The position numbers and the translations under genes were made by a program. 64,000 bases of DNA. It comes from Candidatus Zambryskiibacteriota bacterium. Lineage in GTDB: Bacteria; Patescibacteriota; Minisyncoccia; Phycocordibacterales; DATDWN01. The first letter of the stretch is position 1. Every line of letters starts with the position of its first letter. Under the pieces are notes generated by a model. It did no database searches and was not told the origin of the DNA. It saw only the letters and a program-made list of their open reading frames with translations. This document shows positions 1 to 64,000 of this stretch, one piece after another. The stretch lies in contig PPGI01000008.1 of NCBI GenBank assembly GCA_003173855.1, positions 10,119 through 74,118 on the forward strand. The letters are read 5' to 3'.

Positions 1-102
1 AAGACCGCCAGTGAAATTTCAAAGGCTTCCACGTTGGGCGAAGTAACTAAGTCCAGAGAGTGGTGCGGAAAAAGTTTTGCAATTACAGTCGTGTCTGCCT
101 GA
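1..102 (+). CDS. 3' end of an upstream gene (partial); frame 1 runs from the window edge to TGA at 100-102
   Basis: Open frame from base 1 (...EWCGKSFAITVVSA*). The region is relatively GC-rich. Identity not determinable from this fragment. Confidence 0.25.
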   Translation, partial: KTASEISKASTLGEVTKSREWCGKSFAITVVSA

Positions 103-139
103 GCTGTTCTTTCACCTGGTTCTATATGGAACCCCATCC

Positions 140-172
140 ATCGCTTGCTTGGAGGAGCAAGCGATTTTTATT
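140..172 (+). terminator. Rho-independent terminator (atcgcttgc...gcaagcgat + T-run)
   Basis: Near-perfect 9-bp stem followed by TTTTTATTTG. Confidence 0.6.
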
Positions 173-201
173 TGTATGACTCGAAATCAAAAACCATTAT
201 G

Positions 202-230
202 TTGCAATATTGGCAATGATGTAATAGTAT
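202..230 (+). promoter_or_regulatory. Sigma70-like promoter TTGCAA-N17-TAGTAT upstream of rpsL
   Basis: -35 TTGCAA (202-207), 17-nt spacer, -10 TAGTAT (225-230), 9 nt before the rpsL ATG. Confidence 0.55.
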
Positions 231-239
231 ATCGAAGCA

Positions 240-650
240 ATGTCAACAATTAATCAGTTGGTACGACGAAATAGAAGCAAGGCGCGACCAAAGCCGAAAG
301 CCGTGGCCTTGACTCGCGGATTCAATAACCTGACTAACCGTCCGGTGTTTTATCCATCTCCATTTAAACGAGGAGTTTGCACAAAAGTAACTACAAAAAC
401 TCCAAAGAAACCTAACTCTGCTATTCGAAAAATTGCGCGTGTCAGATTAACAAACGGCATGGAAGTTACCGCATATATTCCTGGAATGGGCCACTCACTT
501 CAGGAACACTCTGTAGTTTTGCTTCGAGGAGGTAAAGTAAAAGATGTTGGTATTCGATACACTATTGTTCGAGGCAAACTTGATGCAACTGGAGTAGAAA
601 ATCGAAAAAAAGGTAGATCAATGTATGGTGCTAAAAGATCTAAGAAATAA
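240..650 (+). CDS. rpsL: 30S ribosomal protein S12
   Basis: 136 aa; conserved S12 motifs ([22 protein letters not shown]); in the str operon. Confidence 0.97.
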
Positions 651-652
651 TT

Positions 653-1120
653 ATGCGAAGAAAAGTTAAAAATCGAAATATTGTATCTCCTGACTTTAAA
701 TACGACTCAGCAAAAGTCTCTAAATTTATTAACTACGTAATGCAACGTGGGCAGAAAGAAACTGCAAGAAAAATTGTTTACTCTGCATTTAATGAAATAA
801 AAGAAAAAACGTCAGCAGAACCAATGGAAATTTTTGATGCTGCTCTTAAAAATACAGGACCAATGACTGAAGTCAGATCACGAAGAGTTGGTGGTGCAAA
901 CTATCAGATCCCTAGAGAGGTGAGACCTGAAAGACGATCATTTCTTTCGATGAAATGGATTATTGAAGCTGCACGAGAAGCAAAAGGAAAACCAATGGCA
1001 GAAAAGTTGGCTGACGAAATAATTCTAGCTTCAAAAAACGAAGGTAAGGCTGTTAAAAAGAGAGAGGATACTCATAAGATGGCTGAAGCCAACAAAGCCT
1101 TCGCGCACTTCGCCTGGTAG
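653..1120 (+). CDS. rpsG: 30S ribosomal protein S7
   Basis: 155 aa; S7-like sequence; directly follows rpsL. Confidence 0.95.
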   Translation: MRRKVKNRNIVSPDFKYDSAKVSKFINYVMQRGQKETARKIVYSAFNEIKEKTSAEPMEIFDAALKNTGPMTEVRSRRVGGANYQIPREVRPERRSFLSMKWIIEAAREAKGKPMAEKLADEIILASKNEGKAVKKREDTHKMAEANKAFAHFAW

Positions 1121-1135
1121 TTTTGTTTCTAAAAA

Positions 1136-1170
1136 GGCTCGACGAACATTAGTTCATCGAGCCAATTTTG
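1136..1170. terminator. Bidirectional hairpin terminator between rpsG and a convergent small gene
   Basis: ggctcgacgaac...gttcatcgagcc 12-bp stem with one mismatch, then AATTTTG. Confidence 0.5.
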
Positions 1171-1180
1171 TGGAAGACAT

Positions 1181-1402
1181 TTAGACCATCTCAAAATCTG
1201 CAGGGTCGAGAGGCTCAGTTTCTCTCCCGACATAGAGATGAGAGACTTCTCCATTCTGCAGGTCGCATTCGTTGATCTCGATTTTTTCTCCTGATTCCTT
1301 GTTTCTCACAGTTATTGGTCTCAAGAGTTCAATACGAAAGTTTGGCTTGCCCTTAACCTTCAACAGGCCGCCGGCTTTTTTTATCAAGTCAATTTCTGTC
1401 AT
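1181..1402 (-). CDS. Hypothetical 73-aa protein inserted antisense between rpsG and fusA
   Basis: ORF with a canonical SD (GGAGG, 4 nt before ATG) and its own TTGCAA-N17-TAAAAAT promoter. No recognisable family. Confidence 0.4.
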   Translation of the reverse strand: MTEIDLIKKAGGLLKVKGKPNFRIELLRPITVRNKESGEKIEINECDLQNGEVSHLYVGRETEPLDPADFEMV

Positions 1403-1507
1403 ATAACCTCCACAGTATTTTTATCATTGAAAGTACGTAATTGCAACGAAAGGGCTTTTAGTATATAGTTTGACTATTCCGTTTCGGAAATTTTTTTTAC
1501 TTAAAAT

Positions 1508-3649
1508 ATGAATCGCGACTACACATTAGAAAAAGTCAGAAATTTCGGAATTATTGCCCATATTGATGCTGGTAAAACGACGACTTCAGAACGTGTGCTT
1601 TTTTATACTGGAATGACTCACAAAATCGGAGAAGTGCACGAAGGTGAAACTGTTACTGATTGGATGGAGCAGGAGCGAGAGCGAGGCATCACCATTACGG
1701 CTGCTGCCATTACTTGTTTTTGGAATCCGACCTATATGGCAAAGGGGGCAAAGCCAGAATACCGATTTAATATTATTGATACTCCTGGACACATCGACTT
1801 TACTGCTGAAGTAAAGAGATCACTCCGAGTTCTTGACGGTGCTGTTGTAGTTTTTGATGGAGTTGCGGGAGTTGAACCACAATCAGAAACTAACTGGCGA
1901 TATGCCGATGACGGGAATGTGCCTCGAATTTGTTTTATTAACAAACTTGATCGTACAGGAGCTTCATTTGAAAGATCATATGCTTCGATTCTCGATCGTC
2001 TTACAAAAAATGCTGTCCGAGTTCAAATTCCGATTGGCCTAGAAGACAAACACGAAGGAGTGATTGATCTTTTGAAAATGAAAGCTTTTTATTTTGAGGG
2101 AAATATGGGAATGGCAATTCGCGAAGCAGAAATTCCACCAGAACTTGTTGATGATGCTAAAAAATTCCGAGGAGAATTGATTGAAAAAATTGTCGAACAA
2201 GATGACAGCTTAATGTCTGCATATCTTGAAGGCAAGGAACCAACTTTGGATGAATTAAAAACAACCCTTCGCAAGGCAACTCTTGCAGTAAAACTTGTAC
2301 CAGTTTTTGCAGGTAGTGCTTTAAAAAATAAAGGAGTTCAGCTTGTGCTCGATGGTGTTGTTGATTATCTACCTTCTCCACTTGATATTCCTCCAGTTCA
2401 CGGTATTGATCCGAAAACAGGTGAAGAAATTTTCCGTTCTGCCTCTGACACTGAGCCTTTCTCAGCTTTGGCATTCAAACTTCAGAATGATCCATTCGTC
2501 GGACAATTAACTTTCTTTAGAGTTTATTCTGGAACAATTGAAGCAGGTACTTATGTATATAACGCAACTACAAGTGAAAAAGAACGCCTTGGACGTATTG
2601 TTAGATTGCAAGCTGACAAGCGAGAAGAAGTGAAAAAAGTTTTTGCAGGAGAAATTGCTGCCGCTGTCGGATTAAAATCAGCAAAGACATCTCACACACT
2701 TTGTGATGAAAATAATCCAATTATTTTGGATCCGATTAAATTCGTTGATCCAGTTGTCTCTCTTAGAATTGAGCCAAAAACAAAAGCCGACCAGGAAAAA
2801 ATGGGTATGGCTTTGAAAAAACTTTCTGACGAAGATCCAACTTTTAAAATTTCTTCAAACTCTGACACAGGCGAGTCAATTATTTCTGGAATGGGTGAAT
2901 TACACTTGGAAATCATGGTTGATCGAATGAAGCGCGAATTCGGCGTTGAAGTAAATGTTGGCAAACCTCAAGTTGCATATCGTGAGACAATTCTTGGAAC
3001 TGCTGATGCAGAAAATAAGTACATCAAGCAAACTGGTGGAAAAGGCCAATATGGTCACGTAAAGATTACTCTTAAGCCAATGGAAAAACTGGAGGAAGGT
3101 GCAAAAATTCCTAAAAATGTTAAACGCTATGAAGATTTTGAATTCATTGATTCGATTAAAGGAGGTGTTATTCCACAAGAATTTATTCCAGCAGTTGAAA
3201 AGGGAGTTCATGAAGCAATGGATCGTGGAATTGTGGCTGGATACAAAATGGTCAATGTTTCTTGTGAACTGACTTTCGGTTCATATCATGATGTCGACTC
3301 ATCTGAAATCGCTTACAAAATTGCAGCTTCTCAGGCTTTCCAAGATGCAGCAAAGCGAGCAAAACCTGTTATTTTAGAGCCTATTATGAAAGTTGAAGCA
3401 GTTATGCCAGAGCAATTCATGGGAGATGTTACCGGTTCACTTTCAGGAAAGCGCGGACAAATCGAAGGAATGGATGAGAGGGGAATGCTTCGCGTAATTC
3501 ATGCAAAAGTTCCGCTTTCTGAAATGTTTGGATACACAACTGATATTCGATCAATGACACAAGGACGCGGTTCGGTGATGATGGAGTTTGATCATTACGA
3601 AGTGGTGCCATCTAACGTTGAGAAGCAAATTGTAGAGTCACGGAAATAA
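1508..3649 (+). CDS. fusA: Elongation factor G
   Basis: 713 aa; GTP-binding motifs AHIDAGKTT, DTPGH, NKLD; EF-G domain order. Confidence 0.97.
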   Translation: MNRDYTLEKVRNFGIIAHIDAGKTTTSERVLFYTGMTHKIGEVHEGETVTDWMEQERERGITITAAAITCFWNPTYMAKGAKPEYRFNIIDTPGHIDFTAEVKRSLRVLDGAVVVFDGVAGVEPQSETNWRYADDGNVPRICFINKLDRTGASFERSYASILDRLTKNAVRVQIPIGLEDKHEGVIDLLKMKAFYFEGNMGMAIREAEIPPELVDDAKKFRGELIEKIVEQDDSLMSAYLEGKEPTLDELKTTLRKATLAVKLVPVFAGSALKNKGVQLVLDGVVDYLPSPLDIPPVHGIDPKTGEEIFRSASDTEPFSALAFKLQNDPFVGQLTFFRVYSGTIEAGTYVYNATTSEKERLGRIVRLQADKREEVKKVFAGEIAAAVGLKSAKTSHTLCDENNPIILDPIKFVDPVVSLRIEPKTKADQEKMGMALKKLSDEDPTFKISSNSDTGESIISGMGELHLEIMVDRMKREFGVEVNVGKPQVAYRETILGTADAENKYIKQTGGKGQYGHVKITLKPMEKLEEGAKIPKNVKRYEDFEFIDSIKGGVIPQEFIPAVEKGVHEAMDRGIVAGYKMVNVSCELTFGSYHDVDSSEIAYKIAASQAFQDAAKRAKPVILEPIMKVEAVMPEQFMGDVTGSLSGKRGQIEGMDERGMLRVIHAKVPLSEMFGYTTDIRSMTQGRGSVMMEFDHYEVVPSNVEKQIVESRK

Positions 3650-3818
3650 TTTCTTACTCACTGCATTTCTCGAAGAGACCGTTTCGCTCCGCCAGCGCTA
3701 CGCTCACTAGTTCTCGGCTTTCCGACTTGTCAATGAGCCAGCAAGCTGGACGTTGACAAGACCGAGCTCTCGGCCTGCGAAGTCTCTCCTCGAAACGCAG
3801 TTCGACGAAATTATTTTC
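3642..3818 (+). repeat. GC-rich palindromic MITE-like repeat, copy A (terminal inverted repeats (TIRs) overlap the fusA stop codon)
   Basis: ~95% identical to the reverse complement of 51752..51920. The outer TIRs (gaaataatttc...gaaattattttc) bracket a GC-rich core (3667..3795) containing nested palindromes (ccgagagctcgg; cttgtcaa...ttgacaag). Confidence 0.65.
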
Positions 3819-3881
3819 TTGCTTTTTCATCTTTTAATTTGGGGAAAAGTTGGGCAAAACTTAGCTATTTGCATAAAATTT

Positions 3882-3890
3882 AAATGATAT
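3882..3890 (+). promoter_or_regulatory. Extended -10 promoter element (TGaTATAAT) 10 nt before the ATG at 3900
   Basis: TGnTATAAT match. This implies a very short or leaderless mRNA for the 410-aa ORF. Confidence 0.35.
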
Positions 3891-3899
3891 AATTTATGC

Positions 3900-5132
3900 A
3901 TGAGTACTTCTGTTGCCGAACAAGGTGTCGGTAGAAAAGATAATTATTTAGATATTTTGCATAGGCAGGCTGATGGCCCAGAGTACAAAATTCCTATTAA
4001 GAAAATTGATTTTCGTACGTTACGCAAGCCGACAGATATTGATCCTTTACCTCAAGAAAAAGAAGCCATATCTCCAGAAGAGAAATCAGGAGTAATTTTT
4101 GAAAGTACAGTTTCAAGTCAAAGTTATAAAACACCAAACAAATTAATTGAATATATAAATATTTTAATAAAAGAGAATAGACCTCTCAAAGGTCTGCGGT
4201 GGGATATAGAAGAAGCAAAGTCGCTTGATGAAATAGTCAGTCGACTAACAAAAACAAATTTATTGTCGAAAGAAGAATGTGATGAAGCTATTTCATGCTG
4301 CCAATATCCCAATAAAGAAATTAAATTACATGTTGCATATACTGATCCACATCATGAAAGCACAGATCTGACTTTAGCAAGAAAAGAATACGTTGAAGCA
4401 CTCGTTCCATATTTAAAGAAACTTGAAGAGAAAAAAATTTCTTATCGAAAATTGATGCAAGGTCTCGGTGCTCAAAAAGACATGCCTTTGCCAGGTGAAC
4501 CCAAGGAGCTTGTTAATGCACGAAATGATTATTATAAGGCTAGGAATAAAGATAAAAAATCAAGTGGCCAAATTGAAAAAATCTACGATATCATGGAAGT
4601 TTCAAATCTTCGCCAAGAGATTCTCGCTCTCCAAAGTGAAAGGACGCAAATCTTTATTGATAGAGCAAATAAAAAATGGGAAAAAATTTCAAGAATTGAT
4701 AATGTAAATGTTCTCACAGCATTACTTAGCGATCTAACTTTTTTGTCATATGTTCCTCCAAAAGATGAAAATTATGTTGGTCTTCGTCCAGAAAAAATAA
4801 ATATTCAAGAAGTTATAGAAGAAAAACCTGTTGAAACCAAATCAGAAGTAGTAGAAGAAAAACAAGAGCCAAAGGCAGATCATGCTATTCAGATTTCAAA
4901 TCTGACATTTGATGACAAACCTCTTCAAGTTATTCTAAATACAGATGCCGAACCACAAACTATTCAAGTAATATTTAATGATAATGAAATTGCTTCTGGT
5001 ACGTTGACAAGGAAGGGGCCAAGTATTAAAGTTCATTCCCGTTATAAAGCAGGATTCCTATTGGCAAAGACCATGGAAGAAAAAGCTTTTGAAAACGCGA
5101 ATTCTCTTATAATCAAGAATTTCAAAATCTAA
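3900..5132 (+). CDS. Hypothetical 410-aa cytoplasmic protein inserted between fusA and tuf
   Basis: Long ORF with no transmembrane segment or known motif; coiled-coil-like segment (EILALQSERTQIFIDRANKKWEK). Confidence 0.55.
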   Translation: MSTSVAEQGVGRKDNYLDILHRQADGPEYKIPIKKIDFRTLRKPTDIDPLPQEKEAISPEEKSGVIFESTVSSQSYKTPNKLIEYINILIKENRPLKGLRWDIEEAKSLDEIVSRLTKTNLLSKEECDEAISCCQYPNKEIKLHVAYTDPHHESTDLTLARKEYVEALVPYLKKLEEKKISYRKLMQGLGAQKDMPLPGEPKELVNARNDYYKARNKDKKSSGQIEKIYDIMEVSNLRQEILALQSERTQIFIDRANKKWEKISRIDNVNVLTALLSDLTFLSYVPPKDENYVGLRPEKINIQEVIEEKPVETKSEVVEEKQEPKADHAIQISNLTFDDKPLQVILNTDAEPQTIQVIFNDNEIASGTLTRKGPSIKVHSRYKAGFLLAKTMEEKAFENANSLIIKNFKI

Positions 5133-5428
5133 TGAATATTTTATCAAAGGATATAGTTAAAGAATGGAATATATCCAGTTTGCCGGAAGCAAAACAACAA
5201 GAAATGATTGATCGCATTGGTCGCATAATGTACCAAGCGATTTTGGTGAAATCTTTGGATATTCTTTCTCAAGATGAACAAGATGAACTCGATCAATTAC
5301 TCAATGTTGATTCAACAACTCCACAAGAAGTTTTATTGTTTTTGAAATCAAAAATTCCGACATTTGAACAGTTGGTAATAGAGGAGAGAAAAAATCTAAA
5401 AGAAGATTTGGTTATCGAAAACATCTAA
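5132..5428 (+). CDS. Hypothetical 98-aa acidic protein
   Basis: ORF overlapping the upstream stop (TAATG). No recognisable family. Confidence 0.45.
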   Translation: MNILSKDIVKEWNISSLPEAKQQEMIDRIGRIMYQAILVKSLDILSQDEQDELDQLLNVDSTTPQEVLLFLKSKIPTFEQLVIEERKNLKEDLVIENI

Positions 5429-5431
5429 GGC

Positions 5432-5460
5432 TTGACAGATATTCGCACTTTGTCTACTAT
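5432..5460 (+). promoter_or_regulatory. Promoter TTGACA-N17-TACTAT for tuf
   Basis: Exact TTGACA (5432-5437), 17-nt spacer, TACTAT (5455-5460). Confidence 0.55.
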
Positions 5461-5473
5461 TTAATTTGTCGCA

Positions 5474-5496
5474 CAGGCGATTTTTTTAATCGCCTG
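5474..5496 (+). promoter_or_regulatory. Hairpin in the tuf leader (caggcgat-TTTTTTTA-atcgcctg)
   Basis: 8-bp perfect stem. Shares the 14-mer GCGATTTTTTTAAT with the rplC leader hairpin at 8488..8509. Confidence 0.4.
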
Positions 5497-5597
5497 GAAA
5501 TTCCCAGAATTCAACGATATATAAGTTTCTCGAACGCTGAATTTTTGGAGTTTCCAAAATGGCAAAAGTTTATTATTAGCATTAATTAAAAAATATT

Positions 5598-6794
5598 ATG
5601 GCTGAGTTCGATCGTTCAAAGCCACATGTGAATGTGGGAACAATTGGTCACGTTGACCACGGTAAGACAACATTAACAGCAGCAATTTTGACTGTACTTG
5701 GACGCGCAGGCCAAGGCTTCGGCGCAAAAGTAAAAGGAGTTGATCAAATTGACTCTGCTCCTGAAGAAAAAGCACGAGGAATTACTATCGCGCTTTCTCA
5801 CAATGAGTACGAGACACCTACAAGACACTACGCTCACGTAGATGCTCCTGGACACGCTGACTATATTAAAAACATGATCACTGGTGCCGCTCAGATGGAC
5901 GGTGCAGTATTGGTAGTTGCCGCAACAGACGGTGTTATGCCTCAAACACGAGAGCACGTACTTTTGGCAAAACAAGTTGGTGTGCCAAAGATTATCGTTT
6001 TCCTAAACAAATGCGATATGGTGCCTGACAAAGAACTCATTGATTTGGTTGAGGAGGAAGTTCGAGAGCTCCTTACAAAACAAGGTTTCGATGGTGCAGG
6101 TGCTCCAGTTATTCGAGGTTCAGGTCTTAAAGCTCTTGAGTCAAAAGACAATAATGACGAATGGGCAGCAAAAATTCTAGAACTTGCAAACGCATTGGAT
6201 ACTTATTTCCCAATTCCAGAGAGAGATCTTGAAAAGCCATTCCTTATGCCAGTTGAAGACATTTTCTCAATCGAAGGACGAGGAACTGTGGTAACTGGAA
6301 GAATTGAACGAGGAATCGTAAAAGTTGGTGAAGAAGTAGAGTGTATTGGTTTGAAAGATACAGCAAAATACACTGTTACTGGTATTGAAATGTTCAACAA
6401 ATCACTTCAAGAAGGCCAGGCTGGAGACAACGCTGGAATTCTTCTTCGAGGTGCTAAAAAAGAAGACATTCATCGAGGACAAGTTTTGGCAAAGCCAAAG
6501 ACTGTAACTCCTCACACAGAATTTATGGCAGAAGTTTACATTCTAAAGAAAGAAGAAGGTGGACGACACACAGCATTCGTTACAGGTTACAAACCACAAT
6601 TCTACATTCGAACTACAGACGTAACAGGAGAAGTTTCTCTAAACGAAGGTGTTGAAATGGTTATGCCAGGAGACACAGTTACTTTCAAAGTTAAACTTGT
6701 TGCTCCAGTTGCTCTAGAAGAGAAGACTCGATTTGCGATCCGCGAGGGTGGTAAGACAGTCGGCGCAGGAGTTGTAACAAAAATCCTCGCTTAG
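5598..6794 (+). CDS. tuf: Elongation factor Tu
   Basis: 398 aa; [18 protein letters not shown] motifs. Confidence 0.98.
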
Positions 6795-6920
6795 TAAACT
6801 TCCAAATTTAGCGATCTCCTTGTTTCGAGTTTGAAAATGTTCGTCACTTTACTACTTGTAAAGCTTCTCACATTTTCAAACTCTCAACTTCGGATCTCAT
6901 CTAAATTCTGAAAGTTTAGA
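6795..6920 (+). repeat. Conserved ~125-nt structured 3'-UTR element, copy M1 (begins TAAACTTCCAAATTT at the tuf stop codon)
   Basis: Alignable to the element after rplB (11088..11210). Central hairpin ctttac-tactt-gtaaag (6847..6863) shows compensatory changes relative to ccttac/gtaagg in the other copies. Confidence 0.55.
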
Positions 6921-6922
6921 AA

Positions 6923-6947
6923 AATACCGCACTCGCGGTATTTTTTC
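6923..6947 (+). terminator. Rho-independent terminator after tuf (taccgcactcgcggta + T6)
   Basis: Perfect hairpin followed by TTTTTT. Confidence 0.7.
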
Positions 6948-7022
6948 CCTTACAGGGACTGTACACCTTTCGCACATAACAGTGCTCAAGGTCTTGCGAA
7001 GCTTCGCTTCTCACGCCTAACA

Positions 7023-7051
7023 TTGCATTCAAAATTGAAATTTTTTATAAT
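7023..7051 (+). promoter_or_regulatory. Promoter TTGCAT-N17-TATAAT driving a GC-rich non-coding unit
   Basis: Consensus -35 and -10 with a 17-nt spacer. No ORF >=60 aa in 6795..7378. Confidence 0.5.
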
Positions 7052-7057
7052 ACTAAA

Positions 7058-7338
7058 TGGAGCAGTCGACACACAACCACGCTGAAGTAAGCGAAACGGC
7101 ACTATGAAACGAGATCTCGGCCTCCGGAAGTTTCAAGCCAGCAAAGCGTGTGTGGGAGAGCAGCGAATCTGCTCGTTACATACCTCACAGTAGGCACGCA
7201 CCCCATGTGTCGGGGACTCGTTGAGAGCCGCAGTAGTGACTTCTCCATCGTCCGCATCGGTAGAAAACCAAATCGGTTTCTCCGAGGCGGTTTTCTTTTA
7301 TACTTTACCCCGTACTGAGCTTTGCTCTAGTACTGGGG
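7058..7338 (+). ncRNA. Candidate structured non-coding RNA (~280 nt, GC ~55%) between tuf and rpsJ
   Basis: GC-rich island in an AT-rich genome, with no ORF. It has its own consensus promoter and ends in a hairpin (ccccgtact...agtactgggg, 7308..7338). Identity unknown; it did not match my recall of RNase P, SRP or 6S RNAs. Confidence 0.3.
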
Positions 7339-7367
7339 TTGAACAAAATTTAAATCTCTGTTAGTAT
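7339..7367 (+). promoter_or_regulatory. Promoter TTGAAC-N17-TAGTAT for rpsJ
   Basis: TTGAAC (7339-7344), 17-nt spacer, TAGTAT (7362-7367), 11 nt before the ATG. Confidence 0.55.
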
Positions 7368-7378
7368 CGAGCTTACAA

Positions 7379-7807
7379 ATGCCAACAGCAAAAAAGGAAC
7401 CAAAAGCAAAAAAAGCAGCAGCTCCTAAAAAAACTGCAGCAAAAACTCCTGCAAAAGCTGCTGCTCCAAAGGTTACAAAAGCTAAAGCAGCTCAAGATGT
7501 TATTTCAAAGCTACGAATCCGAGTTCGAGCTTACGAATACAAAATCTTAGATCTTTCAGTAAAACAAATTATCGATACAGCACTTCGATATGATGCAAAA
7601 GTTGAAGGCCCTATTCCACTTCCAACAGAACACAAAAAATATACTGTAAACCGATCATCATTCGTTTACAAAAATGCTAGGGAACAATTTGAAATGAGAA
7701 TTCACAAGCGATTGATTGATATTTTAAATCCTACACCAAAAATCATGGAGGCTCTTACAAATATGTCTTTGCCTAGCGGAGTTAACATCGACGTAAAAAT
7801 AATTTAA
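7379..7807 (+). CDS. rpsJ: 30S ribosomal protein S10 with an ~45-aa Lys/Ala-rich N-terminal extension
   Basis: C-terminal ~100 aa match S10 (RIRVRAYEYKILD...HKRLIDIL). The N-terminus (AKKEPKAKKAAAPKKTAAKTPAKAAAPK) is histone-H1-like. Confidence 0.9.
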   Translation: MPTAKKEPKAKKAAAPKKTAAKTPAKAAAPKVTKAKAAQDVISKLRIRVRAYEYKILDLSVKQIIDTALRYDAKVEGPIPLPTEHKKYTVNRSSFVYKNAREQFEMRIHKRLIDILNPTPKIMEALTNMSLPSGVNIDVKII

Positions 7808-7810
7808 AGA

Positions 7811-7842
7811 CGAAACCACCTCACGATGAGGTGGTTTTGGTA
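7811..7842. terminator. Bidirectional terminator (accacctcacgatgaggtggt + TTTT)
   Basis: 8-bp perfect stem plus T-run, between rpsJ and a convergent membrane ORFan. Confidence 0.65.
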
Positions 7843-7843
7843 T

Positions 7844-8110
7844 TCATCGCCATGCAGACATGATGATTTTCTTTCTATGTCTGATAACGATATGGATGAG
7901 AATAAAACAGAGTGTGAGTAGTGACCAGATTGTTACACTAATGTAATCATTCAGATATACGCAAGCAGTTACTCCAGCTCCAACCATTGCTATGTAGGAC
8001 AAAAGAGTTCTTGTTGAATAATATGTACTTTTTTCCCTCCATATTCCGATAAGAGAGATGATGAAAACACAAAGCCAAAATATCCCAAAGGTTCGGAAAA
8101 GGAAAGTCAT
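7844..8110 (-). CDS. Hypothetical small membrane protein (2-3 transmembrane segments); the ORF track extends it to 8164 but the SD-supported start is at 8110
   Basis: Hydrophobic ORF. GGAGG SD 5 nt before the internal ATG (MTFLFRTF...). TTGACA-N17-TAATCT promoter upstream on the minus strand. Ends in TGA. Confidence 0.4.
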   Translation of the reverse strand: MTFLFRTFGIFWLCVFIISLIGIWREKSTYYSTRTLLSYIAMVGAGVTACVYLNDYISVTIWSLLTLCFILIHIVIRHRKKIIMSAWR

Positions 8111-8208
8111 TCTTGCCTCCGCACTTAGATTATTTCTGTTTATAATTAATGTCAATAAATACACTTGTTTTCGGTTTTTCTCTATGGTAGTTTCTTCTGG
8201 GAGGAAAA

Positions 8209-8421
8209 GTGTTTATTGCTTCAAAAAAACCTCATCGTATTGGAGACAAAGGACATGGTGCATATCCAACTTCTGATGGAAAGATTGGAAAAGCCCCATT
8301 TGTTGTTCTTCGAGAAGCTACATTTGAGGATTGGTTGAAACAAGGTCTTGAAGCGGGCTTCTCTGAACAAGAGATGATTTCTAAAAGGTTCACTTATTTT
8401 TATGAGGTAAGTGTGGACTGA
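8209..8421 (+). CDS. Hypothetical 70-aa protein (GTG start)
   Basis: GGGAGG SD 4 nt upstream; followed by a terminator hairpin at 8423..8447. No known family. Confidence 0.3.
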   Translation: MFIASKKPHRIGDKGHGAYPTSDGKIGKAPFVVLREATFEDWLKQGLEAGFSEQEMISKRFTYFYEVSVD

Positions 8422-8422
8422 G

Positions 8423-8447
8423 CCGAGCAGAAAACGCTCGGCTTTTC
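8423..8447 (+). terminator. Hairpin terminator (gccgagc-agaaaac-gctcggc + TTTTCT)
   Basis: 7-bp perfect stem plus T-rich tail. Forms the hairpin part of the hairpin-promoter module upstream of rplC. Confidence 0.55.
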
Positions 8448-8453
8448 TAAAAC

Positions 8454-8482
8454 TTGAACAAAAAATGGTTATCTGCTAGTAT
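8454..8482 (+). promoter_or_regulatory. Promoter TTGAAC-N17-TAGTAT for rplC
   Basis: TTGAAC (8454-8459), 17-nt spacer, TAGTAT (8477-8482). Confidence 0.55.
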
Positions 8483-8487
8483 GACCG

Positions 8488-8509
8488 AATCGCATTTGCG
8501 ATTTTTTTA
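8488..8509 (+). promoter_or_regulatory. Leader hairpin plus T7 (aatcgc-att-gcgatt-TTTTTTT) in the rplC 5' UTR; attenuator-like
   Basis: Intrinsic-terminator-like structure between the promoter and start codon. Shares GCGATTTTTTTAAT with the tuf leader. Confidence 0.4.
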
Positions 8510-8588
8510 ATGGTAGCTAGCGAAGGGCAATGTTGTGACGGATCTCGTCGCATTACTGTCCGCAAACCGCTACCGAGACAAAAATAAC

Positions 8589-9203
8589 ATGGGTAAATTC
8601 ATTTTGGCGACAAAACAAAACATGACACAAATCTTTGACGACAAAGGTTTAGTTCATCCTGTAACAGTTCTAAAAGCTGGCCCAATGACAGTGACACAAG
8701 TTAAAAATACAGCAAAAGACGCTTACAATGCTGTTCAATTTGGATATGGAGCTCGCCGAGAAAAAAATATCTCGAAAGCGCTGAAAGGTCATATGAAAGG
8801 TGGAAACTTTATGCATGTGAAGGAGATGAGAACAGAAGGTGAGAGTGAATTGAAGCTTGGTGATAGTGTTGATGTATCAACATTTTCAGTAGGTGACAAA
8901 GTAACTGTCTCTAGTATTTCAAAAGGAAAAGGTTTTCAAGGAGGTGTTAAGCGACATGGTTTCAAAGGGGGTCCACGATCACACGGTCAAAAACACTCTG
9001 AACGTGAACCAGGATCTCTAGGAGGAGGTGGAAGAGACGGAGGTCGAGTAGCAAAGGGTAAAAGAATGGCAGGTAGGATGGGAGGTGTAAGGATTACATC
9101 AAAGGGTCTTACAGTTGTTTCTGTAAAACCAGAAACAGGAGAAATTTTTATTCGAGGAGCTGTTCCTGGAAGACGGGGAACATTAGTTGAGATCAGAAGT
9201 TAA
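8589..9203 (+). CDS. rplC: 50S ribosomal protein L3 (the ORF track starts at GTG 8535; ATG 8589 matches the L3 N-terminus MGKFILATKQNMTQIF)
   Basis: L3-like sequence throughout; Gly-rich loop near the C-terminus. Confidence 0.9.
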   Translation: MGKFILATKQNMTQIFDDKGLVHPVTVLKAGPMTVTQVKNTAKDAYNAVQFGYGARREKNISKALKGHMKGGNFMHVKEMRTEGESELKLGDSVDVSTFSVGDKVTVSSISKGKGFQGGVKRHGFKGGPRSHGQKHSEREPGSLGGGGRDGGRVAKGKRMAGRMGGVRITSKGLTVVSVKPETGEIFIRGAVPGRRGTLVEIRS

Positions 9204-9222
9204 CAGTAAACAGTAATTAGTC

Positions 9223-9945
9223 ATGGCAGAAGCAAAGGTAAAAAAGAATACAAAAAAAGCAGAAGCTCCAAAATCAGGACTTGATGCAACTCTTTATACT
9301 CAAGCAGGAAAAGAGGCAAAGAAAATTTCTCTGCCAGAAACTGTTTTTGGACAAAGGTGGAATGCAGATTTGGTTCACCAGGTCGTTACTTCAATGAATT
9401 CAGAAGCACGAACTCCAGTAGCACATACAAAAAATCGAGGAGAAGTTTCTGGAGGAGGTAAAAAACCATGGCAACAGAAAGGAACTGGCCGTGCACGACA
9501 CGGATCTATCCGATCACCACTATGGGTAGGAGGAGGAGTAACTCATGGTCCACGAAACGACAAAGATTTTTCTCGCAAAGTAAATAAGAAAATGAAAGCA
9601 AAGGCACTCTACACCATCCTAAGTGCAAAGATGAAAAATGGTGAGATTCTCTTTGTTGATGATCTAAAAATTGCTGCTCCAAAAACAGCTGAAGCCCTAG
9701 GAATTTTGAACAGTCTTTCTAAAGTTTCAGGATTCGAATCTTTGCTAAACAAAAGAAAGAATTCTGCATTTATTGCTCTATCAGACAAAAATGTAACAGT
9801 CGAAAAAAGCTTTAGAAATTTTGGAAATTTAGAAGTAGATGAAATCAGAAATTTAAATCCGCTTCATTTGATGAAATATAAATATTTGGTTATTTCAAAT
9901 CCAGAAAAAGGTCTGCCACAGATTTCCGGAAAATTAGATAAGTAG
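9223..9945 (+). CDS. rplD: 50S ribosomal protein L4
   Basis: 240 aa; L4-like; position in the S10 operon. Confidence 0.9.
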   Translation: MAEAKVKKNTKKAEAPKSGLDATLYTQAGKEAKKISLPETVFGQRWNADLVHQVVTSMNSEARTPVAHTKNRGEVSGGGKKPWQQKGTGRARHGSIRSPLWVGGGVTHGPRNDKDFSRKVNKKMKAKALYTILSAKMKNGEILFVDDLKIAAPKTAEALGILNSLSKVSGFESLLNKRKNSAFIALSDKNVTVEKSFRNFGNLEVDEIRNLNPLHLMKYKYLVISNPEKGLPQISGKLDK

Positions 9946-9958
9946 TTGGAAAAATAAC

Positions 9959-10237
9959 ATGAAAGATTTAAACCGAGTTTTAATACGACCACGAGTTACA
10001 GAAAAGGCGACACTAGTCACTGAAAATTCAGTCTACACTTTTGTAATTGATCCAAAAGCTACTGTATATCAAGTCAAAAAAGCTTTCGTTGATCGATATA
10101 AATTTGTGCCAGTAAAAATCAATACAGTTACAATTCCAGCAAAAAAAGTTTTTGTTCGAGGAAAATCCGGAATGAAATCTGGTTACAAGAAAGCTTATGT
10201 TTATTTAAAGAAAGGAGACAAAATAGAAAATCTATAA
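9959..10237 (+). CDS. rplW: 50S ribosomal protein L23
   Basis: 92 aa; L23-like; position. Confidence 0.9.
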   Translation: MKDLNRVLIRPRVTEKATLVTENSVYTFVIDPKATVYQVKKAFVDRYKFVPVKINTVTIPAKKVFVRGKSGMKSGYKKAYVYLKKGDKIENL

Positions 10238-10250
10238 AAATATAAACAGC

Positions 10251-11090
10251 ATGAAAAGATACCGACCAACATCAAAATCACGCCGACAGATGACAACCAT
10301 TTCATTTGGTGATTTCATTACCACAAATGACCCAGTCAAGTCATTGACTCATGGCTATAAACGACAAATGGGCCGAAGTCATGGTGAAATAACTACTCGA
10401 CACAAAGGAGGCGGTCACAAGAGACTTTTCCGCGAAGTTGATTTTCTATACGACAAAATAAATATTCCTTACACAATCAAAACTGTTGAATACGACCCAA
10501 ACCGATCAGGTTTTATCGGACTTGCTCAATATGCTGATGGTGAAAAAAGATATGTTCTTGTTCCTCGAGGAATTAAAGTAGGGGAAACATTTTTAACTAG
10601 TGAAACTGCTGAACCAAAAACTGGAAATCGATTGCCTCTAAAAAACATAAATATTGGTACTTTTGTTTACAACGTAGAAATAAAACCAAATGGCGGAGCT
10701 AAACTTGCTCGATCTGCCGGAAACTATATTGAAGTTATTGCTAAAGATGGAGGAATGATTGATCTAAAAATGCCTTCAACTGAAGTTCGCAAAGTTCCAG
10801 AAACAGCTTGGGCATCTATCGGTGATGTTTCAAACAACGAAAACAGATTGGTAAATCTTGGTAAAGCTGGACGTTCACGATGGCTTGGAATCAGGCCTAC
10901 AGTTCGCGGTACAGCAATGAACCCTGTTGATCACAAATACGGTGGAGGAGAAGGCCGTCAGGGAAGAGGAACAAGACGTGCGATTTCTATTTATGGTAAG
11001 CCAACAGGTAAGGGTCAGAAGTCTAGAACTCCTAAGAAGTATTCGAATAAGTTTATTGTTTCTCGCCGACGCGTTGGCAAGCAACGCTAA
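10251..11090 (+). CDS. rplB: 50S ribosomal protein L2
   Basis: 279 aa; conserved L2 C-terminal region (GGGEGRQGRG...). Confidence 0.96.
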   Translation: MKRYRPTSKSRRQMTTISFGDFITTNDPVKSLTHGYKRQMGRSHGEITTRHKGGGHKRLFREVDFLYDKINIPYTIKTVEYDPNRSGFIGLAQYADGEKRYVLVPRGIKVGETFLTSETAEPKTGNRLPLKNINIGTFVYNVEIKPNGGAKLARSAGNYIEVIAKDGGMIDLKMPSTEVRKVPETAWASIGDVSNNENRLVNLGKAGRSRWLGIRPTVRGTAMNPVDHKYGGGEGRQGRGTRRAISIYGKPTGKGQKSRTPKKYSNKFIVSRRRVGKQR

Positions 11091-11210
11091 ACTTCCAAAT
11101 TTGGCGAACTCCTCGTTACCAAATTAAAAATACTCGTCACCTTACATTTGTAAGGCTCCTCGCATTTTTATTTCTCACGTCGGATTTCATCCAAATCTGA
11201 TAATTTTAGG
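11088..11210 (+). repeat. Conserved structured 3'-UTR element, copy M2 (TAAACTTCCAAATTT overlaps the rplB stop)
   Basis: Alignable to 6795..6920; contains hairpin ccttac-attt-gtaagg at 11140..11155. Confidence 0.55.
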
Positions 11211-11258
11211 GCGACCAAATCGGTCGCCTTTGACATTTAAAATTTTTTGTGATTAAAT
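11209..11258 (+). promoter_or_regulatory. Terminator/promoter module: hairpin GGGCGACC..GGTCGCC, then TTGACA-N17-TTAAAT
   Basis: Hairpin 11209..11228; TTGACA 11230..11235; -10 at 11253..11258; GAGGAG SD before the ATG at 11278. Confidence 0.55.
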
Positions 11259-11277
11259 ATACGCAGAGGAGTGAGAA

Positions 11278-11568
11278 ATGAATTCAACTTGTTACTTTTG
11301 CAAAAAACCTGGTCAATTTCGGAAAATGACCCTTTCTTCTCAATTAGGGAGCTGGGCCCCTGAACTGGGTCCCATTGATCACGTAGATGTTCACTCTCAT
11401 TGTTATTTTTGGCGGGCTAAACTTCCTGAAATAGGAATGGTAGTACCTGGTCTTCTGGTTTATGTCGGATTTTTTTTGAAATCAGAAACCATGGTAATAT
11501 ATACCATGTCCTTGGCTTTGCTTTTTGCGGGATGGGGTCTATACAACAGATTTCGTTTCAATTTCTAG
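11278..11568 (+). CDS. Hypothetical 96-aa protein (C-terminal hydrophobic segment) inserted between rplB and rpsS
   Basis: ORF with strong SD, own promoter and downstream terminator. No family recognised. Confidence 0.35.
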   Translation: MNSTCYFCKKPGQFRKMTLSSQLGSWAPELGPIDHVDVHSHCYFWRAKLPEIGMVVPGLLVYVGFFLKSETMVIYTMSLALLFAGWGLYNRFRFNF

Positions 11569-11574
11569 TGTGTA

Positions 11575-11624
11575 GGGCGGCAAAGTAGCCGCCCTTTGAC
11601 ATTTAAAAAATGAAGAATAGAGTT
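11575..11624 (+). promoter_or_regulatory. Terminator/promoter module: hairpin GGGCGGC..GCCGCCC, then TTGACA-N16-TAGAGT
   Basis: Hairpin 11575..11594; TTGACA 11596..11601; AAAGGAG SD before the ATG at 11660. Confidence 0.5.
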
Positions 11625-11659
11625 AATAATAGAGCCATTTTGACAGAAAGGAGTTTCTT

Positions 11660-12004
11660 ATGTGGGAAAGGCAAGCGTTTTTGGAAAAATTACTCAAGGC
11701 CTCGGAACAAGTAATAAAAATATCATCGAGGAGAGAGAAATTCACTTGGGCCGATATTTCTGCTAAGGCTGAAAGGAGTGTTGGCCTGCCTGTAGTTTGT
11801 CCGAATTCTCCACAAAAGTATCATCCAGTGGAGGAAGCTATCGAAACTCTTGCTCGTCATGGTCGTATAAAGCAAAAAATCAAAAGAGATCTATTCTGGG
11901 GTCCACTTATGACTTTGGAGGATCTTCAAAAGATCGAAGAAGCATGGCAACATGTTACAAGACCTTCAAAGATTCTTGAGGTTAAACTTCAGATTGCGTC
12001 CTGA
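11660..12004 (+). CDS. Hypothetical 114-aa protein inserted between rplB and rpsS
   Basis: ORF with strong SD; ends with tandem stops TGA-TAA. No family recognised. Confidence 0.4.
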   Translation: MWERQAFLEKLLKASEQVIKISSRREKFTWADISAKAERSVGLPVVCPNSPQKYHPVEEAIETLARHGRIKQKIKRDLFWGPLMTLEDLQKIEEAWQHVTRPSKILEVKLQIAS

Positions 12005-12012
12005 TAACTAAG

Positions 12013-12062
12013 GGCGGCGAATTGCGCCGCCCTTTGACATTTATAGGCAATTTGTATAGTAT
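12013..12062 (+). promoter_or_regulatory. Terminator/promoter module: hairpin GGGCGGCG..CGCCGCCC, then TTGACA-N17-TAGTAT
   Basis: Hairpin 12013..12033; TTGACA 12034..12039; TAGTAT 12057..12062. Confidence 0.55.
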
Positions 12063-12127
12063 AGGCCCTAAGTTAAGAGCCATTACCTCTAACTTGGTTT
12101 TGTTCGCGGTATTCAGTCAAGTCAGAT

Positions 12128-12153
12128 ACCACAAACAATGTGGTTTTTGTTTT
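12128..12153 (+). promoter_or_regulatory. Terminator-like hairpin in the rpsS leader (accaca-aacaa-tgtggt + TTTTTGTTTT)
   Basis: Perfect 6-bp stem plus T-run, 15 nt before the rpsS ATG. Possible attenuator. Confidence 0.35.
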
Positions 12154-12167
12154 GAACAAATTAAAAT

Positions 12168-12518
12168 ATGACACGTTCAAGCTATAAGGGCCCATATGTC
12201 GATCCTCGTCTATTGAAGAAGATCGAAGGAAAAAAGCATCTGGAAACAGGGGTTATTAAAACTTGGTCACGTGCATGTGTCATTTCTCCGGAAATGGTAG
12301 GCTTCACCTTCGGCGTCCACAATGGCAAGACCCATTTGGACGTTTTAGTTTCTGAAGACATGGTGGGCCATCGACTTGGCGAGTTTGCTCCGACAAAGAA
12401 ATTCATCAAACACGGAGGAAAGATGCAGAAAGAACTGGAACAAAAGAAGAAAGAGGGTGAAATTGCTGCTGCTCAAGCTGCAAAAACTGTAACAGAAGGA
12501 ACTGCAGCTAAAAAATAA
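12168..12518 (+). CDS. rpsS: 30S ribosomal protein S19 with a Lys/Glu/Ala-rich C-terminal extension
   Basis: The first ~90 aa match S19 (GPYVD...NGKTH). ~25-aa tail. Confidence 0.93.
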
Positions 12519-12529
12519 TAAGAACTACT

Positions 12530-12979
12530 ATGGCAACCGCTCAGGCAACACTAGGAAATTTTAGACAAGCACCTCGTAAAATGAGGATGGTTGCCAATAC
12601 AGTTAGAGGAAAAAAAGTTTCTGATGCTTTGGTTAATTTGGATTTCGTTGCAAAGAAGGCAGCATTTCCAATAAAAACTTTGCTTCTTTCTGCACTAGCT
12701 AATGCAAAAAATCTTGGCATTCCAACTGACAATTTGGTAGTCAAGAAAATTACAGTTGATGGCGGCAGCATTTTATACAGACGTCGACCAGCGGCCCGTG
12801 GCAGTGCTCATCCAATAAGGAAGCGAACATCAAGTGTTTTTATTGAATTAGGAGAACCAGAAACAAAAGTAAACAGTGAACAGGCAAGTGTAAAAATTCC
12901 AAAAGAAAAAACTGTAAAGACTGAAAAACACAAGGTCGAAAGAAAATCACGTTCAAAAAAGTCGACTGTTAACTCATAA
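12530..12979 (+). CDS. rplV: 50S ribosomal protein L22 with a basic C-terminal extension
   Basis: L22-like core; ~40-aa tail. Confidence 0.9.
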   Translation: MATAQATLGNFRQAPRKMRMVANTVRGKKVSDALVNLDFVAKKAAFPIKTLLLSALANAKNLGIPTDNLVVKKITVDGGSILYRRRPAARGSAHPIRKRTSSVFIELGEPETKVNSEQASVKIPKEKTVKTEKHKVERKSRSKKSTVNS

Positions 12980-12987
12980 CTATTTAT

Positions 12988-13644
12988 ATGACACACCAAG
13001 TCCACCCATATTCACATAGGTTAGGAATCATAAGAGATTGGAAATCTCGCTGGTTTGGCGTGAAAAATAAATACAAAGAATTTCTAAAAAGTGATGTGCT
13101 TTTGCGAGAATATTTAGAAAAAAAATTGCGAGGAAATTATGTTTCAAATATTGAAATGGAGAGAGGAGAAAAAATTCTTCGAATAATTATTGAAACTTCT
13201 CGACCAGGTATGATCATCGGACGATCAGGGGATGGAGCTGTAAAACTTAAAAACGATGTTCTCTCATATCTTCGAAAAAATAAACTTTCATCAGGAGGCG
13301 AAGTAAAAATTGATATCAAAGAAGTAAAATCCCCTGAATCAAATGCAATGATTGCTGCACAAATGATTGCTGATGGTTTAGAGAAAAGACTTCCATTCAG
13401 ACGCGTTGGCAAACAAATGCTGGAAAAAGTTATTGCCAATCGAGATGTTTCAGGAGTAAAAATCGAGCTTTCTGGCCGACTTGCCGGAGCTACAATGGCC
13501 CGAAAAGAAAAATTAAAGAAAGGACGAATTCCATTGCAAACTTTCCGAGCAGATGTAGATTTTGCTCGATATGAAGCTAGACTGCCATACGGCGGAATTG
13601 GAATAAAAGTTTGGATATACAAAGGAGAAATTTTTAAAAAATAA
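12988..13644 (+). CDS. rpsC: 30S ribosomal protein S3
   Basis: 218 aa with KH domain; S3-like sequence. Confidence 0.93.
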   Translation: MTHQVHPYSHRLGIIRDWKSRWFGVKNKYKEFLKSDVLLREYLEKKLRGNYVSNIEMERGEKILRIIIETSRPGMIIGRSGDGAVKLKNDVLSYLRKNKLSSGGEVKIDIKEVKSPESNAMIAAQMIADGLEKRLPFRRVGKQMLEKVIANRDVSGVKIELSGRLAGATMARKEKLKKGRIPLQTFRADVDFARYEARLPYGGIGIKVWIYKGEIFKK

Positions 13645-13645
13645 A

Positions 13646-14071
13646 ATGTTAATTCCAAAAAAAGTTAAATATAGGAAATGGCATACATTTCGAAAGAACG
13701 CGGACAAAGTCGGTGTAGCTACTCGTGGAACAACTGTTGCTTTTGGTTCACATGGATTGAAGGCACTTGCTGGAGCACGTATCATGTCAAATCAACTTGA
13801 GGCCGCACGAAAAGCCTTGTCACGAGAGGTGGGTAAAACTGGCCGAGTCTGGATTCGAGTTTTTCCTGATATGCCGCTTACTAAAAAACCTGCTGAAGTA
13901 AAGCTTGGAAAAGGTAAGGGAGATTTGTTCGGATACTGTGCGCCAGTGAAACCAGGTCGAGTTATTTTTGAAGTCGATGGGGTAAGTGATTCAGTAGCTC
14001 GAGAATCGCTTCGCAAAGCTGGAACAAAATTGCCAGTAAAAACAAAAGTGATCGCATCTCATCACCAATAA
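13646..14071 (+). CDS. rplP: 50S ribosomal protein L16
   Basis: 141 aa; L16-like. Confidence 0.93.
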   Translation: MLIPKKVKYRKWHTFRKNADKVGVATRGTTVAFGSHGLKALAGARIMSNQLEAARKALSREVGKTGRVWIRVFPDMPLTKKPAEVKLGKGKGDLFGYCAPVKPGRVIFEVDGVSDSVARESLRKAGTKLPVKTKVIASHHQ

Positions 14072-14081
14072 AAAAATAGAT

Positions 14082-14273
14082 ATGAAAAAGCAAATGAAAG
14101 AATTGAATAAGAAAAGTCCAAAGGAATTGGAAACAACGCTAAAAGAAAAGCGAGGAGCTTTGAGAAATTTTCGATTTCAAACTTCTGGAAGCAATGCAAA
14201 AAATGTGAAAGCTGGCCTTGCGCTTCGCAAAGATATCGCAAGAATTCTCACACTTCTAAATAACAAGAAATAA
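14082..14273 (+). CDS. rpmC: 50S ribosomal protein L29
   Basis: 63 aa; position and L29-like helix. Confidence 0.85.
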   Translation: MKKQMKELNKKSPKELETTLKEKRGALRNFRFQTSGSNAKNVKAGLALRKDIARILTLLNNKK

Positions 14274-14274
14274 A

Positions 14275-14535
14275 ATGGCAAAAGCTGCAGTACAAAATAA
14301 TAAAGTAGAGTCAAGAAAAAAAACAATGACTGGTGTTGTTGTTTCCGACAAAATGAAAGACACTGTTGTTGTTTTGGTTGATCGTTATGTTAAACACCCA
14401 AAGTATGGTAAATACATTGCGAAATCGAAGAAATTTAAAGCCCAAGATGCAGGAAACACAAAGAAAATAGGCGACAAAGTCATGATTGAGGAATGCGCAC
14501 CGATTTCAAAAGATAAACATTTTAAAGTAATTTAA
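14275..14535 (+). CDS. rpsQ: 30S ribosomal protein S17
   Basis: 86 aa; S17-like. Confidence 0.9.
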   Translation: MAKAAVQNNKVESRKKTMTGVVVSDKMKDTVVVLVDRYVKHPKYGKYIAKSKKFKAQDAGNTKKIGDKVMIEECAPISKDKHFKVI

Positions 14536-14540
14536 CTATC

Positions 14541-14918
14541 ATGGTACAACCACGTTCAATCGTTAAAATAGCTGACAACTCCGGAGGAAAAATCGGACGT
14601 GTGTTCAAGGTGCTTGGTTCATCAAAAAAGCGATATGCTTCGATTGGCGAGCTTGTGGTGATTTCAATACAAAAGGCAGAACCTCGAAAATCTACAAAGA
14701 AAAAAGATGTTGTTCGTGCAATTGTTGTCAGGCAGAAAGCTCCGTTTCGACGAAAAGATGGTTCATACATTCGATTTGATGAAAATGCAGTAGTTCTCGT
14801 AATGAAAGATGCAAAGAAAAAAGAACCTGTAGCTGGACGTGTTTTCGGCCCAATTCCTCGAGAAATTGGTGATGCTGGATATCAGAAGATTATTTCTCTT
14901 GCACCAGAGGTGGTTTAA
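14541..14918 (+). CDS. rplN: 50S ribosomal protein L14
   Basis: 125 aa; L14-like. Confidence 0.95.
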   Translation: MVQPRSIVKIADNSGGKIGRVFKVLGSSKKRYASIGELVVISIQKAEPRKSTKKKDVVRAIVVRQKAPFRRKDGSYIRFDENAVVLVMKDAKKKEPVAGRVFGPIPREIGDAGYQKIISLAPEVV

Positions 14919-14927
14919 AACAAAAAC

Positions 14928-15149
14928 ATGCACGTAAAAAAAGACGACAAAGTAATAGTTTTAACAGGAAAAGACAAGGGCAAAACTGGTACAGTGGTTA
15001 AAGCATTTCCAAAAATAAACAAGGTAATTGTTTCTGGCGTAAATATTTTAAAAACTCATCAAAAGCCACGACGCGGAGGAGAGAAGGGTCAAATAATTGA
15101 TAAAACAATGCCGATTCACGCTTCCAACGTAAGAAAGACTGGAAAATAA
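14928..15149 (+). CDS. rplX: 50S ribosomal protein L24
   Basis: 73 aa; KOW motif; position. Confidence 0.9.
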
Positions 15150-15150
15150 T

Positions 15151-15765
15151 ATGAAATCGATAAAAGAAAAAATAAAAGAATCCTACAAATCACTTTCCGG
15201 CGATCTAGGTTTGAAAAATGTGATGCAAGCTCCAAGAATCGAAAAAGTTGTAGTTTCAACTGGCGTTGGCTCTATTAAGGATAAGAAAAAACTTGATTTG
15301 GTTGAAGATAGACTTTCAAAAATCACTGGCCAAAAACCAGTGCGAAAAGGTGCAAAAGTTTCAATTTCTGCTTTTAAAGTTCGACAAGGAGAAACAGTTG
15401 GTATGCAAATAACTCTTCGAGGACAAAGAATGTACGATTTTCTAGATAGATTAATTAATATTGCACTTCCGCGAACAAAAGATTTTAGAGGTATTTCAGC
15501 ACGAGGCGTAGATGAAATGGGAAACTATACTGTTGGCATTAGAGAGCATACAATTTTCCCTGAAACATCAGACGAAGATCTCCGAGATGTTTTCGGGCTC
15601 TCAGTTACAGTTGTTACAAATCTTCGTGATCCAAAACAAACTCGAAAATTTTTAGAATATCTAGGCTTTCCATTTAAAAAAGTTGAAACTGGCAAAGAAG
15701 AGACGATTTCTATAATTACTGTGGCGAAGAAAGAGGATAAGAAAAAGAAAGCAAAAGTAGCGTAG
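15151..15765 (+). CDS. rplE: 50S ribosomal protein L5 (with a Lys-rich C-terminal tail)
   Basis: 204 aa; L5-like. Confidence 0.93.
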   Translation: MKSIKEKIKESYKSLSGDLGLKNVMQAPRIEKVVVSTGVGSIKDKKKLDLVEDRLSKITGQKPVRKGAKVSISAFKVRQGETVGMQITLRGQRMYDFLDRLINIALPRTKDFRGISARGVDEMGNYTVGIREHTIFPETSDEDLRDVFGLSVTVVTNLRDPKQTRKFLEYLGFPFKKVETGKEETISIITVAKKEDKKKKAKVA

Positions 15766-15825
15766 TTGATTTTTTCTATTTTTCGTATTTAATATGCTAG
15801 GAAGTTTTTTTGAAAGGAGCTAATA

Positions 15826-16245
15826 GTGATTGTATTGCTTTTGGCAGTAGCAGCATTAGTGTGGTTTCTCAGTCTTGTAACCAGAAGAAAGAGACGTCTA
15901 AAGCGCCTCAAGTTCCTAAGAAATGCCAGGTTTCAAGAGAAAATGTTTGGTGAACATTTTCTCAACATGGCACTTGAGAAACAAAAGGATATCAGGTGTT
16001 GGGTAATTTATAAGCACTATCCTTGGGGACATGGCTACAAAGTTCGTTTGGAAGATTTATGTGAACCAGACGATATACTTTCTGTAGTCGTGAACTTTTC
16101 TTTTCCAGAGAAGAAAAGAATTGCCATGGGGCTTTATTCTGACTACAGATATTTCTCAACCAGTCGAAATTCTCTCGATCGGGCAACAGAAGAGTTTGAA
16201 AGACGATTGATGCATTTGGTTTACGAAACTCAACGGGTACCTTAG
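15826..16245 (+). CDS. Hypothetical 139-aa protein (N-terminal transmembrane helix) inserted between rplE and rpsZ; GTG start
   Basis: AAGGAG SD 7 nt before the GTG; followed by the hairpin-promoter module. No family recognised. Confidence 0.45.
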   Translation: MIVLLLAVAALVWFLSLVTRRKRRLKRLKFLRNARFQEKMFGEHFLNMALEKQKDIRCWVIYKHYPWGHGYKVRLEDLCEPDDILSVVVNFSFPEKKRIAMGLYSDYRYFSTSRNSLDRATEEFERRLMHLVYETQRVP

Positions 16246-16282
16246 GTACCCGTTTGACTTAATATGGCTTCACTGCTAGTAT
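16234..16282 (+). promoter_or_regulatory. Terminator/promoter module: hairpin cgggtaccttaggtacccg, then TTGACT-N17-TAGTAT
   Basis: Hairpin 16234..16252 spans the stop codon; TTGACT 16254..16259; TAGTAT 16277..16282. Confidence 0.55.
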
Positions 16283-16288
16283 AAAGCG

Positions 16289-16310
16289 CGACTCGAAAGA
16301 GTGCTTTTTC
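16289..16310 (+). promoter_or_regulatory. Leader hairpin with GAAA tetraloop plus T5 in the rpsZ 5' UTR; attenuator-like
   Basis: gcgactc-GAAA-gagtgc followed by TTTTT, 8 nt before the ATG. Confidence 0.35.
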
Positions 16311-16317
16311 ATTAAAA

Positions 16318-16503
16318 ATGGCTAAAACATCTGTAAAAGCTAGGGCTCTAAAAAAGCCAAAATATAGTACTCGGGTAACAAACCGATGTTTTAGATGTGG
16401 TCGTGGGCGCGGATTTATGCGAGACTTCGGTCTTTGCCGAATCTGCTTCCGTGAACTAGCAAATGAGGGTAAGATTCCGGGAATTAAAAAAGCTTCGTGG
16501 TAA
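16318..16503 (+). CDS. rpsZ: 30S ribosomal protein S14, zinc-binding type Z
   Basis: 61 aa with CxxC...CxxC. Confidence 0.93.
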
Positions 16504-16553
16504 AACAAATCGTTTCGGCAAGTCTACGGAAACTACCGAGATAAAATAAAAAT

Positions 16554-16943
16554 ATGGATCCAATTGGAGATATGATCGTAGTAATGAAAAACGGAGGTGA
16601 TTCAAGAAAAGAATCTGTAATTTTTCCACATTCAAAATTAAAGTTGGCAATTCTTGAGGTTTTACAAAAAAATGGATATGTAAAATCTTTTTCAAAAAAG
16701 GGAAAGAAAATTGCAAAGTGGATTGAAGTTGAGCTTGCTTATGATAATGATGGTGCAAGTCGAATTCATGGAGTCGATCGGGTTTCAAAAACATCAAAAC
16801 GAGTTTATACAAAATCAAAAGATTTGCGTTCAGTTAAAAGTGGTTTCGGCAGCCTAATTATTTCAACTCCTAAGGGTATTATGACTGACAAAATGGCAAA
16901 AGTTGCGAATGTTGGAGGAGAAGCTTTGTTTAAAATTTGGTAA
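16554..16943 (+). CDS. rpsH: 30S ribosomal protein S8
   Basis: 129 aa; S8-like. Confidence 0.92.
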   Translation: MDPIGDMIVVMKNGGDSRKESVIFPHSKLKLAILEVLQKNGYVKSFSKKGKKIAKWIEVELAYDNDGASRIHGVDRVSKTSKRVYTKSKDLRSVKSGFGSLIISTPKGIMTDKMAKVANVGGEALFKIW

Positions 16944-16949
16944 ACGAAT

Positions 16950-17483
16950 ATGAGTAGAATTGGCAAAAAAGTAATATTGATTCCAGAGAAAACAGAAGCA
17001 AGCTTTGTTTCCGGAGTTTTTTCTGCAAAAGGCCCACTTGGAACACTAACAAAAGATTTTAAATCTGATATTGGAATTAAAATTGATGGAAAAGAAATTA
17101 CACTAGAACCAAAAAATATTACTCTAGAAAACAAAGCATTGTGGGGAACATATGCATCGCACATAAAAAATATGCTGAATGGTGTAAATACTTCATATGT
17201 TAAAAAATTAATTTTGGAAGGAATTGGATACAAATCTGAAGTGAAAGGAACAAATTTAGTTTTAGCTCTTGGCTTTTCTCATCCCGTTGTTGTTCCAATT
17301 CCAGAAGGACTTAAAGTAACTGCTGACAAAAATATTATTACCGTTACCGGAGCAAACAAAGAAATGGTCGGAGAATTTGCAGCTAATGTTCGTGCTCTTA
17401 AAAAACCAGAACCTTACAAAGGCAAAGGAATGAGGTATGAGGGCGAACATATTAAGCGTAAGCAAGGTAAGAAAACCGCCTAA
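16950..17483 (+). CDS. rplF: 50S ribosomal protein L6
   Basis: 177 aa; L6-like two-domain sequence. Confidence 0.92.
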   Translation: MSRIGKKVILIPEKTEASFVSGVFSAKGPLGTLTKDFKSDIGIKIDGKEITLEPKNITLENKALWGTYASHIKNMLNGVNTSYVKKLILEGIGYKSEVKGTNLVLALGFSHPVVVPIPEGLKVTADKNIITVTGANKEMVGEFAANVRALKKPEPYKGKGMRYEGEHIKRKQGKKTA

Positions 17484-17515
17484 CATAAAAATTATGATGT
17501 TAGGAAAATAAGAAC

Positions 17516-17866
17516 ATGAAATCATCATCACTAAAAAAAGCACAGAGAACACGACGACACGCAAGAATTCGCGCAAAGGTTTTTGGTACGGAATCTAAAC
17601 CTCGTTTGTCTGTATTTAAATCAAACACATCTATTTCCGCACAGTTGATTGATGATGTAAGCGGAAAAACATTGGCAGCTGTTCATTCACGAGAAGTTAA
17701 AGGCAAAACAATAATGGAGAAATCAGGATTGGTTGGCGAAGCTTTAGCCCAAAAAGCTAAAGCAAAGAAAATTTCTGCTGTTGTTTTTGATCGTGGAGGA
17801 TTTATTTACACAGGAAATGTTGAAGCTCTTGCAGAAGGTGCACGAAAGGGAGGACTCAAATTTTAA
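17516..17866 (+). CDS. rplR: 50S ribosomal protein L18
   Basis: 116 aa; L18-like. Confidence 0.9.
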   Translation: MKSSSLKKAQRTRRHARIRAKVFGTESKPRLSVFKSNTSISAQLIDDVSGKTLAAVHSREVKGKTIMEKSGLVGEALAQKAKAKKISAVVFDRGGFIYTGNVEALAEGARKGGLKF

Positions 17867-17871
17867 AAAAT

Positions 17872-18447
17872 ATGGAACAAGAAATATTAAATGAAGATGT
17901 AAAAGTTGAGGAAACAGGAGAAACGTCTGCTGAGGAAACTTCAGCACCTCAAACTCGAGAATTCAAGAAAAATCCTCGCAAATCCCAGCCTCGAAGAGAA
18001 GCTAGAACTCGGCCTGAATTTGATCAAAAAATCATTGATATTCGCCGTGTAACTCGAGTGGTTACTGGTGGTCGACGTTTTGCCTTCTCTGTAGCAATTG
18101 TCATTGGAGATCACAAGGGTCGAGTTGGTGTTGGTCTTGGAAAAGCAACAGACACTCCTCTTGCCATCGACAAAGCTGTGCGAGATGCAAAGAAAAATAT
18201 GATTAAAGTGAATCAAACTCAAAACGGTTCGATTCCTCACGAAGTTAGCGCAAAGTTCGGAGCGTCACGAGTTTTAATCATGCGAGCACCGGGCAAAGGA
18301 ATTCTTGCTGGTTCGTCTGTTCGAACAGTTTTGGAATTTGCCGGACTGAAAGAAGTAAGTTCAAAAATTTTCTCACGATCAAAAAATAAATTGAACAATG
18401 CTAAAGCTGCAATCCAAGCTCTAAAACAATTAACTCTAAAGAAATAA
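17872..18447 (+). CDS. rpsE: 30S ribosomal protein S5 with an acidic/basic N-terminal extension
   Basis: S5 core (VTRVVTGGRRF, GLKEVSSK); ~45-aa N-terminal extension. Confidence 0.93.
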   Translation: MEQEILNEDVKVEETGETSAEETSAPQTREFKKNPRKSQPRREARTRPEFDQKIIDIRRVTRVVTGGRRFAFSVAIVIGDHKGRVGVGLGKATDTPLAIDKAVRDAKKNMIKVNQTQNGSIPHEVSAKFGASRVLIMRAPGKGILAGSSVRTVLEFAGLKEVSSKIFSRSKNKLNNAKAAIQALKQLTLKK

Positions 18448-18448
18448 T

Positions 18449-18892
18449 ATGCAAGCACACACATTAAAAAGAGTTCACCCAAATAAAAAGCGCCGAATCG
18501 TCGGTCGTGGAGGAAAACACGCTAAAACTTCGGGTCGTGGTACTAAAGGTCAGAATGCCCGCGCAGGACACAAAAAACGTCCAGAAATAAGGGATTTTAT
18601 CAAACGATTGCCAAAGCTCCGAGGACGAGGAAAAAACATAAACACATCAATTGAAACAAAGCCACATGTTATTAATCTTTCCGCTCTGGATAAAAAATTT
18701 AAAGCAGGTGACATTGTTTCTCCACAGACACTTTTAGAAAAAGGAATGATTGGAACTGTTTCTGGTAAATTGCCAAAAGTAAAAATTCTTGGAAGTGGAA
18801 GCGTAACAAATAAATTGACTATTAAAGGTATGCGTGTTTCCGAATCTGCACGACTTGCACTTGAGAAAGCTGGTGGCACAATAGAGAAATAA
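18449..18892 (+). CDS. rplO: 50S ribosomal protein L15 (directly follows rpsE; no rpmD/L30 gene between them)
   Basis: 147 aa; L15-like Gly/Arg-rich N-terminus. Confidence 0.92.
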   Translation: MQAHTLKRVHPNKKRRIVGRGGKHAKTSGRGTKGQNARAGHKKRPEIRDFIKRLPKLRGRGKNINTSIETKPHVINLSALDKKFKAGDIVSPQTLLEKGMIGTVSGKLPKVKILGSGSVTNKLTIKGMRVSESARLALEKAGGTIEK

Positions 18893-18893
18893 T

Positions 18894-20168
18894 ATGAAAG
18901 AATTTTTTAATAAAATTGCTCTCGTTTTCCAAGATAGAATTCTTCGAAAACGAATTCTTTTTACGCTTTTTGCTCTCGTTCTTTTTCGCGCGCTAGCTTC
19001 GATTCCAGTTCCAGGAGTTGATCACGGACGTTTGGCACAGTTTTTCTCTTCAAACGAATTTTTTGGCTTACTTAACCTCTTTTCTGGCGGTGGTCTTGCC
19101 CAACTTTCGATTGTGATGCTTGGCGTTGGTCCATTTATTACAGGCTCAATTATCATGCAGCTCTCGACAATGATGTCGAAAAAACTAAAGGAAATGTACC
19201 AAGAAGAAGGTGAAGCAGGTCGCCGAAAATTTGCACAATACGGTCGAATTCTTACTATTCCGCTTGCTATGCTACAGTCATTTACATTTATAAAAATTTT
19301 GCAAACTCAGCAAGTTATTCCACAGATTTCAACGTTAGCATTTGTTACAAATATTTTGGTTATCACTGCCGGTTCAGTTCTTCTAATGTGGATCGGTGAA
19401 CTTATTTCGGAATATGGAATTGGCAACGGAGTTAGTTTAATTATTTTTGCTGGAATCGTGGCAGCTCTGCCAACAGAGATTGGCCAACTGGCATTTTCAT
19501 TTGATGCATCACAAATTCCAGTATTTCTAGCAGCTTTGGTAATTGCAGCAATTGTTATTGTGACGGTTGTTGTTATTACAGAAGCCGAGCGGCCGATTCC
19601 AATTACTTATGCAAAGCAAGTGAGAGGCAATAAGATTTACGGAGGAACATCAACTTATCTTCCATTGCGAATTAATCAAGCAGGAGTTATTCCAATCATT
19701 TTTGCTCTTTCAATTCTTTCTTTCCCACAAATGATTTTAAAATTCTTGCAAAATATTTCTTCACACCCAGCACTTCAATCTGTTTCAACAACATTACTTA
19801 ATTTTCTAGCAAATGTTTGGTTTTATGATATTGCTTATTTCTTTTTAGTTTTTGTTTTTACATATTTCTATACAGCAGTGACATTTGATCCAGATCAGAT
19901 TTCTACAAACCTTCAAAAAAATGGTGCTTTCATTCCGGGAGTTCGGCCAGGCAAATCAACCTCAGAACACATTTCGCGAATTCTAACTCGACTGACTCTT
20001 GTCGGCGCACTTTTCCTTGGTTTTATAGCAGTTTTGCCTCTGATTATGCGTAATGTCACTGGAATTACGGCTGTTTCCATTGGCGGTACGGCACTACTTA
20101 TCGTTGTTTCCGTAGTTATCGACCTAATCAAAAAGATAGACGCCCAAATTTCAATCAGGGAATACTAA
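18894..20168 (+). CDS. secY: Preprotein translocase SecY
   Basis: 424 aa with 10 transmembrane segments; SecY-like. Confidence 0.95.
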   Translation: MKEFFNKIALVFQDRILRKRILFTLFALVLFRALASIPVPGVDHGRLAQFFSSNEFFGLLNLFSGGGLAQLSIVMLGVGPFITGSIIMQLSTMMSKKLKEMYQEEGEAGRRKFAQYGRILTIPLAMLQSFTFIKILQTQQVIPQISTLAFVTNILVITAGSVLLMWIGELISEYGIGNGVSLIIFAGIVAALPTEIGQLAFSFDASQIPVFLAALVIAAIVIVTVVVITEAERPIPITYAKQVRGNKIYGGTSTYLPLRINQAGVIPIIFALSILSFPQMILKFLQNISSHPALQSVSTTLLNFLANVWFYDIAYFFLVFVFTYFYTAVTFDPDQISTNLQKNGAFIPGVRPGKSTSEHISRILTRLTLVGALFLGFIAVLPLIMRNVTGITAVSIGGTALLIVVSVVIDLIKKIDAQISIREY

Positions 20169-20300
20169 TTACAGCTCAGGTCTTTTTGTCTGATTTCTTT
20201 GTCACTCGCTCCGGTACTCCCTCACCTTACATTTGTAAGGCTCGGTTCGTTCCTCACTCGTTTCGCGAACTCAAACAAAAATCCTCTGAGTTTCATACTT
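20169..20300 (+). repeat. Structured intergenic element, copy M3 (diverged), after secY
   Basis: Hairpin ccttac-attt-gtaagg at 20225..20240 flanked by tCAC...CTC, as in M1, M2 and M4. Confidence 0.4.
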
Positions 20301-20324
20301 TATCGTTCGTGTTAATATAGAAGG

Positions 20325-20915
20325 ATGCCTCCACAAACTTTTATATTTATCGGACGATCTGGCTGCGGCAAGGGAACACAAGCAGATCTTTTAAAAAAAT
20401 TACTCAAAGAAAAAGATCCAAATGGAGAAATTTTATATGTTGAAACAGGAAACAATTTTCGTGAATTTATAAAAGGTGACAAATATTCAAACAAACTTTC
20501 AGCTGAAATTTATAAAAATGGTGATCGTCAGCCGGATTTTCTAGCAATTTGGATGTGGGCACATGTGGTACTTAATGAATTTAAAGGAACAGAACACTTA
20601 TTTTTTGATGGAACTCCTCGTTCACTTCCAGAAGCAATGGCTCTTACAACCGCACTTGAGTTTTATAATCGAAAAGGAATTGTTATCGACATAAATGTTT
20701 CTCGAGAGTGGTCAATTGAGCGAATGAAAGCTCGTGGACGTTTTGATGATTCAACGGAAGAGTTAATGATAAAAAGATTAAACTGGTTTGACAGAGACAC
20801 TTCACCGGCCGAGGCCTATTTTAGAGCAAATAATAATTATACTGTCATTGGATTGAATGGTGAACGTACTATTGATGAAATTCATAACGAGATTGTAAGT
20901 AGGTTAAAATGGTAG
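20325..20915 (+). CDS. adk: Adenylate kinase
   Basis: P-loop GRSGCGKGTQ; 196 aa. Confidence 0.9.
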   Translation: MPPQTFIFIGRSGCGKGTQADLLKKLLKEKDPNGEILYVETGNNFREFIKGDKYSNKLSAEIYKNGDRQPDFLAIWMWAHVVLNEFKGTEHLFFDGTPRSLPEAMALTTALEFYNRKGIVIDINVSREWSIERMKARGRFDDSTEELMIKRLNWFDRDTSPAEAYFRANNNYTVIGLNGERTIDEIHNEIVSRLKW

Positions 20916-20927
20916 TAGTATCACCTC

Positions 20928-21698
20928 GTGATTAACTTAAAAAGCCCAGAGGAAATAACGATTTTAAAAGAAGGCGGCAGGAGGCATGCTTATATTCTCG
21001 CGCAGTTAGGATCGAAAGTGAAACCTGGGATATCCACCCAAGATCTTGAGGATTATGCCCGGAAATTAATTCACGAGGGAGGAGACAAGGCAACACTCAT
21101 TAACTACACGCCTCGAGGGGCAAAAAGACCATACCCCGCAGCGCTTTGTGTTTCCATTAACGATGAAATTGTGCATGGAATCCCAAATGAAAATCCAAAA
21201 ATTCTAAAAGAAGGTGATGTTGTCTCAATTGATCTCTGTTTAACACACGAAGGGTTGATTACTGACGGAACTATTACAGTTGGTGTTGGGAAAATTGATT
21301 CGGAAGATAAAAAATTATTGGAAGTTTGCAAGGAAGCTCTCAATCGTGGAGTGAAAGCTGCTCGTGGCGGAGCCCACATCGGAGATATAAGTCATGCAAT
21401 CGAATCATTTGTTCGAGAACAAGGTTTTGGCATTGCAGCGGGTCTAGCAGGACACGGAGTCGGTTACAAAGTTCACGAGGAGCCATTTGTTCCAAACGAG
21501 GGGAGAGCAGGGCAAGGTGAGAAACTGGTACCAGGAATGGTTTTGGCAATTGAGCCGATGATTACTCGCGGCGGAGACAAAATTGTTCTCGCTAGTGATG
21601 GTTATACGTACAAAACTCGCGATGGTTCAAATGCAGCACACTTTGAACACACTGTAGCCATTACTGATGGTGATACTCTTGTGCTAACTAAAGAATAA
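20928..21698 (+). CDS. map: Methionine aminopeptidase type I
   Basis: 256 aa; pita-bread fold metal ligands; position after adk. Confidence 0.9.
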   Translation: MINLKSPEEITILKEGGRRHAYILAQLGSKVKPGISTQDLEDYARKLIHEGGDKATLINYTPRGAKRPYPAALCVSINDEIVHGIPNENPKILKEGDVVSIDLCLTHEGLITDGTITVGVGKIDSEDKKLLEVCKEALNRGVKAARGGAHIGDISHAIESFVREQGFGIAAGLAGHGVGYKVHEEPFVPNEGRAGQGEKLVPGMVLAIEPMITRGGDKIVLASDGYTYKTRDGSNAAHFEHTVAITDGDTLVLTKE

Positions 21699-21715
21699 GT
21701 TAAAATAAAATTCTT

Positions 21716-22321
21716 ATGGCGCACGCAAAAAAAGAAAGAACGCTAGTTATCATTAAACCTGATGGAGTTCAAAGAACTTTGATCGGCGAAATAATTTCTC
21801 GTTTTGAACGAGTAGGTTTAAAACTTGTGGCAATTAAAATGATGGTAGCCAGTGAAGATCATGTGGAAAAACACTATACTCTTGATCCAGAATGGCGACG
21901 AATTACAGGAGAAAAAACCATCGCAAGTTATATAAAAAAAGGCGAGACGCCTTGGACAACAGATCCGCTTGAAGTTACAGATCAAGTTTTGAAAACTTTA
22001 AAAAAATACATCACTTCTGGTCCAGTTGTTGTGATGGTTTGGGAAGGAGCACATGCAGTCGAGTTAGTACGAAAACTTGTTGGTGGAACAGAACCGCGAT
22101 CCTCTGATGTTGGAACTATTCGAGGAGATTACGTTTTGGATTCTTATCTAATGGCAGATAGCGATAAACGTTCAGTCAGGAATTTAATTCATGCATCGGG
22201 GACAGTTAAAGAAGCAGAAATGGAAATCAAACATTGGTTTCATTCAAATGAACTTATTGAGTATAAACTTGTTCAGGAACAAATACTATATGATGTAAAT
22301 ATGGATGGTATCTTTGAATAA
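21716..22321 (+). CDS. ndk: Nucleoside diphosphate kinase (long form with an internal insertion)
   Basis: Opens LVIIKPDGV, with an NDK-like TSGPVVVMVWEG; 201 aa versus ~140 aa typical. Confidence 0.8.
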   Translation: MAHAKKERTLVIIKPDGVQRTLIGEIISRFERVGLKLVAIKMMVASEDHVEKHYTLDPEWRRITGEKTIASYIKKGETPWTTDPLEVTDQVLKTLKKYITSGPVVVMVWEGAHAVELVRKLVGGTEPRSSDVGTIRGDYVLDSYLMADSDKRSVRNLIHASGTVKEAEMEIKHWFHSNELIEYKLVQEQILYDVNMDGIFE

Positions 22322-22382
22322 TTCATATTTAATTAAATTTTCAGAAAAAAAGCGATACAGCACAAGAAAAAAATTTAACAAG

Positions 22383-22410
22383 TTGTTAATTTTTTTAGCG
22401 GCAGTATAAT
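22383..22410 (+). promoter_or_regulatory. Promoter TTGTTA-N16-TATAAT
   Basis: Near-consensus sigma70 elements at 22383-22388 and 22405-22410. Confidence 0.5.
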
Positions 22411-22416
22411 CAAAAT

Positions 22417-22586
22417 TGGTTACGTTAGATATTTTCCGACTAAATATATTTCAGGGAGCCTCATATCTTTGCACCACGATGAGCGTTAATTCGTTCTGAC
22501 GAGTGCAATTGCGGGCACCCACCTAGTATTTAAACTAGGGAAATATCAGCGTAACCATTTAAAAATCCCACAAATGTGGGATTTTT
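22417..22586 (+). ncRNA. Candidate small RNA or structured 5' leader (~170 nt) ending in an intrinsic terminator
   Basis: Transcribed from the promoter above. Closing helix ggttacg...cgtaacc (22419-22425 with 22548-22554). Terminator aaatcccacaaatgtgggattttt at 22563..22586, which overlaps the annotated ATG at 22576. Confidence 0.3.
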
Positions 22587-22596
22587 AAATACTTTA

Positions 22597-23010
22597 ATGT
22601 ACAATTGGGCAATGTTAAGAAAGCCGCTTTTTAGATCAGCTTTTGGTCTTTTACTTGTTATTTGGGCAATATTTATTATTGGCTATGAATTTTCATTAAA
22701 TTACTTTTTTTGGTGGTACGATTGCATTTTACATTTTCTTTCTGGTGGTTGTGTAGCAATGGGAACTATTTGGCTATGGGATTATTTTTTTCCGACAAAC
22801 AATAAACACAAATTAATTCTCGTTGGATTTATCGGCACTTTAATAGTTGGCCTTATTTGGGAAATTTTTGAAATTCATTACGGTTTAACATTTTTATCTG
22901 ACGGCATTATATATATTAGAGATACCGCTTCAGATTTATTGTTAGACGTTTGCGGAGGATATTTTGCAACGCTTTATTCGTTTAAAATTTTATTTAAAAA
23001 TGTTAAGTAA
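22597..23010 (+). CDS. Small 4-transmembrane protein, VanZ-like (tentative); start uncertain (22576, 22597 or 22612)
   Basis: Hydrophobic; D-x3-HF and D-x3-G motifs reminiscent of the VanZ family. Confidence 0.4.
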   Translation: MYNWAMLRKPLFRSAFGLLLVIWAIFIIGYEFSLNYFFWWYDCILHFLSGGCVAMGTIWLWDYFFPTNNKHKLILVGFIGTLIVGLIWEIFEIHYGLTFLSDGIIYIRDTASDLLLDVCGGYFATLYSFKILFKNVK

Positions 23011-24379
23011 AGAATTACAGCTAACTTTTTTTTCTGGCGTTGGGACAGTCACAGGTGCAAATTTTTTGCTTGAGACAATTTCGACTGGAATTTTAGTGGA
23101 TTGTGGTTTAACTCAGGGAACAGAAGAAGCAACAAAATTAAATCACGAACCATTTGGTTACGATCCGAAAATTGTGGATTTTCTTTTTATTACTCATGCT
23201 CATATGGATCATATTGGCCGAGTGCCGAAACTCGTTCATGACGGATTTTCTGGAACAATTTATTCAACTCCCGAAACAAAACAAATTTCAGAACTAATGT
23301 TTGCCGATGCTCTGAAAATCATGAATTCAAAGGAAAAAGAATTTAGTGATGGTACGCGAGAAAAACCTCTGTACGATGAAAATGATGTAAATCAAACGAT
23401 GTCACTTTGGAAAACCATTCCGTATCACGAATCTACAAAACTAAATGATGAGTTTGTAGTAAATTTATTGGATGCGGGTCATATTTTAGGCTCATCAATG
23501 ATCGAGTTTACATTCAATGGCAAAAAGATAACTTTTACAGGGGATAGTGGCAATTCGCCATCACCTTTACTTCGCGACACAGAAGCTATTACAAATACTG
23601 ATTACCTCATAATGGACAGTGTTTATGGAGACAGAAATCACGAGCCAAAAAAAGAAAGAGATGCAAAATTTAGGGAAATAGTAAGACAGTCAATTCAAGC
23701 CGGGGGCGCTCTAGTTATCCCTGCATTTTCGGTTGAGAGAACTCAAGTCATTCTTTATGAATTAAATAATTTGGTTGAACATGGCCAGATTCCAAAAGTG
23801 CCAATATTTCTCGACTCTCCTTTAGGTTCAAAAGTGACAGAAATTTATCGCGAAACTTATCGTGATTTTAATAGCGAAGCTCAAGGGCAAATCAAATCTG
23901 GTGATGATTTGTTTGATTTCCCAAAACTCTCCATCACTCATTCATCTCGCGAATCAAAAGACATCGAAAATACTCCAAATCCAAAAATAATCATCGCAGG
24001 ATCAGGCATGTCATCTGGCGGGCGAGTAGTCGGGCATGAAATAGCATTCCTGCCGGATCCTCGCAGTACAATTTTAATCGCCGGATACCAAGCACCAGGA
24101 ACGCTGGGTAAGCAAATCGAAGAAAAACCAAAAGAAATTGAAATAAATGGTGAAATTATTCCAGTTCGAGCAAAAATCGAGACAATTTCAGGCTATTCTT
24201 CTCACAAAGATTCAGATAACTTAGTCAAAATGGCGTCTGATACAGCTAAAACTGTTAAGAAAGTTTTTGTCGTAATGGGAGAACCCAAATCATCACAGTA
24301 TCTAGCTCAACGACTTCGTGACGAATTAAATGTTGATGCAATTGTTCCCGAACGCGCTAAGCCATACAAACTTTCATAG
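23000..24379 (+). CDS. Metallo-beta-lactamase-fold beta-CASP ribonuclease (RNase J/CPSF-like)
   Basis: HxHxDH motif (THAHMDH); ~460 aa; beta-CASP-like C-terminal half. Confidence 0.75.
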   Translation: MLSKELQLTFFSGVGTVTGANFLLETISTGILVDCGLTQGTEEATKLNHEPFGYDPKIVDFLFITHAHMDHIGRVPKLVHDGFSGTIYSTPETKQISELMFADALKIMNSKEKEFSDGTREKPLYDENDVNQTMSLWKTIPYHESTKLNDEFVVNLLDAGHILGSSMIEFTFNGKKITFTGDSGNSPSPLLRDTEAITNTDYLIMDSVYGDRNHEPKKERDAKFREIVRQSIQAGGALVIPAFSVERTQVILYELNNLVEHGQIPKVPIFLDSPLGSKVTEIYRETYRDFNSEAQGQIKSGDDLFDFPKLSITHSSRESKDIENTPNPKIIIAGSGMSSGGRVVGHEIAFLPDPRSTILIAGYQAPGTLGKQIEEKPKEIEINGEIIPVRAKIETISGYSSHKDSDNLVKMASDTAKTVKKVFVVMGEPKSSQYLAQRLRDELNVDAIVPERAKPYKLS

Positions 24380-24435
24380 TTGGCACATCCCACTATTTAC
24401 CTTTCCGCCTAGAACATCCAACTATGAAAGTTTGT
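24366..24435 (+). terminator. Perfect 18-bp inverted repeat (acaaactttcatagttgg / ccaactatgaaagtttgt) with a 34-nt loop, spanning the RNase stop codon
   Basis: Seen directly in the sequence; followed by a T-rich tract. Confidence 0.5.
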
Positions 24436-24457
24436 TTAATTCGTTATAATTAAAATC

Positions 24458-25678
24458 ATGGAACCTGAACAACCTATTGTTTCTCCTCCAATTCCAACAA
24501 TAAAATTCCCATGGGCAATGGCCGCACTTCTGATTTTCTTTACAATTTCAGGTATATTATTTTTTCTTACTCCACACAATTCACAAAAAGAATTAGCAGT
24601 AACAGATACTTCGAGTTGGAAAACGTATAATAATAATCAATTTGGTTTTAGTTTTAAATATCCTGACGGGTATATTGTTAGTAAGGAAAACGTTGTTATG
24701 GAACATAAATTTGTGAATAATGTTGATACATATGGATATGTTGGATTAAGTTTAAACAAGTCTGAAAATGGGGAAAATTTTCTACTATCATTCTATAGAA
24801 TACGTACAGATAAATCTTTGAATGAATTATCATCGGAAGATGAACAAGATTTTAATAAAGATAAACTTTTGGTTGACTCGTTCAAAAAAATTAAAATTGA
24901 TGGAATTGATGCAGTAAGAATTTATAATGATGATCCAACTGTAGATCAAGACACAGTTTATTTTGTTAAAGATAATTATGTATATAATTTTGATTATTTT
25001 GGATCAAAAACGAATTCAAATGATTTTGACGAAATAATCTCAACTTTTAAATTCATTTCCACTTCGACTCCGGATACTTCCGGTTGGAAAACTTATAGAA
25101 ATGATGAATTTGGTTTTGAAATAAAAATTCCAAATAATTGGATAATTCAAAAACAAAATCCAGATAAGTTGGAAGGAGACTTGGTGTTTATTTCTCCAGA
25201 GACTAAAGCTTCTGAAGATCAAAATGACAAAAATTGTGAGATATCAATAATCAAAAATTGCGTAATGGAACATTACGTAGGTATAGCTGGTGAAATTATT
25301 TTTTATGGAAAAGATTCTGAAGATGGGAAGGATCAAACAAATATTGTTTCAGCAGATGGAATAAAATTTAAGGTTTATAGAGAAGATTTGGGGGATGGTA
25401 TGTATGGTCCTCCAACCTACACAATTAGAAAAGGCGAAAAACTATTCAATTTTATTGCTGTTGACGATATAAGTACAAGGATTCTCTCAACTTTTAAATT
25501 CATTTCCACGCCAAATCAAACCCCAGAGCCTACACCTTCACCCACACCAACTCCGACAGGAGATGCGACAGGACAGCATTGTGGGGGCTTTATTAAAAAC
25601 CCACCACAATGCCCAACAGGGTACCAATGTGTGCTTAATAAAATTGCTGATTTAGGTGGAACTTGCCAAAAAATATAA
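24458..25678 (+). CDS. Membrane-anchored secreted protein with internal tandem ~150-aa repeats, a Pro/Thr linker and a Cys-rich C-terminal knot
   Basis: N-terminal transmembrane segment; repeated WKTY(N/R)N(N/D)(Q/E)FGF and STFKFIST motifs; PEPTPSPTPTPTG linker; 6 Cys in the last 40 aa. Confidence 0.55.
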   Translation: MEPEQPIVSPPIPTIKFPWAMAALLIFFTISGILFFLTPHNSQKELAVTDTSSWKTYNNNQFGFSFKYPDGYIVSKENVVMEHKFVNNVDTYGYVGLSLNKSENGENFLLSFYRIRTDKSLNELSSEDEQDFNKDKLLVDSFKKIKIDGIDAVRIYNDDPTVDQDTVYFVKDNYVYNFDYFGSKTNSNDFDEIISTFKFISTSTPDTSGWKTYRNDEFGFEIKIPNNWIIQKQNPDKLEGDLVFISPETKASEDQNDKNCEISIIKNCVMEHYVGIAGEIIFYGKDSEDGKDQTNIVSADGIKFKVYREDLGDGMYGPPTYTIRKGEKLFNFIAVDDISTRILSTFKFISTPNQTPEPTPSPTPTPTGDATGQHCGGFIKNPPQCPTGYQCVLNKIADLGGTCQKI

Positions 25679-25683
25679 TAAAA

Positions 25684-25709
25684 TCCCGGAAGTTCCGGGA
25701 TTTTTACTT
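25684..25709. terminator. Bidirectional terminator (aaatcccggaagttccgggattttt)
   Basis: Perfect stem plus T-run between convergent genes. Confidence 0.65.
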
Positions 25710-26048
25710 TGCGAGGGCGACTACTTTTTTGAAAACCTCTGGATTTTCAGTAGCAAGTGTTGCTAGAATTTTTCGATCTAAACCAACATTTGATTTCTTA
25801 AGCCCTCCCATTACTTTTGAATAAGATTTATTCATTCCTTTTAATGCGTAAGAGATTTTTGTATTCCACATCATTCGGCGATCAGATTTTTTATCTCTAC
25901 GATGATTAAAAGCATATGCTCCTGCATGGAGTAGGGCATCCTTTGCTTGTCGTTCCTTTTTAGATAATCCATGTCGAAAACCCTTTGTTCGAAACAATAT
26001 TGATCGGCGTCGCTTTAGGGCGTTTACTGCTTTCTTTACTCTTGTCAT
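25704..26048 (-). CDS. rplT: 50S ribosomal protein L20
   Basis: 114 aa; L20-like. Confidence 0.93.
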   Translation of the reverse strand: MTRVKKAVNALKRRRSILFRTKGFRHGLSKKERQAKDALLHAGAYAFNHRRDKKSDRRMMWNTKISYALKGMNKSYSKVMGGLKKSNVGLDRKILATLATENPEVFKKVVALAK

Positions 26049-26049
26049 G

Positions 26050-26238
26050 TTAGTTTTTTATGTAGAAGGCTCGGTCTTTGTTTGAAATATTCCAGCTGTA
26101 GCTTCGGTTTTTAGCTAATTGAGAGCGTCTTGATTCCTTTGCATTGAAATGATTTCGGCCCGTTCGACGTGCCAAAATCTTGCCACTTTTTGTGACTTTT
26201 AGTCTTTTTGTAAATGATTTGTTTGTTTTCGTGCTCAT
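26050..26238 (-). CDS. rpmI: 50S ribosomal protein L35
   Basis: 62 aa, basic; lies between infC and rplT. Confidence 0.88.
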   Translation of the reverse strand: MSTKTNKSFTKRLKVTKSGKILARRTGRNHFNAKESRRSQLAKNRSYSWNISNKDRAFYIKN

Positions 26239-26287
26239 GTTTCCTGTTACTATCTACTGTTTACTGCTCACTTAAATTACTGTTCAC

Positions 26288-26797
26288 TTAAGCCCTTTCG
26301 ATTATTACACTTAATCCCTTCGGACTTTTCTTAGCTGGATCGGCAATTTTATAGTCCTCAGTGATTAATTTCAATACGCGTTCCATGCGTTCCCTTAGGA
26401 ACTTTTCGTCCATAAATTTGGTTCTACCTGGGAGAAAAAGGTCGATTTTAATGCGATTTCCTTCCTTTAACCATACCGACGCCTTCTTAGCCTTAAGAGA
26501 TAGATCGTGGTCTCCAGTGCCTACTTTTACCTGAATATTCTTGATTTCAACCGTGTGAGCTTTGTTTTTTGCTACCTTAAGCTTCTTTGATTCAGCGTAT
26601 TGAAATTTACCATAATCCATGATTTTTGCAACCGGAGGGTTGGCTTTAGGGCTTATTTCAATAAGATCTAAGCCTGCTTCTTTTGCTTTCTCGATAGCAT
26701 CACGAAATGAAAGTACTCCAAAGTTTTCTCCATTGGCTCCAATTACTCGGAGTTCAGGAGCAGTTATCTGGTTATTTATTCTTATATTTACTGACAA
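26288..26797 (-). CDS. infC: Translation initiation factor IF-3 (non-ATG start, TTG)
   Basis: 169 aa; IF3 N- and C-domains; the usual infC-rpmI-rplT operon. Confidence 0.92.
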   Translation of the reverse strand: MSVNIRINNQITAPELRVIGANGENFGVLSFRDAIEKAKEAGLDLIEISPKANPPVAKIMDYGKFQYAESKKLKVAKNKAHTVEIKNIQVKVGTGDHDLSLKAKKASVWLKEGNRIKIDLFLPGRTKFMDEKFLRERMERVLKLITEDYKIADPAKKSPKGLSVIIERA

Positions 26798-26950
26798 TTT
26801 CTCTTTTATTATTAATTAATATTGCCAAAACAATAACATATTTTGACTATATTACAAATTAGATTTATTCATATCCACAGCTATAAGACTTAGCCTATCA
26901 TTTATTGATATAATATCTTTAAGAAGATTTATTATTTATTTAAATTTATT

Positions 26951-28006
26951 ATGAAAAAAATTATCTCAACCCTGGTAGTTTCTCTTACGCTTTTAGCTCC
27001 GGAAATGATCCAAGCGGATATTCTTTCTACTGTTCCTCTGGCTCCTGCAGCAACTACTACTCCAGCTTCAAGCCCATTATCATGTTTTAATTTTACTAGG
27101 ACTTTGAAGTCGGGAAGTACATTATATGATGTTCGTGCCTTGCAATATGCAATGCAGAAAGAGGGTTTCAGCATTCCAGTTTCAGAATACGGCAGATTCG
27201 GAGACGCAACTCTAGCTGCGGTAAATGCATTTCAGCAAAAATATGCAAGTGATATTTTAACAAATGGACAGTCTCCAACGGGAATGGTTGGTCTGAATAC
27301 CAGAAGGAAACTAAATTCATTATATGGTTGCGATGTTGTTGTTCCAGTTGCTCCAATGACGGTTCCTACCAATGTTTCATTACAAATTAAAAATGTGACG
27401 ATCGATAGCAATGGAGTTACTGCAACATTCTGCAATCAAAGTCCAACTGCCATTCCGGTATTTCCTGCTCGTGTAAGATTAAACGGAATCATTCGTGATT
27501 TCGATATCACAGCTGCTAGGGGGCAGGGAGCATGTGATACGGTTACATTTCCTTATGCAACGTGGGGTCTAACTTTTGATCCATCTTCAACTTACGGGGT
27601 GGTTACTGCACTTGACCCAAATGGAATGTATAAAACAAGTTCTATTGTATACCCATTAAGTACAACAACAACATTGGCAATTCCTGCTATTGACGGTGCT
27701 CATCTGTCAGTTCGAGGTGTCTTTATTAAATCGAGTGGTTTGCAAGGAACTTTTTGTAACTTAGGAACTACAGACCTAGCTTCTTATCCAGTTAGGGTAG
27801 TCCTTAATGGAGTTACAAAAGATTTTGAGGTTCCTGGCGCATATATGCATGGCAAATGTTCAACCGTTACTTGGACATATGATAATTGGGGAGTTTCATC
27901 TACTACAGGTACGTATGTTTCAGCTACTGTAAATATTGATCCTAATAATATTATTAAGGAAACAAACGAGTACGATAACTCAGCTTCTATTTCTGGAACG
28001 ATATAA
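26951..28006 (+). CDS. Secreted protein with a peptidoglycan-binding (PG_binding_1-like) domain and two CARDB-like repeats
   Basis: Signal peptide; PG-binding-like helix bundle (LYDVRALQYAMQKEGF...GDATLAAVNAFQQ); two ~110-aa repeats with conserved Cys pairs. Confidence 0.6.
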   Translation: MKKIISTLVVSLTLLAPEMIQADILSTVPLAPAATTTPASSPLSCFNFTRTLKSGSTLYDVRALQYAMQKEGFSIPVSEYGRFGDATLAAVNAFQQKYASDILTNGQSPTGMVGLNTRRKLNSLYGCDVVVPVAPMTVPTNVSLQIKNVTIDSNGVTATFCNQSPTAIPVFPARVRLNGIIRDFDITAARGQGACDTVTFPYATWGLTFDPSSTYGVVTALDPNGMYKTSSIVYPLSTTTTLAIPAIDGAHLSVRGVFIKSSGLQGTFCNLGTTDLASYPVRVVLNGVTKDFEVPGAYMHGKCSTVTWTYDNWGVSSTTGTYVSATVNIDPNNIIKETNEYDNSASISGTI

Positions 28007-28031
28007 TTAAGCTTAAGCTTATGTTATTAAA

Positions 28032-28058
28032 AACAAAAACCGCCTTCGCGGTTTTTGT
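28032..28058. terminator. Bidirectional terminator (aaaaccgccttcgcggttttt); terminates ssrA on the minus strand
   Basis: Perfect hairpin flanked by A and T runs. Confidence 0.7.
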
Positions 28059-28068
28059 TTTGTATTTG

Positions 28069-28451
28069 TGGAGATGGTGGTATCGAAACCACGTCCATAT
28101 ATAGAATTGAAACGAATCTACAGTGCTTAGGATATTTAATTGTTTAAAACACAAAGCTTAGAACAGCCAAAATACTTTGTATTCGAGTTCCTATTTTTCG
28201 GAAGTTTCCGGAACAAGGAACTTCTATAACCTCAATTTATATCAATCAACTTCTCGTATGAGATATGAGAGAAGCGACCGTCCCTTAGGCTAAAGCGTAA
28301 GAGAAAGTATAGGCTCCGTAAGGAGAAACTACACCCTTAGACAAGTTTTTTACACTTAATCTTTCCAAACCGTTTTAGGAGAATTTGGTGCTCCGCATTG
28401 CACGTATCAATGTCGAATATATGTCAAAACCTGTCATCCCCGCTCTTTGTA
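28069..28451 (-). ncRNA. ssrA: tmRNA (ssrA), ~383 nt
   Basis: 5' GGGGAUG pairs with 3' CAUCUCC, including the G3:U70 pair that marks alanine charging. tRNA-like T-arm (GUGG-UUUCGAUA-CCAC); discriminator A; CCA not encoded. Internal tag reading frame GCC UAU ACU UUC UCU UAC GCU UUA GCC UAA (AYTFSYALA*) at 28285..28314. Adjacent to smpB. Confidence 0.75.
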
Positions 28452-28688
28452 CGCGACTACAGAAAGTGCCACATATAAATTATTTCTTTTATTTTTGTGT
28501 TTACTGCACTAACAATTTCGTGTCCAAAGAGCGGGGCAGGCCCCTACAATAAACCTCGTTGAACTATGACTTTTTCAGCATCGCGGAGTGCATGAAGCAC
28601 GAGCGCGAGGAAAATTTTTAGCAAAAAATTATTCCGGTGATGAAAAAGTTATGGTGAAAAAGAGATTTACTCTAGGCCGAATCAGGTT

Positions 28689-29132
28689 TTATTTGTCAGA
28701 GAACTCTCGACTGATCTCACGGTCAGTGTCACGCTTTTTGATTGTTTGTCGTTTATCAAATTTTTTCTTTCCGCGAACTGTTGCGAGACCAAGTTTCAGC
28801 TTGCGGCCTTTATTGTACACTGAAATTGGGATGATTGTCAAGCCCTTTGTACCTTCGTTTTTTGACAATTTAGTTAACTCTTCCTTTGTAAGTAATAATC
28901 TTCTGTTTCTATATGGATCGTAGTCAGCTGGAGTGTTATTTACTTGGTATGGTGGCACAAACATGCCTGTAACGTAAGCTTCATTTCCGCGGATAGTTAT
29001 GTAAGCTCCCTCAAGTGACCCTTTGCCAGATTTTAGAGATTTCACTTCAAAACCAAAAAGCTCAATACCAGCAGTATATTTATCTAGGATTTCGTAATTA
29101 AATTGCGTCTTGCGGTTTGTGACTAATGACAT
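28689..29132 (-). CDS. smpB: SsrA-binding protein SmpB
   Basis: 147 aa; SmpB-like (FNYEILDKYTAGIELFGFEVKS...). Confidence 0.92.
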   Translation of the reverse strand: MSLVTNRKTQFNYEILDKYTAGIELFGFEVKSLKSGKGSLEGAYITIRGNEAYVTGMFVPPYQVNNTPADYDPYRNRRLLLTKEELTKLSKNEGTKGLTIIPISVYNKGRKLKLGLATVRGKKKFDKRQTIKKRDTDREISREFSDK

Positions 29133-29220
29133 AAAAGAAATAGTAACATAGTTTAAATACTCTTTACTTATAAGTATAGTGGAGTATAGTTAATTTTGGA
29201 CAATCTCTCAGGGAGGTGGT

Positions 29221-29433
29221 ATGGACCGAAAGTCGATCTCGATCATGAAAGCGTGCGAGTTGGTGGGCGTTTCTCGGCGGACGATTTACAACTGGCTCTC
29301 GAGTGGCAAGATCGAGTACGTTCGGACTGCTGGGGGGTCGGTACGAATCTTCGTCGACTCGTTGTGGCGCGATCCGCATAAGGTCGATCGGCCAGCAGTT
29401 CAGACTGTCTTGCAGGCTGAAGGGCGGAGCTAG
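29221..29433 (+). CDS. Excisionase-family helix-turn-helix DNA-binding protein, GC-rich (~58% GC)
   Basis: ELVGVSRRTIYNWLSSGKIEY is an Xis/MerR-type HTH. GGGAGG SD. Local GC far above the genome background. Confidence 0.65.
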   Translation: MDRKSISIMKACELVGVSRRTIYNWLSSGKIEYVRTAGGSVRIFVDSLWRDPHKVDRPAVQTVLQAEGRS

Positions 29434-29467
29434 CCTTTCAGAACAGAACTACGATAGCACGAAAATC

Positions 29468-29491
29468 TAAGGGGCGGCTTAACCGCCCCTT
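29468..29491 (+). terminator. Terminator hairpin (ggggcggcttaaccgcccc + TTT)
   Basis: GC stem plus T tail after the xis-like gene. Confidence 0.55.
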
Positions 29492-29555
29492 TCTGTACAT
29501 CTAATTTTCACTTTTATTTTGATTAAATTCATGTATACTGTGCCTTATTAAATAT

Positions 29556-31502
29556 ATGGCATTACCTGAAAACAAAGACAAAAAGAAGATCATAATAAAG
29601 AAGTCTTCCAATGGAAACAGCAAAGGACCGAAAGAAAGTTCTATAATGAACTACATTCTATCGATCCTTCTCGTTTTTATTGTTATTTCAACTATTTATT
29701 CTTTTGTTTCAAATACTACGAGCAAGAAAACTCCAGAAATTCCACTTTCAACTCTTGCTCAAGATATAAAAGGTGGAGCTGTTAAAGAAATTACCGTAAA
29801 TGGAGATGATTTAAACGTTGAATATAAAACTGGTGACAAGAAAAATTCTAGGAAAGAAGATGCAGTGGCTCTATCACAATCTCTTGATAATTTGGGAGTG
29901 AGCAAAGAACAATTAAGCCAAATAGGCATTAATATTCAAAATCAAAATGGACTTGGTTACTGGTTGCTAAATCTTGCTCCAATTATTTTCCCAATATTAT
30001 TTATTTTGATTTTTGTTTGGTTTCTATCTCGTCAAGTTAAAGGTGCAGGAATTCAAGCATTAACTTTTGGTCAATCGAAAGCACGAATGATTGATCCAAA
30101 TGACAAAAGTCAGAGAGTAACATTTAAAGATGTCGCAGGAGCAAAAGAAGCAAAAGAAGAACTGCTTGAAATTGTTGATTTCCTCCGAAATCCGAAAAAA
30201 TTTCTTGATATTGGTGCTAGGATTCCAAAAGGAATTCTCTTAATGGGTGCACCTGGAACTGGAAAAACTTTGCTCGCACGAGCAGTAGCTGGGGAAGCGG
30301 GAGTAGCATTCTTTTCAATTTCTGGATCAGAATTCGTAGAAATGTTCGTCGGTGTCGGTGCTTCACGTGTAAGAGATTTATTTTTAATGGCCAAGAAAAA
30401 CGCACCAGCAATTATTTTCGTAGATGAGATTGATGCTGTCGGACGTGTCCGAGGAGTTGGTGCTGGTGGTGGAAACGATGAACGAGAGCAAACACTGAAT
30501 CAGATTCTAGTTGAAATGGATGGATTTGAACCAAACGAAAAAGTAATTGTCATGGCTGCAACAAACAGACCAGATGTTCTTGATCCAGCTCTGCTTCGAC
30601 CAGGACGATTTGATCGACGAGTGACTCTTGATTTGCCGGACAGGCGAGACAGAGAAGAAATTTTGCGAGTTCACAGTGGTAAAAAACCATTTGCCGAAGA
30701 TGTTAATCTAAAAGTTATCGCCGAAAGAACGCCAGGTTTTTCCGGAGCTGATCTTTATTCTTTAATGAACGAAGGAGCAATTTTAGCAGCGCGAGAAAAT
30801 AGAACAAAAATTTCTCAATTCGATTTGATTCGTTCGATTGAAAAAGTAATGCTTGGTCCTGAACGACGCAGTCATATTTTGTCGAAAAAAGAAAAAGAAA
30901 TTACTGCATATCACGAAGCAGGTCATGCGGTACTTGCTTCACTTCTCCCATATGCTGATCCAGTGCACAAAATTTCAATCATAGCTCGCGGTCGTGCTGC
31001 AGGTTATGTTTTAAAACTTCCACTTGAAGATACAAAACTCCAATCACGAAAAGAGTTTCTTGATGATATTGCAGTGTCTCTTGGAGGATATGTTACAGAA
31101 AAAATGCTTTTTGATGATTTAACTACTGGTCCATCAAATGATTTGCAAGTTTCGACTGCTCTTGCTCGGGATATGGTTACAAAATACGGAATGTCTGATT
31201 CTGTTGGTCCAATTGCTCTTGAAGGAGCAGGTGGAAAGGTTTTATTTGGAAGGGGAGTTGAAGAACAAGGTTTTTCAGAAAAAGTTGCTTCAGATATTGA
31301 TGCAGAAGTTTCGCGTATTATGAAAGAAGCACTTGAGAAAGCAAAGAAAGTCATTACTGAAAATAGAAAACTTCTTGATGCAATTGCAAAACGACTGATG
31401 GAAGTAGAAACAATTGAACGTGCAGAATTTGAAAATATTTTAATTACTCACGGAGTTAGCCCAAAACAAAAAATGGATATTGAGCATCAACCATTAGTTT
31501 GA
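29556..31502 (+). CDS. ftsH: ATP-dependent zinc metalloprotease FtsH
   Basis: N-terminal transmembrane region; AAA Walker A/B ([16 protein letters not shown]); HEAGHA zinc motif; TGA stop. Confidence 0.96.
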
Positions 31503-31545
31503 CACCAATTTTATTTCTGGTACTATTTTTTGTGGAGGTGTAAGA

Positions 31546-31758
31546 GTGAGTTCTCCTGAACGTACAATTACAAGACAAATGGCGCTGATTTTTGTCGAGC
31601 AGATGAGACACGAAGTTTCAATGCTCGGTGACACCCAGTGTGCCGTGGACATTAACAATGTTCTCGAACTGCTTCGTCGAGGAGCGTACCCTCCCGATGT
31701 CGCTCACTTTCTGGTGACAATGATGAGGAATGGAGCAAAACTTCAAACCTCAATGTAA
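31546..31758 (+). CDS. Hypothetical 70-aa protein in a GC-rich islet (GTG start)
   Basis: GGAGG SD; GC ~50%; followed by a GC hairpin terminator at 31775..31797. Confidence 0.35.
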   Translation: MSSPERTITRQMALIFVEQMRHEVSMLGDTQCAVDINNVLELLRRGAYPPDVAHFLVTMMRNGAKLQTSM

Positions 31759-31807
31759 GCAGTGTTCACGCAAAAGGCCGGCAACCCGCCGGCCTTTCCT
31801 ATACATG

Positions 31808-31881
31808 TCCGCCTGCTTGGACTCGAACCAAGGACCCCAGAGGTATAAGCTCTGTGCTCTAACCAACTGAGCTACAGGCGG
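31808..31881 (-). tRNA. tRNA with anticodon UAU (predicted Ile, AUA-reading)
   Basis: Canonical cloverleaf: acceptor CCGCCUG/CAGGCGG; D-arm GCUC-AGUUGGUUA-GAGC; anticodon stem CAGAG/CUCUG with loop CUUAUAC; T-arm CUUGG-UUCGAGU-CCAAG; discriminator A; CCA not encoded. Confidence 0.75.
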
Positions 31882-31977
31882 AAAACATATTTAAAATTAA
31901 CACATTTTGATAAATAAAAAAACTTCTATTGACAAATATAATTTAAATACTATTGTAATGGCGGAAGGAGTTTTCTG

Positions 31978-32322
31978 ATGGCTGAGAATTTACCGAAGGA
32001 TATGTCGAGAATAGTTTTGCGGATCTCGACAGAGAAGGACAATCCACAAAAGCTTCGCAATGTCGAATTTCGGATCGATCCGAAAAACGACGATGCTATT
32101 CGAATCCTTGATCGTGACTTGCACGATGTTTTCTCGGTCACAGTTCGAAAGACATGGACCAATATGCCAGAGAGGATGGTTCAAAGTTATGCGAACGAAG
32201 CGTTAATCGATGCTGTCATTCGGGCATTCTATGCTGTACTGGTTGCGGGTCCACTTACACCAGTACAAGAGAAAGCAATCCATCGTGCTGTTCCTGATCT
32301 CGTCATCACTCTACCCAAGTAG
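31978..32322 (+). CDS. Hypothetical 114-aa protein in the GC-rich islet
   Basis: TTGACA promoter and AAGGAG SD upstream; own hairpin terminator. Confidence 0.4.
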   Translation: MAENLPKDMSRIVLRISTEKDNPQKLRNVEFRIDPKNDDAIRILDRDLHDVFSVTVRKTWTNMPERMVQSYANEALIDAVIRAFYAVLVAGPLTPVQEKAIHRAVPDLVITLPK

Positions 32323-32409
32323 TCCACAAGAAAAAGTTCTCAAGACTTCTTGTGGACTTTTTCATTGACATAGAAATTTCGGGTGATATCTTTAAATCTC
32401 GGAGGTTCT

Positions 32410-32607
32410 ATGAATTCAGATGAGAACCGAACGACTACGTTTGGTCAAGTTCCAGTTGGCGGTGAGTTCTATGGTGAGGGGACAGACACCAAATTCAAAA
32501 AGGAATCCTACAACGAGTGTATTGTTGTTGAGGGTCCGGGAAAAGGACGGACGTTTCCAGTGTACGATCCTGGATGGATCGTCGAACCGGCAATTATTGA
32601 GTTGTAG
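32410..32607 (+). CDS. Hypothetical 65-aa protein (the ORF track starts at 32383; the SD-supported ATG is at 32410)
   Basis: GGAGG SD 4 nt before the ATG; terminator hairpin at 32612..32636. Confidence 0.35.
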   Translation: MNSDENRTTTFGQVPVGGEFYGEGTDTKFKKESYNECIVVEGPGKGRTFPVYDPGWIVEPAIIEL

Positions 32608-32693
32608 TTAGCTGAGGGGCCCGCATGTGCGGGCTCTTTACATAATTATGAATTTGACTATAGTAATTTTAGAAACATTAGATAGGAGGTCCG

Positions 32694-33026
32694 ATGACAC
32701 CAGGTGCAGCTCGTTTCTCGAAGAGCATCATGGCTATAAGCCAAAGCCTCAAGTCCGGAGTTCCGAGTGACGCTGAGCTCTCTCGGCTTCTCAGAGAAAC
32801 AGGAGCGGTGGTAAACGAGAAATCCAAAACCATTCTCCTCAATACTTTATTCGACATACGGGGACGTGAGAACCGTCTTGCGACAATCAACATTGTTGCA
32901 AGGTGCTTCAAGAGTCTAACCAAACCTGTTCCCGCTGAGCCTGAGAGAATGGCCGACATCGATTACGACGATTTCACAGAAATCGATCCGACTGCAGTGG
33001 AAGTTCCAACAGGCGAGTGGCGATAA
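32694..33026 (+). CDS. Hypothetical 110-aa acidic protein in the GC-rich islet
   Basis: AGGAGG SD; terminator hairpin at 33033..33057. Confidence 0.4.
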   Translation: MTPGAARFSKSIMAISQSLKSGVPSDAELSRLLRETGAVVNEKSKTILLNTLFDIRGRENRLATINIVARCFKSLTKPVPAEPERMADIDYDDFTEIDPTAVEVPTGEWR

Positions 33027-33068
33027 ACAAAAGGGAGCAGGTAATCTGCTCCCTTTGTTCTATATTTT

Positions 33069-35243
33069 TTATTCAAAATGGATTTTGTTATTTTTATTTT
33101 GCAAAGCTTCTTTTAATTTTGGATAATTTTTTAATTCTGGATCTTCATCTAGTATTCGCATAGCTTCAGTCCGACTGGCTTCAACCATTTTTATATTTTT
33201 AATTCCTTCCATAGCCAAGTCGGAGAGTCCCCATTGTTTTCTCCCATACAATTCTCCCGCTCCGCGTTGTTCTAAATCAAATTCAGCTAATTCGAATCCA
33301 TTTTTGGCGGTAGTCAGGGCTTTCAGGCGATCGCGAGTTTTTTGGCCTTGGCTTTCGGCAAATACGTAACAATATGCTTGATGATTTGATCTGATAACTC
33401 GTCCGCGAAGCTGATGAAGTTGAGACAATCCAAATCGTTCAGCCCCCTCGATAATAATCATTGTTGCGTTAGGAACATTGACTCCGACTTCAACAACAGA
33501 TGTTGCTACGAGAATTTTTGTTTCTCCATGTGAAAATTTATCCATCACTTTTTCTTTTTCCTGCGGAGTCATTTTGGAATGCAAAATATCTATAGTGAAT
33601 TCAGAAAAAACTTCCTTTTTAAGTCGTTCTGCTTCGAGAGTTACAGATTTTGCAATAACTGCTAATTCTTTTGTTGGGTCAGGTTCATCAATTCTCGGAC
33701 AAATAACATAAAGTTGTCTTCCGGTTCGCAATTCTTTTTTAATTTCCTCGTAGGTTTGTGCTCGAGCTTGCGGCAAAATTATTTTTGTAATAATCGGTTT
33801 TCGTCCATGTGGCATCTGATCAAGTAAAGTGAGATCAAGATCGCCATAAATTGTAAGCGAAAGCGTTCGAGGAATAGGAGTGGCTGTCATCGAAAGTAAA
33901 TGAGGAGTCAATTCGTTTTTAGTAAGTAATTTTTGTCTCTGTAGAGTTCCAAAACGATGTTGTTCATCAATCACTACATAAGCCAAATGTTTAAAAGCTA
34001 CAGTTTTTTGAATAAGTGTATGAGTACCAATTAGTATTGGCACTTCACCATTTGAAACCCAATTCAATAATTGTGCGCGAGAAATTTTTGTTGGTTTGGT
34101 TGCATCAGTTTTTGATGGAAAAATTTTACATTCACTTCCGGTAATTAGTCCAATTTTTATTGGTAGGTGATTAAAATAGGAAATAAAGTTTTCATAATGC
34201 TGCTTTGCAAGAATTTCTGTTGGGCACATGTATGCAGTCTGGAGATTTCCATAATCTTTTCCATCAGGTCGTGCCATAGTTACAGCATAAATTGTAGTTG
34301 CCGCTACGGCAGTTTTTCCTGAACCGACATCTCCTTCCAATAGGCGAGACATTGGATAACCTCGGCGAAAATCTGAAACGATTGCTTCTATTGCTTTTTT
34401 TTGCGAATCTGTAGCTTTAAATGGAAATCTTTTAATAAAATCAGAGATATCTTTTGTACTTGTTTTAATATTGAATGCACTTTTATCTTGCCAAGTTATT
34501 TTGTTTTTCTGCTTTTCAAGCTGAATAAAAAATATTTCTTGGAAAGCAAATCGTTTTCTTGCTGAAAGTGCATCGCGATCATTTTTTGGTGTATGGATCC
34601 AAATTAAAGCTGTTCGAATATTTGGCAGAGAATATTTTTTTAAAATTTCTTCTGGAATAGGATCAACTATATTTTCAATTATACCCATGCGAAAAATATC
34701 TTGGATTTTATGAAATATCCAATTTGAAGTAATGCCTTTGGTTTCTGCGTACACTGGATAGAGAATATGATCATCTGATCCCTTTCCAAACAGTTCTCCA
34801 GTATCAGGAATTTGATCAATGGCTTCAATTTTCGGATTGCTCATGTAAAGTTCACCTTTGCGCTCTGTGACTTTTCCTTCGGCTCTCACTAATTGTCCTT
34901 CTCGAATCATTTTGGCAATGTATGGTTGATTGAACCAGACGAGTTTGATTTTGCCGGTCTCGTCCGAAATAAATCCATCAGACATTGGTATTTTTTTTAC
35001 CCAAGCTTTCGAAGTTTTAAGTCCAGAAACTTTTCCAAAAATAGTTACTTGATCTCCTTTAACTAATCCTTCGATCCGCTTTACTTGATTAGGATCTCCG
35101 TATCGAAAAGGGAAGTAGTAGAGCAAATCCTCAATTGTCACTAAACCAAGTTTTCCTAGTGCTTTTTTTTGAAATTCACTGAGTCGGAATGTTTCAGAAA
35201 GTTTAGAGTCTAACTGCATGTCGCTAGTGTAGCATGTGTTCAT
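33069..35243 (-). CDS. recG: ATP-dependent DNA helicase RecG
   Basis: 724 aa; wedge domain plus helicase motifs (GDVGSGKT, DEQHRFG). Confidence 0.93.
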   Translation of the reverse strand: MNTCYTSDMQLDSKLSETFRLSEFQKKALGKLGLVTIEDLLYYFPFRYGDPNQVKRIEGLVKGDQVTIFGKVSGLKTSKAWVKKIPMSDGFISDETGKIKLVWFNQPYIAKMIREGQLVRAEGKVTERKGELYMSNPKIEAIDQIPDTGELFGKGSDDHILYPVYAETKGITSNWIFHKIQDIFRMGIIENIVDPIPEEILKKYSLPNIRTALIWIHTPKNDRDALSARKRFAFQEIFFIQLEKQKNKITWQDKSAFNIKTSTKDISDFIKRFPFKATDSQKKAIEAIVSDFRRGYPMSRLLEGDVGSGKTAVAATTIYAVTMARPDGKDYGNLQTAYMCPTEILAKQHYENFISYFNHLPIKIGLITGSECKIFPSKTDATKPTKISRAQLLNWVSNGEVPILIGTHTLIQKTVAFKHLAYVVIDEQHRFGTLQRQKLLTKNELTPHLLSMTATPIPRTLSLTIYGDLDLTLLDQMPHGRKPIITKIILPQARAQTYEEIKKELRTGRQLYVICPRIDEPDPTKELAVIAKSVTLEAERLKKEVFSEFTIDILHSKMTPQEKEKVMDKFSHGETKILVATSVVEVGVNVPNATMIIIEGAERFGLSQLHQLRGRVIRSNHQAYCYVFAESQGQKTRDRLKALTTAKNGFELAEFDLEQRGAGELYGRKQWGLSDLAMEGIKNIKMVEASRTEAMRILDEDPELKNYPKLKEALQNKNNKIHFE

Positions 35244-35313
35244 TTTTTGCTATAGGTCGCGAACGTTTTTGTCTTAATGTGAAAGGGCAAGTCCGTAGAC
35301 CTGCCCTCTAGAC

Positions 35314-36306
35314 TTACTTTGTTGCGTGCACCTTCGGTCGGTTGGTGAAAGATGGATCGGCATCGATCGCGTTGCCCGACGGATTGTACACCGTTGGGCA
35401 ACTGTAGTTCGTGATTTTGTTCGTGATCATCTTGTCGTTGTTGCCTTGATCGGAGATTGCCGCAACATACGAGGTGTTGTAGCAATAGTCGTTTGTGATG
35501 GTGTTGTTCACGACTTTGTTGTTCGTCTGGTCGTCTGGAGCACTGATGCAGTCAGCAGCCACATTGGACAGATACGCTCCCACATCATTGTTTTTGAGCG
35601 TGTTCTGAACAATCTGAACCCCAGATACGAGAGCGCTTCCATAACAAGCTCCTCCAACTACCAGAATTCCGCCTGAAGCGGAACCATCACCGGGAAATCC
35701 GATGTAGGAATTTCCGCTTACAGTGTTTCTCATGACGGACGCTGATGCGGCGAAACCAACTTGGATGCCGTTCTGGGCAATGTAGTTTACATGCCCCTGA
35801 CCGATGACGTTGTTGTCGCTTACCGTTACCTGGGAAGCTGGACCGTTCACCACGACCCCGCCTTTTTGGTAATTGTAAATCGTGTTTCCGGAAACTTTTC
35901 CAGTCACGGCGCTCGTGTCCGAGAAACCACGGTAGTAGATGCCCACACCATGCTGGGTACCATTCAATGGCACTTCGCCGATGTCATGAATCGAGCTCGT
36001 CAAAACGTCAACCGAGACGATTCCAGCGTCGCCGTTCACTAGCACACCGAAATAGTTCGATCCGAAGATGTTTGCCGATTTCACCGTGCCGCCGACGCCT
36101 GCTGCGTCGTAGTAGATCGCCACGTTGCAGCCGGTCGAGTCGACATTTCCCGACACCGTGCCGACAGGATTGATAAGAGCCGCGGTCATGTTGATCGAGT
36201 CTCTGAAGAAACCAGTTGGCATGCAAGTTGCCGCCTTGATCGAAACCTCCTTGATGGAAGTTCCCATGAGAACAATTGCCAGTGCGAACACAAACCTTTT
36301 CATCAC
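35314..36306 (-). CDS. Secreted right-handed parallel beta-helix (pectate-lyase-fold) protein, GC-rich (~55%)
   Basis: Signal peptide; repetitive G/N/V/T-rich ~22-aa turns typical of beta-helix; GAGGAG SD; GC far above background. Confidence 0.55.
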   Translation of the reverse strand: MMKRFVFALAIVLMGTSIKEVSIKAATCMPTGFFRDSINMTAALINPVGTVSGNVDSTGCNVAIYYDAAGVGGTVKSANIFGSNYFGVLVNGDAGIVSVDVLTSSIHDIGEVPLNGTQHGVGIYYRGFSDTSAVTGKVSGNTIYNYQKGGVVVNGPASQVTVSDNNVIGQGHVNYIAQNGIQVGFAASASVMRNTVSGNSYIGFPGDGSASGGILVVGGACYGSALVSGVQIVQNTLKNNDVGAYLSNVAADCISAPDDQTNNKVVNNTITNDYCYNTSYVAAISDQGNNDKMITNKITNYSCPTVYNPSGNAIDADPSFTNRPKVHATK

Positions 36307-36377
36307 TCACTCCTCATTCAAATAGTACGGGTTTCCACCAGGAAACTCCGTAGCTAAATTTACATGTTATTTTACTC

Positions 36378-36707
36378 TTGTCAATGTGTAGAACTTGTGT
36401 TAAAAATATGATTATGAAATGGATAAAAAATAATTGGATCAAGCTCCTAGCAGTTCTAAGTTTGGCTGGAGCAATATGGGGCAATTTCCCATATGTTTAT
36501 TATCAACTAATGAATTGGATAGTTGTCGGTGCAGCAATTGTTACAGCAATGCAAGCATCACGCAAAAATAATATTGCAGTAATGTGGTTCTTTCTTTTTG
36601 TAGCAGTTATATTTAATCCTGTTGCTCCACTTTATTTAGATCAGAATGTTTGGAGAACAGTCGATATGGTTACAGGTTTAGTTTTTCTTCTCGCTTTGTT
36701 TGTCTAA
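36378..36707 (+). CDS. Small membrane protein (3 transmembrane segments), hypothetical
   Basis: Hydrophobic ORF followed by the bidirectional terminator at 36721..36746. Confidence 0.4.
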   Translation: MSMCRTCVKNMIMKWIKNNWIKLLAVLSLAGAIWGNFPYVYYQLMNWIVVGAAIVTAMQASRKNNIAVMWFFLFVAVIFNPVAPLYLDQNVWRTVDMVTGLVFLLALFV

Positions 36708-36756
36708 TTAAATGCAAAAAATCCCGGATCTCTCCGGGATTTTTTGTTTAACTTAA

Positions 36757-38143
36757 TTAATATTGAGAACTCCACTGTGCGGTTAGATTTCCAATACCAT
36801 TGTCGGCTACAACTTTAATTGAGATTATATCTCCTGCACTAAATGCAACATTGTGTGTTACATCTGAACAAGAACTTGCTCCGCTAGTGATTGTACACGT
36901 TACAGGCTGACTTACGCCATTTTTATCAACAGTGAACACGATATTTTTACCAGAGCCGCCGACATTAGAACTCAATCTCACAAAGAAGTTCTTTATTGTT
37001 CCTGCAACTGGCATTGCTACTTGCTCTGAGCTTTCAGTTGTTGAATTACTTCCAACAAATGTGCCCATGTATGTTGTAGCATTAGCTTGAACGCTTGCAC
37101 CACTGCCTCCACCTATAAATGAGATTCCGTTAGTTCCATTTATACCTGGGTTACCTTGTATTCCTTGGATACCCTGTATACCTTGAGAACCAGTGTCACC
37201 CTTATCTCCCTTTACACCCTGAATACCTTGGATGCCCTGTATTCCTTGATCTCCTTTATCACCCTTTGGACCAATAAGTGATGTTAACCATTGAGTTACA
37301 GTGCCACCAAAACTATTATCAACAGCAACTTGGTAAGCACTTTTTCCATCAACACCAGTGTCTCCTTTGTCTCCTTTATCACCCTTATCACCTTGAATTC
37401 CTTGTATTCCTTGATCTCCTTTGTCTCCTTTTAAGCCTTGTGGACCTTGAGAACCAGTATCACCTTTATCTCCCTTTGGACCTTGTGGACCAGTATCGCC
37501 GGTATCTCCCTTCAAACCTTGTGGGCCTGGTACACCTTGAATACCTTGTTCTCCTTTTTCACCTTGTTGACCAGTTTCTCCTTGGATTCCTTGCTCACCT
37601 TGAGCACCAGTCTCTCCTTTTTCACCCTGAACTCCTTGAATACCCTGATCTCCTTTGTCACCTTTATCTCCCTTTGGACCTTGGATTCCTTGTTGACCTT
37701 GTGGACCAGCAGGACCTATTGGACCTACATCACCTTGAGCACCTATAGGACCAGCAGCTCCCGTATCTCCTTTAGGACCTTGATCTCCGGTATCACCCTT
37801 GTCTCCTTTTTCTCCATTAGTTCCGTTTGTTCCAGGATCCCCCTTTGGACCTTGTGGACCAACTGAACCTTGTATACCTTGTGGACCTTGAGCACCAGTC
37901 TCTCCTTTAGGACCCGCAGGGCCTGTGTCACCAGTATCACCCTTTGGACCGGTTGCTCCATCAGCACCATTTTGACCAGCAGGACCGATTGGACCTTGGA
38001 TTCCTTGAATTCCTTGTGGGCCAGCAGGACCTTGAATATTTCCTACATCTTGGAAGTGAGTTAAATCAGTACATACATATAAATGTCCACCAATTAAATA
38101 TCCATCACCAATATTACATGATGAAGGTAGAAGGGAGTATCAT
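36757..38143 (-). pseudogene. Collagen-like (GxY)n protein, C-terminal segment: ~110 GxY triplets, a phage tail-fibre/BclA-like SAYQVAVDNSFGGTVTQWLTSL motif, and a C-terminal globular domain. The frame is open from 38143 with no ATG; it continues the 38094..38627 ORF after a frameshift
   Basis: In-frame GxY repeats traced by eye from 38041 to ~37100. The ORF-track entry 36757..37515 merely starts at an internal TTG. Confidence 0.6.
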
Positions 38144-38627
38144 CAAATGATCCGAGAATTTTTACACTTGTTCCAGCTTCTCCTTTTTCTCCTTGTGGAC
38201 CTTGTGGACCAGCAGGGCCTTGAGCACCTGTTGCACCAGGAGCACCATCAGCACCAGCCGGACCGGTTGAGCCTGTATCTCCTTTATCTCCTTTTGAACC
38301 TTGTATTCCTTGAGCACCTATTGAACCAGCAGGACCTGTGGCACCAGTATTACCAGTGTCACCCTTGTCTCCTTTTTCTCCTTGTGGACCGATAGGACCG
38401 ATTGGACCTTGTGGGCCGATAGGACCAGGAACTCCTTGAATTCCTTGTGGACCTTGTGGACCTGCAGGACCTTGTGGACCAACTGTTGAACCGACACTAA
38501 TAAAAGTATTTCCTGAACCAGTACACTGTGAGGCAGAACTTACAACCGTCACTTTTCCGTTCGGACTTGAAACACAAAGATTAATTGTTGTAGCAGATGC
38601 ATTTGCAAGTGGAATTAATGCAAACAA
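38094..38627 (-). CDS. Collagen-like protein, N-terminal segment (signal peptide + N-domain + ~40 GxY triplets), ending prematurely after a frame change
   Basis: [12 protein letters not shown] signal-like; [16 protein letters not shown]... repeats. The ORF ends in the non-collagen tail ...[24 protein letters not shown], while the GxY frame resumes downstream in another frame. Confidence 0.6.
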
Positions 38628-38938
38628 ACTTATTCCAGCAATCGTTGTGACAACCCTATAAGAAATTTTTTCATTGAAAATCTGTTTATAAAATTAATAA
38701 GCTACTAATAAATGAAATGCATCTCAGTGCATACTACATTATAAGAGGGTAGTGTCAAACCTATCGGAAATTCAAAAAAAATTGTAGAAAATCTATTTTA
38801 TCCACACATAATCCCCAAAAAATCGAGAATTTTCGTCAAATTCAGAAAAAATTTGAAAATTTTGTGATTTGCAAAAAATTTTGGATGTTATACTGACAAA
38901 GATTATAAATTAAATAGTAAATTAAAAAATAATTTTTT

Positions 38939-41113
38939 ATGATAAAAAATTTTCTGAGAATAATGTTTTCAGTAGGATTGTTCGGATTTGCAACGGTCGC
39001 ATTTGCTGGAACTGGAATTGGAACAACAGTTACGCTTCCTTCGACAGTTACAGTAGGTGATACTGGAGTTGCAGCAAGTATTCAGTTTGTTAATACATCG
39101 ACAGCACCAGATAATGTAAATACAATTTCTATTTCAAATATTACGTTGTCTACAACAGCAGGTAACACGGGTGTTTTTTCAATCAGTGCATCAGGTAGTC
39201 AGCATGCAGGTACTTCTTGTGGAGCAGCAAGCTTTACAATTACACCAGGTGCTCCTGGAACATGGACAGTTACACCAAATACTACTCTTCAACCTGTCGG
39301 CATAACTGGAACATGTCAGATTGATTTTACAGTTAATATTCTTTCATACCCTTCTACTGACGATAACGGAGCATTTGCTGGAACACAAGCATTCCTTAAG
39401 GTAAATGGAGATGCAGTTAATACTTTTACTGGGACACCAGGAAATGCTGCAGGAACAGGACAAACAACAGTTAGCAAAGCCTCACCTTCAATTGCAACAG
39501 TTCCATCAGCTGGTGGACCGGTTGGAACAGTATTAAATGATACTGCTACACTTTCTGGAGGAGCATCTCCTACAGGAAATGTGACATTCAAACTTTTTGC
39601 TCCATCTGATGCAAGTTGCTCTGCTTCAGCACTTTACACTGACACTGATGGATCAGCACCTTATGGAACAAGTCCTGGATTTACAAGTCTTGTAGCAGGT
39701 ACATATCATTGGACAGCAGATTATGCTGGAGATGCAAACAATAATGCAACTTCAAGTCCATGTTCAGCAGAAACAGTTACAGTTACAAAACGTTCTTCCT
39801 CTGTTACAACTACAATTCACGATGTTGGACATAATGCAACAACATCTGTTGCAGTCGGAACAGGAGTTCACGATAACGCAGTTGTTTCTGGGTCTGGACC
39901 AACACCAACAGGGACAATCTCATTTAGCATTTACCCAAGCTCAAGTTGTGCAGTCGCTTCAACAAGTTCACAAACTGTTGTATTAGTAGGTGGAGTTGCA
40001 GAAACAGGAACAACAACAGTAACTTCAACAGGTCTAGCTTACAAAGCATTCTATGCGGGTGATTCAAATTACAGTTCTTCAGTAGGAGATTGCGAAACTT
40101 TGCAAGCTGTAAAATTAACTCCAAATGTTTCGACGGATGTTCATAACTCACTTCATCAAATCGTAACAACAGTTCCAGCAGGTTCAATAGTTCACGACAG
40201 TGCAACTGTAACAGGTTCTGGAGGAACTCCTACTGGAACAGTTAATTTTACAGTCTTTCCAAATGGAGTTTGTACAAATGACACAGGAAGTCCAGCAGGT
40301 AGTCACGCATTAAATGGAAGTGGTATTGCTGATGGATCAAATCCAGAAGGGCCATTATCACCTGGATCGTATTCATTCATGGCAAATTACCTTGGTGATG
40401 ATACTTATCTACCTAAAACAGGATCTTGCGAGCCTTTAACTGTTGGCAAACAAAGTCCATCAATTTCGACAACATTATCGACTACAACATCAGTAACTAC
40501 AGGAACAGCAGTTCACGATAGTGCAGCACTTTCTGGTGCAACATCTGATGCTGGTGGAACAGTAACTTATAATGTTTATTCTGGTTCAGTTTGTTCTGGC
40601 TCACCAGTATTTACGAGCGGACCTCATACAGTATCACTCGGAGTTGTTCCAAATTCTAATAATTTCACATCACTTTCTGCCGGAACATACAATTGGCAAG
40701 CTATTTATTCTGGCGACGCAAACAATAACGCTACATCAAGCCCATGTCAGACCGAAATACTAGTTGTTACAGCTCCACCAGCAGGTCAGTGGTGTTCACA
40801 CGGATATTGGAAGCAATCACAACACTTTGATAGCTGGGTAGGATACTTGCCATCACAGTTATTCTCATCAGTATTTGAAAATGCATTTCCAGGAAAAACT
40901 CTACTTCAAGTATTGCAACAAGGTGGCGGAGGATTGAACGCACTTGGTCGTGATACAGTTGGAGAGCTTCTAAACACTGCAGCAGGATTGAATACAGGAT
41001 TTACTACAAGTCAGATAATTGCAAACTTTAGTGCAGTATTCCCAGGCTCAAACAGCCAATACGATACATTGCATGCAACGTTTGTAGCTCCTGAAAACTG
41101 TCCTCTTAACTAA
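38939..41113 (+). CDS. Large secreted protein (724 aa) of ~7 tandem Ig-like/'big' domains, Thr/Ser/Gly-rich
   Basis: Signal peptide; each ~100-aa repeat ends Y-x-(A)-x-Y-x-GD-x-N-x(2-3)-S-x-C-x-(T/E)-x-(T/L)-V; unique C-terminal domain. Confidence 0.65.
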   Translation: MIKNFLRIMFSVGLFGFATVAFAGTGIGTTVTLPSTVTVGDTGVAASIQFVNTSTAPDNVNTISISNITLSTTAGNTGVFSISASGSQHAGTSCGAASFTITPGAPGTWTVTPNTTLQPVGITGTCQIDFTVNILSYPSTDDNGAFAGTQAFLKVNGDAVNTFTGTPGNAAGTGQTTVSKASPSIATVPSAGGPVGTVLNDTATLSGGASPTGNVTFKLFAPSDASCSASALYTDTDGSAPYGTSPGFTSLVAGTYHWTADYAGDANNNATSSPCSAETVTVTKRSSSVTTTIHDVGHNATTSVAVGTGVHDNAVVSGSGPTPTGTISFSIYPSSSCAVASTSSQTVVLVGGVAETGTTTVTSTGLAYKAFYAGDSNYSSSVGDCETLQAVKLTPNVSTDVHNSLHQIVTTVPAGSIVHDSATVTGSGGTPTGTVNFTVFPNGVCTNDTGSPAGSHALNGSGIADGSNPEGPLSPGSYSFMANYLGDDTYLPKTGSCEPLTVGKQSPSISTTLSTTTSVTTGTAVHDSAALSGATSDAGGTVTYNVYSGSVCSGSPVFTSGPHTVSLGVVPNSNNFTSLSAGTYNWQAIYSGDANNNATSSPCQTEILVVTAPPAGQWCSHGYWKQSQHFDSWVGYLPSQLFSSVFENAFPGKTLLQVLQQGGGGLNALGRDTVGELLNTAAGLNTGFTTSQIIANFSAVFPGSNSQYDTLHATFVAPENCPLN

Positions 41114-41264
41114 TATTTGGACCAAAAAACTTATCAGTATACCTGATAGGTTTTTTGTTTGAATAAAAAGGTCGAATTATTAATAAGTTTTCATTTTTCA
41201 CTTTGAGTTCATTGTTTTCTATTAGAATGGTCCTCGTTCGTGTTTATAAGTTAATTAAATATAA

Positions 41265-41972
41265 ATGCAAAAATTTTTATCAAAATTAGCAATAACAGGG
41301 TTAATATTGGGCTCGATGGTTGGAATTGCTCAAGCAGCAACAAGTCCGGCTACAGCAAATGAATGTAAAAACGGCGGATGGAAAACTTTCACTGCTCCTG
41401 CATTCAAAAATCAAGGACAATGTGTAAGTTATGTTGAACACTTAAAGAAAAATCCACCACAAACTAACAATCTAACATGTTTTTCAGGTCCAACAGATCT
41501 TTCAATTTACGGAGGAACATGTTCGATAACTAATGGTGTGGCAACATTAAACAATTCTGATAGCAATCCAAATGGCGATTATTCGGGAGTTTATTATCCA
41601 ACAAATGCGTCTTCTGGACAGTTATTGAGTAGTATTACATCACTTGGATACACCTATTCAGGAACAGTCTCCCCAACGCCAGGAGATTTAAGCCTCAACA
41701 TTCCAGTTGATACAGATATCAATGGAACAACAGACGCTTATGCCTTTGTCGATGCATTCTATTGTCCGGGAACAGCTGGAACAGTGGATGTAATCCACGA
41801 TCCTGTCTGTGGAATCTGGGTAAATAGCATTGAATATCCAAATTGGGCAGCACTAATTGCAGCTAATCCAACATGGAAGGTCTCATCTGACGTGCCATTT
41901 ATCGTTGCAGAGAGAACGCCAAGTGAACCATCTGCAGTTTGGACAGTATCAAACGTTCAATTAGGACAATAG
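41265..41972 (+). CDS. Secreted hypothetical protein (235 aa, Cys-containing)
   Basis: Signal peptide AQA|A; no known motif. Confidence 0.45.
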   Translation: MQKFLSKLAITGLILGSMVGIAQAATSPATANECKNGGWKTFTAPAFKNQGQCVSYVEHLKKNPPQTNNLTCFSGPTDLSIYGGTCSITNGVATLNNSDSNPNGDYSGVYYPTNASSGQLLSSITSLGYTYSGTVSPTPGDLSLNIPVDTDINGTTDAYAFVDAFYCPGTAGTVDVIHDPVCGIWVNSIEYPNWAALIAANPTWKVSSDVPFIVAERTPSEPSAVWTVSNVQLGQ

Positions 41973-41990
41973 TTTAAACTAACAAATAAA

Positions 41991-42020
41991 AATAAAAATC
42001 CGCTTCAGCGGATTTTTATT
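41991..42020. terminator. Bidirectional terminator (aaaatccgcttcagcggatttt)
   Basis: Perfect hairpin with flanking A and T runs. Confidence 0.65.
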
Positions 42021-43455
42021 TTTTCACAACATGAAATCCAGGAGAAGGCTTAAAAACAGCCATTAGAACTCCCACGCCTTCCATAAAACTAAAGGCCGGT
42101 AAGAAAATAATTTGTGCCAAGTACCATTTTATTCTAGTAAAAATATTTGTAACACCATATTCATCTAGATTTGCTTTAAGTCCAATCAGATAAAGTGTAC
42201 CAAATGTTGCAAATGAAAAATTAGCTAAAAATCTAATTACAGGATTAATTTCTACTCCATAAAATAGATGCACCACTGTATACATAATTGCAAATGGAGC
42301 AACTGTCCATAAAAGGGTATTAATTCCCAAAGAAATGCGCCACTTAATATCTACTGGAGCGTGAATAGCTACTTTGGCTAAACCTTGATACCATCGACGT
42401 CTTTGTTTAACGAAATCTTCAACAGATTGTGTTGATTGTTCTTCAAGATAACCTTCTACCCATCGACATCGATGACCTCTTTCCATCGCCATAAGCGCCC
42501 AAAAAGCATCTTCAGTAATAGAACCTTTTGGGCCAAGATCAAACCCGATAGCTTTTTCAATATCATTTCGTACGACAATATATGAACCATGTAACCCGAA
42601 AATTGTAATTCCAATTCTGTGTTGAAGATGAAAACGTGCGAAATCATCACCAGTTCGGACATTGTCAGCAAGAGTTAAAAATGGATGTTTTTGCCATTTT
42701 CTGTGATAAAGTATTGCTCCTTGACCAATTCTTAATTCACCGGATTTTTCTTCTTCTGAAATCATAGCTGCTATTCCTTTTATTCCGGATGGTGTTGGTT
42801 GAGTTTCTTCATCTAAGTGCACGATCCAAGCATCATCAGGTAGTGTTGAATTTAAAGTTGCATAGTGAAGAGCTCGAGCTTTGTACAATGTATTGTTTGA
42901 AGTTCTGTAATCAGATGGGACAGTAATGTATCGGATATCATAATTTGGTGGTAAAAATTTTATGTTTTTTGTATCAGTAACAACTTCGATTACATATTTA
43001 AAAAGAGGAAGTTTAGTCATTTCCTTTTGACAACGTCTAACTGTTTCTTCTAGAGCTTCTATATTAGTACCTCTAGATACTATTCAAAAGGAAACCAGAT
43101 TATTAATTGGTTTAACACTATCTAGTTTTTCTGGATGGCGATACCGAAGCATTCCCATTAATCCAAAAGTTCCTGGAATGACTGCAGTAATCCAAACTAT
43201 GCTTAACCAGGCCCAAATTTTTTCGAAAATTGTTATAGCTTCTCGACTATTTGGCCAAATCCACATTTGAAGAAGATATAGGGCAATTGTTATTGAAATC
43301 ATCCAAAAAACCACTAATACCCGGTGTCCTGTAAGTAGACTAAAAGCCCAGTCTCTAACCGGTTCCTTTTTATGAACAGTTTTTGGTTTAACTCTAGGAT
43401 TTATAATCTCAGCCATTTTCCTAGGCGAGACAATTCGTATTGCTATTTCTGCCAT
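42016..43455 (-). pseudogene. Family-2 glycosyltransferase (processive type, QxxRW motif) interrupted by a single in-frame TGA at 43084..43086
   Basis: ORF 43084..43455 encodes 2 transmembrane helices. The 63 nt after its TGA are in frame and read IVSRGTNIEALEETV (start of the GT-A domain), continuing into ORF 42016..43020 (HLDEET, EDAFW, QRRRW, C-terminal transmembrane segments). Confidence 0.6.
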
Positions 43456-43585
43456 ATAAAAAACTCCCTATAGGAGCTCGATTCACACTAGCACATAATT
43501 ATTATTTGTCAATAGATAAATATGCTTAATTGATTTTTCAGAGGTTTAGATGTATATATAGGTAAATAATTTAAAAAATAAAAAA

Positions 43586-44851
43586 ATGATAAATAAAAAG
43601 ATCGGAATAGCAGTTGTTTTAGGGATTTTATTATTAGTTGGTGCAGGTCAAGTCTTAGCAAAACAAAAGGATGACACGATTCCCGGACAATATATTGTTG
43701 TTCTGAAGGATTCAGTAGCCGATTCAGATGTTGACTCTGTTGTTTCTGATTTGGTCTCAAAACACAATGCAGGGGAGTTATATTCATATCATAAAGCTGT
43801 TAAAGGATTTACGGCAACAATTTCTGATTCTGAAGTAGACAAAATTAAAAAAGATCCGCGAGTGGATTTCGTTAGCGAAGACAGAGTTGTTTCAATTGAT
43901 AAAGTTAATGTCGAAAAAATTGGACAAGTAACTGCCCAATCGGAAACTATTCCAACAGGAGTTTCTCGAGTGGCAGCAACAAATACAGTTAACAAAGGAC
44001 AAGGAGTAAATATTGCTGTAATCGATACCGGAATTTATTCAGCACACCCAGATCTTCAAGGTGCAATTCTAAATAGTGGAACAAGCTGTATTAGAAGAAC
44101 TTCATCTCAAGATGATAATGGTCATGGAACACACGTTTCTGGAACAATAGCAGCACGAAATAACGGCATTGGTGTTGTTGGAGTCGCTCCAAGTGCAAAA
44201 CTTGTGCCTGTAAAAGTTCTTGATCGAAATGGGTCTGGAACATGGTCATCAGTTATTTGCGGAATTGATTGGGTAACAAATCACGCAGCTCAATACAATA
44301 TTAAAGTTGCAAACATGAGTTTGGGTGGAGGTGGTACATCGGATAACAATTGTGGAAATACAAACAACGATGCTCTTCACAAAGCAATCTGCCGTTCACG
44401 AGATGCAGGTGTGACATACGTTGTAGCTGCAGGAAATTCGGCAGCTGATGCTGCAAATTCCGTACCTAGCGCTTATGATGATGCGGTGATTACAGTTTCG
44501 GCACTAGCTGATTCTGATGGTAATGCGGGAGGAGTAGGAGCAGCAACTTCATACGGAAATGATGATACATTTGCTTCGTTTTCTAACTTTGGATCAGTTG
44601 TTGATCTTGGTGCGCCAGGAGTTGATATTCTTTCAACCTGGAAAGGTGGTGGATACGCAATTCTTTCTGGAACTTCAATGGCTACGCCACATGTTACTGG
44701 AGCAGCAGCACTTTATCTTGATGCTCACCCAGGATCTACTTGGACACAAGTTCGAGATGGTTTAATGACTATTGGTGAGGAGAAAGGTTTTGGGCACACA
44801 GATCCTTCAGGTTTGCATCCAGAGATAGTTCTAAATGTAAATAGTTTGTAA
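43586..44851 (+). CDS. Secreted subtilisin-like serine protease (S8) with an I9-like propeptide
   Basis: Catalytic triad motifs AVIDTG, HGTHVSG, GTSMATPHV; signal peptide. Confidence 0.9.
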   Translation: MINKKIGIAVVLGILLLVGAGQVLAKQKDDTIPGQYIVVLKDSVADSDVDSVVSDLVSKHNAGELYSYHKAVKGFTATISDSEVDKIKKDPRVDFVSEDRVVSIDKVNVEKIGQVTAQSETIPTGVSRVAATNTVNKGQGVNIAVIDTGIYSAHPDLQGAILNSGTSCIRRTSSQDDNGHGTHVSGTIAARNNGIGVVGVAPSAKLVPVKVLDRNGSGTWSSVICGIDWVTNHAAQYNIKVANMSLGGGGTSDNNCGNTNNDALHKAICRSRDAGVTYVVAAGNSAADAANSVPSAYDDAVITVSALADSDGNAGGVGAATSYGNDDTFASFSNFGSVVDLGAPGVDILSTWKGGGYAILSGTSMATPHVTGAAALYLDAHPGSTWTQVRDGLMTIGEEKGFGHTDPSGLHPEIVLNVNSL

Positions 44852-44858
44852 AATAAAA

Positions 44859-44885
44859 ACTCCCGCTTTGGCGGGAGTTTTTATT
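44859..44885. terminator. Bidirectional terminator (aaactcccgctttggcgggagttt)
   Basis: Perfect hairpin. Confidence 0.65.
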
Positions 44886-44893
44886 TAGGAAAT

Positions 44894-45823
44894 TTACTGT
44901 GACTGGGTCACAAACGAATTTTGACTTGATGTCGCAGTGTTTCCACTAAAGTCAGTTGATCCAACTACGAAATAATATGTGGTCGACGTTGATAATCCTG
45001 AAAGCAACACTGAATGGTTCGTTACTCCGCCTACAATTGAAGTCATTGTTGCAGTCGAGAAATTTATTGGAGTTGTTGAACTAAACCAAACAGAACTTGT
45101 TGAGTTTTCGTCTGTATTCCATTTAATTGTTGAAGTTGTGACTGTAGTTGAAGCGGAAATGTTTGAAATTATAGGAGCAGTTGTATCAGAGGTTGGAGGT
45201 GTAGTTGTTCCGAACATTGGATGCTTGTTCAGTATTCCTGGAGGAAGTGTTTGACATGGTGGCACAATAGGCATTTCGTTACCTTCATGTTTTAACCATC
45301 CAGGTGCGATTAAGTGTCCAGGAGGAATTTTAGCGCAAAGTCTTTTATGTTCACCATGGTCCTCATCTCTTTCAGTGCTAGTTGCCTCAATATCCAAACC
45401 AAGATTATCTTTTTCTTCGTTCAATTTTCTAAGTGTTTGTGGGCCAACAAAGCCAAGAGCTTCGATGCCGTGCTTCTTCTGGAACTTTTTAACTGCTTCT
45501 GATGTCATTTGTCCAAAAAATCCTGTGATTAGACCTTGAGGATAAACAGTTGGATCTGCTGCAAGAATCGCTTGTAGTGCTTTCACGTCATCACCGCTCA
45601 TTCCTTGGCGCAAACTCCTAATTAGAGACAAAGTTCCAGATATGTTTTGAACAGTAGTTTGAACCTGTTGCTGGGCTGAATGCAGGGCTTCGATCTGCGC
45701 TTGCAGAGTCTGGATTTGAGTTAATAATGCTTGGATTTGAGTACTAGTGCTTGTATCGGCAATAGCCAGTGTTGGTCCAACAACCAACGAAAAAACTACG
45801 AATATTCTTGTTATTGTTTTCAT
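44894..45823 (-). CDS. Secreted protein: coiled-coil, peptidoglycan-binding (PG_binding_1-like) domain, and a C-terminal FN3-like Thr/Ser-rich domain
   Basis: Signal peptide; DDVKALQAILAADPTVYPQGLITGFFGQMTSEAVKKFQ. Confidence 0.55.
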   Translation of the reverse strand: MKTITRIFVVFSLVVGPTLAIADTSTSTQIQALLTQIQTLQAQIEALHSAQQQVQTTVQNISGTLSLIRSLRQGMSGDDVKALQAILAADPTVYPQGLITGFFGQMTSEAVKKFQKKHGIEALGFVGPQTLRKLNEEKDNLGLDIEATSTERDEDHGEHKRLCAKIPPGHLIAPGWLKHEGNEMPIVPPCQTLPPGILNKHPMFGTTTPPTSDTTAPIISNISASTTVTTSTIKWNTDENSTSSVWFSSTTPINFSTATMTSIVGGVTNHSVLLSGLSTSTTYYFVVGSTDFSGNTATSSQNSFVTQSQ

Positions 45824-45933
45824 TTAAAATTGAATTATTAATAATCCTACTTACTAAGACGGTAAATAACCGATCTTAATTACATTTTAGCAATAATAAA
45901 CAAAAAAGCCCGGGAGTTTTCCCGAGCTTTTCA

Positions 45934-46398
45934 CTATCGTATTACACAGAGGGGAGTAGGAGATCCGAGAGCTGTTTCTTGTGATTTAGGAGCACAAACC
46001 ATTATCTGATTACTTGTAGTTGAGGAGATTGTATAACCTGTGTTTGCAGTTGTTCCGCCATCAGGGTCCATTGGAATTCCAGCGGCAATATATGTTGTTG
46101 CAAGGCAGCTGAGGTCAGAAAATGTAGGACCAACAGTTGTTCCGATCGTTGTACTTGCTGAAGAAGCTTTAAAATATACACCATTGCATGTCCAAATCCC
46201 TTTATTATCAGCAATATTCTGGCCAATAGCATTTAGAATTGTATTAATATTGCTTAATCTCTGCGTATTACGAGCTTGAGCAAATTGTCTTGAAGGATTG
46301 ATGGCAATGATAACTATTGTTGCCAAGATTGCGATGATTCCAATAACGACAAGGATTTCGATCAATGTAAAACCACTATTTTGGTTTACTTTTTTCAT
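45934..46398 (-). CDS. Type IV pilin (major pilin candidate)
   Basis: Prepilin N-terminus MKKVNQNSG|FTLIEILVVIGIIAILA with Glu5; C-terminal Cys pair. Confidence 0.85.
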   Translation of the reverse strand: MKKVNQNSGFTLIEILVVIGIIAILATIVIIAINPSRQFAQARNTQRLSNINTILNAIGQNIADNKGIWTCNGVYFKASSASTTIGTTVGPTFSDLSCLATTYIAAGIPMDPDGGTTANTGYTISSTTSNQIMVCAPKSQETALGSPTPLCVIR

Positions 46399-46478
46399 AA
46401 AATTTTTTATTACTAATAACTGTAGTATCAGTGCAAAATATCACAAATAATTTTTCTTGCAAAATAGACAGCTCTCGA

Positions 46479-46877
46479 TTAATAGGTTGCTATTTCTTCC
46501 CAAGAAACGATGCTCAAATCATTTGGGTGAACACTAATTTTAAGATTAGTGTAAAAATTAAAAACATTTGATTGAACATAAAAAATTCTTGGATCTCCTG
46601 AAGATTGAATTGGCCCAAGCTTGCAGGTATTTCCTGAACTAATAGTTATTGTCGTTGTGCTTAAGTTAACTGTGTTATTTGCGATAAGTAAAAGTCCTTC
46701 TCGGGCACAAGCTTCTGCATTTGTCACACTTCGTTCTTTAAATTCTGAATCAAGAATTGCATAACGTTCAAAAAAATTACTGACTGAAAGCGTTACAGCA
46801 ATGAGTAAAAGAATAGCAGAAACCAAAATGACAGATATGAGAGCAATAAAACCTGATTTTTTGTTTTTCTTTTTCAT
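46479..46877 (-). CDS. Minor pilin / pseudopilin-like protein
   Basis: N-terminal KKSGFIALISVILVSAILLLIAV hydrophobic helix; adjacent to other pilins. Confidence 0.6.
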   Translation of the reverse strand: MKKKNKKSGFIALISVILVSAILLLIAVTLSVSNFFERYAILDSEFKERSVTNAEACAREGLLLIANNTVNLSTTTITISSGNTCKLGPIQSSGDPRIFYVQSNVFNFYTNLKISVHPNDLSIVSWEEIATY

Positions 46878-47345
46878 TTAGTTGCGCATATATCTCGTCA
46901 CAGTAATTACATTGCCATTTACAGTAACGTTCGCAGTAATTCCAGCAGGGGAAGCAGAGCTTATGAAATTGAGGCAAGAGACAGTTACATTTGCCGTTGA
47001 AATTGGATAATATGAAACGCCATCATCTTCGATTTCTATATAATTTATTCCGCTAACTTGATGCAATCGAACACTGACTGGGTTAGGCAAGTCCGTTCGA
47101 TAAGTTGTTAAATTTTGGTTACAAGCAGTTCCGGAAATGACTGGAGAAGTAACTGGATCAAGACTGCTTAAACTCCAAGCAATTTTGTGCAAAATAAAAT
47201 TTCCTTCTTCTTCTGTGCGCAATTTTGAATCCAAATTATCTCCACTTTTAATTATTTGGAAAGCAGCAGTAAATCCGCTCGTTAATAAGATAGTAAAAAG
47301 TGCAATATAAACGATCATTTCGATTAATGTGAATCCTCTGTTCAT
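46878..47345 (-). CDS. Minor type IV pilin
   Basis: MNRG|FTLIEMIVYIALFTIL prepilin motif. Confidence 0.8.
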   Translation of the reverse strand: MNRGFTLIEMIVYIALFTILLTSGFTAAFQIIKSGDNLDSKLRTEEEGNFILHKIAWSLSSLDPVTSPVISGTACNQNLTTYRTDLPNPVSVRLHQVSGINYIEIEDDGVSYYPISTANVTVSCLNFISSASPAGITANVTVNGNVITVTRYMRN

Positions 47346-47346
47346 A

Positions 47347-48822
47347 TTATGGACTATAAATTATTTGAAGATTTGGAGTTGATTGGCCAGTCGAATAAAT
47401 AAAATCTGGATCATAATCAATTCCACGATTAACAACATTACCGAAATTGTAAGTTTGGACAACACTAATGTTTGTAGGATCGGAAATATCCAAAATTTGA
47501 AATTCCTTTGTCACTTTTGGTGTAGCGATGAAAGCAAATCTGCCAGCAACGCGGATTGCCTGGACTCCCGTACCAACATCTTTTGACCCAAGAAGCGTTA
47601 ATCCGGCTGACGGATTCGAAATATCATAAACATACAATTCAGATCCTCCTGGAGTAGATTGTCGACCAAAATATAATTTATTTCCTGAAGCAAACACACT
47701 TAAACCATTTTGAATTCCAGGCAAATCTTGATTTGCTGCAGTCACTTCTAATATGCTCAATGGGTTTGTGACATCAAAAACGCGCAATTCTTTATCATCC
47801 TCGTCGGTAGCCATGTAAGCGTAGCGTTTTATAACGCCATTGATTAATTGATCTTGGATAACCATGTCATTTACAGAGTCGCCAAGATCTAATCCTTTAC
47901 ATCCCACACTGCCAATTGAATATTCAGTTGGATTAGCTGGGTTTGAAACATCAAAAATATGAAATTCCGGGCCTGCGGTAAATAGAGTAGTTAGGTAAAG
48001 AGTGTTTTTATAAAAATAAACCAGATTTCCTTGTGGTTCTGAACCAGTAACACAAGCAGATAATCCGCGAAATACTGCTGTCGGTTTTAAAATATTTGTA
48101 ACATCGATTGATGCAAGTTGCTGCGTTGATGAATTAATGGCAGCAAATGCATAATTTTTATTTAAAGACGGATATCGAACTGCGTCAATTGAATTTATTT
48201 CGTGTCCAGCATCAAAACCATTTGTAAAACTCACTAACAAACCAGAATTTTGCCCCAGAAATGCACCATCTGTGTCAGCTATTGCCAGGAATGGAGATTT
48301 ATCAACTCCCAAATAAACAATTTTATTTAATTCATCTAGTGCAAGTGGCTTGCCAGGACTTGTTGTATCTGATGCAAATCGAGTAGGATTATTCCAGTTC
48401 GATGTTGGTGGGTCAGTTATGCAATCTCCGCCAAGAGCAAGAGCAGTTTGACCATCAACTAAGTAAGTATTGAATTCAATTTTTTGCGGACGAAGTGGGC
48501 CTAGTGACCAAGTTGTTGTAACTTTCGCTTGTTTTTTACATTGTGTTAAATCAGAAACTGAGAGAGTTTTTAAATAGGTGATTGGTCCGGAAATTTCCTG
48601 AGTAGTACTAGATTCGACAGACAGGAAATTTTGTTTTGCTAAAGCAAATGTGCCCTCAAGAACCTTTTCCGTTTTGTACATTGCCTCATGGTTTGTTTGC
48701 GTGTCGACCGAAACTGATTGATTGCTAAAAATTATTAAAATGACTGCAGAAAGTGTCATAATAAGCACAGTAAAAGCAATCAAGATCTCAATTGTGCTGC
48801 TGCCTCCGTTAAATTTGTTTTT
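47347..48822 (-). CDS. Large pilin-like protein: prepilin-type N-terminal helix fused to an LVIVD-repeat beta-propeller (tip adhesin candidate). The ORF track extends it to 48879, overlapping the upstream gene
   Basis: GGSSTIEILIAFTVL N-terminus; repeated (F/L)D(V/I)(S/T)NP and LVIVD-like motifs (FDVSNPANP, FDVTNPLSI, YDISNPSAG, LDISDPTNI). Confidence 0.6.
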   Translation of the reverse strand, partial: KNKFNGGSSTIEILIAFTVLIMTLSAVILIIFSNQSVSVDTQTNHEAMYKTEKVLEGTFALAKQNFLSVESSTTQEISGPITYLKTLSVSDLTQCKKQAKVTTTWSLGPLRPQKIEFNTYLVDGQTALALGGDCITDPPTSNWNNPTRFASDTTSPGKPLALDELNKIVYLGVDKSPFLAIADTDGAFLGQNSGLLVSFTNGFDAGHEINSIDAVRYPSLNKNYAFAAINSSTQQLASIDVTNILKPTAVFRGLSACVTGSEPQGNLVYFYKNTLYLTTLFTAGPEFHIFDVSNPANPTEYSIGSVGCKGLDLGDSVNDMVIQDQLINGVIKRYAYMATDEDDKELRVFDVTNPLSILEVTAANQDLPGIQNGLSVFASGNKLYFGRQSTPGGSELYVYDISNPSAGLTLLGSKDVGTGVQAIRVAGRFAFIATPKVTKEFQILDISDPTNISVVQTYNFGNVVNRGIDYDPDFIYSTGQSTPNLQIIYSP

Positions 48823-48826
48823 CATA

Positions 48827-49375
48827 TTACCAGTCAATTTGACCTGCATGGTTAAGAGAAATAAGTGACGTTCTGCCATCTTTAGTTATCGCAATTTGCA
48901 CTGTTTGAGTATCTCCAGAAAGTTGCAGAAAAACTACTCCTCCAAGGGAGCACGGAAAAATATTTGGTGTGGAACTTACTGTGACACCCGCATTGCCAGC
49001 AATCTGCTCGTTATTTGGACTGGGACTGTAAGTTAAACCTCGAAACAACACATAGGTTGGGCTTTTTGGATTTGAATTGTCGTAACAGAGCCCACTGGGA
49101 GACTGGAAATAATTATTCATCGATCTTTCGCGTGCACGGCTCAAAGCGCTGACAAGAATTGATCTTTCCGATCTAAAAATTGTTCGTTTGTAGGAATCAG
49201 TCGTCACTAAAATGCCAAAACTCATGATAAGAAATACGATTCCGATAGTAATCATTGTTTCAAGCAAAGTAAACCCGGACACCAAATTTGGCATTTTTGA
49301 ATCTTTGTTGCGAATACGCAACGATGCCAAACTTGGTGTACGGGTAAACCCAGAATTGTTTTTTCTTAAACTCAT
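48827..49375 (-). CDS. Minor type IV pilin with an unusually long leader, or starting at the internal ATG at 49294
   Basis: MPNLVSG|FTLLETMITIGIVFLI prepilin motif at residue 28 of the ORF. Confidence 0.7.
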   Translation of the reverse strand: MSLRKNNSGFTRTPSLASLRIRNKDSKMPNLVSGFTLLETMITIGIVFLIMSFGILVTTDSYKRTIFRSERSILVSALSRARERSMNNYFQSPSGLCYDNSNPKSPTYVLFRGLTYSPSPNNEQIAGNAGVTVSSTPNIFPCSLGGVVFLQLSGDTQTVQIAITKDGRTSLISLNHAGQIDW

Positions 49376-50478
49376 TATTTTGGAGTCAAATGCTGAGTAA
49401 TGCTGTAAATTGGAGTAATAATTGATATTGCAATAAATCCAACAAGCAATCCCATAAAAATCATCAGTGCCGGTTCAATAGTATTTCCTAAATTTTTTGT
49501 AAAATCTTCAATTTCAGCTTCATAAAGTTCAGAGAGATATGCGAGTGAATTAGAAAGATTTCCGCTTCTCTCACCAACATTAATTATGTGAACCATCATA
49601 TCAGGGAAGAGACCAATTTGAGATTTAAGGTAAGTAGACATTCTTTCACCGTTAGAAACAATGATCGAAGCATTTTTTAATTCCTTTTTATAAACTAAAT
49701 TTGTATGAGTTTTTTCAGCAATTGGTAGAGCATCGCTGATAGTTACTCCGCTTTTTAATAATAAACTTAATGTTCGAGTTATATTTGTTAGATTGTAGTC
49801 GCGAATAATCTGACCTATCAGGGGAATTTTTAAAATTAATTTATCAAAATAATAGTGAACATTTTTATTTTTCTTTATTGTAACAACAATAGCTAATAAA
49901 AATATAATTAGAGCGGCGAGCAGAATAAAAATATATTTCTTTAAAAAATTGCTTATCGACATAACAATAAGAGTTGATAGAGGCAATTGGGCGTGGATGC
50001 TTTCAAAAATAGGCGTGATCTTTGGAAACAAATAAAGCATTAAAAATGCCGTGATGGCGAGTGTTGCCGCAATAACGATCGAGGGATAAATAAATGCTCC
50101 AATGATTTTTTTCTTAAGTGCTTGTTTTTTCTTTAATTCCTCTGCAAGATATTCCAAGTTTTCAGAAAGTATTCCTGTTGTTTCTCCAAAGCCGATAATA
50201 TTTATTGAAAAATCTCCAAATACTCTTCTGTACTTTAATAAGCTTGTAGCCAAAAATTGTCCATTGGAAACATCGTAAATGACAGAATCAAGAATTTTCC
50301 TGTGATTTTTCTTTTTAGTTTGTTCGCGGATTAAATGCAAGCTCTCCAACACTGGAACGCCGGCTTTAATAAGAAATGATAGACGTTTTATGAGAAAAAT
50401 TTGCTCACGAAGCGGCATTTTTCTCACAGACAAATCTTTTAGAGATGAAAGCTTTGATTTTTTCTTTTCCTCCGACAT
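49375..50478 (-). CDS. pilC: Type IV pilus inner-membrane platform protein PilC (GspF family)
   Basis: 367 aa; two T2SS_F repeats; 3 transmembrane segments. Confidence 0.88.
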   Translation of the reverse strand: MSEEKKKSKLSSLKDLSVRKMPLREQIFLIKRLSFLIKAGVPVLESLHLIREQTKKKNHRKILDSVIYDVSNGQFLATSLLKYRRVFGDFSINIIGFGETTGILSENLEYLAEELKKKQALKKKIIGAFIYPSIVIAATLAITAFLMLYLFPKITPIFESIHAQLPLSTLIVMSISNFLKKYIFILLAALIIFLLAIVVTIKKNKNVHYYFDKLILKIPLIGQIIRDYNLTNITRTLSLLLKSGVTISDALPIAEKTHTNLVYKKELKNASIIVSNGERMSTYLKSQIGLFPDMMVHIINVGERSGNLSNSLAYLSELYEAEIEDFTKNLGNTIEPALMIFMGLLVGFIAISIITPIYSITQHLTPK

Positions 50479-50479
50479 T

Positions 50480-51703
50480 TTATTCGTTAATTACTCGGAG
50501 AACTTCTTCGAGAGTTGTTTGTCCGGACAAAGCTTTGCCTAAGCCATCTTCAAGCATCGTGGTCATTCCTTGTTTCGTTGCCAAGTTTTTTATTTCAGCG
50601 GCTGATGCTTTGCGTAAGATGGCTTCACGTATCACATCATTTGCTACAAGCACTTCGTTAATGCAAATTCTTCCTGAGTATCCGCTTTTGTTGCACTTAT
50701 CACAGCCCTTTCCTTTGTATAAAGTTTCGTCATTATATTTTTTCCCAAGCTGATAAAGAGTTTCTTTCATCGATTTTGTAATTTCGATTTTTTCTTTGCA
50801 GTGAGTGCAAATTTTTCGAACTAGTCTTTGGCCAATTGCAATTGAAACAGTCGAAGCGACTAAATATTCTTCTATGCCCATATCGAGCAAACGGGGAAGA
50901 GTTGTAGCGGCATCATTTGTGTGCAAAGTTGAGAGCAAAAGATGGCCTGTTAGAGCGGTATTTACGGCAATGCCTGCTGTTTCAGAGTCGCGAATTTCAC
51001 CAACCATAATAATATTTGGATCTTGTCGCAGAATTGAACGCAAGCCATTGGCAAATGACAGTCCAGTTTTGGCATTCACTTGGATTTGCTCGATATCAGA
51101 AACTGCATATTCGATAGGATCTTCGATAGTAATAATGGAAACTTCAGGAGAATTAAGCATCTTGATCAAAGTGTAAAGCGTAGTTGTCTTTCCAGAGCCA
51201 GTCGGACCTGTTGCAAGAATCATTCCGCTTGATTTTTTCATTGCTTCTAGAATTTTTTTGCGATCATTTTCTGAAAAACCGAGCATCTCGAGCGTATATT
51301 GTTCCGCTTTGTCAGACAAAAGCCTCAAAACTGCATTTTCACCATGGTAAGTTGGCACAATTGAAACACGAAGATCAACAAATGTTTTTCCATCTGGAAA
51401 AGTATGTCGGAATCTTCCATCTTGAGTAGCTTGATGCTCGTCCGTTCGAAGTTTTGAGAGAACTTTTATGCGAGAAATTATTTCGTTATGAATTGTTTTT
51501 GGAAAAGAAAATGCTTCTTGGAGTACTCCATCGATTCTAAATCGAACTCGAATGTCGTCTAGTCTTGGATCAATGTGAATGTCAGAAACATGAGTCTCGT
51601 GTGCTTTCTCAACTAAATAGTCAACCAGATTGATTATTGAAACATCTTTACCACGTGTAATTTCTTTTTCTAATTTGTCCCATTTTTCCTTAGTAGTTGT
51701 CAT
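50480..51703 (-). CDS. Type IV pilus assembly ATPase, short GspE/PilB family with a tetracysteine motif
   Basis: Walker A GPTGSGKTT, Asp box, His box; CxxC...CxxC. Confidence 0.85.
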   Translation of the reverse strand: MTTTKEKWDKLEKEITRGKDVSIINLVDYLVEKAHETHVSDIHIDPRLDDIRVRFRIDGVLQEAFSFPKTIHNEIISRIKVLSKLRTDEHQATQDGRFRHTFPDGKTFVDLRVSIVPTYHGENAVLRLLSDKAEQYTLEMLGFSENDRKKILEAMKKSSGMILATGPTGSGKTTTLYTLIKMLNSPEVSIITIEDPIEYAVSDIEQIQVNAKTGLSFANGLRSILRQDPNIIMVGEIRDSETAGIAVNTALTGHLLLSTLHTNDAATTLPRLLDMGIEEYLVASTVSIAIGQRLVRKICTHCKEKIEITKSMKETLYQLGKKYNDETLYKGKGCDKCNKSGYSGRICINEVLVANDVIREAILRKASAAEIKNLATKQGMTTMLEDGLGKALSGQTTLEEVLRVINE

Positions 51704-51751
51704 ACTATTATTGGGCGTACTTTACTATACGGTTTTTAAAATAACAAGCTT

Positions 51752-51920
51752 AAATTTCTCTGGTTAGTATGTTTTGAAAAGAGACTTCGCAGGCCGAGAG
51801 CTCGGTCTTGTCAACGTCCAGCTTCGCTGGTTCATTGACAAGTCGGAGAGCCGAGAACTAGTGAGCGTAGCGCTGGCGGAGCGAAACGGTCTCTTGAAAA
51901 ATATACTAACCAGAGAAATT
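51752..51920 (-). repeat. GC-rich palindromic MITE-like repeat, copy B (the right TIR overlaps the stop codon of the SDR gene)
   Basis: Reverse complement ~95% identical to 3642..3818. ~19-bp TIRs (aaatttctctggttagtat / atactaaccagagaaatt). GC-rich core 51781..51895. Confidence 0.65.
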
Positions 51921-52653
51921 ATAAATTCTGTCCTTGGTCAATTGGATAAACGTAGCCGGAAGCCATTGTGATTTCTGACAAATACAAAGCAAGTTTTGCA
52001 AATTGTTCAACCGCTTCTTCATCGCTAATTCGGTATTTAAGAGGGGATTCATCGCGGATTGCCTGCCATTCAATCTTCGAAATATCTTCTGGACGAAGAA
52101 TTGGACCGGGAGCGATGGCGTTTACGAAAATTCCTTTACCTGCGAGTTCTGTGGCCAGAGCTTTGGTCATATTTGCGATCGCAGCTTTGGTTACAACGTA
52201 AGGAAGATAGCCAGAATAAATTTTACCAAGAGATGTTCTGTCAGCCACATTTATAATATGTCCGCCATTTGGCATTATTTTTGATCCAATTTGTGATGGC
52301 CAGAATGTTCCAAAAATATGTGCATCTAAATTTCTCTGCCAATCTTTCTCGCTAATGTTTTCAAATTTAACAGGAGTAAAAACTGAAGCAAGATTAATTA
52401 AAATATCAATTTTTCCAAATTTCTTTTTTATTTCACTAACAGTCTTTTCAACACTCTCGCGATTTGAGACATCGCATTGTATTGCAAGACCCTGAACTTT
52501 ATATTTTTTTGCATTTTTTACAATTTTTTCTGATTCGTGAGCAGAACTTCTATAACTTGTGACAATATTTACTCCATTTTGTGCAAGAACTTCAGCAATT
52601 CTCTGGCCAATTCGCTTTCCACCAGTAATCCAAGCAGTTTTTCCTTTGAGCAT
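51919..52653 (-). CDS. Short-chain dehydrogenase/reductase (SDR) family oxidoreductase
   Basis: TGGKRIG Rossmann motif; catalytic YxxxK (YVVTK). Confidence 0.8.
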   Translation of the reverse strand: MLKGKTAWITGGKRIGQRIAEVLAQNGVNIVTSYRSSAHESEKIVKNAKKYKVQGLAIQCDVSNRESVEKTVSEIKKKFGKIDILINLASVFTPVKFENISEKDWQRNLDAHIFGTFWPSQIGSKIMPNGGHIINVADRTSLGKIYSGYLPYVVTKAAIANMTKALATELAGKGIFVNAIAPGPILRPEDISKIEWQAIRDESPLKYRISDEEAVEQFAKLALYLSEITMASGYVYPIDQGQNL

Positions 52654-52737
52654 CTATCCATATTATCTCTAATATTATTCTTTGTCGAAAATATTGATTT
52701 TTGTTTTTAAATTTGTAATATCGAGATAGGAGGCTAT

Positions 52738-52983
52738 ATGCCTGATGAAAATATTCACAAACGTTTCCTGCTTGTCTATACTTTCGGCAATCGTGAAAGG
52801 ACGGATGAAATAGACAATGCCACTCTTGAAGAAGCGAAACACAAAGCAGTTCGAATCTTGAATAATAAACATGCGGAATTGGCCGCTCATGCAACAGAGG
52901 GTACTGTTGTAGAAGTCAAAGGAGAACTATTTCAAAGAATCCAGTGTTTCAACAGTAAGGATTTTTTCCACCCACCTTTTTGA
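52738..52983 (+). CDS. Hypothetical 81-aa protein
   Basis: TAGGAGG SD; tandem TGA-TAA stops. No known family. Confidence 0.35.
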   Translation: MPDENIHKRFLLVYTFGNRERTDEIDNATLEEAKHKAVRILNNKHAELAAHATEGTVVEVKGELFQRIQCFNSKDFFHPPF

Positions 52984-53009
52984 TAAGGCACCCATTAGGC
53001 GCCTTTCGT

Positions 53010-53576
53010 TTATCTAGATTCGCCTTCGAAATTAGGCATTACGATGCTCCACTGCATAGTTTGGGTGTTTAGTTTCAAATAAGCACTTTTACCAACTGAT
53101 GGTCTAGCAGTCATTGGTTCATCTGGTTTTCGAACAGCATAATTTACGACAATTACATTTTTTTGTATTGGATTTGGACTCAAGTTTATTGTTTGTGGAG
53201 CAATCCTGTCACCTAAAAAATATCCGTCGGAACCGATGTAACCATCAGGTGTATTTAATGCAGCGACAGCATAGTAAAATGTTCCTGAACCACCGCGATT
53301 TTGAGTAAGAAGAAAAACTACATCTTCTCTTCCATCGTTATTTAAATCTGTTTTAAAATCATTTCCAAAATAAGTCGTTACAATTTTTGTAGATGAACCA
53401 GGAGCTGCTTCACTTTCTGCATTTCCATTAATAAGTTTTACATTTACTCCATCAATTGAGTACTCAGCATTTTTATAATCAGTTATTTTTTCATAATTTA
53501 TTTGTCCACTAAATTTCGAAAGAAAATAACCTCCTATTAAAAACAAAACAATAGCTACAATAATTTTTTTATACAT
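53010..53576 (-). CDS. Membrane-anchored/secreted hypothetical protein (188 aa)
   Basis: N-terminal transmembrane segment; DLNNDGREDVV (FG-GAP/VCBS-like Asp-rich loop). Confidence 0.45.
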   Translation of the reverse strand: MYKKIIVAIVLFLIGGYFLSKFSGQINYEKITDYKNAEYSIDGVNVKLINGNAESEAAPGSSTKIVTTYFGNDFKTDLNNDGREDVVFLLTQNRGGSGTFYYAVAALNTPDGYIGSDGYFLGDRIAPQTINLSPNPIQKNVIVVNYAVRKPDEPMTARPSVGKSAYLKLNTQTMQWSIVMPNFEGESR

Positions 53577-53603
53577 ATATTTATTCTACTATAGTTTTGT
53601 AAG

Positions 53604-53635
53604 TTAAAGGGCAGTGGCCTAAGCCATTGCCCTTT
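53604..53635. terminator. Terminator hairpin (aagggcagtggcctaagccattgcccttt)
   Basis: 10-bp stem plus T tail. Confidence 0.55.
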
Positions 53636-53897
53636 GTCTTACTCTGTTACCACCACGACTTGAAATTTCTGCGAGCTTCTCTGGAGTTAGCCTGGCAAAA
53701 CCTCGCCGCTTTGGATGAAGGATATCTTCGTCTTCTATTACGAGATATCTCATAGCAGCACGAAGTGATGACAAGAGGATACGGCGCTTACCCATGACTT
53801 TCACAGTTTCGAAACGTCGTGCTTTCATCAAAATATAAACACCTGTTGTGCTTATTCCCATTTTTCGGGCCGTTTCTGATTGAGTACAAGATCTCAT
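53619..53897 (-). CDS. Helix-turn-helix DNA-binding protein (92 aa), relatively GC-rich
   Basis: SETARKMGISTTGVYILMKARRFETVK is an HTH. Its start overlaps the stop of the upstream AlpA-like ORF (ATGA). Confidence 0.5.
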   Translation of the reverse strand: MRSCTQSETARKMGISTTGVYILMKARRFETVKVMGKRRILLSSLRAAMRYLVIEDEDILHPKRRGFARLTPEKLAEISSRGGNRVRQRAMA

Positions 53898-54049
53898 CCA
53901 ATCTTTTTTATCTGGAAAATTTTGTATTGATTTGAAAGGTCTTCACGCTTTAGATTGCCCTTCCGTATCCATCTCCAAACAGTTGCTTCGCTGACACCTA
54001 TGTACTTCGCAAAGTTTGTTACACGTTCTGAAAATAAAGGTTCATCCAT
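53894..54049 (-). CDS. AlpA/excisionase-family HTH protein, 51 aa (below the ORF-track length cut-off)
   Basis: Read by hand: MDEPLFSERVTNFAKYIGVSEATVWRWIRKGNLKREDLSNQYKIFQIKKIG*. VSEATVWRWIRKG is an AlpA-type HTH. Sits immediately 3' of tRNA-Ser. Confidence 0.55.
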   Translation of the reverse strand: MDEPLFSERVTNFAKYIGVSEATVWRWIRKGNLKREDLSNQYKIFQIKKIG

Positions 54050-54103
54050 ATGAAATCCTTTCCGAAAGTACTGTATACCTGACTTTTTATTTGGTCAAAA
54101 TTG

Positions 54104-54192
54104 CGGAGACGGATGGATTCGAACCATCGGTGCCTTTTAAGGGGCACACCTCTTTAGCAAAGAGGCACGTTAGACCACTCCGACACGTCTCC
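54104..54192 (-). tRNA. tRNA-Ser (anticodon GCU), type II with a long variable arm
   Basis: Acceptor GGAGACG/CGUCUCC; anticodon stem CCUCU/AGAGG with loop UUGCUAA; 20-nt variable arm; T-arm GAUGG-UUCGAAU-CCAUC; discriminator G. Confidence 0.8.
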
Positions 54193-54243
54193 AATTGTTT
54201 GTTAGATTAACATAATTTTGATGCGGGGTATACTTAATATATT

Positions 54244-54594
54244 ATGAAGATTAAATATCACATCTACGGAGCTTTGTTGGGAATAGTTGTCGGATTTATT
54301 AGTGTCCACACTTTATTTATCGGTTCGGCATGGGCAATTGTTTTCTGGGGAATTGTTGGATTGGTTCTTGGATGGTTTACGGAAAAAGAAAATGTGAGAA
54401 TAATCGGAGTGCATTATGGTTTTATGCTTGTACTCTCGTTTCTTCTTTTTGGATTTCATGGAAAAAGCGAAGTTTTTTTGAAATTTTTACTTGCTTCAAT
54501 CGGTGCAAGTATAATTGGTGGGCTTTGTGGATGGTTAAATATCTATGTTGGTAATTGGTTAAAAAATAAATTATGGAGAAAAAATATTATTTAA
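54244..54594 (+). CDS. Membrane protein (4 transmembrane segments), hypothetical
   Basis: Hydrophobic ORF. Confidence 0.45.
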   Translation: MKIKYHIYGALLGIVVGFISVHTLFIGSAWAIVFWGIVGLVLGWFTEKENVRIIGVHYGFMLVLSFLLFGFHGKSEVFLKFLLASIGASIIGGLCGWLNIYVGNWLKNKLWRKNII

Positions 54595-54878
54595 TAAAAC
54601 TTATCGGTCCGCGACAAAATTTTGCTCTGACTATTACTGATTCAGAGAAAAATTTGATGATGGAGCATGGAAAATATTGGCAGGATATTATAAAAGCAGG
54701 ACATGTTGTTATTTTCGGTCCAGTCTTTGATGCAAATGATCAATGGGGAATAGTGATTGTTGAAACAGAAGATGGAAGCAAACCAAAAGAGTGGATTGAA
54801 GGCGATCCGACAATAAAATCAAATACAGGATTTAGCTACACTATTTCTCAAATTAAGGCAGGATTTGTCAGAAAGTAG
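54573..54878 (+). CDS. YciI-like small protein
   Basis: 101 aa; H..Y......AG.VV.FGP motif pattern typical of the YciI family. Confidence 0.5.
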   Translation: MEKKYYLIKLIGPRQNFALTITDSEKNLMMEHGKYWQDIIKAGHVVIFGPVFDANDQWGIVIVETEDGSKPKEWIEGDPTIKSNTGFSYTISQIKAGFVRK

Positions 54879-54919
54879 AGTGTTTTTCGTCTGTGATATA
54901 ATACAAAGAATAAAAAAGT

Positions 54920-55477
54920 ATGAGCGGAAAAATTAAAGACAAAGTTGGCTTAGTTATTGGAATTCTAATATTAATTGTTATTGGTGCAGCAATTTATTTT
55001 ACTCCTGTAAAAAAGCCTGGAACTTCGACACCTACACCAACTCCTTCAACTCCAACGCCGACACCAAATTTAACTGGTATTTATTATAAAAATGATAAAT
55101 ATGGATTTGCCATATCTCTTCCAGATTCTTGGAAAGGATACACAATAATTGATGATGAATGGGATGGTGATACAATCGATGCCCAAGGCCAAGTTCATAC
55201 AGGAACAATTCACGGTCCACTAATTTCAGTTCGTCATCCAGATTGGGATTACAAGGCACCACGACAAGATATTCCGATAATGGTTTTTACAATCAAGCAG
55301 TGGAACGATATGCAAGCGGATAAATTCCACATTGGTGCAGCACCTATTAACCCAAGCGAACTTGGACGAAATAAAAATTATGTTTTTGCCGTACCAGCTC
55401 GATATAACTATGCGTATCTCACTGGATACGAAGAGGTTGATCAGATTCTCAAAGGTGACAACTTTGTTGCGTTTTAA
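54920..55477 (+). CDS. Membrane-anchored secreted protein with a Pro/Thr linker (TPTPTPSTPTPTP)
   Basis: N-terminal transmembrane segment, PT linker, globular domain. Confidence 0.45.
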   Translation: MSGKIKDKVGLVIGILILIVIGAAIYFTPVKKPGTSTPTPTPSTPTPTPNLTGIYYKNDKYGFAISLPDSWKGYTIIDDEWDGDTIDAQGQVHTGTIHGPLISVRHPDWDYKAPRQDIPIMVFTIKQWNDMQADKFHIGAAPINPSELGRNKNYVFAVPARYNYAYLTGYEEVDQILKGDNFVAF

Positions 55478-55530
55478 AATTTGACCTTGTAATTTTTTCT
55501 GATAGAGTCTGATTTCAGAAAGGAGGATGC

Positions 55531-55839
55531 ATGGATTTTGTACTTTGGCTTGTTCACTTAACCGTAATTACACTTATAGTCTTCCTGATTTTGGTTTTGA
55601 TGAGAATCAAATATCCAAACTTTAAGCGATTTAAAGTGCCAGTGTTTGAAATTGGAATGGTTGATTCCTTCCTAATCATTACTAAATGGCACCTCCATTT
55701 CTTCAAAGCAACCATTATTGTAACAGCGATATTATTCCCGTTAATTTCTATATGGAAAGTAAGGAATGTGGTACTTTGTTCGAAGTACGTTATTGGATGG
55801 ATTTTGGTGTTCGTGTTTGTGGTCATGTGCCTCTCATAA
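55531..55839 (+). CDS. Small membrane protein (102 aa), hypothetical
   Basis: AAAGGAGG SD; 3 transmembrane segments. Confidence 0.4.
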   Translation: MDFVLWLVHLTVITLIVFLILVLMRIKYPNFKRFKVPVFEIGMVDSFLIITKWHLHFFKATIIVTAILFPLISIWKVRNVVLCSKYVIGWILVFVFVVMCLS

Positions 55840-55859
55840 AAATATGCGGGGCACTTTTT

Positions 55860-56504
55860 CTAATGAGCGATTGTAAATGCAAAAACATCTCTAGCTCCTG
55901 TGTTCAATAAAGTTTTTCTTGCTTCAGAAAATGTGCTCCCCGTTGTTACAACGTCATCTATTAAAATAATATATTTTCCAGAAACTTGAGGGTTAGCTTC
56001 AAAACAGTTATGTAAATTCTTTTTTCTTTCTTCGCGAGATTCACTGTGACTTTGCCGTGGCGTTTCTTTTATTTTTTGAAACCACTGTGGAGCGTAGGTC
56101 AAAATATGTGGCAAATCACAGTTTAGGATTTCTTTAGCAATTAATTCACTTTGATTGTAACCTCGTTCACGTCTGCGCTCAGTTGTAATTGGAATTGGAA
56201 TCAAAAGAAATTGAGCATCAGATTCAAACATCAATAAATCTCCGATCAGAGCAACGATTTCTTCATAAAGTAACTGTCCAATGTGTTCAAGAAGCTTGGT
56301 GTTTCTTTGGTATTTTAATTCCCAGACTAGAGCTTTAACTCGCGAATCTTTGTATTGAAATAGTGGATGGATCCAGCGCATATCCTTGACTTCATTTGCT
56401 TTTGGCAATAAATCTATTGTCTTTTCGTCTAAATTATTGACAATAGCGAAATTTCGGCGAGGAGGAATGAGAAAATCCAAGATTTTTGTAAGAATTTCCC
56501 TCAT
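55860..56504 (-). CDS. comFC: ComF-family phosphoribosyltransferase (competence protein ComFC)
   Basis: C-terminal PRTase motif ILIDDVVTTGSTF; ~214 aa. Confidence 0.75.
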   Translation of the reverse strand: MREILTKILDFLIPPRRNFAIVNNLDEKTIDLLPKANEVKDMRWIHPLFQYKDSRVKALVWELKYQRNTKLLEHIGQLLYEEIVALIGDLLMFESDAQFLLIPIPITTERRRERGYNQSELIAKEILNCDLPHILTYAPQWFQKIKETPRQSHSESREERKKNLHNCFEANPQVSGKYIILIDDVVTTGSTFSEARKTLLNTGARDVFAFTIAH

Positions 56505-56568
56505 ATGTAGTTACTCTTACTTTAATCATGCTATAATATTTTACAAGTAAGAGCCGGAAGAATTTTTT

Positions 56569-57693
56569 ATGCCACCTTTTCTTTCCAATCTGTTCAAAAA
56601 AAGAGCCAAAAGCGTAATTGGAGTAGATATTGGCTCTTCCTCTATAAAAATTGTTCAACTGACTAAAAAAAGCGGTCATCCCGTACTCGAAACATACGGG
56701 GAACTTTCGCTTGGCCCTTATGCTGGTAAAGAAGTCGGGGAAGCGACTAATTTGCCAATTGAAAAAATTATTGCGGCGGTAACCGATATGCTTCGGGAGA
56801 AAGAAGTCAATATTACAACTAGAGTTGCAGGTCTTTCGATCCCATTTGCATCAAGCTTAATGGCTGTAATTGAATTGCCGGCATTGTCAGCTAAAGAAAT
56901 TTCCGATATGGTGCCGATCGAATCAAGAAAATATATTCCCGTTCCAATTTCAGAAGTGACACTGGATTGGTATCCGATTCCAAAAGATAAGTCTCCTGAT
57001 TCAGAAGCTGTGCCGATTCCTGACCCAAACTTTCCTCCGCCTGCGCCAAAACAGGAAGTGCTGATAGTTGCTTTGCACAATGATACGATCAATCAGTACA
57101 AAGATATTGTTACAAAAAGCGGACTGGAAGCTAGCTTTTTTGAAATCGAAATTTTCAGCACTATGCGATCAATTCTTGATCAAGATGTAACGCCAGTGCT
57201 TTTGATCGACATGGGAGCAACATCAACCAAGCTTTACATAGTTGAGCGGGCCATCCTGCGTAGTTCGCATATGATCAATCGCGGTTCGCAGAAAATTACA
57301 GACGAACTTTCTAAATCACTCGGCATTTCCATAACTGATGCAGAATATTTGAAACGAGAAAAAGGATTGATGGGTGAAATAAACGGAATTCCTGTACGAA
57401 ATGTAATGACAATCACATTAAATTATATTTTCTCGGAAGCCAACCAAGTTTTGCTTGCATATCAGAAAAAATACAACAAAAACGTTTCGAAAGTGCTTTT
57501 GGTTGGCGGCGGTAGTGCGCTAAAGGGAATAGTTGACGTTGCAAAGTCTATTTTTAATGTAGAAGTTCTTGCGGGAGACCCATTTGGTAAGGTTGTTGCA
57601 CCGGCTTTTTTAGAAAAAGTTCTGCGCGATACTGGACCTGAATTTGCTGTAGCAGTAGGCGTCGCCTTAAGAGTATTACAGGAGAAGGGATAG
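56569..57693 (+). CDS. pilM: Type IV pilus assembly protein PilM (actin-like ATPase fold)
   Basis: SVIGVDIGSSSIKIVQL N-terminus; FtsA/PilM-like. Confidence 0.8.
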   Translation: MPPFLSNLFKKRAKSVIGVDIGSSSIKIVQLTKKSGHPVLETYGELSLGPYAGKEVGEATNLPIEKIIAAVTDMLREKEVNITTRVAGLSIPFASSLMAVIELPALSAKEISDMVPIESRKYIPVPISEVTLDWYPIPKDKSPDSEAVPIPDPNFPPPAPKQEVLIVALHNDTINQYKDIVTKSGLEASFFEIEIFSTMRSILDQDVTPVLLIDMGATSTKLYIVERAILRSSHMINRGSQKITDELSKSLGISITDAEYLKREKGLMGEINGIPVRNVMTITLNYIFSEANQVLLAYQKKYNKNVSKVLLVGGGSALKGIVDVAKSIFNVEVLAGDPFGKVVAPAFLEKVLRDTGPEFAVAVGVALRVLQEKG

Positions 57694-57799
57694 AACTTCG
57701 AAAACTTGCGCATTTCGTTGTTGCAGTTCAATTTTGCTGTTCACCTTACTACAAGTAAGGCTCACTCACAAAATTTCCTGCGCCTAGAACTGCATCCAG
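57694..57799 (+). repeat. Structured intergenic element, copy M4: central hairpin ccttac-tacaa-gtaagg inside nested long-range helices
   Basis: Outer perfect 12-bp inverted repeat acttcgaaaact / agttttcgaagt (57695-57706 with 57787-57798). Inner tgcagttc/gaactgca and gcgca/tgcgc pairings. Central hairpin 57744..57760 matches the M1-M3 family. Confidence 0.55.
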
Positions 57800-57837
57800 T
57801 TTTCGAAGTTCGAGATTGTTATGTTTGACGGAATTTT

Positions 57838-58098
57838 TTGGAATGGTACTATCAAGTCCGGAGGCATTCTATGGAGACCAATGAAATTAAGACTCCAGTA
57901 CCAGAGGAAACAATCTGGGAAGCCACAGATCTCTGCGAAATTGGTGGGCGACAACAGGAGCCGTCAGTGAAAAAAGAAGTTACCGATTATGATGAAACCC
58001 CTCCCTCAAGATGGGTTGGGATCGTTCTCGGAACGACTATCATTTCTTTTATCGTCTTAGGCACACGCTACGCATTTTTTAAAGGTTGGATCAGCTGA
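57838..58098 (+). CDS. Hypothetical 86-aa protein with a C-terminal transmembrane segment
   Basis: ORF followed by the terminator at 58113..58141; TGA stop. Confidence 0.35.
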   Translation: MEWYYQVRRHSMETNEIKTPVPEETIWEATDLCEIGGRQQEPSVKKEVTDYDETPPSRWVGIVLGTTIISFIVLGTRYAFFKGWIS

Positions 58099-58202
58099 CT
58101 GACTCTGCAAGAAAAAGGCCAATTTCTTGCGGGGTCTTTTTCTTTATTTTTTCCCCAACTTGCGCTGTTTTTTTAAATATAGCTGTAATATAATTAAATG
58201 GA

Positions 58203-58808
58203 ATGGAACCCAAATTCAATACATCGTTCATTCCTAAAAAACCGATTGTCGAAACTCCAGCAGTATCTGGAAAGCGTTCCGGATCTTTCAATATTCTCTC
58301 TGCTCTATCCACCCTTATTTTTATTGTTACAATCCTAGCCGCAGGAGGGCTTTTTGTATATAAAAATGTTTTAAACGGACAAATTGCTAAAGCTGAACAA
58401 GAGGTAAATGATGCAAGAGAAGCATTTCAAACTCAAAAAATCCAAGATTTACTTGATGCCAATGCCCGTATTGTTGCCACGAAAAATCTAATGAATAGCC
58501 ACGTTGCTGTTTCAGAGCTTGTGGCATTACTGCAAAATTTAACACTAAAAACTGTTAAATATACGAAACTGACATACAACAGTGAAAAAGGTGCGCCAAC
58601 CTTAAACATTGATGCCGAAGCTCGAAGTTATAATGCTCTAGCTGATCTATCTGATCAATTTTTGAAAAATGATTTTGTAAAAGGTCAAATTTTTTCTAAT
58701 TTCAATTTAGTAGACAATGGAAATGTCAAAGTAAATATTTTTGCCACACTTGACCCAAGCCTAACGTCGTATAAAAGAGCTTTGGATGTAAAAGGAGCCA
58801 CACAATAA
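58203..58808 (+). CDS. pilN: PilN-like bitopic pilus assembly protein
   Basis: Single transmembrane segment after ~35 aa, then coiled-coil and periplasmic domain; follows pilM. Confidence 0.5.
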   Translation: MEPKFNTSFIPKKPIVETPAVSGKRSGSFNILSALSTLIFIVTILAAGGLFVYKNVLNGQIAKAEQEVNDAREAFQTQKIQDLLDANARIVATKNLMNSHVAVSELVALLQNLTLKTVKYTKLTYNSEKGAPTLNIDAEARSYNALADLSDQFLKNDFVKGQIFSNFNLVDNGNVKVNIFATLDPSLTSYKRALDVKGATQ

Positions 58809-58809
58809 C

Positions 58810-59379
58810 ATGAAATCATTTCTTCCATTCGCCATGATTGCAATCTGTGTAGGTAGCTACTATATGTATATTTCACCTATGTGGTCTGATGTCGATAGTT
58901 TGATTGCCAAAAAGGCTGAATACGAAAATGTTCTTCTCAAAACGAAGGAAATTGCCCAAGAACGTGATGCGGCAATTGCTTCCTACAACAGCATTCCCCA
59001 AGAGGACCTGGATAAACTCAATAAGATTGTTCCAGAAACTTTTAATGAAGCTTTTGTAGCAAACACAATTAGTTCGCTTGCTGCAAAATATGGCATGTCT
59101 CTTTCTGAATTTAGTGCGAATCTACCTGTAACACAAGAAAGAACAGACGAAAATAGCACTGATACAACTAATGATAATAAATTGTACAAAACTGAAACTA
59201 TAAAATTAAAGCTGAAGGGACAATTTGGCCAATTTACAAATTTCCTAAATGATCTTGAGTCCAGCTTGCATCTAATGGACATCAAAAACATTGTAATTTC
59301 AGCAAATTCCGGTGGAAAAAATCCTAGTGATTTAAATATGGAATATGATTTAGATATAAATACATATTCTTTGAAATAA
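58810..59379 (+). CDS. pilO: PilO-like bitopic pilus assembly protein
   Basis: N-terminal transmembrane segment, coiled-coil, C-terminal domain; gene order pilM-N-O. Confidence 0.5.
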   Translation: MKSFLPFAMIAICVGSYYMYISPMWSDVDSLIAKKAEYENVLLKTKEIAQERDAAIASYNSIPQEDLDKLNKIVPETFNEAFVANTISSLAAKYGMSLSEFSANLPVTQERTDENSTDTTNDNKLYKTETIKLKLKGQFGQFTNFLNDLESSLHLMDIKNIVISANSGGKNPSDLNMEYDLDINTYSLK

Positions 59380-59380
59380 T

Positions 59381-59731
59381 ATGTCAAATTCATCTAAAAT
59401 TTTAATCGGAGTTCTCTTAATCGCAATCATTGGCGCCGCAGCATACTATTTCTTTTCTGGAAGCAATCAGTCAGATGCAAGTTCTACTCAAAGTGAAGTG
59501 GTTGGACAAGATATTTTGGTATTGGCGGAAAAATTGCAAACGCTTTCAATCGATCAAAGTGTTTTTACCGGCGCTGTCTTCGAGAGTCTAAGTGATCGCG
59601 ATGCGATTATCCAACCAGAAGCACAAGGAAGATTCAATCCATTTTCTAATATTGGTTCTGAGGCAGTTGGAGTTATTCCTCGACTGCCATACAAAACTTC
59701 AGCAAACGCTACGAGCACAACAACTCCGTAA
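59381..59731 (+). CDS. Small membrane-anchored protein (PilP-like position), hypothetical
   Basis: N-terminal transmembrane segment; Ser/Thr-rich tail. Confidence 0.35.
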   Translation: MSNSSKILIGVLLIAIIGAAAYYFFSGSNQSDASSTQSEVVGQDILVLAEKLQTLSIDQSVFTGAVFESLSDRDAIIQPEAQGRFNPFSNIGSEAVGVIPRLPYKTSANATSTTTP

Positions 59732-59742
59732 GCTAAAATAAT

Positions 59743-61470
59743 ATGGATATTCTTGAAGCACTTGTACAAAAGGGCATACTGCCAAAACAAGAGGTAAAAA
59801 CTGTTACTGATGAAGCCGTTTCCTCGGGCCTTACATTGGAAGAAGTTTTAATTAAACGCGGAGTTTCCCCGTACGATATTTTGGCGGCCAAAGGAGAATT
59901 TTTTGATGTGCCTGTTAGAAACTTGGGTGAGGGAGTAGATATTCCGCGTAAAACTCTCGAATATATTCCAGAAGATTCAGCAACACATTACAGAGTAGTT
60001 CCGCTCGGTGTTAATGACGGAGTGCTAGAAGTTGGTATGACTGATCCGGATGATATCGAGGCAAGAGATGCACTCAATTTTATTTCAACAAAAATTGGAA
60101 TGCCTTTTAAGATTTTTTTGATTACTGAAGCTGATTTTAATAAAGTTCTAGCTCTTTACAAAGGACTAACTGGAGAAATTTCAAAATCACTTTCAGAAAT
60201 TGAACTTGAACTTAAAAATGAAATTACAGGTGATGAGGATAAAGACAAAGTTGATGACGATACTGCTCTTGGCCAAGGAAAAAATATTAAAGAAGATGCG
60301 CCTGTTACAAAAATCGTGGCCACAATTCTTCGTTATGCTACAGACGGCAACGCTTCTGATATTCACATTGAACCGCGACGAGACAATGTTCGAGTGAGAT
60401 TTCGTGTTGACGGCATTATGAATACTTCTCTTACTCTTCCATCAAAGGTACACTCGGCAGTGATCGCTCGTATAAAAATTCTCTGCAACATGAGGCTTGA
60501 TGAAAAAAGAAAACCTCAAGACGGCCGTTTTACAGCTCGAATTGAAGGCCGCAAAATTGATTTTCGTGTTTCAACATTTCCAACTTTTTTTGGTGAGAAA
60601 GTGGTGATGAGGCTTCTTGATCAGCAAAAAGGTGTTAAAAAATTGGATCAACTTGGACTTTCAGCTTCAAATCTTGAAACAATAAGAAAAGCAATAAATA
60701 AATCATACGGATTAATTTTAATTTCCGGTCCTACTGGATCAGGAAAAACTACTACGCTGTATTCAATGCTCAATGAAATGGATTTAGAACACCAGAATGT
60801 GCTTTCTCTTGAAGACCCAATTGAATACAACATTGATGGAATGTCGCAGTCTCAAGTTCAAGGGGATATCGGTTACACCTTTGCTTCAGGTTTGCGTACA
60901 ACACTTCGACAAGATCCTGACGTCATCATGGTGGGTGAGATTCGAGATAAGGAAACTGCGGAGCTGGCTATTCAAGCGGCCCTTACTGGCCATTTGGTGC
61001 TTTCAACAATTCACACGAACGGTGCTATCGGAGTTATTCCGCGATTAATTGATATGGGTATTGATCCATATTTAATTGCCCCAACACTTATTTTAGCAAT
61101 CGCTCAGCGTTTGACTCTAAGCCTTTGTGAGGGTGCCGGAACAGAAATGCCAATTGAAGGAAGCTTAAAATTGATGATTGATAAGCAATTTAGCGATTTA
61201 CCGCAAAAATATTTAAGCGAATTGGATTTTACAAAAGTTGTTTATAAGGCTAGCGGGACAAGTGATTGTCCGAGCGGCACTCGAGGAAGAATTGCCGTTA
61301 TGGAAGTGATGGAAATGGATAAGGATGTCGAAAATATAATATTAAAAAATCCAACAGAGCCTGAACTGACAAAATTGATGAGAACTAAGGGCATGCTCAT
61401 GATGAAAGAGGATGCCATTATAAAAGCCATGCATAGGCTGATTCCGTTCGAAGAGGTTAATATGTTATAA
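59743..61470 (+). CDS. pilB: Type IV pilus assembly ATPase PilB (full-length GspE family with an N-terminal T2SSE_N domain)
   Basis: 575 aa; Walker A GPTGSGKTT; Asp and His boxes. Confidence 0.9.
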   Translation: MDILEALVQKGILPKQEVKTVTDEAVSSGLTLEEVLIKRGVSPYDILAAKGEFFDVPVRNLGEGVDIPRKTLEYIPEDSATHYRVVPLGVNDGVLEVGMTDPDDIEARDALNFISTKIGMPFKIFLITEADFNKVLALYKGLTGEISKSLSEIELELKNEITGDEDKDKVDDDTALGQGKNIKEDAPVTKIVATILRYATDGNASDIHIEPRRDNVRVRFRVDGIMNTSLTLPSKVHSAVIARIKILCNMRLDEKRKPQDGRFTARIEGRKIDFRVSTFPTFFGEKVVMRLLDQQKGVKKLDQLGLSASNLETIRKAINKSYGLILISGPTGSGKTTTLYSMLNEMDLEHQNVLSLEDPIEYNIDGMSQSQVQGDIGYTFASGLRTTLRQDPDVIMVGEIRDKETAELAIQAALTGHLVLSTIHTNGAIGVIPRLIDMGIDPYLIAPTLILAIAQRLTLSLCEGAGTEMPIEGSLKLMIDKQFSDLPQKYLSELDFTKVVYKASGTSDCPSGTRGRIAVMEVMEMDKDVENIILKNPTEPELTKLMRTKGMLMMKEDAIIKAMHRLIPFEEVNML

Positions 61471-61482
61471 TTTTAAATTAAT

Positions 61483-61869
61483 ATGACTGATAATCCACTG
61501 AAAATACTTTTGATTGATGATGACCGATTTCTTCTTGATATGTATTCGTTAAAATTTAAGAAATCAAATCTTGATGTCGACACTTCTTCTACAGCTCAGG
61601 CAGCACTTGGTAAAATTAAAGATGATGACAAATACGATATAATTCTTCTTGATATCATTATGCCTGGAATGGATGGCTTAGAGTTTCTAAAAAATTTAAG
61701 AGAACAAAAATTGGCAATGAAAGCTACAATTATAATGCTTACAAACCAAGCAGATGATTTTGAAAAAGCCAAAGCTTTTGATGTTGATGGCTATATTATA
61801 AAAGCAACGACAATTCCATCCGAAGTTGTTGAGCAAGTTCTTGCAATTTACAAAAATAAAAAAAGATAA
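61483..61869 (+). CDS. Stand-alone response-regulator receiver domain (CheY/PilH-like)
   Basis: DD...D phospho-acceptor pocket (LLIDDD, ILLDIIMPGMDG), K near the C-terminus. Confidence 0.8.
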   Translation: MTDNPLKILLIDDDRFLLDMYSLKFKKSNLDVDTSSTAQAALGKIKDDDKYDIILLDIIMPGMDGLEFLKNLREQKLAMKATIIMLTNQADDFEKAKAFDVDGYIIKATTIPSEVVEQVLAIYKNKKR

Positions 61870-62933
61870 TGGCAGATTACAAGAAAATATTTGAAGATTT
61901 GATTGCAACAGTCTTGCGTGAAGATGCATCAGACCTTCACCTGGGGGAGGGACGACAACCAATACTTCGTGTCTCAAGTTTTCTCATTCCTTTAACAAAC
62001 CATCCAGCGCTTTCACGTACAGACTTAAAAGCAATGCTTGATGAATTGTTGGATCCTTCAAAAAAAGAAATTTTTTTAGAAAAAAAAGAAGTTGATTTTG
62101 CTTATAGCCACAATAACATGGAACGTTTTCGATGCAACGCTTTTTTCCAATCTGGAAAAATCGGCATTGCAATGAGATACATTCCTAAAAAAATAAAAAC
62201 TTTTGAGGAATTAAATCTTCCGCCAATTTTAAATACGTTCGTTAATAAACAGCAAGGGTTTTTCCTGGTTGTAGGTCCGACAGGACAGGGAAAATCGACA
62301 ACGCTAGCAGCTATGATTGATCGAATCAATGAACAGCGGCTAGAACATATTATTACTATAGAAGACCCGATTGAATATATTTTTGAATCGAAAAAATCAA
62401 TCATTGATCAACGTGAAGTGCTTCAAGATACTCCAGATTTCCATTCCGGACTTCAGGGAATGTTCCGGCAAGACGTTGATGTAATGATGATTGGTGAAAT
62501 GAGAAGTCCAGAAGATATTTCAACTGCCGTCACTGCGGCAGAAACCGGTCACTTAGTTTTTTCTACCTTGCATACTAACACTGCATCTCAAACTATTGAT
62601 CGTATTATTGACTCGTTTCAGGCTGGCCAACAAGAACAAATTAGTTTGCAGCTTTCAGCGAGTTTAATCGGCATTCTTTCACAGCGATTGATTCCGAGAA
62701 TTTCTGGAGGACTTATTCCAGCATGTGAACTGCTAATCAATACAACGGCAGTGGCAAATCTTATTCGAGACAAGCGAACACATGAGATCAATTCAATTAT
62801 TGAAACAAGTGCTGAAGCAGGCATGATTGACCTCAATCGATGTTTAACTGATCTCGTAAGAGCAGGTGAAATTACAATAGAGAATGCATATTTGTATTCT
62901 CAAAATCCAAAAGGATTAGAAAGAACACTTTAA
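61869..62933 (+). CDS. pilT: Twitching-motility retraction ATPase PilT
   Basis: 354 aa; Walker A GPTGQGKST; PilT-like AIRNLIRE-type motif (AVANLIRD). Confidence 0.88.
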   Translation: MADYKKIFEDLIATVLREDASDLHLGEGRQPILRVSSFLIPLTNHPALSRTDLKAMLDELLDPSKKEIFLEKKEVDFAYSHNNMERFRCNAFFQSGKIGIAMRYIPKKIKTFEELNLPPILNTFVNKQQGFFLVVGPTGQGKSTTLAAMIDRINEQRLEHIITIEDPIEYIFESKKSIIDQREVLQDTPDFHSGLQGMFRQDVDVMMIGEMRSPEDISTAVTAAETGHLVFSTLHTNTASQTIDRIIDSFQAGQQEQISLQLSASLIGILSQRLIPRISGGLIPACELLINTTAVANLIRDKRTHEINSIIETSAEAGMIDLNRCLTDLVRAGEITIENAYLYSQNPKGLERTL

Positions 62934-62937
62934 AATT

Positions 62938-64000
62938 ATGATTTTCATTTATAAAGCAATCAATCCGAACGGTACGATAACTGAAGGTACAGTTGAGGCC
63001 ATTAATTCTGATGTTGCAATCAGCACACTTCAGAAAAAAGGTCTAACTATTTCACAAATCAAGGAAAAAGACGAAAAAAAATATCAGTTTAATTTTTCCT
63101 TTTTCAACAAAGTAACAAATAAAGATATTGTTTTAATTTCTCGCCAAATGTCTACTCTTTTCGAAGCGCAAGTTTCAGCACTTCGAGTCTTTAACTTAAT
63201 TGCAGCCCAAGTTGATAAGCCAATTCTAAAAAAGTACATAACGGAAGTATCAGACGATATTCAAGGCGGAAGTTCGATTTCAAACGCACTTGCCAAGCAT
63301 CCAGACGCTTTTTCGGATTTTTATGTGAGTATGGTCAAATCTGGGGAGGAATCCGGCAAACTTGATCAAACTTTTACATATTTGGCAGATTATCTTGATA
63401 GAACATACGAAGTTATTACAAAAGCCCGAAATGCCTTAATTTATCCATCATTTGTTATTGTCACTTTTTTGGGAGTGATGATTTTAATGTTTACAGTTAT
63501 TATTCCAAAAATTGCTGTAATGATTACTGATTCTGGTCAAGAAGTTCCTATTTATACAAAAATTGTTTTAGTTTTAAGCAGTTTTTTGGTTCATCAGGGT
63601 CTTTGGATTGCCGTGGGAGCAATATTTTTTGGATATAGTGTTCTGAAATACAGACATACTGAAGCTGGTGCAAAAAGAATTGATCAAATAATTTTAGATA
63701 TTCCTTACATCGGCGATTTGTATAAAAAATTATATTTGTCGCGTATTGCTGATAACCTAAACACGATGATTGTGAGTGGAATTCCCATTTTGCGAGCTCT
63801 TGAAATTACGTCGTCGGTTGTTGATAACTTAGTTTATAAAGAAGTAATCGAGAAAGCTCTAACAGATGTCAAAGGTGGTGCTCCGCTATCTTCTTCATTT
63901 GGACAATTTAAAGAAATTCCAAGCATTATGGTTCAAATGATAAAAGTGGGTGAGGAAACTGGACAATTGGGGAGTATTTTAAAAACTATGGCAAAATTTT
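62938..64000 (+). CDS. pilC: Second PilC/GspF-family platform protein (3'-partial, runs off the window)
   Basis: ATG at 62938. T2SS_F repeats and transmembrane segments read by hand; no stop before the window end. Confidence 0.75.
   Translation, partial: MIFIYKAINPNGTITEGTVEAINSDVAISTLQKKGLTISQIKEKDEKKYQFNFSFFNKVTNKDIVLISRQMSTLFEAQVSALRVFNLIAAQVDKPILKKYITEVSDDIQGGSSISNALAKHPDAFSDFYVSMVKSGEESGKLDQTFTYLADYLDRTYEVITKARNALIYPSFVIVTFLGVMILMFTVIIPKIAVMITDSGQEVPIYTKIVLVLSSFLVHQGLWIAVGAIFFGYSVLKYRHTEAGAKRIDQIILDIPYIGDLYKKLYLSRIADNLNTMIVSGIPILRALEITSSVVDNLVYKEVIEKALTDVKGGAPLSSSFGQFKEIPSIMVQMIKVGEETGQLGSILKTMAKF

Follow-up and report, generated by a model that had tools for sequence, protein, structure and literature searches.

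The 64,000-nucleotide stretch of DNA analysed here, referred to as the window, carries four non-coding elements, termed M1 to M4, placed directly behind the stop codons of genes that Pfam identifies as encoding EF-Tu (tuf), L2 (rplB), SecY and PilM. All four are found on the forward strand, 4-37 kb apart, where the preliminary description had placed them, although the limits given there for the secY and pilM copies, 20169-20300 and 57694-57799, had to be corrected to those of Table 1. The shared core, TCAC-YTTAC-loop-GTAAR-GCT, occurs four times in the window, against an expectation of 0.00 in shuffled sequences. Each element is an imperfect palindrome over its entire length of ~120-125 nt, forming one long imperfect hairpin, hereafter the rod, with z-scores of -8.5, -3.6, -3.3 and -4.3 (M1-M4) when folded with flanks. 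The covariance model R1 described below, run with filters off, recovers exactly four full copies in the window (106, 95, 93 and 62 bits), while scores on the reverse strand do not exceed 24 bits.

The four elements are anchored at the preceding stop codon in slightly different ways. M1 starts with its own TAA, one codon past the tuf stop (TAG, 6792-6794); the first three bases of M2 are the rplB stop codon TAA; M3 lies 4 nt past the secY stop (20166-20168) and 32 nt ahead of adk; and the first base of the outer helix, P1, of M4 is the G of the pilM stop codon TAG (57691-57693). M1 and M2 align from the stop codon, as first proposed, with 81% identity across the first 58 nt (beginning TAAACTTCCAAATTT). 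The stem exchange reported earlier, cTttac/gtaaAg in M1 versus cCttac/gtaaGg, is real, and M4 indeed has the identical stem with another loop. Relative to the copy at the same junction in L120 (L-numbers designate genome loci fetched around pattern matches, see below), which belongs to the same subfamily and is 88% identical, M1 displays two compensatory pair changes, and its C>T and G>A constitute a true compensatory pair. The M3 subfamily was also found behind fusA in L029, L030 and L056. The perfect outer helix once considered special to the pilM copy exists and spans 13 bp, but it is the general P1 helix of the family.

The segments shared by M1 and M2 were previously described as running into a terminator, whereas the hairpins that follow both copies are stems separate from the element. 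The hairpin behind M1 is absent from the output of a simple terminator scan, and that behind M2 belongs to a unit of which two other copies begin at 11573 and 12012. The M2 region is not followed directly by rpsS (S19, 12168-12518), since two orphan ORFs lie in between. The complete unit, a GC-rich hairpin (GGGCGNC...GNCGCCC) followed directly by TTGACATTTA, is found at 11207-11242, 11573-11608 and 12012-12054, bounding the two ORFs of 96 aa (11278-11568) and 114 aa (11660-12004), neither of which has a Pfam match; possibly the unit combines a terminator with a promoter and was duplicated along with each of these small genes.

Besides the full copies, the window contains an internally deleted fifth copy, which overlaps the 3' end of an RNase J-like (beta-CASP metallo-beta-lactamase) gene (22964-24379) and retains a perfect 18-bp P1-like stem (ACAAACTTTCATAGTTGG / CCAACTATGAAAGTTTGT) and the 3' motif TCCGCCTAGAAC without the apical module, together with an orphan 3'-arm fragment and a 66-nt mini-element behind M1 (Table 1).

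Table 1. Coordinates and properties of rod copies, remnants and adjacent features in the window
Feature	Coordinates	Strand	R1 score (bits)	Sense fold (kcal/mol)	Antisense fold (kcal/mol)	Apical module	Remarks
M1	6795..6918	+	94.8	-36.9 (rod fold, z -7.4)	-52.6	6844-6866, TCACTTTAC-TACTT-GTAAAGCTT	Full copy
M2	11088..11208	+	92.6	-21.2	-44.1	11137-11158	Full copy
M3	20173..20292	+	61.6	-27.4	-44.3	20222-20243	Full copy; belongs to another subfamily, with outer stem CAGCTCNGG
M4	57693..57811	+	106.1	-39.8 (rod fold, z -6.3)	-50.1	57741-57763	Full copy
Fifth copy	about 24366-24435	+	23				Internally deleted, centre missing
Orphan 3'-arm fragment	7015..7046	+					Remnant of another copy, read by eye, not CM-scored: GCCTAACATTGCATTCAAAATTGAAATTTT vs consensus GCCTAGAACTGCATCCAAATTTGAAAGTTTT
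Mini-element	6949..7014	+					66 nt, CTTACAGGG...CGCTTCTCAC; sits at the TCC|GCC point of the rod-family 3' arm
Terminator-like hairpin and T run after M1	6920..6946	+					AAAAATACCGC-ACTC-GCGGTATTTTT; sequence reading; separate from the element
GC-rich hairpin, then TTGACA, after M2	11209..11232	+					Terminator-like stem, separate from the element

Several other features of the window were recorded. A second repeat family is represented at 3646-3840 (+) and 51745-51925 (-), with 90% identity over 153 nt, and displays a GC-rich branched core (GAGACCGTTTCGCTCCGCCAGCGC...GCCTGCGAAGTCTC) within a variable outer stem that begins at the upstream stop codon (fusA and a short-chain dehydrogenase, respectively); the folds reach -68.7 and -72 kcal/mol (z -4.0 and -7.8), Rfam contains no match, and the sole partial match, of 42-51 nt, is in L050. 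A GC-rich non-coding stretch of 333 nt extends from the tuf 3' region to rpsJ (7046-7378; -104 kcal/mol, z -2.6), has no Rfam match, shares short pieces with L124 and L092, and may be an S10-operon leader or a new RNA. Dense repeats of 9-nt periodicity, CCTTGNGGACC-like on the + strand, occupy 37140-38470 and probably encode collagen-like Gly-X-Y in the - strand ORFs 36757-37515 and 38094-38627.

Distribution of the rod family

The strict core pattern TCACCTTAC-N4/5-GTAAGGCTC, searched in one-genome-per-species contigs, matched at least 111 genome loci, and among the matches listed all but three are from Patescibacteria, often several per genome; the three others (L044, L046 and L076) have no rod and no R1 score. 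From these loci 107 copies were aligned, and a 50-pair consensus voted from single-sequence folds gave the covariance model R1. Scanning the fetched loci with R1 revealed 130 + 9 = 139 copies of 110-140 nt in about 50 Patescibacteria genomes, all non-coding; a single genome contributed as many as 12 of them. The covariance-model scan proposed in the preliminary description thus yielded more than 130 copies, with compensatory changes among them. Twenty-seven copies lack the strict core and, since they were not picked by the pattern, provide an unbiased view of the family. Viral contigs contain no R1 copies, and 23 matches to a looser pattern in them are at chance level.

The family amounts to tens of copies per genome and is restricted to one clade of Patescibacteria. 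Its members are labelled Zambryskibacteria, Kaiserbacteria or Paceibacterota, and because the deposited labels are mutually inconsistent we refer only to a clade of Patescibacteria; the FusA protein of the window itself shares 89.6-91.3% identity with proteins deposited under the names Zambryskibacteria, Paceibacterota and "Saccharibacteria". An exact-protein look-up identified one identical 1.5-kb contig for the rplB region, in run SRR490130, and no identical contig for tuf.

The rod family is apparently undescribed. Rfam 15, applied to the whole window at gathering score, returned the tmRNA and two tRNAs only, and in E-value mode gave nothing below E = 0.89 at 6780-7400, in line with the earlier remark that no structured-RNA family matches; no published description was found in the literature on repeats and structured RNAs of Patescibacteria, CPR or Parcubacteria. 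The window encodes a tRNA-Ile with anticodon TAT (UAU) at 31807-31881 (-), a species uncommon in bacteria, where AUA is usually read by a lysidine-modified CAU tRNA.

Architecture and covariation of the rod

The rod comprises four helices, P1 to P4, separated by conserved internal loops and crowned by an apical hairpin. The AT-rich consensus is about 125 nt long, with ends that are typically TAAAAC...GTTTTA. P1 has 14-20 bp and is variable, commonly TAAAACTTCCAAATTTGG / CCAAATTTGGAAGTTTTA. A 1x2 loop separates it from P2, which consists of 3+3 bp flanking a pyrimidine-pyrimidine mismatch (C.U or U.C). The internal loop past P2 is near-invariant: its 5' strand reads GUU, its 3' strand GCC, and it contains a U.G opposition. 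P3 varies, and a 3x3 loop (UCA/CUC) leads to P4, CCUUAC-loop-GUAAGG. P1 is the least conserved part, while the centre and apex are the most conserved. Inspection of the conserved loops revealed no match to an IHF site, a K-turn or a loop E.

Covariation is strong in all four helices. In the covariance-model alignment of 130 copies, 80.2% of cells are paired versus 56.9% in shuffles, and 1372 cells are changed on both sides versus 434 in shuffles; controls in which the 3' partner was slid by 1-3 columns gave at most 395 such changes, and a MAFFT alignment gives a similar excess. In the 27 unbiased copies P4 itself covaries, with variants such as CCGTAC/GTACGG, ATGTAC/GTACAT, CTGTAC/GTACAG and CCTTAT/ATAAGG, and the UCA/CUC loop is retained. 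The P4 variants lose the UCACCUU motif, and mimicry of an anti-Shine-Dalgarno sequence was dropped as an interpretation for this reason.

The elements were first presented as a functional RNA structure rather than a DNA repeat; the conserved fold and compensatory changes stand, but the copies also form dispersed, mobile-like repeats. One reading, which generalises that first view and is possible though on the doubtful side, is that of a dedicated cis-acting 3'-UTR structured RNA, in which the repeat character would be secondary and the host would keep a functional sense rod that stabilises or processes the upstream mRNA, or couples termination to mRNA fate or to a downstream ribosome-binding site. 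Covariation in every helix favours such an RNA, as does the alternation, at several pairs, of a conserved U.G opposition with U-A and of G-C with G.U (columns 35-150, 34-151, 20-177 and 40-145).

Position behind stop codons

In 90/130 copies a same-strand ORF (60 codons or longer) has its end between -12 and +10 nt from the 5' edge, bearing out the description of the elements as 3' regions straight behind stop codons; in the modal case the stop codon provides the first bases of P1. Only five of the 130 copies have an antisense ORF stop at the 3' edge as their sole abutting stop. An opposite-strand ORF ends at the 3' edge of 17 copies, 12 of which are convergent pairs that also have a sense ORF, and in convergent gene pairs it is the same-strand gene that is abutted in 22/25. 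TGA stops are depleted (4/89 versus 16% background), TAA or TAG occupies the 5' edge in 78/90 abutting copies and 21/40 others, and a search for an insertion target 5' of the stop codon revealed no motif. Among the remaining copies, 20 have an opposite-strand start codon 1-21 nt from the 5' edge, with GGAAG ~10 nt upstream.

The genes upstream are diverse yet translation-rich, including EF-G, EF-Tu, S7, S15, S18, EF-P, L2 and SecY. This gene set, the 10:1 sense orientation and the adjacency to stop codons even in convergent pairs would suit a cis-acting RNA, and in P1 the region of the stop codon is paired with a 3' strand in which GGAAG occurs, with a downstream ATG within 25 nt in 17 copies. 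The stop-flush placement, including that in convergent pairs, is also counted in favour of the mobile origin discussed below. Three rod copies elsewhere follow genes for dsRNA-binding (dsrm) domain proteins, possibly RNase III.

Canonical terminators, where present, lie downstream of the element, as behind the copies in L120, L124, L086, L034, L056, L116 and L030, so the rod is transcribed as 3' UTR or intercistronic RNA. The A run and T run that flank P1 (TAAAAC...GTTTTA) might suggest that the rod is itself an unusual intrinsic terminator, a long hairpin with GUUUU at the foot of P1. However, the T run pairs with the A run, A and T prevail at the stem foot, many copies are followed by a canonical GC-rich terminator of their own, and copies also sit within operons, where they separate essential genes that are transcribed together, for example secY and adk. 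The rods thus lack the defining feature of intrinsic terminators, and we regard this identity as rejected and exceedingly improbable. It is very unlikely, too, that each copy is a discrete regulatory-RNA gene whose product is a trans-acting sRNA cut from the 3' UTR: the 3'-UTR position and the stable hairpin are all that favours this, whereas the copies are divergent, number tens per genome and have variable stems, no conserved single-stranded seed is present except short pyrimidine loops, and many copies separate co-transcribed genes.

Turnover at operon junctions

Comparison of equivalent junctions shows that copies turn over at the same operon junctions. Behind secY, the window has a CAGCTC-type copy, L092 and L132 have an AACTTCC-type copy, to which L092 adds the retained 3' end of a CAGCTC-type copy, L107 has an internally deleted remnant, and L100, L085 and L052 have ordinary terminators and no element. 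The tuf junction accommodates four different subfamilies and is empty in L031, while the fusA junction carries copies in five genomes and a different long hairpin in the window. Filled, empty, remnant and replaced states thus coexist behind secY, tuf and fusA. Of two genomes labelled Kaiserbacteria, one (L047) has the element upstream of rpsS in sense orientation and the other (L054) in antisense. No clean filled/empty pair was found among the secY-junction and rplN-region loci compared. A metagenome scan with R1 found no copy in 80 rplN-region loci (597 kb) of more distant relatives, whose Tuf and SecY are at most 81% and 68% identical, respectively. Mixed subfamilies, orientations and remnants at the same junctions, and this patchiness among relatives, point to mobility, and they argue against a dedicated cis-acting RNA, as relatives with the same operons do entirely without the element.

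Copies that share a junction have 82-89% identity, against 35-62% at the 4-fold degenerate sites of the tuf, fusA and secY genes next to them, where neutral change is saturated; the terminators nearby show no conservation. This could reflect host-level purifying selection on a functional RNA, an interpretation that would serve the cis-acting reading and counts against a mobile one. However, spread later than host divergence explains the conservation equally well, because non-orthologous copies are as similar: those of L116 (after fusA) and L124 (after tuf), from different genomes, share 91% identity. Within genomes no pair exceeds 89% identity, so there is no sign of recent activity, which weighs against mobility. 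So do the lack of any transposase or integrase among about 45 window ORFs and the flanks, where direct repeats are at chance level (0 nt in 75 copies, 1 nt in 45 and at least 2 nt in 9); no target-site duplication is detectable, although a palindromic TA duplication would hide within P1.

Rods are also the site of other insertions. The mini-element of Table 1 has a general form of ~66-72 nt, CTTACAGGNNC.GTACACCTTT...CAAGGTCTTGCGAAGCTTCGCTTCTCAC, and carries a small hairpin close to either terminus. Its insertions leave no target duplication and lie mostly within rod arms, as in L097 (834-904; GAACTC|CTCGTT); BLAST located it in L072 (3287-3360) and L128 (2442-2491), beside or near rod copies, and by eye it was recognised inside the rod copies of L052 and L122. 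Judged from sequence, it looks like a separate small mobile element of the IS200/IS605-type miniature class that targets rods, and its nesting inside rod copies adds to the picture of mobility. An insert of ~42 nt, CCACAAGRGYACTTCTTGTTTTATAAAYAAAACAAWGTCGCT, interrupts rod copies in L026 (~6610-6655) and L067 (~5010-5055). As a separate observation, lineage-specific accessory ORFs occur within the otherwise universal junctions fusA|tuf, secY|adk and rplB|rpsS (window 3900-5428; L056 3163-6879; L132 2648-5373; L047 1860-5190); Pfam matches are lacking for many of them, a Laminin_G_3 domain is present in one, and the 3.7-kb insert of L056 is bracketed by two rod copies in inverted orientation.

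Strand asymmetry

The two strands of the rod differ in folding potential. The antisense RNA folds better by ~13 kcal/mol on average (128/130 copies; Table 1 for M1-M4), and when DNA parameters are used the advantage of the bottom strand extends to 130/130. Predicted folds of the M2 and M3 sense RNAs do not reach the full rod, whereas that of the M2 antisense RNA does. The mRNA strand is pyrimidine-rich (C 23.6%, G 14.9%), mismatches are pyrimidine-pyrimidine in 743 cases versus purine-purine in 181, and A.C oppositions (351) exceed G.U pairs (209). The asymmetry is intrinsic and independent of context.

A worse-folding sense strand with more A.C than G.U is usually the opposite of what sense-strand RNA under structural selection displays. 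With the mRNA strand the worse folder, the asymmetry argues against a simple sense-RNA structure under selection, and hence against the cis-acting reading. Nevertheless, the strand test is not decisive, since several of the A.C oppositions counted are fixed subfamily features and some individual pairs show the RNA-like series G-C / G.U / A-U. The asymmetry fits either a bottom-strand single-stranded substrate or tolerance of a weaker, Shine-Dalgarno-like-free hairpin near the stop codon.

Comparison with known repeats and structured elements

Among known systems close to the rods are the ERIC/IRU elements of Enterobacteriaceae and Vibrionaceae, reportedly described by Hulton in 1991. Like the rods, these are imperfect palindromes, of ~127 bp, with a conserved centre and no known transposase; tens to hundreds of them are scattered over a genome, in intergenic or 3' regions that are transcribed. 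The likeness extends to size and architecture only, in a different host phylum. ERIC occurs in both orientations and is not reported flush on stop codons, whereas rods are flush; in addition, rod stems covary widely between subfamilies, and conserved internal loops are their defining feature. ERIC at gene 3' ends changes mRNA levels (PMC10969869).

REP/BIME elements, which stabilise the upstream mRNA, share with rods an extragenic palindrome in 3' and intercistronic positions that is co-transcribed. According to Liang, Rudd and Deutscher (2015), many REPs are reportedly found no more than 15 nt from a stop codon, where they influence translation. REP/BIME are mobilised as single-stranded hairpins by RAYT transposases. 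In contrast to REPs, which are 20-40 nt, GC-rich and begin with a GTAG or CGTC head (PMC3733652), rods are ~125 nt, AT-rich, built of four helices and without such a head, and no RAYT was identified among the scanned window ORFs.

Correia (CREE/NEMIS) and other TIR-type MITEs are, like rods, ~100-200 bp long and devoid of an ORF; on transcription they give long RNA hairpins, and they occur nested and in clusters (PMC10969869). RNase III cleaves Correia elements within the inverted repeats, and 3' protection or processing is known for REP, ERIC and Correia elements (PMC10969869, PMC12320835). Rod ends are often TA...TA, reminiscent of the Correia TA duplication. However, MITEs have conserved terminal inverted repeats and visible target duplications, while rods have variable ends, a conserved apex and no near-identical copies; of the TIR-type MITE traits, rods are short, non-coding, dispersed in many copies and variably present or absent at homologous sites, but without conserved terminal inverted repeats.

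A plausible working analogy for an effect on mRNA is provided by the RNase III signals of phage T7, intercistronic hairpins with conserved internal loops in which a single cut leaves a protective 3' hairpin. These signals are not mobile-type repeats and have no sequence similarity to rods, whose cleavage is hypothetical.

The attC sites of integrons are imperfect palindromes of 57-141 bp with fixed unpaired bases, in fixed orientation right behind ORF stops; what they conserve is structure, not sequence, and their active strand is the bottom one, which folds better. IS200/IS605-derived mini-elements (PATE) have no terminal inverted repeats, no duplication, subterminal hairpins and a fixed short 5' target; in rods no duplication is detectable and TAA/TAG is frequent at the 5' edge, yet one long inverted repeat is atypical of that class. 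An unlikely reading is that rods are single-stranded DNA recombination or transposition sites active as the bottom-strand hairpin, by attC, REP/RAYT or IS200/IS605-end logic, marking ORF ends where accessory genes enter conserved operons. The strand asymmetry is as such a site would have it, and structure and fixed mismatches are conserved while sequence varies. The lack of a detectable target duplication, the fixed orientation right behind ORFs and the presence in the same genomes of an IS200/IS605-like mini-element that inserts into rods agree with this, as do accessory ORFs at rod junctions (window 3900-5428 and 11278-12004, 3.7 kb in L056 and 2.7 kb in L132).

Against such a site, attC conserves its base (the R and L boxes) and varies its tip, the opposite of the rod; rod ends are TAAAAC...GTTTTA rather than RYYYAAC...GTTRRRY; no Phage_integrase match, tyrosine recombinase or HUH enzyme was seen in the scanned window ORFs; and in the window rods follow core housekeeping genes, many genes apart, and bound no cassette arrays. 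Accessory insertions also occur at rod-free junctions (L052 and L136). The more specific proposal that rods are structure-specific single-strand recombination sites of attC-like logic and inverted anatomy, working through the bottom-strand hairpin and serving as landing pads for the capture or exchange of accessory genes, seems quite improbable to us; if true, it would mean that gene cassettes are handled here in the absence of a canonical integron. By their defining features, rods cannot be assigned to REP, TIR-type MITEs, attC, terminators or any Rfam family.

Origin and possible function

To the reading that we favour we give about an even chance: rods would be ERIC/REP/MITE-like, non-autonomous and largely quiescent palindromes, once mobile and now co-transcribed, with the fold under selection acting through either element propagation or host mRNA function. 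The number of core-pattern and covariance-model loci, covariation beyond both shuffled and slid controls, the stop-flush position ahead of separate terminators and the turnover described above speak for this origin. Beyond the lack of an enzyme, a target duplication or close within-genome pairs, it has against it that conservation is lowest in P1, which would have to be the terminal inverted repeat, and highest in the centre, whereas classical MITEs show the opposite pattern.

On this model of once-mobile palindromes, the hairpin would be needed for the propagation of the element itself; a factor acting in trans would recognise it, probably in single-stranded form, through the conserved apical module. 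Copies would survive only where their transcript is tolerated, flush behind stop codons, and the tolerated orientation would place the weaker-folding, pyrimidine-rich strand in the mRNA; the better antisense fold in nearly all copies, whatever their context, is consistent with such tolerance. Within the mRNA, the rod would form a moderately stable 3' or intercistronic hairpin, which probably acts in cis by blocking 3' exonucleases or by offering a site for RNase III-type processing, in the manner of REP, ERIC and Correia elements. We judge such a putative cis effect on the upstream mRNA, which would consist in 3' protection or processing, to be likely.

Patescibacteria have genomes of ~1 Mb with very little non-coding DNA. 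Despite this compactness, the clade maintains structured repeats of 125 nt, tens of them, within the operons that are conserved most. R1 is a ready covariance model for annotating these genomes, in which rods mark operon junctions where accessory genes accumulate. They also pose a puzzle, in that the element is sense-orientated behind stop codons although its opposite strand is the better folder. A fold that serves DNA mobility would imply some hairpin-recognising enzyme; if it serves the mRNA, the rods would represent a new cis-regulatory module in an uncultured phylum.

What the first reader, a model, noticed from the sequence alone, without database searches (positions are those of the whole stretch)
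7023..7338. Independent GC-rich ~280-nt non-coding transcription unit between tuf and rpsJ
Between the tuf terminator (6923-6947) and the rpsJ promoter (7339-7367) there is no ORF. There is a consensus promoter (TTGCAT-N17-TATAAT, 7023-7051). It drives a ~280-nt stretch of ~55% GC, about 20 points above the genome average, that ends in a 9-bp hairpin (7308-7338). High GC in an AT-rich genome is typical of structured RNAs. I could not match it to tmRNA (found elsewhere), RNase P, SRP or 6S RNA from memory. It contains short motifs shared with the MITE-like repeat, so it may be a domesticated derivative of that element.
Basis: partly seen in the sequence, partly recalled or inferred. Interest (0 to 1): 0.55.

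Follow-up and report, generated by a model that had tools for sequence, protein, structure and literature searches.

The report
Orphan GC-rich non-coding cassette, tuf–rpsJ
Between the tuf and rpsJ genes of this Parcubacteria genome lies a roughly 240-base, GC-rich stretch with its own promoter and terminator and no gene; it is found in no other genome and folds no better than random sequence, so it looks like one more piece of variable, imported DNA in an insertion-prone slot, not a new structured RNA.

Summary
The observation largely holds. There is no credible ORF. TTGCAT-N17-TATAAT sits at 7023-7051. The 7057-7251 core is 54.9% GC against 38.1% for the window. The hairpin at 7308-7338 exists.

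The anatomy needs correcting. The unit ends at a canonical intrinsic terminator (stem 7252-7290, U-run 7291-7299), which gives an RNA of about 243 nt. The 7308-7338 hairpin is not the unit's end. It is one copy of a dispersed hairpin found at 120 or more places in metagenomes.

- **Structure:** the core alone folds no better than shuffles (z -0.8; tmRNA -3.7; probable 6S RNA -8.3; a GC-rich coding island -0.5).
- **Known families:** there is no Rfam match.
- **Homologues:** none were found, protein or DNA, in 211 related loci, 5.8 billion proteins, phages, plasmids, viral contigs or JGI metagenomes.
- **MITE origin:** similarity to the neighbouring palindromic repeat is at chance level.

Relatives with 89-91% identical EF-Tu have an empty site. 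Zambryskibacteria-like relatives carry unrelated small protein genes in the same promoter-to-terminator slot.

Best reading: an orphan, probably transcribed, non-coding cargo cassette of foreign origin. It is either a young sRNA or a decayed small-gene cassette. Interest is low.

The parts
6795..6925 (+). Context, not part of the unit. A conserved palindromic element of about 125 nt (a long hairpin) directly after the tuf stop codon. A second copy follows rplB at 11088.
   Evidence: The copy at 11088-11145 is 81% identical. Copies occur in L001, L002, L006, L009, L010, L011 and L087/88. In a 9-sequence alignment, 90% of cells are paired, 16 of 37 pairs show compensatory changes, and 0 of 500 shuffles reach the observed values.
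6923..6947 (+). tuf intrinsic terminator, with an A-run before it and a T-run after it. It forms the left border of the variable slot.
   Evidence: Folds at -14.7 kcal/mol, z -6.45. Analogous terminators stand at the same place in L001, L005, L010 and L210.
6996..7007 (.). Perfect 12-nt palindrome GCGAAGCTTCGC, 16 nt upstream of the -35 hexamer. A possible operator; untested.
   Evidence: Self reverse-complement match; sequence read.
7023..7051 (+). Sigma-70-type promoter-like site: TTGCAT, 17-nt spacer, TATAAT.
   Evidence: Read. It is one of only two TTGNNN-N16-18-TATAAT sites in 64 kb, against 6.1 expected, and both are intergenic. The other one precedes a probable 6S RNA. The -35 hexamer matches TTGACA at only 3 of 6 positions, so the tool scan misses it.
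7057..7251 (+). GC-rich core (54.9% GC). It is non-coding and an orphan, and it folds no better than shuffled sequence. The predicted 5' end of the RNA is at about 7057-7058.
   Evidence: GC content. Fold z -0.81 on + and -1.32 on -. No Rfam match, no tRNA, no Pfam or PHROGs match. No protein hit at E <= 10 among 5.8 billion clusters, in any of six frames. No DNA homologue.
7252..7299 (+). Intrinsic terminator of the unit: stem 7252-7290 followed by UUUUCUUUU at 7291-7299.
   Evidence: Folds at -19.1 kcal/mol, z -4.44. The U-run is on the + strand only; the - strand has the stem but no U-run.
7308..7338 (+). One copy of a dispersed, highly conserved 31-nt hairpin (13-15 bp with two bulged U). 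It abuts the -35 hexamer of the rpsJ promoter and is not specific to this unit.
   Evidence: Single copy in the window. All contexts differ. Pair 8/23 is G-C in 114 instances, C-G in 11 and mismatched in none; the flanking pair is C-G in 82 and T-A in 31.
7339..7367 (+). rpsJ promoter-like site: TTGAAC, 17-nt spacer, TAGTAT. It forms the right border of the slot. The rpsJ ATG lies 12 nt after the -10 hexamer, with no Shine-Dalgarno sequence.
   Evidence: Conserved in L001, L003, L005 and L010, whatever lies upstream of it.

Best explanation
The region is the occupant of a hypervariable 'cargo slot'. The slot lies between the tuf terminator and rpsJ's own promoter in a Zambryskibacteria-like (Parcubacteria) genome. 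In relatives, this slot is either empty or holds an unrelated small protein gene with its own promoter and terminator.

Here the slot holds a promoter-to-terminator cassette with no ORF. TTGCAT-N17-TATAAT (7023-7051) most likely starts transcription at about 7057. The transcript runs through a 195-nt core of 55% GC and ends at the intrinsic terminator 7252-7299, giving a free-standing RNA of about 243 nt. Terminators on both sides insulate it from tuf and from the S10 operon.

The GC excess marks the core as imported DNA, like the excisionase-like island at 29.2 kb. It is not the signature of an unusually stable fold. The cassette is lineage-specific. It is either a young orphan sRNA that acts, if at all, through its sequence and not through a conserved fold, or the transcribed relic of a small-gene cassette that has lost its ORF.

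Shown: the anatomy, the absence of coding capacity, the absence of homologues, the absence of excess structure, and the variability of the slot.
Inferred: that the promoter fires, that the terminator works, and that the core is of foreign origin.
For: Promoter:
- The motif is rare. There are 2 in the window against 6.1 expected, both intergenic, and the other one drives a probable 6S RNA.

Terminator:
- A canonical terminator with a U-run on the + strand only.

Non-coding and orphan:
- No ORF longer than 56 aa.
- No family or protein match in any of six frames.
- The ORFs are absent from the 15-billion-protein collection.

Slot variability:
- The site is empty in L086-L089 and L211, with a gap of about 60-150 nt.
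- Relatives carry different small genes in the same architecture: L001 (69 aa), L003 (91 aa), L005 (83 aa), L010 (134 aa) and L210 (about 121 aa). L081 carries DUF5678 plus an Asp-protease-like gene, L007 a 311-aa ORF that looks like a transposase by eye (no family search was run), and L011 ORFs that look HicAB-like by eye.
- A second slot after rplB begins with the same palindromic element and carries two small ORFs.

Foreign origin instead of structure:
- Core z is -0.81, against -0.48 for the GC-rich excisionase-like gene, -3.67 for tmRNA and -8.29 for the 6S-like RNA.
- The core's GC content is at the 99.5th percentile, exceeded only by the excisionase-like island.
Against: - No transcript data exist, so transcription is inferred from motifs only.
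- The -35 hexamer is only 3 of 6 to the consensus, and the tool's consensus scan finds no promoter there.
- Real structured RNAs can have modest z-scores, so z -0.8 does not exclude a functional fold.
- The core's GC excess (+17 points) is well above that of the protein cargo in relatives (-4 to +9 points), so it is not simply typical cargo.
- Seed-based DNA scans find only near-identical sequences. A diverged family could have been missed.
Confidence: 0.55

Rival explanations
1. A functional, structured non-coding RNA gene of a new class. On this view the high GC content stabilises a fold needed for function.
For: A promoter and terminator frame a non-coding, GC-rich stretch. The MFE model closes the 5' and 3' ends into a rod with a three-way junction. 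No known family matches, so it would be new.
Against: The core folds no better than its shuffles: z -0.81, with 40 of 200 shuffles at least as stable, and the MFE structure has a frequency of 0.002 in the ensemble. There are no homologues anywhere, so no covariation can be shown. It is absent from the closest relatives, which a housekeeping RNA would not be.
Confidence: 0.15
2. A tiny-protein cassette. The transcript would encode a very short peptide: a leaderless 16-aa ORF that starts at the predicted 5' end (ATG 7057, MEQSTHNHAEVSETAL), or the 29-aa ORF at 7104-7193. This would match the small-gene cargo seen in relatives.
For: The ATG lies 5 nt after the -10 hexamer. rpsJ in this clade also lacks a Shine-Dalgarno sequence and starts close to its -10 hexamer. 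L011 has a 30-aa hydrophobic ORF upstream of the shared ACTCGTTGAGAG motif, a terminator and the same hairpin. The slot normally holds small genes.
Against: There is no Shine-Dalgarno sequence and no homologue. The number of stop codons in the core is about what random 55%-GC sequence would give (my own count from the translation). The peptides look like random hydrophilic sequence. About 150 nt of GC-rich 3' sequence would be left unexplained.
Confidence: 0.1
3. A cis-acting leader or attenuator of the S10 operon. The promoter at 7023 would drive a leader whose terminator (7252-7299) is read through under some condition to express rpsJ, as in L4-mediated attenuation in E. coli.
For: The layout promoter, roughly 200-nt leader, terminator, then rpsJ 80 nt further on resembles an attenuator.
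Against: rpsJ has its own promoter-like site, conserved across relatives, downstream of the terminator. The 'leader' is absent or replaced by protein genes in every relative. No ribosomal-leader family matches in Rfam. I saw no obvious antiterminator pairing by eye.
Confidence: 0.07
4. The RNA, if there is one, is made from the minus strand.
For: The minus strand folds slightly better: -108.2 against -100.3 kcal/mol for the whole region, with core z -1.32 against -0.81. The tuf terminator is bidirectional, with A- and T-runs.
Against: I found no promoter-like site on the minus strand (and by eye). The terminator U-run is on the + strand only. The strong promoter motif is on the + strand.
Confidence: 0.05
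5. An assembly chimera: a GC-rich fragment from another organism joined into this metagenome-assembled contig.
For: The GC content jumps sharply and the sequence is found nowhere else.
Against: The GC-rich stretch is framed precisely by host-like, AT-rich promoter and terminator signals. It sits inside a slot whose borders are conserved in relatives. A chimeric join would not fall so neatly into place.
Confidence: 0.03

Closest known systems
Stand-alone bacterial sRNA genes (sigma-70 promoter plus Rho-independent terminator, 50-300 nt), many of them lineage-specific
   Same: The unit is intergenic, has its own promoter-like site and a canonical intrinsic terminator, has no ORF, is about 243 nt long and is restricted to one lineage.
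   Different: There is no expression evidence, no conservation even in close relatives, no identified target and no chaperone context. The GC excess of +17 points is unusual for this kind of gene.
Genomic islets and hypervariable inter-gene slots filled with horizontally acquired cargo
   Same: The same flanks (tuf terminator and rpsJ promoter) enclose unrelated content in each relative, or an empty site. The composition is atypical. A second slot lies after rplB.
   Different: The cargo here is non-coding. I found no integrase, direct repeats or target-site duplication at the borders.
6S RNA (Rfam RF00013)
   Same: A rod-like MFE model with the 5' and 3' ends paired, a length of about 200 nt and a strong promoter.
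   Different: There is no 6S hit even at E <= 10. The genome's likely 6S RNA is elsewhere, at 22412-22562: full-length but sub-threshold RF00013 match of 18.4 bits (gathering score 46.4), E 0.085, fold z -8.3.
E. coli S10 operon leader (L4-mediated transcription attenuation)
   Same: A position immediately upstream of rpsJ, with a terminator hairpin before the gene.
   Different: A separate conserved rpsJ promoter lies downstream of the terminator. The leader is not conserved in any relative and there is no sequence or structure match.
REP-like dispersed intergenic hairpins (applies to 7308-7338 only)
   Same: A short imperfect palindrome in many copies, intergenic, in both orientations, often between co-directional genes.
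   Different: Sequence conservation across many different metagenomic genomes is unusually high. Compensatory changes keep the stem intact. It is not in Rfam, and no paper in the searched library prints the sequence.

Membership tests
RNase P RNA (Rfam RNaseP_bact_a/b) | Match to the covariance model, including the conserved P4 strands (GGAAAGUCC ... ACAGAA..GGCUUA) | tested here: not met
   No hit at the gathering score or at E <= 10 on 6780-7400. The P4 motifs are absent on reading the sequence.
SRP RNA (Bacteria_small_SRP / Bacteria_large_SRP) | Domain IV helix 8, with a GNRA tetraloop and the conserved symmetric and asymmetric loops | tested here: not met
   No hit at E <= 10. CCGGAAG at 7125-7131 lacks a closing stem.
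6S RNA (RF00013) | Full-length match to the rod-with-central-bubble model | tested here: not met
   No hit at E <= 10. A different locus, 22412-22562, gives a full-length but sub-threshold 6S match (18.4 bits against a gathering score of 46.4).
tmRNA / tRNA (including tRNA genes interrupted by a group I intron, as reported for Patescibacteria in PMC13011429) | tRNA-like acceptor and T arms, or a group I intron core | tested here: not met
   ARAGORN finds nothing in 6800-7400. There is no tRNA or Intron_gpI hit at E <= 10. The tmRNA is at 28066-28441.
Structured non-coding RNA (generic) | Folding energy clearly below that of dinucleotide shuffles | tested here: not met
   Core z is -0.81 on + and -1.32 on -. 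Controls: tmRNA -3.67, 6S-like RNA -8.29, GC-rich coding island -0.48.
Structured non-coding RNA (generic) | Conservation with compensatory base changes in homologues | not testable with these tools
   No homologue was found in 211 loci, 5.8 billion proteins (six-frame search), phages, plasmids, viral contigs or JGI metagenomes.
Independent transcription unit (sRNA-type gene) | Promoter upstream | tested here: inconclusive
   The -10 hexamer is perfect, the spacer is 17 nt and the -35 hexamer begins TTG. The motif is rare and only intergenic in this window. However, the -35 hexamer is 3 of 6 to the consensus, the consensus scan reports nothing, and there are no transcript data.
Independent transcription unit (sRNA-type gene) | Intrinsic terminator downstream on the same strand | tested here: met
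   Stem 7252-7290 at -19.1 kcal/mol, z -4.4, followed by UUUUCUUUU on the + strand only.
Derivative of the neighbouring MITE-like / palindromic repeat | Sequence similarity to the repeat above chance | tested here: not met
   The longest shared words are 7-8 nt. Smith-Waterman scores fall within the shuffle range in 3 of 4 comparisons and reach 1 of 200 in one. No window-wide match exceeds 13 nt.
Pseudogene or protein-coding remnant | Detectable protein similarity in some reading frame | tested here: not met
   No Pfam or PHROGs match. No hit at E <= 10 among 5.8 billion protein clusters. tblastn against all loci hits only the dispersed hairpin. A remnant decayed beyond recognition cannot be excluded.
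Ribosomal-protein operon leader (S10 / L4 type) | Conserved upstream of rpsJ in related genomes, with no intervening promoter | tested here: not met
   The sequence is absent or replaced in all relatives. A conserved promoter-like site lies between it and rpsJ.

The most novel reading that the evidence does not exclude
The cassette is a functional, lineage-specific regulatory RNA delivered as mobile cargo. The conserved elements that border such slots would then form a cassette-exchange system that shuffles small genes and RNAs into the ribosomal-protein super-operon of Parcubacteria. Those elements are the 125-nt palindromic element after tuf and rplB, and the dispersed 31-nt hairpin before the rpsJ promoter.
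Probability: 0.07. Interest if true: 0.6.

Novelty: new member of a known kind. Interest (0 to 1): 0.22.

Why it matters
As an RNA gene it matters little. It is a single-genome orphan with no sign of a selected fold, so it opens no long-standing question.

Its practical value is as a caution. In AT-rich CPR genomes, a GC-rich intergenic island is not enough to call a structured RNA. Here the only two such islands in 64 kb behave like imported DNA.

The context is more interesting than the finding. The tuf-rpsJ and rplB-rpsS junctions of this clade are insertion-prone slots bordered by conserved structured elements. Two of those elements are not in Rfam and show clear compensatory changes: the 125-nt palindromic hairpin and the dispersed 31-nt hairpin.

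Tried and rejected
- **Rfam.** The search at gathering score on the whole window found only the tmRNA and two tRNAs. The search at E <= 10 on 6780-7400 gave four noise hits.
- **tRNA.** ARAGORN found nothing. I rejected a tRNA gene split by a group I intron (an idea from PMC13011429): there are no tRNA halves and no intron-core hit.
- **Pseudogene test.**
  - Six-frame segments against Pfam and PHROGs gave nothing.
  - A concatenated six-frame query against 5.8 billion proteins gave nothing at E <= 10.
  - An exact look-up of the three longest ORFs found none in the collection.
  - tblastn against all loci hit only the hairpin. The apparent extended hits in L092 and L140 dissolved on alignment.
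- **DNA homologues.**
  - nhmmer and blastn against 85, then 209, loci found nothing for the core.
  - In L011 only ACTCGTTGAGAG plus the hairpin are shared.
  - blastn against phages and plasmids gave no match.
  - Four core seeds against viral contigs, plus two scans there for the dispersed hairpin motif, found nothing (core seeds).
  - One core seed against JGI metagenomes found nothing.
- **Closest relatives.** Relatives identified by EF-Tu identity (L210, L081, L086-L089, L211) have an empty site or different cargo.
- **Target search.** RNAduplex against 70-nt start regions of the window's genes gave a best energy equal to the shuffle mean, which is uninformative.
- **Other ideas rejected.** A DGR template repeat, a retron RNA or a TnpB-type guide RNA would need a neighbouring reverse transcriptase or TnpB gene, or a second copy in the window. 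None is present.
- **Not run.** I did not run the profile search of 1.84 billion representatives or the structure predictions, because a 50-75-aa stop-free frame with no word-level hit had little chance of a significant result.

Full report
**Source and layout**

S10 homologues name the source as Parcubacteria/Paceibacteria, closest to Zambryskibacteria. The window is 38.1% GC. tuf is 5598-6794 and rpsJ is 7379-7807, both on the + strand. The 584-nt gap between them contains, in order:
- a palindromic element of about 125 nt directly after the tuf stop codon (6795-6925);
- the tuf terminator (6923-6947; -14.7 kcal/mol, z -6.5);
- 75 nt that include a perfect 12-nt palindrome (6996-7007);
- TTGCAT-N17-TATAAT (7023-7051);
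- a GC-rich core (7057-7251);
- an intrinsic terminator, with stem 7252-7290 and UUUUCUUUU at 7291-7299 (-19.1 kcal/mol, z -4.4, U-run on the + strand only);
- a 31-nt hairpin (7308-7338);
- TTGAAC-N17-TAGTAT (7339-7367);
- the rpsJ ATG, 12 nt further on.

**Checking the observation**

The largest ORFs in the region are 56 aa (+), 51 aa (-) and 47 aa (+).

The core is 54.9% GC. That is the 99.5th percentile of 195-nt windows in the window and 16.8 points above the mean. Local peaks reach 56-57%.

The tool's consensus scan does not report the promoter, because TTGCAT matches TTGACA at only 3 of 6 positions. Even so, the looser motif TTGNNN-N16-18-TATAAT occurs only twice on both strands of the whole window, against 6.1 +/- 2.7 in shuffles. 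Both copies lie in the 16% of the window that is intergenic. The other copy (22383-22410) is followed by a 150-nt rod-like RNA and a terminator. That RNA has fold z -8.3 and gives a full-length but sub-threshold match to the 6S model (18.4 bits against a gathering score of 46.4; E 0.085). I take this as reasonable indirect support that the 7023 motif is a working promoter.

With it, the predicted RNA is about 243 nt (7057-7299), and the hairpin at 7308-7338 lies outside the unit.

**Is it a structured RNA?**

The whole region 7055-7340 folds with z -2.9 on the + strand and -4.0 on the - strand. That signal comes from the two 3' hairpins.

The core alone (7057-7251) has z -0.81 on + and -1.32 on -. 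On the + strand, 40 of 200 shuffles fold at least as well; on the - strand, 21 of 200 do. The MFE structure has a frequency of only 0.002-0.004 in the ensemble.

Controls from the same window:

| Sequence | Fold z |
|---|---|
| tmRNA | -3.67 |
| probable 6S RNA | -8.29 |
| GC-rich coding island 29221-29433 | -0.48 |
| core 7057-7251 (+) | -0.81 |

The core therefore behaves like GC-rich imported DNA, not like this genome's real structured RNAs.

Rfam gives nothing at the gathering score. At E <= 10 on 621 nt it gives only four noise hits. ARAGORN finds no tRNA.

**Is it coding, or a pseudogene?**

Every frame has stop codons, at about the density I would expect for random 55%-GC sequence (my count).
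- Stop-free segments of all six frames hit no Pfam or PHROGs family.
- A concatenated six-frame query found nothing at E <= 10 among 5.8 billion protein clusters. That search would also have picked up spurious ORFs called on homologous elements in other assemblies.
- The three longest ORFs are not in the 15-billion-protein collection.

**Is it conserved?**

It is not.
- Of 80 syntenic loci from related species, most have a tuf-rpsJ gap under 200 nt.
- nhmmer and blastn with 6795-7378 find the palindromic element, the 31-nt hairpin and the rpsJ promoter in some relatives, but nothing for the core.
- The only partial echo is in L011. It shares ACTCGTTGAGAG, a terminator and the hairpin, but the sequence upstream there is a 30-aa hydrophobic ORF with no similarity to the core.
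- Relatives with 89-91% identical EF-Tu (L086-L089, L211) have rpsJ about 60-150 nt after tuf. In L086-L088 the gap contains the palindromic element or a short version of it; L089 lacks it. This is the empty site.
- The two closest relatives by EF-Tu (94%) carry different cargo. L210 has an ORF of about 121 aa. L081 has DUF5678 plus an Asp-protease-like gene.
- Searches of phages, plasmids, viral contigs (four core seeds) and JGI metagenomes (one core seed), and of 1.39 Mb of fetched loci, were all negative.

**The slot**

L001, L003, L005, L010 and L210 share one architecture: tuf, then (in some) the palindromic element, a terminator, a promoter-like site, a small ORF, a terminator, TTGAAC-like-N17-TAGTAT, and rpsJ. 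The small ORFs are unrelated to one another: 69, 91, 83, 134 and about 121 aa. L007 has a 311-aa ORF that looks like a transposase by eye (no family search was run), and L011 has ORFs that look HicAB-like by eye.

The window has the same frame, but its cassette has no ORF.

A second copy of the palindromic element follows rplB at 11088. It too is followed by about 1 kb of extra DNA with two small ORFs before rpsS. The ribosomal-protein super-operon of this clade therefore has recurrent insertion-prone slots, and the finding is the occupant of one of them.

Protein cargo in relatives is -4 to +9 GC points from its host. The window's core is +17 points. Only the excisionase-like island beside smpB/tmRNA is comparable, at +19 points.

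**The hairpin at 7308-7338**

It is single-copy in the window.

The contexts are unrelated to one another. Examples include just upstream of a 16S gene (L144), next to tRNAs (L120, L172, L201), and often 13-35 nt from a start codon.

Among 125 distinct instances:
- the two S positions are G/C in 114 and C/G in 11, and are never mismatched;
- the pair flanking the pattern is C-G in 82 and T-A in 31.

L001 appears, by eye, to retain a shortened remnant of the hairpin at the same place. The hairpin is therefore an ancestral, dispersed, structure-constrained element that abuts the rpsJ promoter. It is not the 3' end of the GC-rich unit.

**The 'MITE-like' link**

The palindromic element at 6795-6925 is a well-supported conserved hairpin. 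Across 9 copies, 90% of cells are paired, 16 of 37 pairs show compensatory changes, and 0 of 500 shuffles reach the observed values.

The core shares only 7-8-nt words with it. Local alignment scores are within the shuffle range, with one of four comparisons at 1 of 200. Derivation of the core from this element is not supported.

**Mechanism and verdict**

The most likely reading (confidence 0.55) is a lineage-specific, imported, non-coding cassette. It would be transcribed from the 7023 promoter into an RNA of about 243 nt that stops at 7299, and it is insulated on both sides by terminators. It is either a young orphan sRNA or the transcribed relic of a small-gene cassette.

Rivals, with my confidence in each:
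- a new structured RNA (0.15);
- a tiny-peptide gene (0.10);
- an S10 attenuator (0.07);
- a minus-strand RNA (0.05);
- an assembly chimera (0.03).

No data set available here can show transcription. That remains the decisive missing experiment.

Interest is low for the finding itself. The bordering conserved elements and the probable divergent 6S RNA are better leads.

Noticed in passing
window 22383-22592: The only other TTGNNN-N16-TATAAT site in the window (22383-22410) precedes a rod-like RNA of about 150 nt (22412-22562, fold z -8.3) and a strong terminator (22556-22592). It gives a full-length but sub-threshold match to the Rfam 6S model (18.4 bits against a gathering score of 46.4; E 0.085). 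This is probably the genome's divergent 6S RNA.
   Followed up: partly
window 7308-7338; L003 3862-3886 and 7775-7799; L011 2932-2956; L090-L209: A dispersed, highly conserved 31-nt hairpin (gcCCCGUAGUGAGCUUUGCUCUACUACUGGGGu, with two bulged U) occurs at 120 or more places in metagenomes. It is always intergenic, occurs in both orientations at about 2:1, and lies next to rRNA, tRNA and protein genes. Compensatory changes are strict (G-C 114, C-G 11, mismatched 0). It is not in Rfam, and no paper in the searched library prints the sequence.
   Followed up: partly
window 6795-6925 and 11088-11215; L087 4697-4825; L009, L006, L010, L011, L001, L002: A palindromic element of about 125 nt starts right at the stop codons of tuf and rplB. 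It is conserved across Paceibacteria genomes and supported as a long hairpin by compensatory changes (16 of 37 pairs; 0 of 500 shuffles reach the observed values). In this genome both copies are followed by inserted cargo. It has no Rfam match.
   Followed up: partly
window 29164-29500: This is the most GC-rich island in the window (57-58%). It encodes a 70-aa helix-turn-helix protein that matches excisionase PHROG families (phrog_66, E 2.5e-6). It lies between smpB/tmRNA and ftsH and has its own terminator. It looks like a remnant of an element integrated next to the tmRNA gene.
   Followed up: partly
window 7808-8534 and 11091-12167: The S10 operon is interrupted in two places. About 730 nt lie between rpsJ and rplC, with a 106-aa ORF on the opposite strand that looks membrane-like by eye. 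About 1.08 kb lies between rplB and rpsS, with ORFs of 96 and 114 aa. These appear to be more cargo slots inside the ribosomal-protein operon.
   Followed up: no
window 7362-7381; L001 652-675; L003 3915-3975; L005, L010: rpsJ in this clade has no Shine-Dalgarno sequence. Its ATG lies 12-25 nt after a conserved TAGTAT -10 hexamer. In L003, a TATAAT lies 4 nt before the ATG. This suggests leaderless or nearly leaderless translation of the first gene of the S10 operon. The S10 protein also carries a Lys/Ala-rich N-terminal extension of variable length.
   Followed up: no
window 37100-38500: A long array with 9-nt periodicity (families D1-D4) looks, by eye, like collagen-type Gly-X-Y repeats encoded on the minus strand. 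It is not a MITE. It accounts for several short chance matches to 6982-6993.
   Followed up: no
L011 2745-2837: A 30-aa hydrophobic ORF (MGKVLIPLLILIVVAGRVLIRWHMGWKEPK) with a GGAG ribosome-binding site. It is followed by ACTCGTTGAGAG, a terminator and the dispersed hairpin. It resembles a small membrane or toxin-like peptide cassette in the tuf-rpsJ slot of a relative.
   Followed up: no

Follow-up and report, generated by a model that had tools for sequence, protein, structure and literature searches.

Three hairpin-promoter modules lie within 850 nt of each other between rplB and rpsS in the window, the 64,000-nucleotide stretch of DNA that was analysed, from an uncultured Candidatus Zambryskiibacteriota bacterium of the Paceibacterota. 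They are probably compact transcription boundaries, the second and third of which are old in part and whose shared core was copied within the lineage, at a junction that is a hotspot of gene turnover. Each GC-rich hairpin would act as a Rho-independent terminator of the upstream unit, and its short T-run (TTT) would also form the beginning of the downstream promoter's -35 hexamer, TTGACA. The modules would split the junction into four transcription units: ...rplB, ORF-A, ORF-B, and rpsS...rplE. At the end of the rplB unit would come a long palindromic element followed by hairpin 1, and rpsS...rplE would be transcribed from a promoter that is conserved in the clade and would begin with an attenuator-like leader. 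Where a terminator sits directly on a promoter, read-through polymerases could be kept from occluding that promoter, which would give the modules an insulating role. In module 3 the usual 8-25 nt spacer between hairpin and promoter appears to have shrunk to zero, and the promoter of module 2 is likewise probably old. The ~33-nt common core was most likely homogenised or copied in-lineage, by short-tract gene conversion or local duplication, and was probably not imported with foreign cassettes. The junction itself would be a hotspot at which recombination and turnover add, remove and exchange small genes while the flanks stay highly conserved.

The modules (11209-11258, 11575-11624 and 12012-12062, plus strand) each consist of a GC hairpin and CC(C)TTTGACATTTA(A/T)A. 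The pattern GGGCG-N5-14-CGCC-N0-1-TTTGACATTTAWA has exactly 3 matches in the 64-kb window (11209, 11575 and 12012, plus strand) against none in 100 dinucleotide-preserving shuffles of it (0 expected by chance), which confirms the three modules reported in an earlier note on this DNA. The promoter geometry given there is also right, with TTGACA followed after 16-17 nt by TTAAAT, TAGAGT or TAGTAT. The description of the modules as near-identical holds over ~33-36 nt (hairpin, -35 box and TTTA) but not for the spacers, -10 boxes and hairpin loops, which differ. The 36-nt repeat common to the three is 78% identical, and over the hairpin plus 24 nt the modules are pairwise 68-72% alike. All three carry TTGACATTTA, and TTTA follows the -35 box in each. 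The coordinates of all features are given in Table 1.

Table 1. Features of the rplB-rpsS junction and the other sites compared with the modules (positions in the window).
Feature	Position	Strand	Description
Site upstream of rpsL	140-231		canonical terminator ~37 nt 5' of promoter
Site upstream of tuf	5432-5460		promoter without hairpin upstream
Site before rpsJ	7308-7367		hairpin abuts TTGAAC; no T-run
Site before rplC	8421-8482		hairpin, 11 nt, then TTGAAC
rplB (ribosomal protein L2)	10251..11090	+	last gene of rplC-rplB unit
Palindromic element, ~120 nt	11088..11208	+	from rplB stop codon up to module 1
Module 1 hairpin	11209..11228	+	GGGCGACC-AAATC-GGTCGCC; fold -15.5 kcal/mol, z = -4.7
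Module 1 promoter (predicted), for ORF-A	11230..11258	+	TTGACA 11230-11235, 17 nt spacer, TG-extended TTAAAT 11253-11258
ORF-A (putative gene), 96 aa	11278..11568	+	CxxC...HxHC, then two hydrophobic segments
Module 2 hairpin	11575..11594	+	GGGCGGC-AAAGTA-GCCGCCC; fold -20.6 kcal/mol, z = -5.4
Module 2 promoter (predicted), for ORF-B	11596..11623	+	TTGACA 11596-11601, 16 nt spacer, TAGAGT 11618-11623
ORF-B, 114 aa, all-alpha	11660..12004	+	small fast-evolving family, fixed 5' of rpsS
Module 3 hairpin	12012..12032	+	GGGCGGCG-AATTG-CGCCGCCC; fold -20.1 kcal/mol; orthologue of relatives' ORF-B terminator
Module 3 promoter (predicted), clade-wide rpsS promoter	12034..12062	+	TTGACA 12034-12039, 17 nt spacer, TG-extended TAGTAT 12057-12062
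rpsS leader (predicted)	12069..12167	+	terminator-like hairpin 12128-12144, then TTTTTGTTTTG
rpsS (ribosomal protein S19)	12168..12518	+	Pfam Ribosomal_S19, E = 1.5e-31; first gene of rpsS-rplE unit
Site before rpsZ	16233-16282		hairpin ...GGTACCCG then TTTGACT; abutting design like modules

RNA folding gave the hairpins z-scores of -4.1 to -5.4 across the three modules. They are 19-21 nt long, with stems of 7-10 bp that include 6-8 GC pairs. Hairpin 2 begins 6 nt past the ORF-A stop codon, hairpin 3 begins 7 nt past that of ORF-B, and hairpin 1 comes after the palindromic element 3' of rplB. With stable folds and -35/-10 boxes directly 3' of them in each module, the proposed terminator-then-promoter anatomy is upheld, as is the view of the small genes as separate predicted units with their own promoters. 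The stem is followed by the tail TTTGACATTT, in which the T-run is short (TTTGACAT). An intrinsic terminator is expected to carry a U-rich tract of ~7-9 nt directly after the stem. A terminator scan that requires at least 5 T in 8 positions called none of the three module hairpins, and because the short T-run fails this rule termination may be weak or absent. Other strong hairpins of the window also carry the TTT-plus-mixed tail, and the modules therefore match the terminator style of the genome. Across 21 hairpins, stem positions 6-9 vary in a compensating fashion, evidence that is partly circular because the set was picked by hairpin pattern.

In a promoter scan modules 2 and 3 scored 10/12. 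The scan missed module 1 because its -10 box has no A at position 2, and this promoter was read from the sequence. The promoter and terminator rules applied here may not reflect those of Patescibacteria. The best reading of each module is a putative intrinsic terminator with a weak tail, its T-run overlapping the -35 box of a predicted sigma-70-type promoter. An Rfam 15 search of positions 1-22000 (E up to 1) gave no credible match; the only hit over a module was STnc390, which scored 27 bits on the opposite strand, below its gathering score of 50. Like ordinary terminator-promoter boundaries, the modules have a GC stem-loop after a stop codon, T residues and then TTGACA, with 16-17 nt to a TAnnnT-like -10 box with TG extension, and they lie between separate adjoining predicted transcription units. 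They differ in that the T-run of 3 T is part of the -35 hexamer, an overlap with no spacer, and in that three of them with a common 33-nt core occur within 850 nt. The same architecture had been claimed for five other sites of the window, and it was found in its abutting form before rpsZ (16233-16282) but only partly as described at the others (Table 1). None of the five has sequence in common with the three modules.

ORF-B had been taken for an inserted ORFan, a reading that is not supported if a recent insertion is meant: it is a remote member of an rpsS-adjacent family present in at least 12 other genomes. A single-sequence homology search returned only the self-match. However, a profile built from 9 syntenic ORFs matches ORF-B over its full length with 16.5 bits (E = 9.5e-5), while the best of 3060 shuffled sequences reached 9.4 bits. 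The family is small, with only 7 members among 5.8e9 proteins. It is fixed directly 5' of rpsS, and every independent member adjoins that gene on its upstream side, none being found elsewhere. One additional match from an exhaustive phmmer search (P0002) was discarded as spurious, being a tandem-repeat translation with a score inflated by six repeats. Searching the PDB with an AF2 model of ORF-B (pLDDT 74) gave no match with E < 1, and Pfam, PHROGs and PADLOC gave no meaningful match for any of the eight inserted ORFs. Two contigs terminate 32-52 nt 5' of ORF-B.

The surroundings of the family are conserved as well. A GGGCG...CGCCC hairpin lies 3' of 9 of the 10 ORF-B family genes, and L084, L085 and L086 (locus designations) also have one after the ORF-B homologue. 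Where rpsS is the next gene (7 cases), its promoter lies 0-25 nt past the hairpin. In close relatives TTGACATTAT..TTTTGTATAGTATA is kept upstream of rpsS, and nearly all other relatives have a promoter at the rpsS position too. The predicted rpsS leader matches no Rfam family; its hairpin was flagged by the terminator scan, and both hairpin and T-run are kept in relatives. Module 3 is an ancestral unit, consisting of the predicted ORF-B terminator and rpsS promoter and found clade-wide. The idea that insertion brought these two elements fails, both being ancestral. For module 2, the -10 context G-N2-TAGAGTT recurs before the ORF-B homologues in L019, L022 and L086, and in L073 it precedes a small ORF lying before the homologue. 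The promoters of modules 3 and 2 thus have conserved counterparts in relatives.

Module 1 sits in a different setting. The palindromic element that precedes it has a second copy directly after the tuf stop codon (6795-6920; 81% identical), and nhmmer found copies in 12 related loci. Its long hairpin is backed by covariation, with 77% of cells pairing against 29-51% when the partners are slid; this is a pair count on an explicit structure, and RNAalifold on the same alignment gave no structure. In L005 the counterpart of the module 1 promoter (TTTGACT...ATTAAAT) is at the same position after the palindromic element, and the place of the module 1 hairpin is taken by a 16-nt stretch with no hairpin. 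The rplB ORF itself has RplB relatives in Paceibacterota MAGs with up to 84-85% identity. ORF-A, downstream of module 1, is a putative gene that may prove spurious. A GGAG ribosome-binding site, a predicted promoter and a hairpin of its own accompany it. Pfam, PHROGs and PADLOC gave no match to it, and a single-sequence search of a 5.8-billion-protein collection found no homologue. Codon-usage scoring, which was run for ORF-A, fails to tell real from spurious small ORFs here.

Copying of hairpins within genomes is seen in several relatives. Module identity is 0.71 within genomes and 0.59 between them, and hairpins are more alike within than between genomes in the window, L022, L073 and L002, which favours module copying or gene conversion over independent origin. 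In L022 the upstream hairpin is copied from that genome's ORF-B terminator or the reverse, at 96% identity with the loop included. The sister genome L019 has an unrelated hairpin in that place, and homology between the two genomes stops exactly at the hairpin/promoter border. The hairpin copies of L073 are 90-98% identical over 48-100 nt, and the hairpin pair of L002 has a loop motif also found in L020. Paralogous hairpin copies are therefore present in L022, L073 and L002, in line with the duplication that had been suggested. L022 also has one 30-nt GC palindrome inserted in both its rplC leader and its rpsS leader and absent from L019, which suggests that short GC hairpins get copied to new sites in this clade. 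The modules of the window are probably paralogous too, judging from their sequences, although this is unproven because 68-72% identity lies near the top of the between-genome range. The further claim that a whole terminator-promoter unit was duplicated with each gene is not sustained, since only the hairpin and the -35 box are common to the modules. A spacing of 366 nt that is equal in the window and L073 was taken as coincidence, the first ORFs having no similarity.

The main alternative is that three ordinary terminator-promoter junctions arose independently, with no copying, and resemble each other through common constraints: stems rich in GC, a -35 box held to consensus, and pressure on a small genome to stay compact. 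The consensus for the -35 box is TTGACA itself, GC stems offer little sequence space, and GGGCG...CGCCC stems are common in the clade. Unrelated hairpins abut a -35 box at 16233-16259 and 7308-7345 of the window and in L004, L044 and L056, the three modules differ in loops, spacers and -10 boxes, and their pairwise identities of 0.68-0.72 overlap the highest values seen between genomes. However, the distance from hairpin to promoter in relatives runs from -3 to 57 nt and is zero or less in only 2 of 82 pairs, which makes three successive abutting junctions, each with TTTA, unlikely to be independent. The ORF-B promoters of relatives carry other -35 boxes (TTGACG, TTGATT and TTGACT), whereas the window has the one TTGACATTTA at all three modules, and L022, L073 and L002 clearly copied the same hairpin type within their genomes. 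Independent origin is therefore rather unlikely.

The hairpins are quite improbable as sites of recombination or insertion, or as small mobile palindromes, following a REP-like or integron-like logic in which hairpin-promoter-ORF units are inserted, excised and swapped. The exact end of L019/L022 homology at the hairpin borders and the 30-nt palindrome in two leaders of L022 would fit such mobility. So would the presence and absence of small genes among genomes with ~90% identical rplB, as gain and loss of hairpin-bounded units. In a sister pair with 97.8% identical rplB DNA, dS is 1.35 for ORF-B but below 0.1 for its flanks (0.095 for rplB and 0.068 for rpsS), which points to ORF-B alleles having been replaced by recombination. 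Such saturation also fits mobile units, but homologous recombination within the conserved flanks, rplB and rpsS, is all that allele replacement requires. Moreover, ORF-B family genes occur only 5' of rpsS and the exact module is absent from the 80 related loci. The motif search proposed in the earlier note gave 0 matches in those loci and 3 in metagenome contigs, no more than chance. Of the metagenome matches, two are chance hits: a glycosidase-like ORF contains the first, and the other lies in a contig of 58% GC. The third is in an unplaced AT-rich contig of 1.7 kb.

Integron cassette arrays resemble the junction in having imperfect palindromes between genes, conserved outside and variable in the centre, with content that varies among relatives. 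They differ in that attC sites are 57-141 nt long against 19-21 nt for the module hairpins, whose flanks read TTTTAG / TTTGACA and contain neither the RYYYAAC nor the GTTRRRY core, and in that each gene here has its own predicted promoter and ORF-B has a fixed position across genomes. Pfam found no integrase among the ORFs adjoining the modules, and no attI was seen. The cassette-like mode of insertion that had been proposed is accordingly not borne out: no recombinase was identified among the ORFs beside the modules, and no att-like or attC-like features were seen. REP/BIME elements are similarly short GC-rich extragenic palindromes at gene 3' ends that are alike within a genome, and the unrelated palindrome that L022 copied to two sites recalls them. 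They are typically present as many dispersed, often clustered copies per genome together with a cognate RAYT transposase. The module, in contrast, has only 3 copies in 64 kb, all at one junction, and its hairpin is tied to the terminator of one gene family across species. That terminator hairpins serve as joints of an integrase-less, integron-like cassette system of self-promoted small-gene units is a quite improbable idea; if true, the GC hairpins of the clade would be more than passive terminators, they could spread to new sites like the 30-nt palindrome of L022, and small-gene units would be inserted, deleted and exchanged inside the ribosomal-protein cluster.

A role of the palindromes as DNA operators, through which one dimeric regulator centred ~46 nt 5' of the start site would co-control ORF-A, ORF-B and the rpsS operon, is highly improbable: perfect inverted repeats do lie directly 5' of three -35 boxes and share the outer half-sites GGGCG/CGCCC, but half-site spacing varies (loops of 3-16 nt), the inner stem positions vary compensatingly, as expected of one-strand pairing and not of protein half-sites, orthologous sites lie at varying distances of 0 to 25 nt from the -35 box, and every hairpin comes after a stop codon and before T. 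Spacing and sequence led to the rejection of both the operator and the attC reading.

The preferred reading, compact boundaries at a turnover hotspot, agrees with the variability of the junction across the clade and with the replacement of ORF-B alleles to which dS points. Within the cluster rplB|rpsS varies most, with a gap of 52 to 5726 nt (median 985) that exceeds 150 nt in 46 of 55 loci. Some relatives hold rplJ-rplL, a toxin-antitoxin-like pair or a CRISPR-like array there. Few gene pairs are as conserved across prokaryotes as rplB-rpsS, and the genomes of Patescibacteria are regarded as streamlined. Variable content is concentrated at four junctions, above all at rplB|rpsS and then at rpsJ|rplC, tuf|rpsJ and rplE|rpsZ, and these have conserved internal promoters, which precede rplC, rpsZ and rpsJ. 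Large gaps cluster there as well, and boundaries that bear a promoter are a trait of the clade. A limit of variable content to operon boundaries is expected from purifying selection alone and is no proof of a targeted cassette mechanism.

In model bacteria the same genes form a single S10 operon, which the modules interrupt here; the arrangement is not described for Patescibacteria in the literature searched. In Gammaproteobacteria and Bacilli, 'invasion-separation' insertions are known to break concatenated ribosomal operons (PMC8046335, PMC6735719). The likeness lies in the few accessory genes at boundaries within the conserved str-S10-spc cluster and in the exchangeability of single genes with their neighbours undisturbed. 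Most known events, however, lie between classical operons, whereas the main site here is inside the classical S10 operon, is variable in most of a whole clade and holds lineage-restricted small ORFs.

In this clade the rplB|rpsS junction appears to be an operon boundary with its own promoter, fast turnover and lineage-restricted small proteins. Always beside rpsS and probably replaced by recombination, the ORF-B family may have a function that varies among strains. The module repeats may partly account for assembly breaks at the junction, and in a phylum for which transcription data are almost lacking the modules provide candidate promoters and terminators that can be tested.

The junction between rplB and rpsS holds two small ORFs, the predicted ORF-A and ORF-B, bracketed by three modules, each a GC hairpin followed by TTGACA and, 16-17 nt beyond, a -10 box (TTAAAT with an upstream TG in module 1, TAGAGT in module 2, TAGTAT in module 3). 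When the whole 64 kb was searched, the pattern GGGCG-N5-14-CGCC-N0-1-TTTGACATTTAWA matched at 11209, 11575 and 12012 and nowhere else, and 100 shuffles of the window gave no match. Hairpins 1, 2 and 3 fold stably (-15.5, -20.6 and -20.1 kcal/mol; z -4.1 to -5.4). This confirms the three look-alike terminator/promoter modules of the earlier note. All three have about 33-36 nt in common, made up of the hairpin, the -35 box and TTTA; each module has its own loop, spacer and -10 box. The other sites at which the note saw the same architecture are true hairpin/promoter pairs, of unrelated sequence, except the one at 5432-5460, which is a promoter without an upstream hairpin. At 140-231 hairpin and promoter lie about 37 nt apart.

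Features of the window and of related loci (L numbers)
Sequence	Feature	Position	Remark
Window	rplB	10251-11090	upstream flank of the two small ORFs
Window	module 1	11209-11258	
Window	ORF-A	11278-11568	96 aa, predicted
Window	module 2	11575-11624	
Window	ORF-B	11660-12004	114 aa
Window	module 3	12012-12062	
Window	rpsS leader	12069-12167	conserved hairpin 12128-12144, T-run; attenuator-like
Window	rpsS	12168-12518	downstream flank
Window	rplC leader	~8484-8534	attenuator-like
Window	rpsZ leader	~16283-16317	attenuator-like
Window	~120-nt palindromic element	6795-6920, 11088-11208, 57694-57811	
Window	~125-nt repeat	3673-3796, 51771-51895	inverted orientation, 94-97% identical
Window	part of tuf-rpsJ gap	6920-7300	promoter-like site near 7045
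Window	tmRNA gene	28068-28441 (- strand)	ARAGORN prediction, tag peptide VKNLSKGVVSPYGAYTFSYALA
Window	9-nt-periodic repeats	37140-38470 (- strand)	long; reads as collagen-like Gly-X-Y repeat protein
L019	ORF-B homologue	7122-7430	
L022	ORF-B homologue	7309-7611	
L022	30-nt palindrome	4100-4129, 7778-7807	rplC leader and rpsS leader
L016	CRISPR-like array	9203-9524	rplB-rpsS junction
L070	two adjacent small ORFs	7421-8001	rplB-rpsS junction; 84 and 112 aa

ORF-B had been taken for a new ORFan, which its relatives contradict. The genes found immediately 5' of the rpsS promoter form a single small family: a profile of nine syntenic ORFs (from L002, L003, L004, L006, L019, L020, L022, L066 and L073) matched the window ORF-B over its full length at 16.5 bits (E = 9.5e-5), the best of 3060 shuffled sequences reaching 9.4 bits. 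Only seven members turned up when 5.8 billion proteins were searched with a profile, and all three that were new from it lie directly upstream of rpsS. The window rpsS has the same promoter and leader as its close relatives, in which the upstream motif TTGACATTAT..TTTTGTATAGTATA is kept and the leader (ACCAC..GTGG, then TTTTTGTTTTG) is conserved. Of ten family genes examined, nine have a GGGCG...CGCCC hairpin on their 3' side, and where the next gene is rpsS (seven genes) the rpsS promoter lies 0-25 nt beyond it. Module 3 is therefore the orthologue of the ORF-B terminator plus rpsS promoter, with a spacer of zero in the window genome, and ORF-B itself is an old, rapidly diverging resident. 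Its predicted model (all-alpha, pLDDT 74) had no fold match. The ends of two independent metagenome contigs (L084, L085) lie 32-52 nt 5' of an ORF-B homologue, which fits assemblies breaking at repeated or strain-variable modules of the junction.

The hairpin of the rpsS leader reads GCGT..ACGC, then TTTTTGTTTT, in distant relatives. Similar leaders, with hairpin and T-run after a conserved internal promoter, are found at rplC and rpsZ. None of the three matched Rfam; they are possibly undescribed ribosomal-protein leaders.

The ORF-B promoter in module 2 is also old, because its -10 context (G-N2-TAGAGTT) recurs 5' of ORF-B homologues in L019, L022 and L086, as well as 5' of the small ORF preceding the homologue in L073. 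The -35 boxes of these counterparts are unlike that of the window (TTGACG, TTGATT), and the ORF-B promoters of L002, L004 and L006 have TTGACT. In the window, the hairpin and -35 part of module 2 have come to match those of the adjacent modules exactly. As for module 1, a palindromic element of about 120 nt 3' of rplB is common to the window, L002 and L005, and is followed by a TTTGAC promoter for a small Cys-rich ORF; L005 has 16 nt without a hairpin at the position of hairpin 1.

The tuf and rplB stop codons mark the start of this element, which also occurs in L001, L006, L007, L014, L015, L016, L019, L020 and L022. It forms a single long hairpin (tuf copy -37.7 kcal/mol, z = -7.6) that is supported by covariation: 77% of cells pair, against 29-51% with partners slid, and both partners change in 22 pairs. 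It matched no Rfam family; a MITE-like repeat is one possibility, a structured 3'-UTR/terminator RNA another. A second repeat, of about 125 nt, has one copy just 3' of fusA and the other 48 kb off. The 584-nt tuf-rpsJ gap is without an ORF and ends in a hairpin with T-run (CCGAGGCGGTTTTCTTTT), the 3' portion of which is found again in L001 and L005. A small RNA gene may lie there; Rfam and ARAGORN gave no match, and folding gave a z-score of only -2.0.

Copying of hairpins is visible among the relatives. In L022 the hairpins on the two sides of ORF-B are 96% identical even in the loop, the 5' one being a copy of the 3' one. The sister genome L019 (rplB DNA 97.8% identical) has an unrelated hairpin at the 5' site, and the homology of the two ends exactly at the hairpin/promoter border. 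L073 carries a hairpin with its tail in three copies (77-98% identical across 48 nt), two of which extend as a 100-nt repeat of 90% identity; the promoter-bearing part occurs four times. A loop motif is common to the two L002 hairpins and the single L020 terminator. Mean identity of GGGCG-type hairpins is 0.71 within a genome versus 0.59 between genomes, the window pairs lying at 0.68-0.72. Three successive abutting junctions, in each of which TTTA follows the -35 box, are unlikely to have arisen independently, since hairpin-to-promoter distances in relatives range from -3 to 57 nt and are <=0 in only 2 of 82 pairs. For the window alone, the shared core of about 33-36 nt was probably copied or homogenised locally. 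L022 also carries the same 30-nt GC-rich palindrome (CGCCTCATCGGCG-N4-CGCCGATGAGGCG) in two leaders, each time directly after the T-run; it is not present in L019, which points to recent copying to analogous sites.

In form and position hairpins 1-3 resemble intrinsic terminators, and compensating changes occur at the inner stem positions in a set of hairpins picked by a hairpin pattern. Termination at hairpins 1-3 may be partial, as their T-run is short and a terminator scan did not call them; other strong hairpins of the genome have similar tails. A terminator sitting on a promoter would insulate, a role that we infer. Reading the hairpins as operators is unlikely, as the loops are anywhere from 3 to 16 nt long and orthologous sites lie 0 to 25 nt from the -35 box. 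No attC features are present in the modules. The exact module had no match in 80 related loci and no more than chance level in metagenomes. As terminators and promoters the modules are ordinary in kind; it is their overlap, repetition and location that are unusual, and the literature searched gave no description of this arrangement.

Comparison of L019 and L022 suggests how the junction changes. The two differ little in rplB (dS 0.095, dN 0.002) and rpsS (dS 0.068, dN 0), and at only a few positions in the stretch that starts with the hairpin and takes in the promoter and leader of rpsS, yet their ORF-B genes have dS 1.35 and dN 0.435 over 92 aligned codons. Fast protein evolution cannot give saturated synonymous divergence between near-identical flanks, and the pattern thus indicates allele replacement by recombination with a divergent allele, ORF-B being a strain-variable small gene. 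Genomes whose rplB is about 90% identical differ in the number of small genes that they have here (none, one or two). The junction is a true hotspot of gene turnover. The proposal of cassette insertion therefore stands in part: the junction turns over and hairpins are copied, but ORF-B and its terminator/promoter context are ancestral.

The closest RplB relatives (up to 84-85% identity) come from MAGs labelled Minisyncoccia, Parcubacteria, Paceibacterota or Zambryskibacteria, which places the window genome among uncultured Patescibacteria (CPR). None of the eight non-ribosomal ORFs interrupting the str-S10-spc cluster matched Pfam, PHROGs or PADLOC. Junction gaps were measured in 80 related loci, those over 150 nt counting as large. 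The rplB|rpsS gap, measurable in 55 loci (rpsS was not found in the sequence examined of the other 25), is large in 46 (range 52-5726 nt, median 985). Large gaps also occur at rpsJ|rplC (23 of 70 loci), tuf|rpsJ (14/68) and rplE|rpsZ (10/23); every other junction has them in 0-7 loci, with a median gap of <=56 nt. In more distant relatives rplB and rpsS are separated by rplJ-rplL and a further two conserved genes. In the L016 array at this junction GTAGCAGGACTCTCCTCGAGAGAAACAGGGGTATGCTAC occurs five times, once every 70-71 nt, and the L070 ORF pair resembles, by eye only, an AbrB/MazE-type antitoxin and a PemK/MazF-type toxin.

In Gammaproteobacteria and Bacilli, insertions are reported to lie mostly between classical operons, with single genes exchanged within the cluster (PMC8046335), whereas in the clade studied here the main gap is at rplB|rpsS. 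The insertions and hairpin/promoter pairs of the window occur at exactly the four variable junctions, each of which keeps a promoter among relatives, followed by a leader with hairpin and T-run. These conserved promoters suggest that the classical S10 operon of the clade is split into several promoter-bearing units. The insertions are located at the boundaries of these units, and because insertions between co-transcribed genes are harmful, selection alone would give the same pattern.
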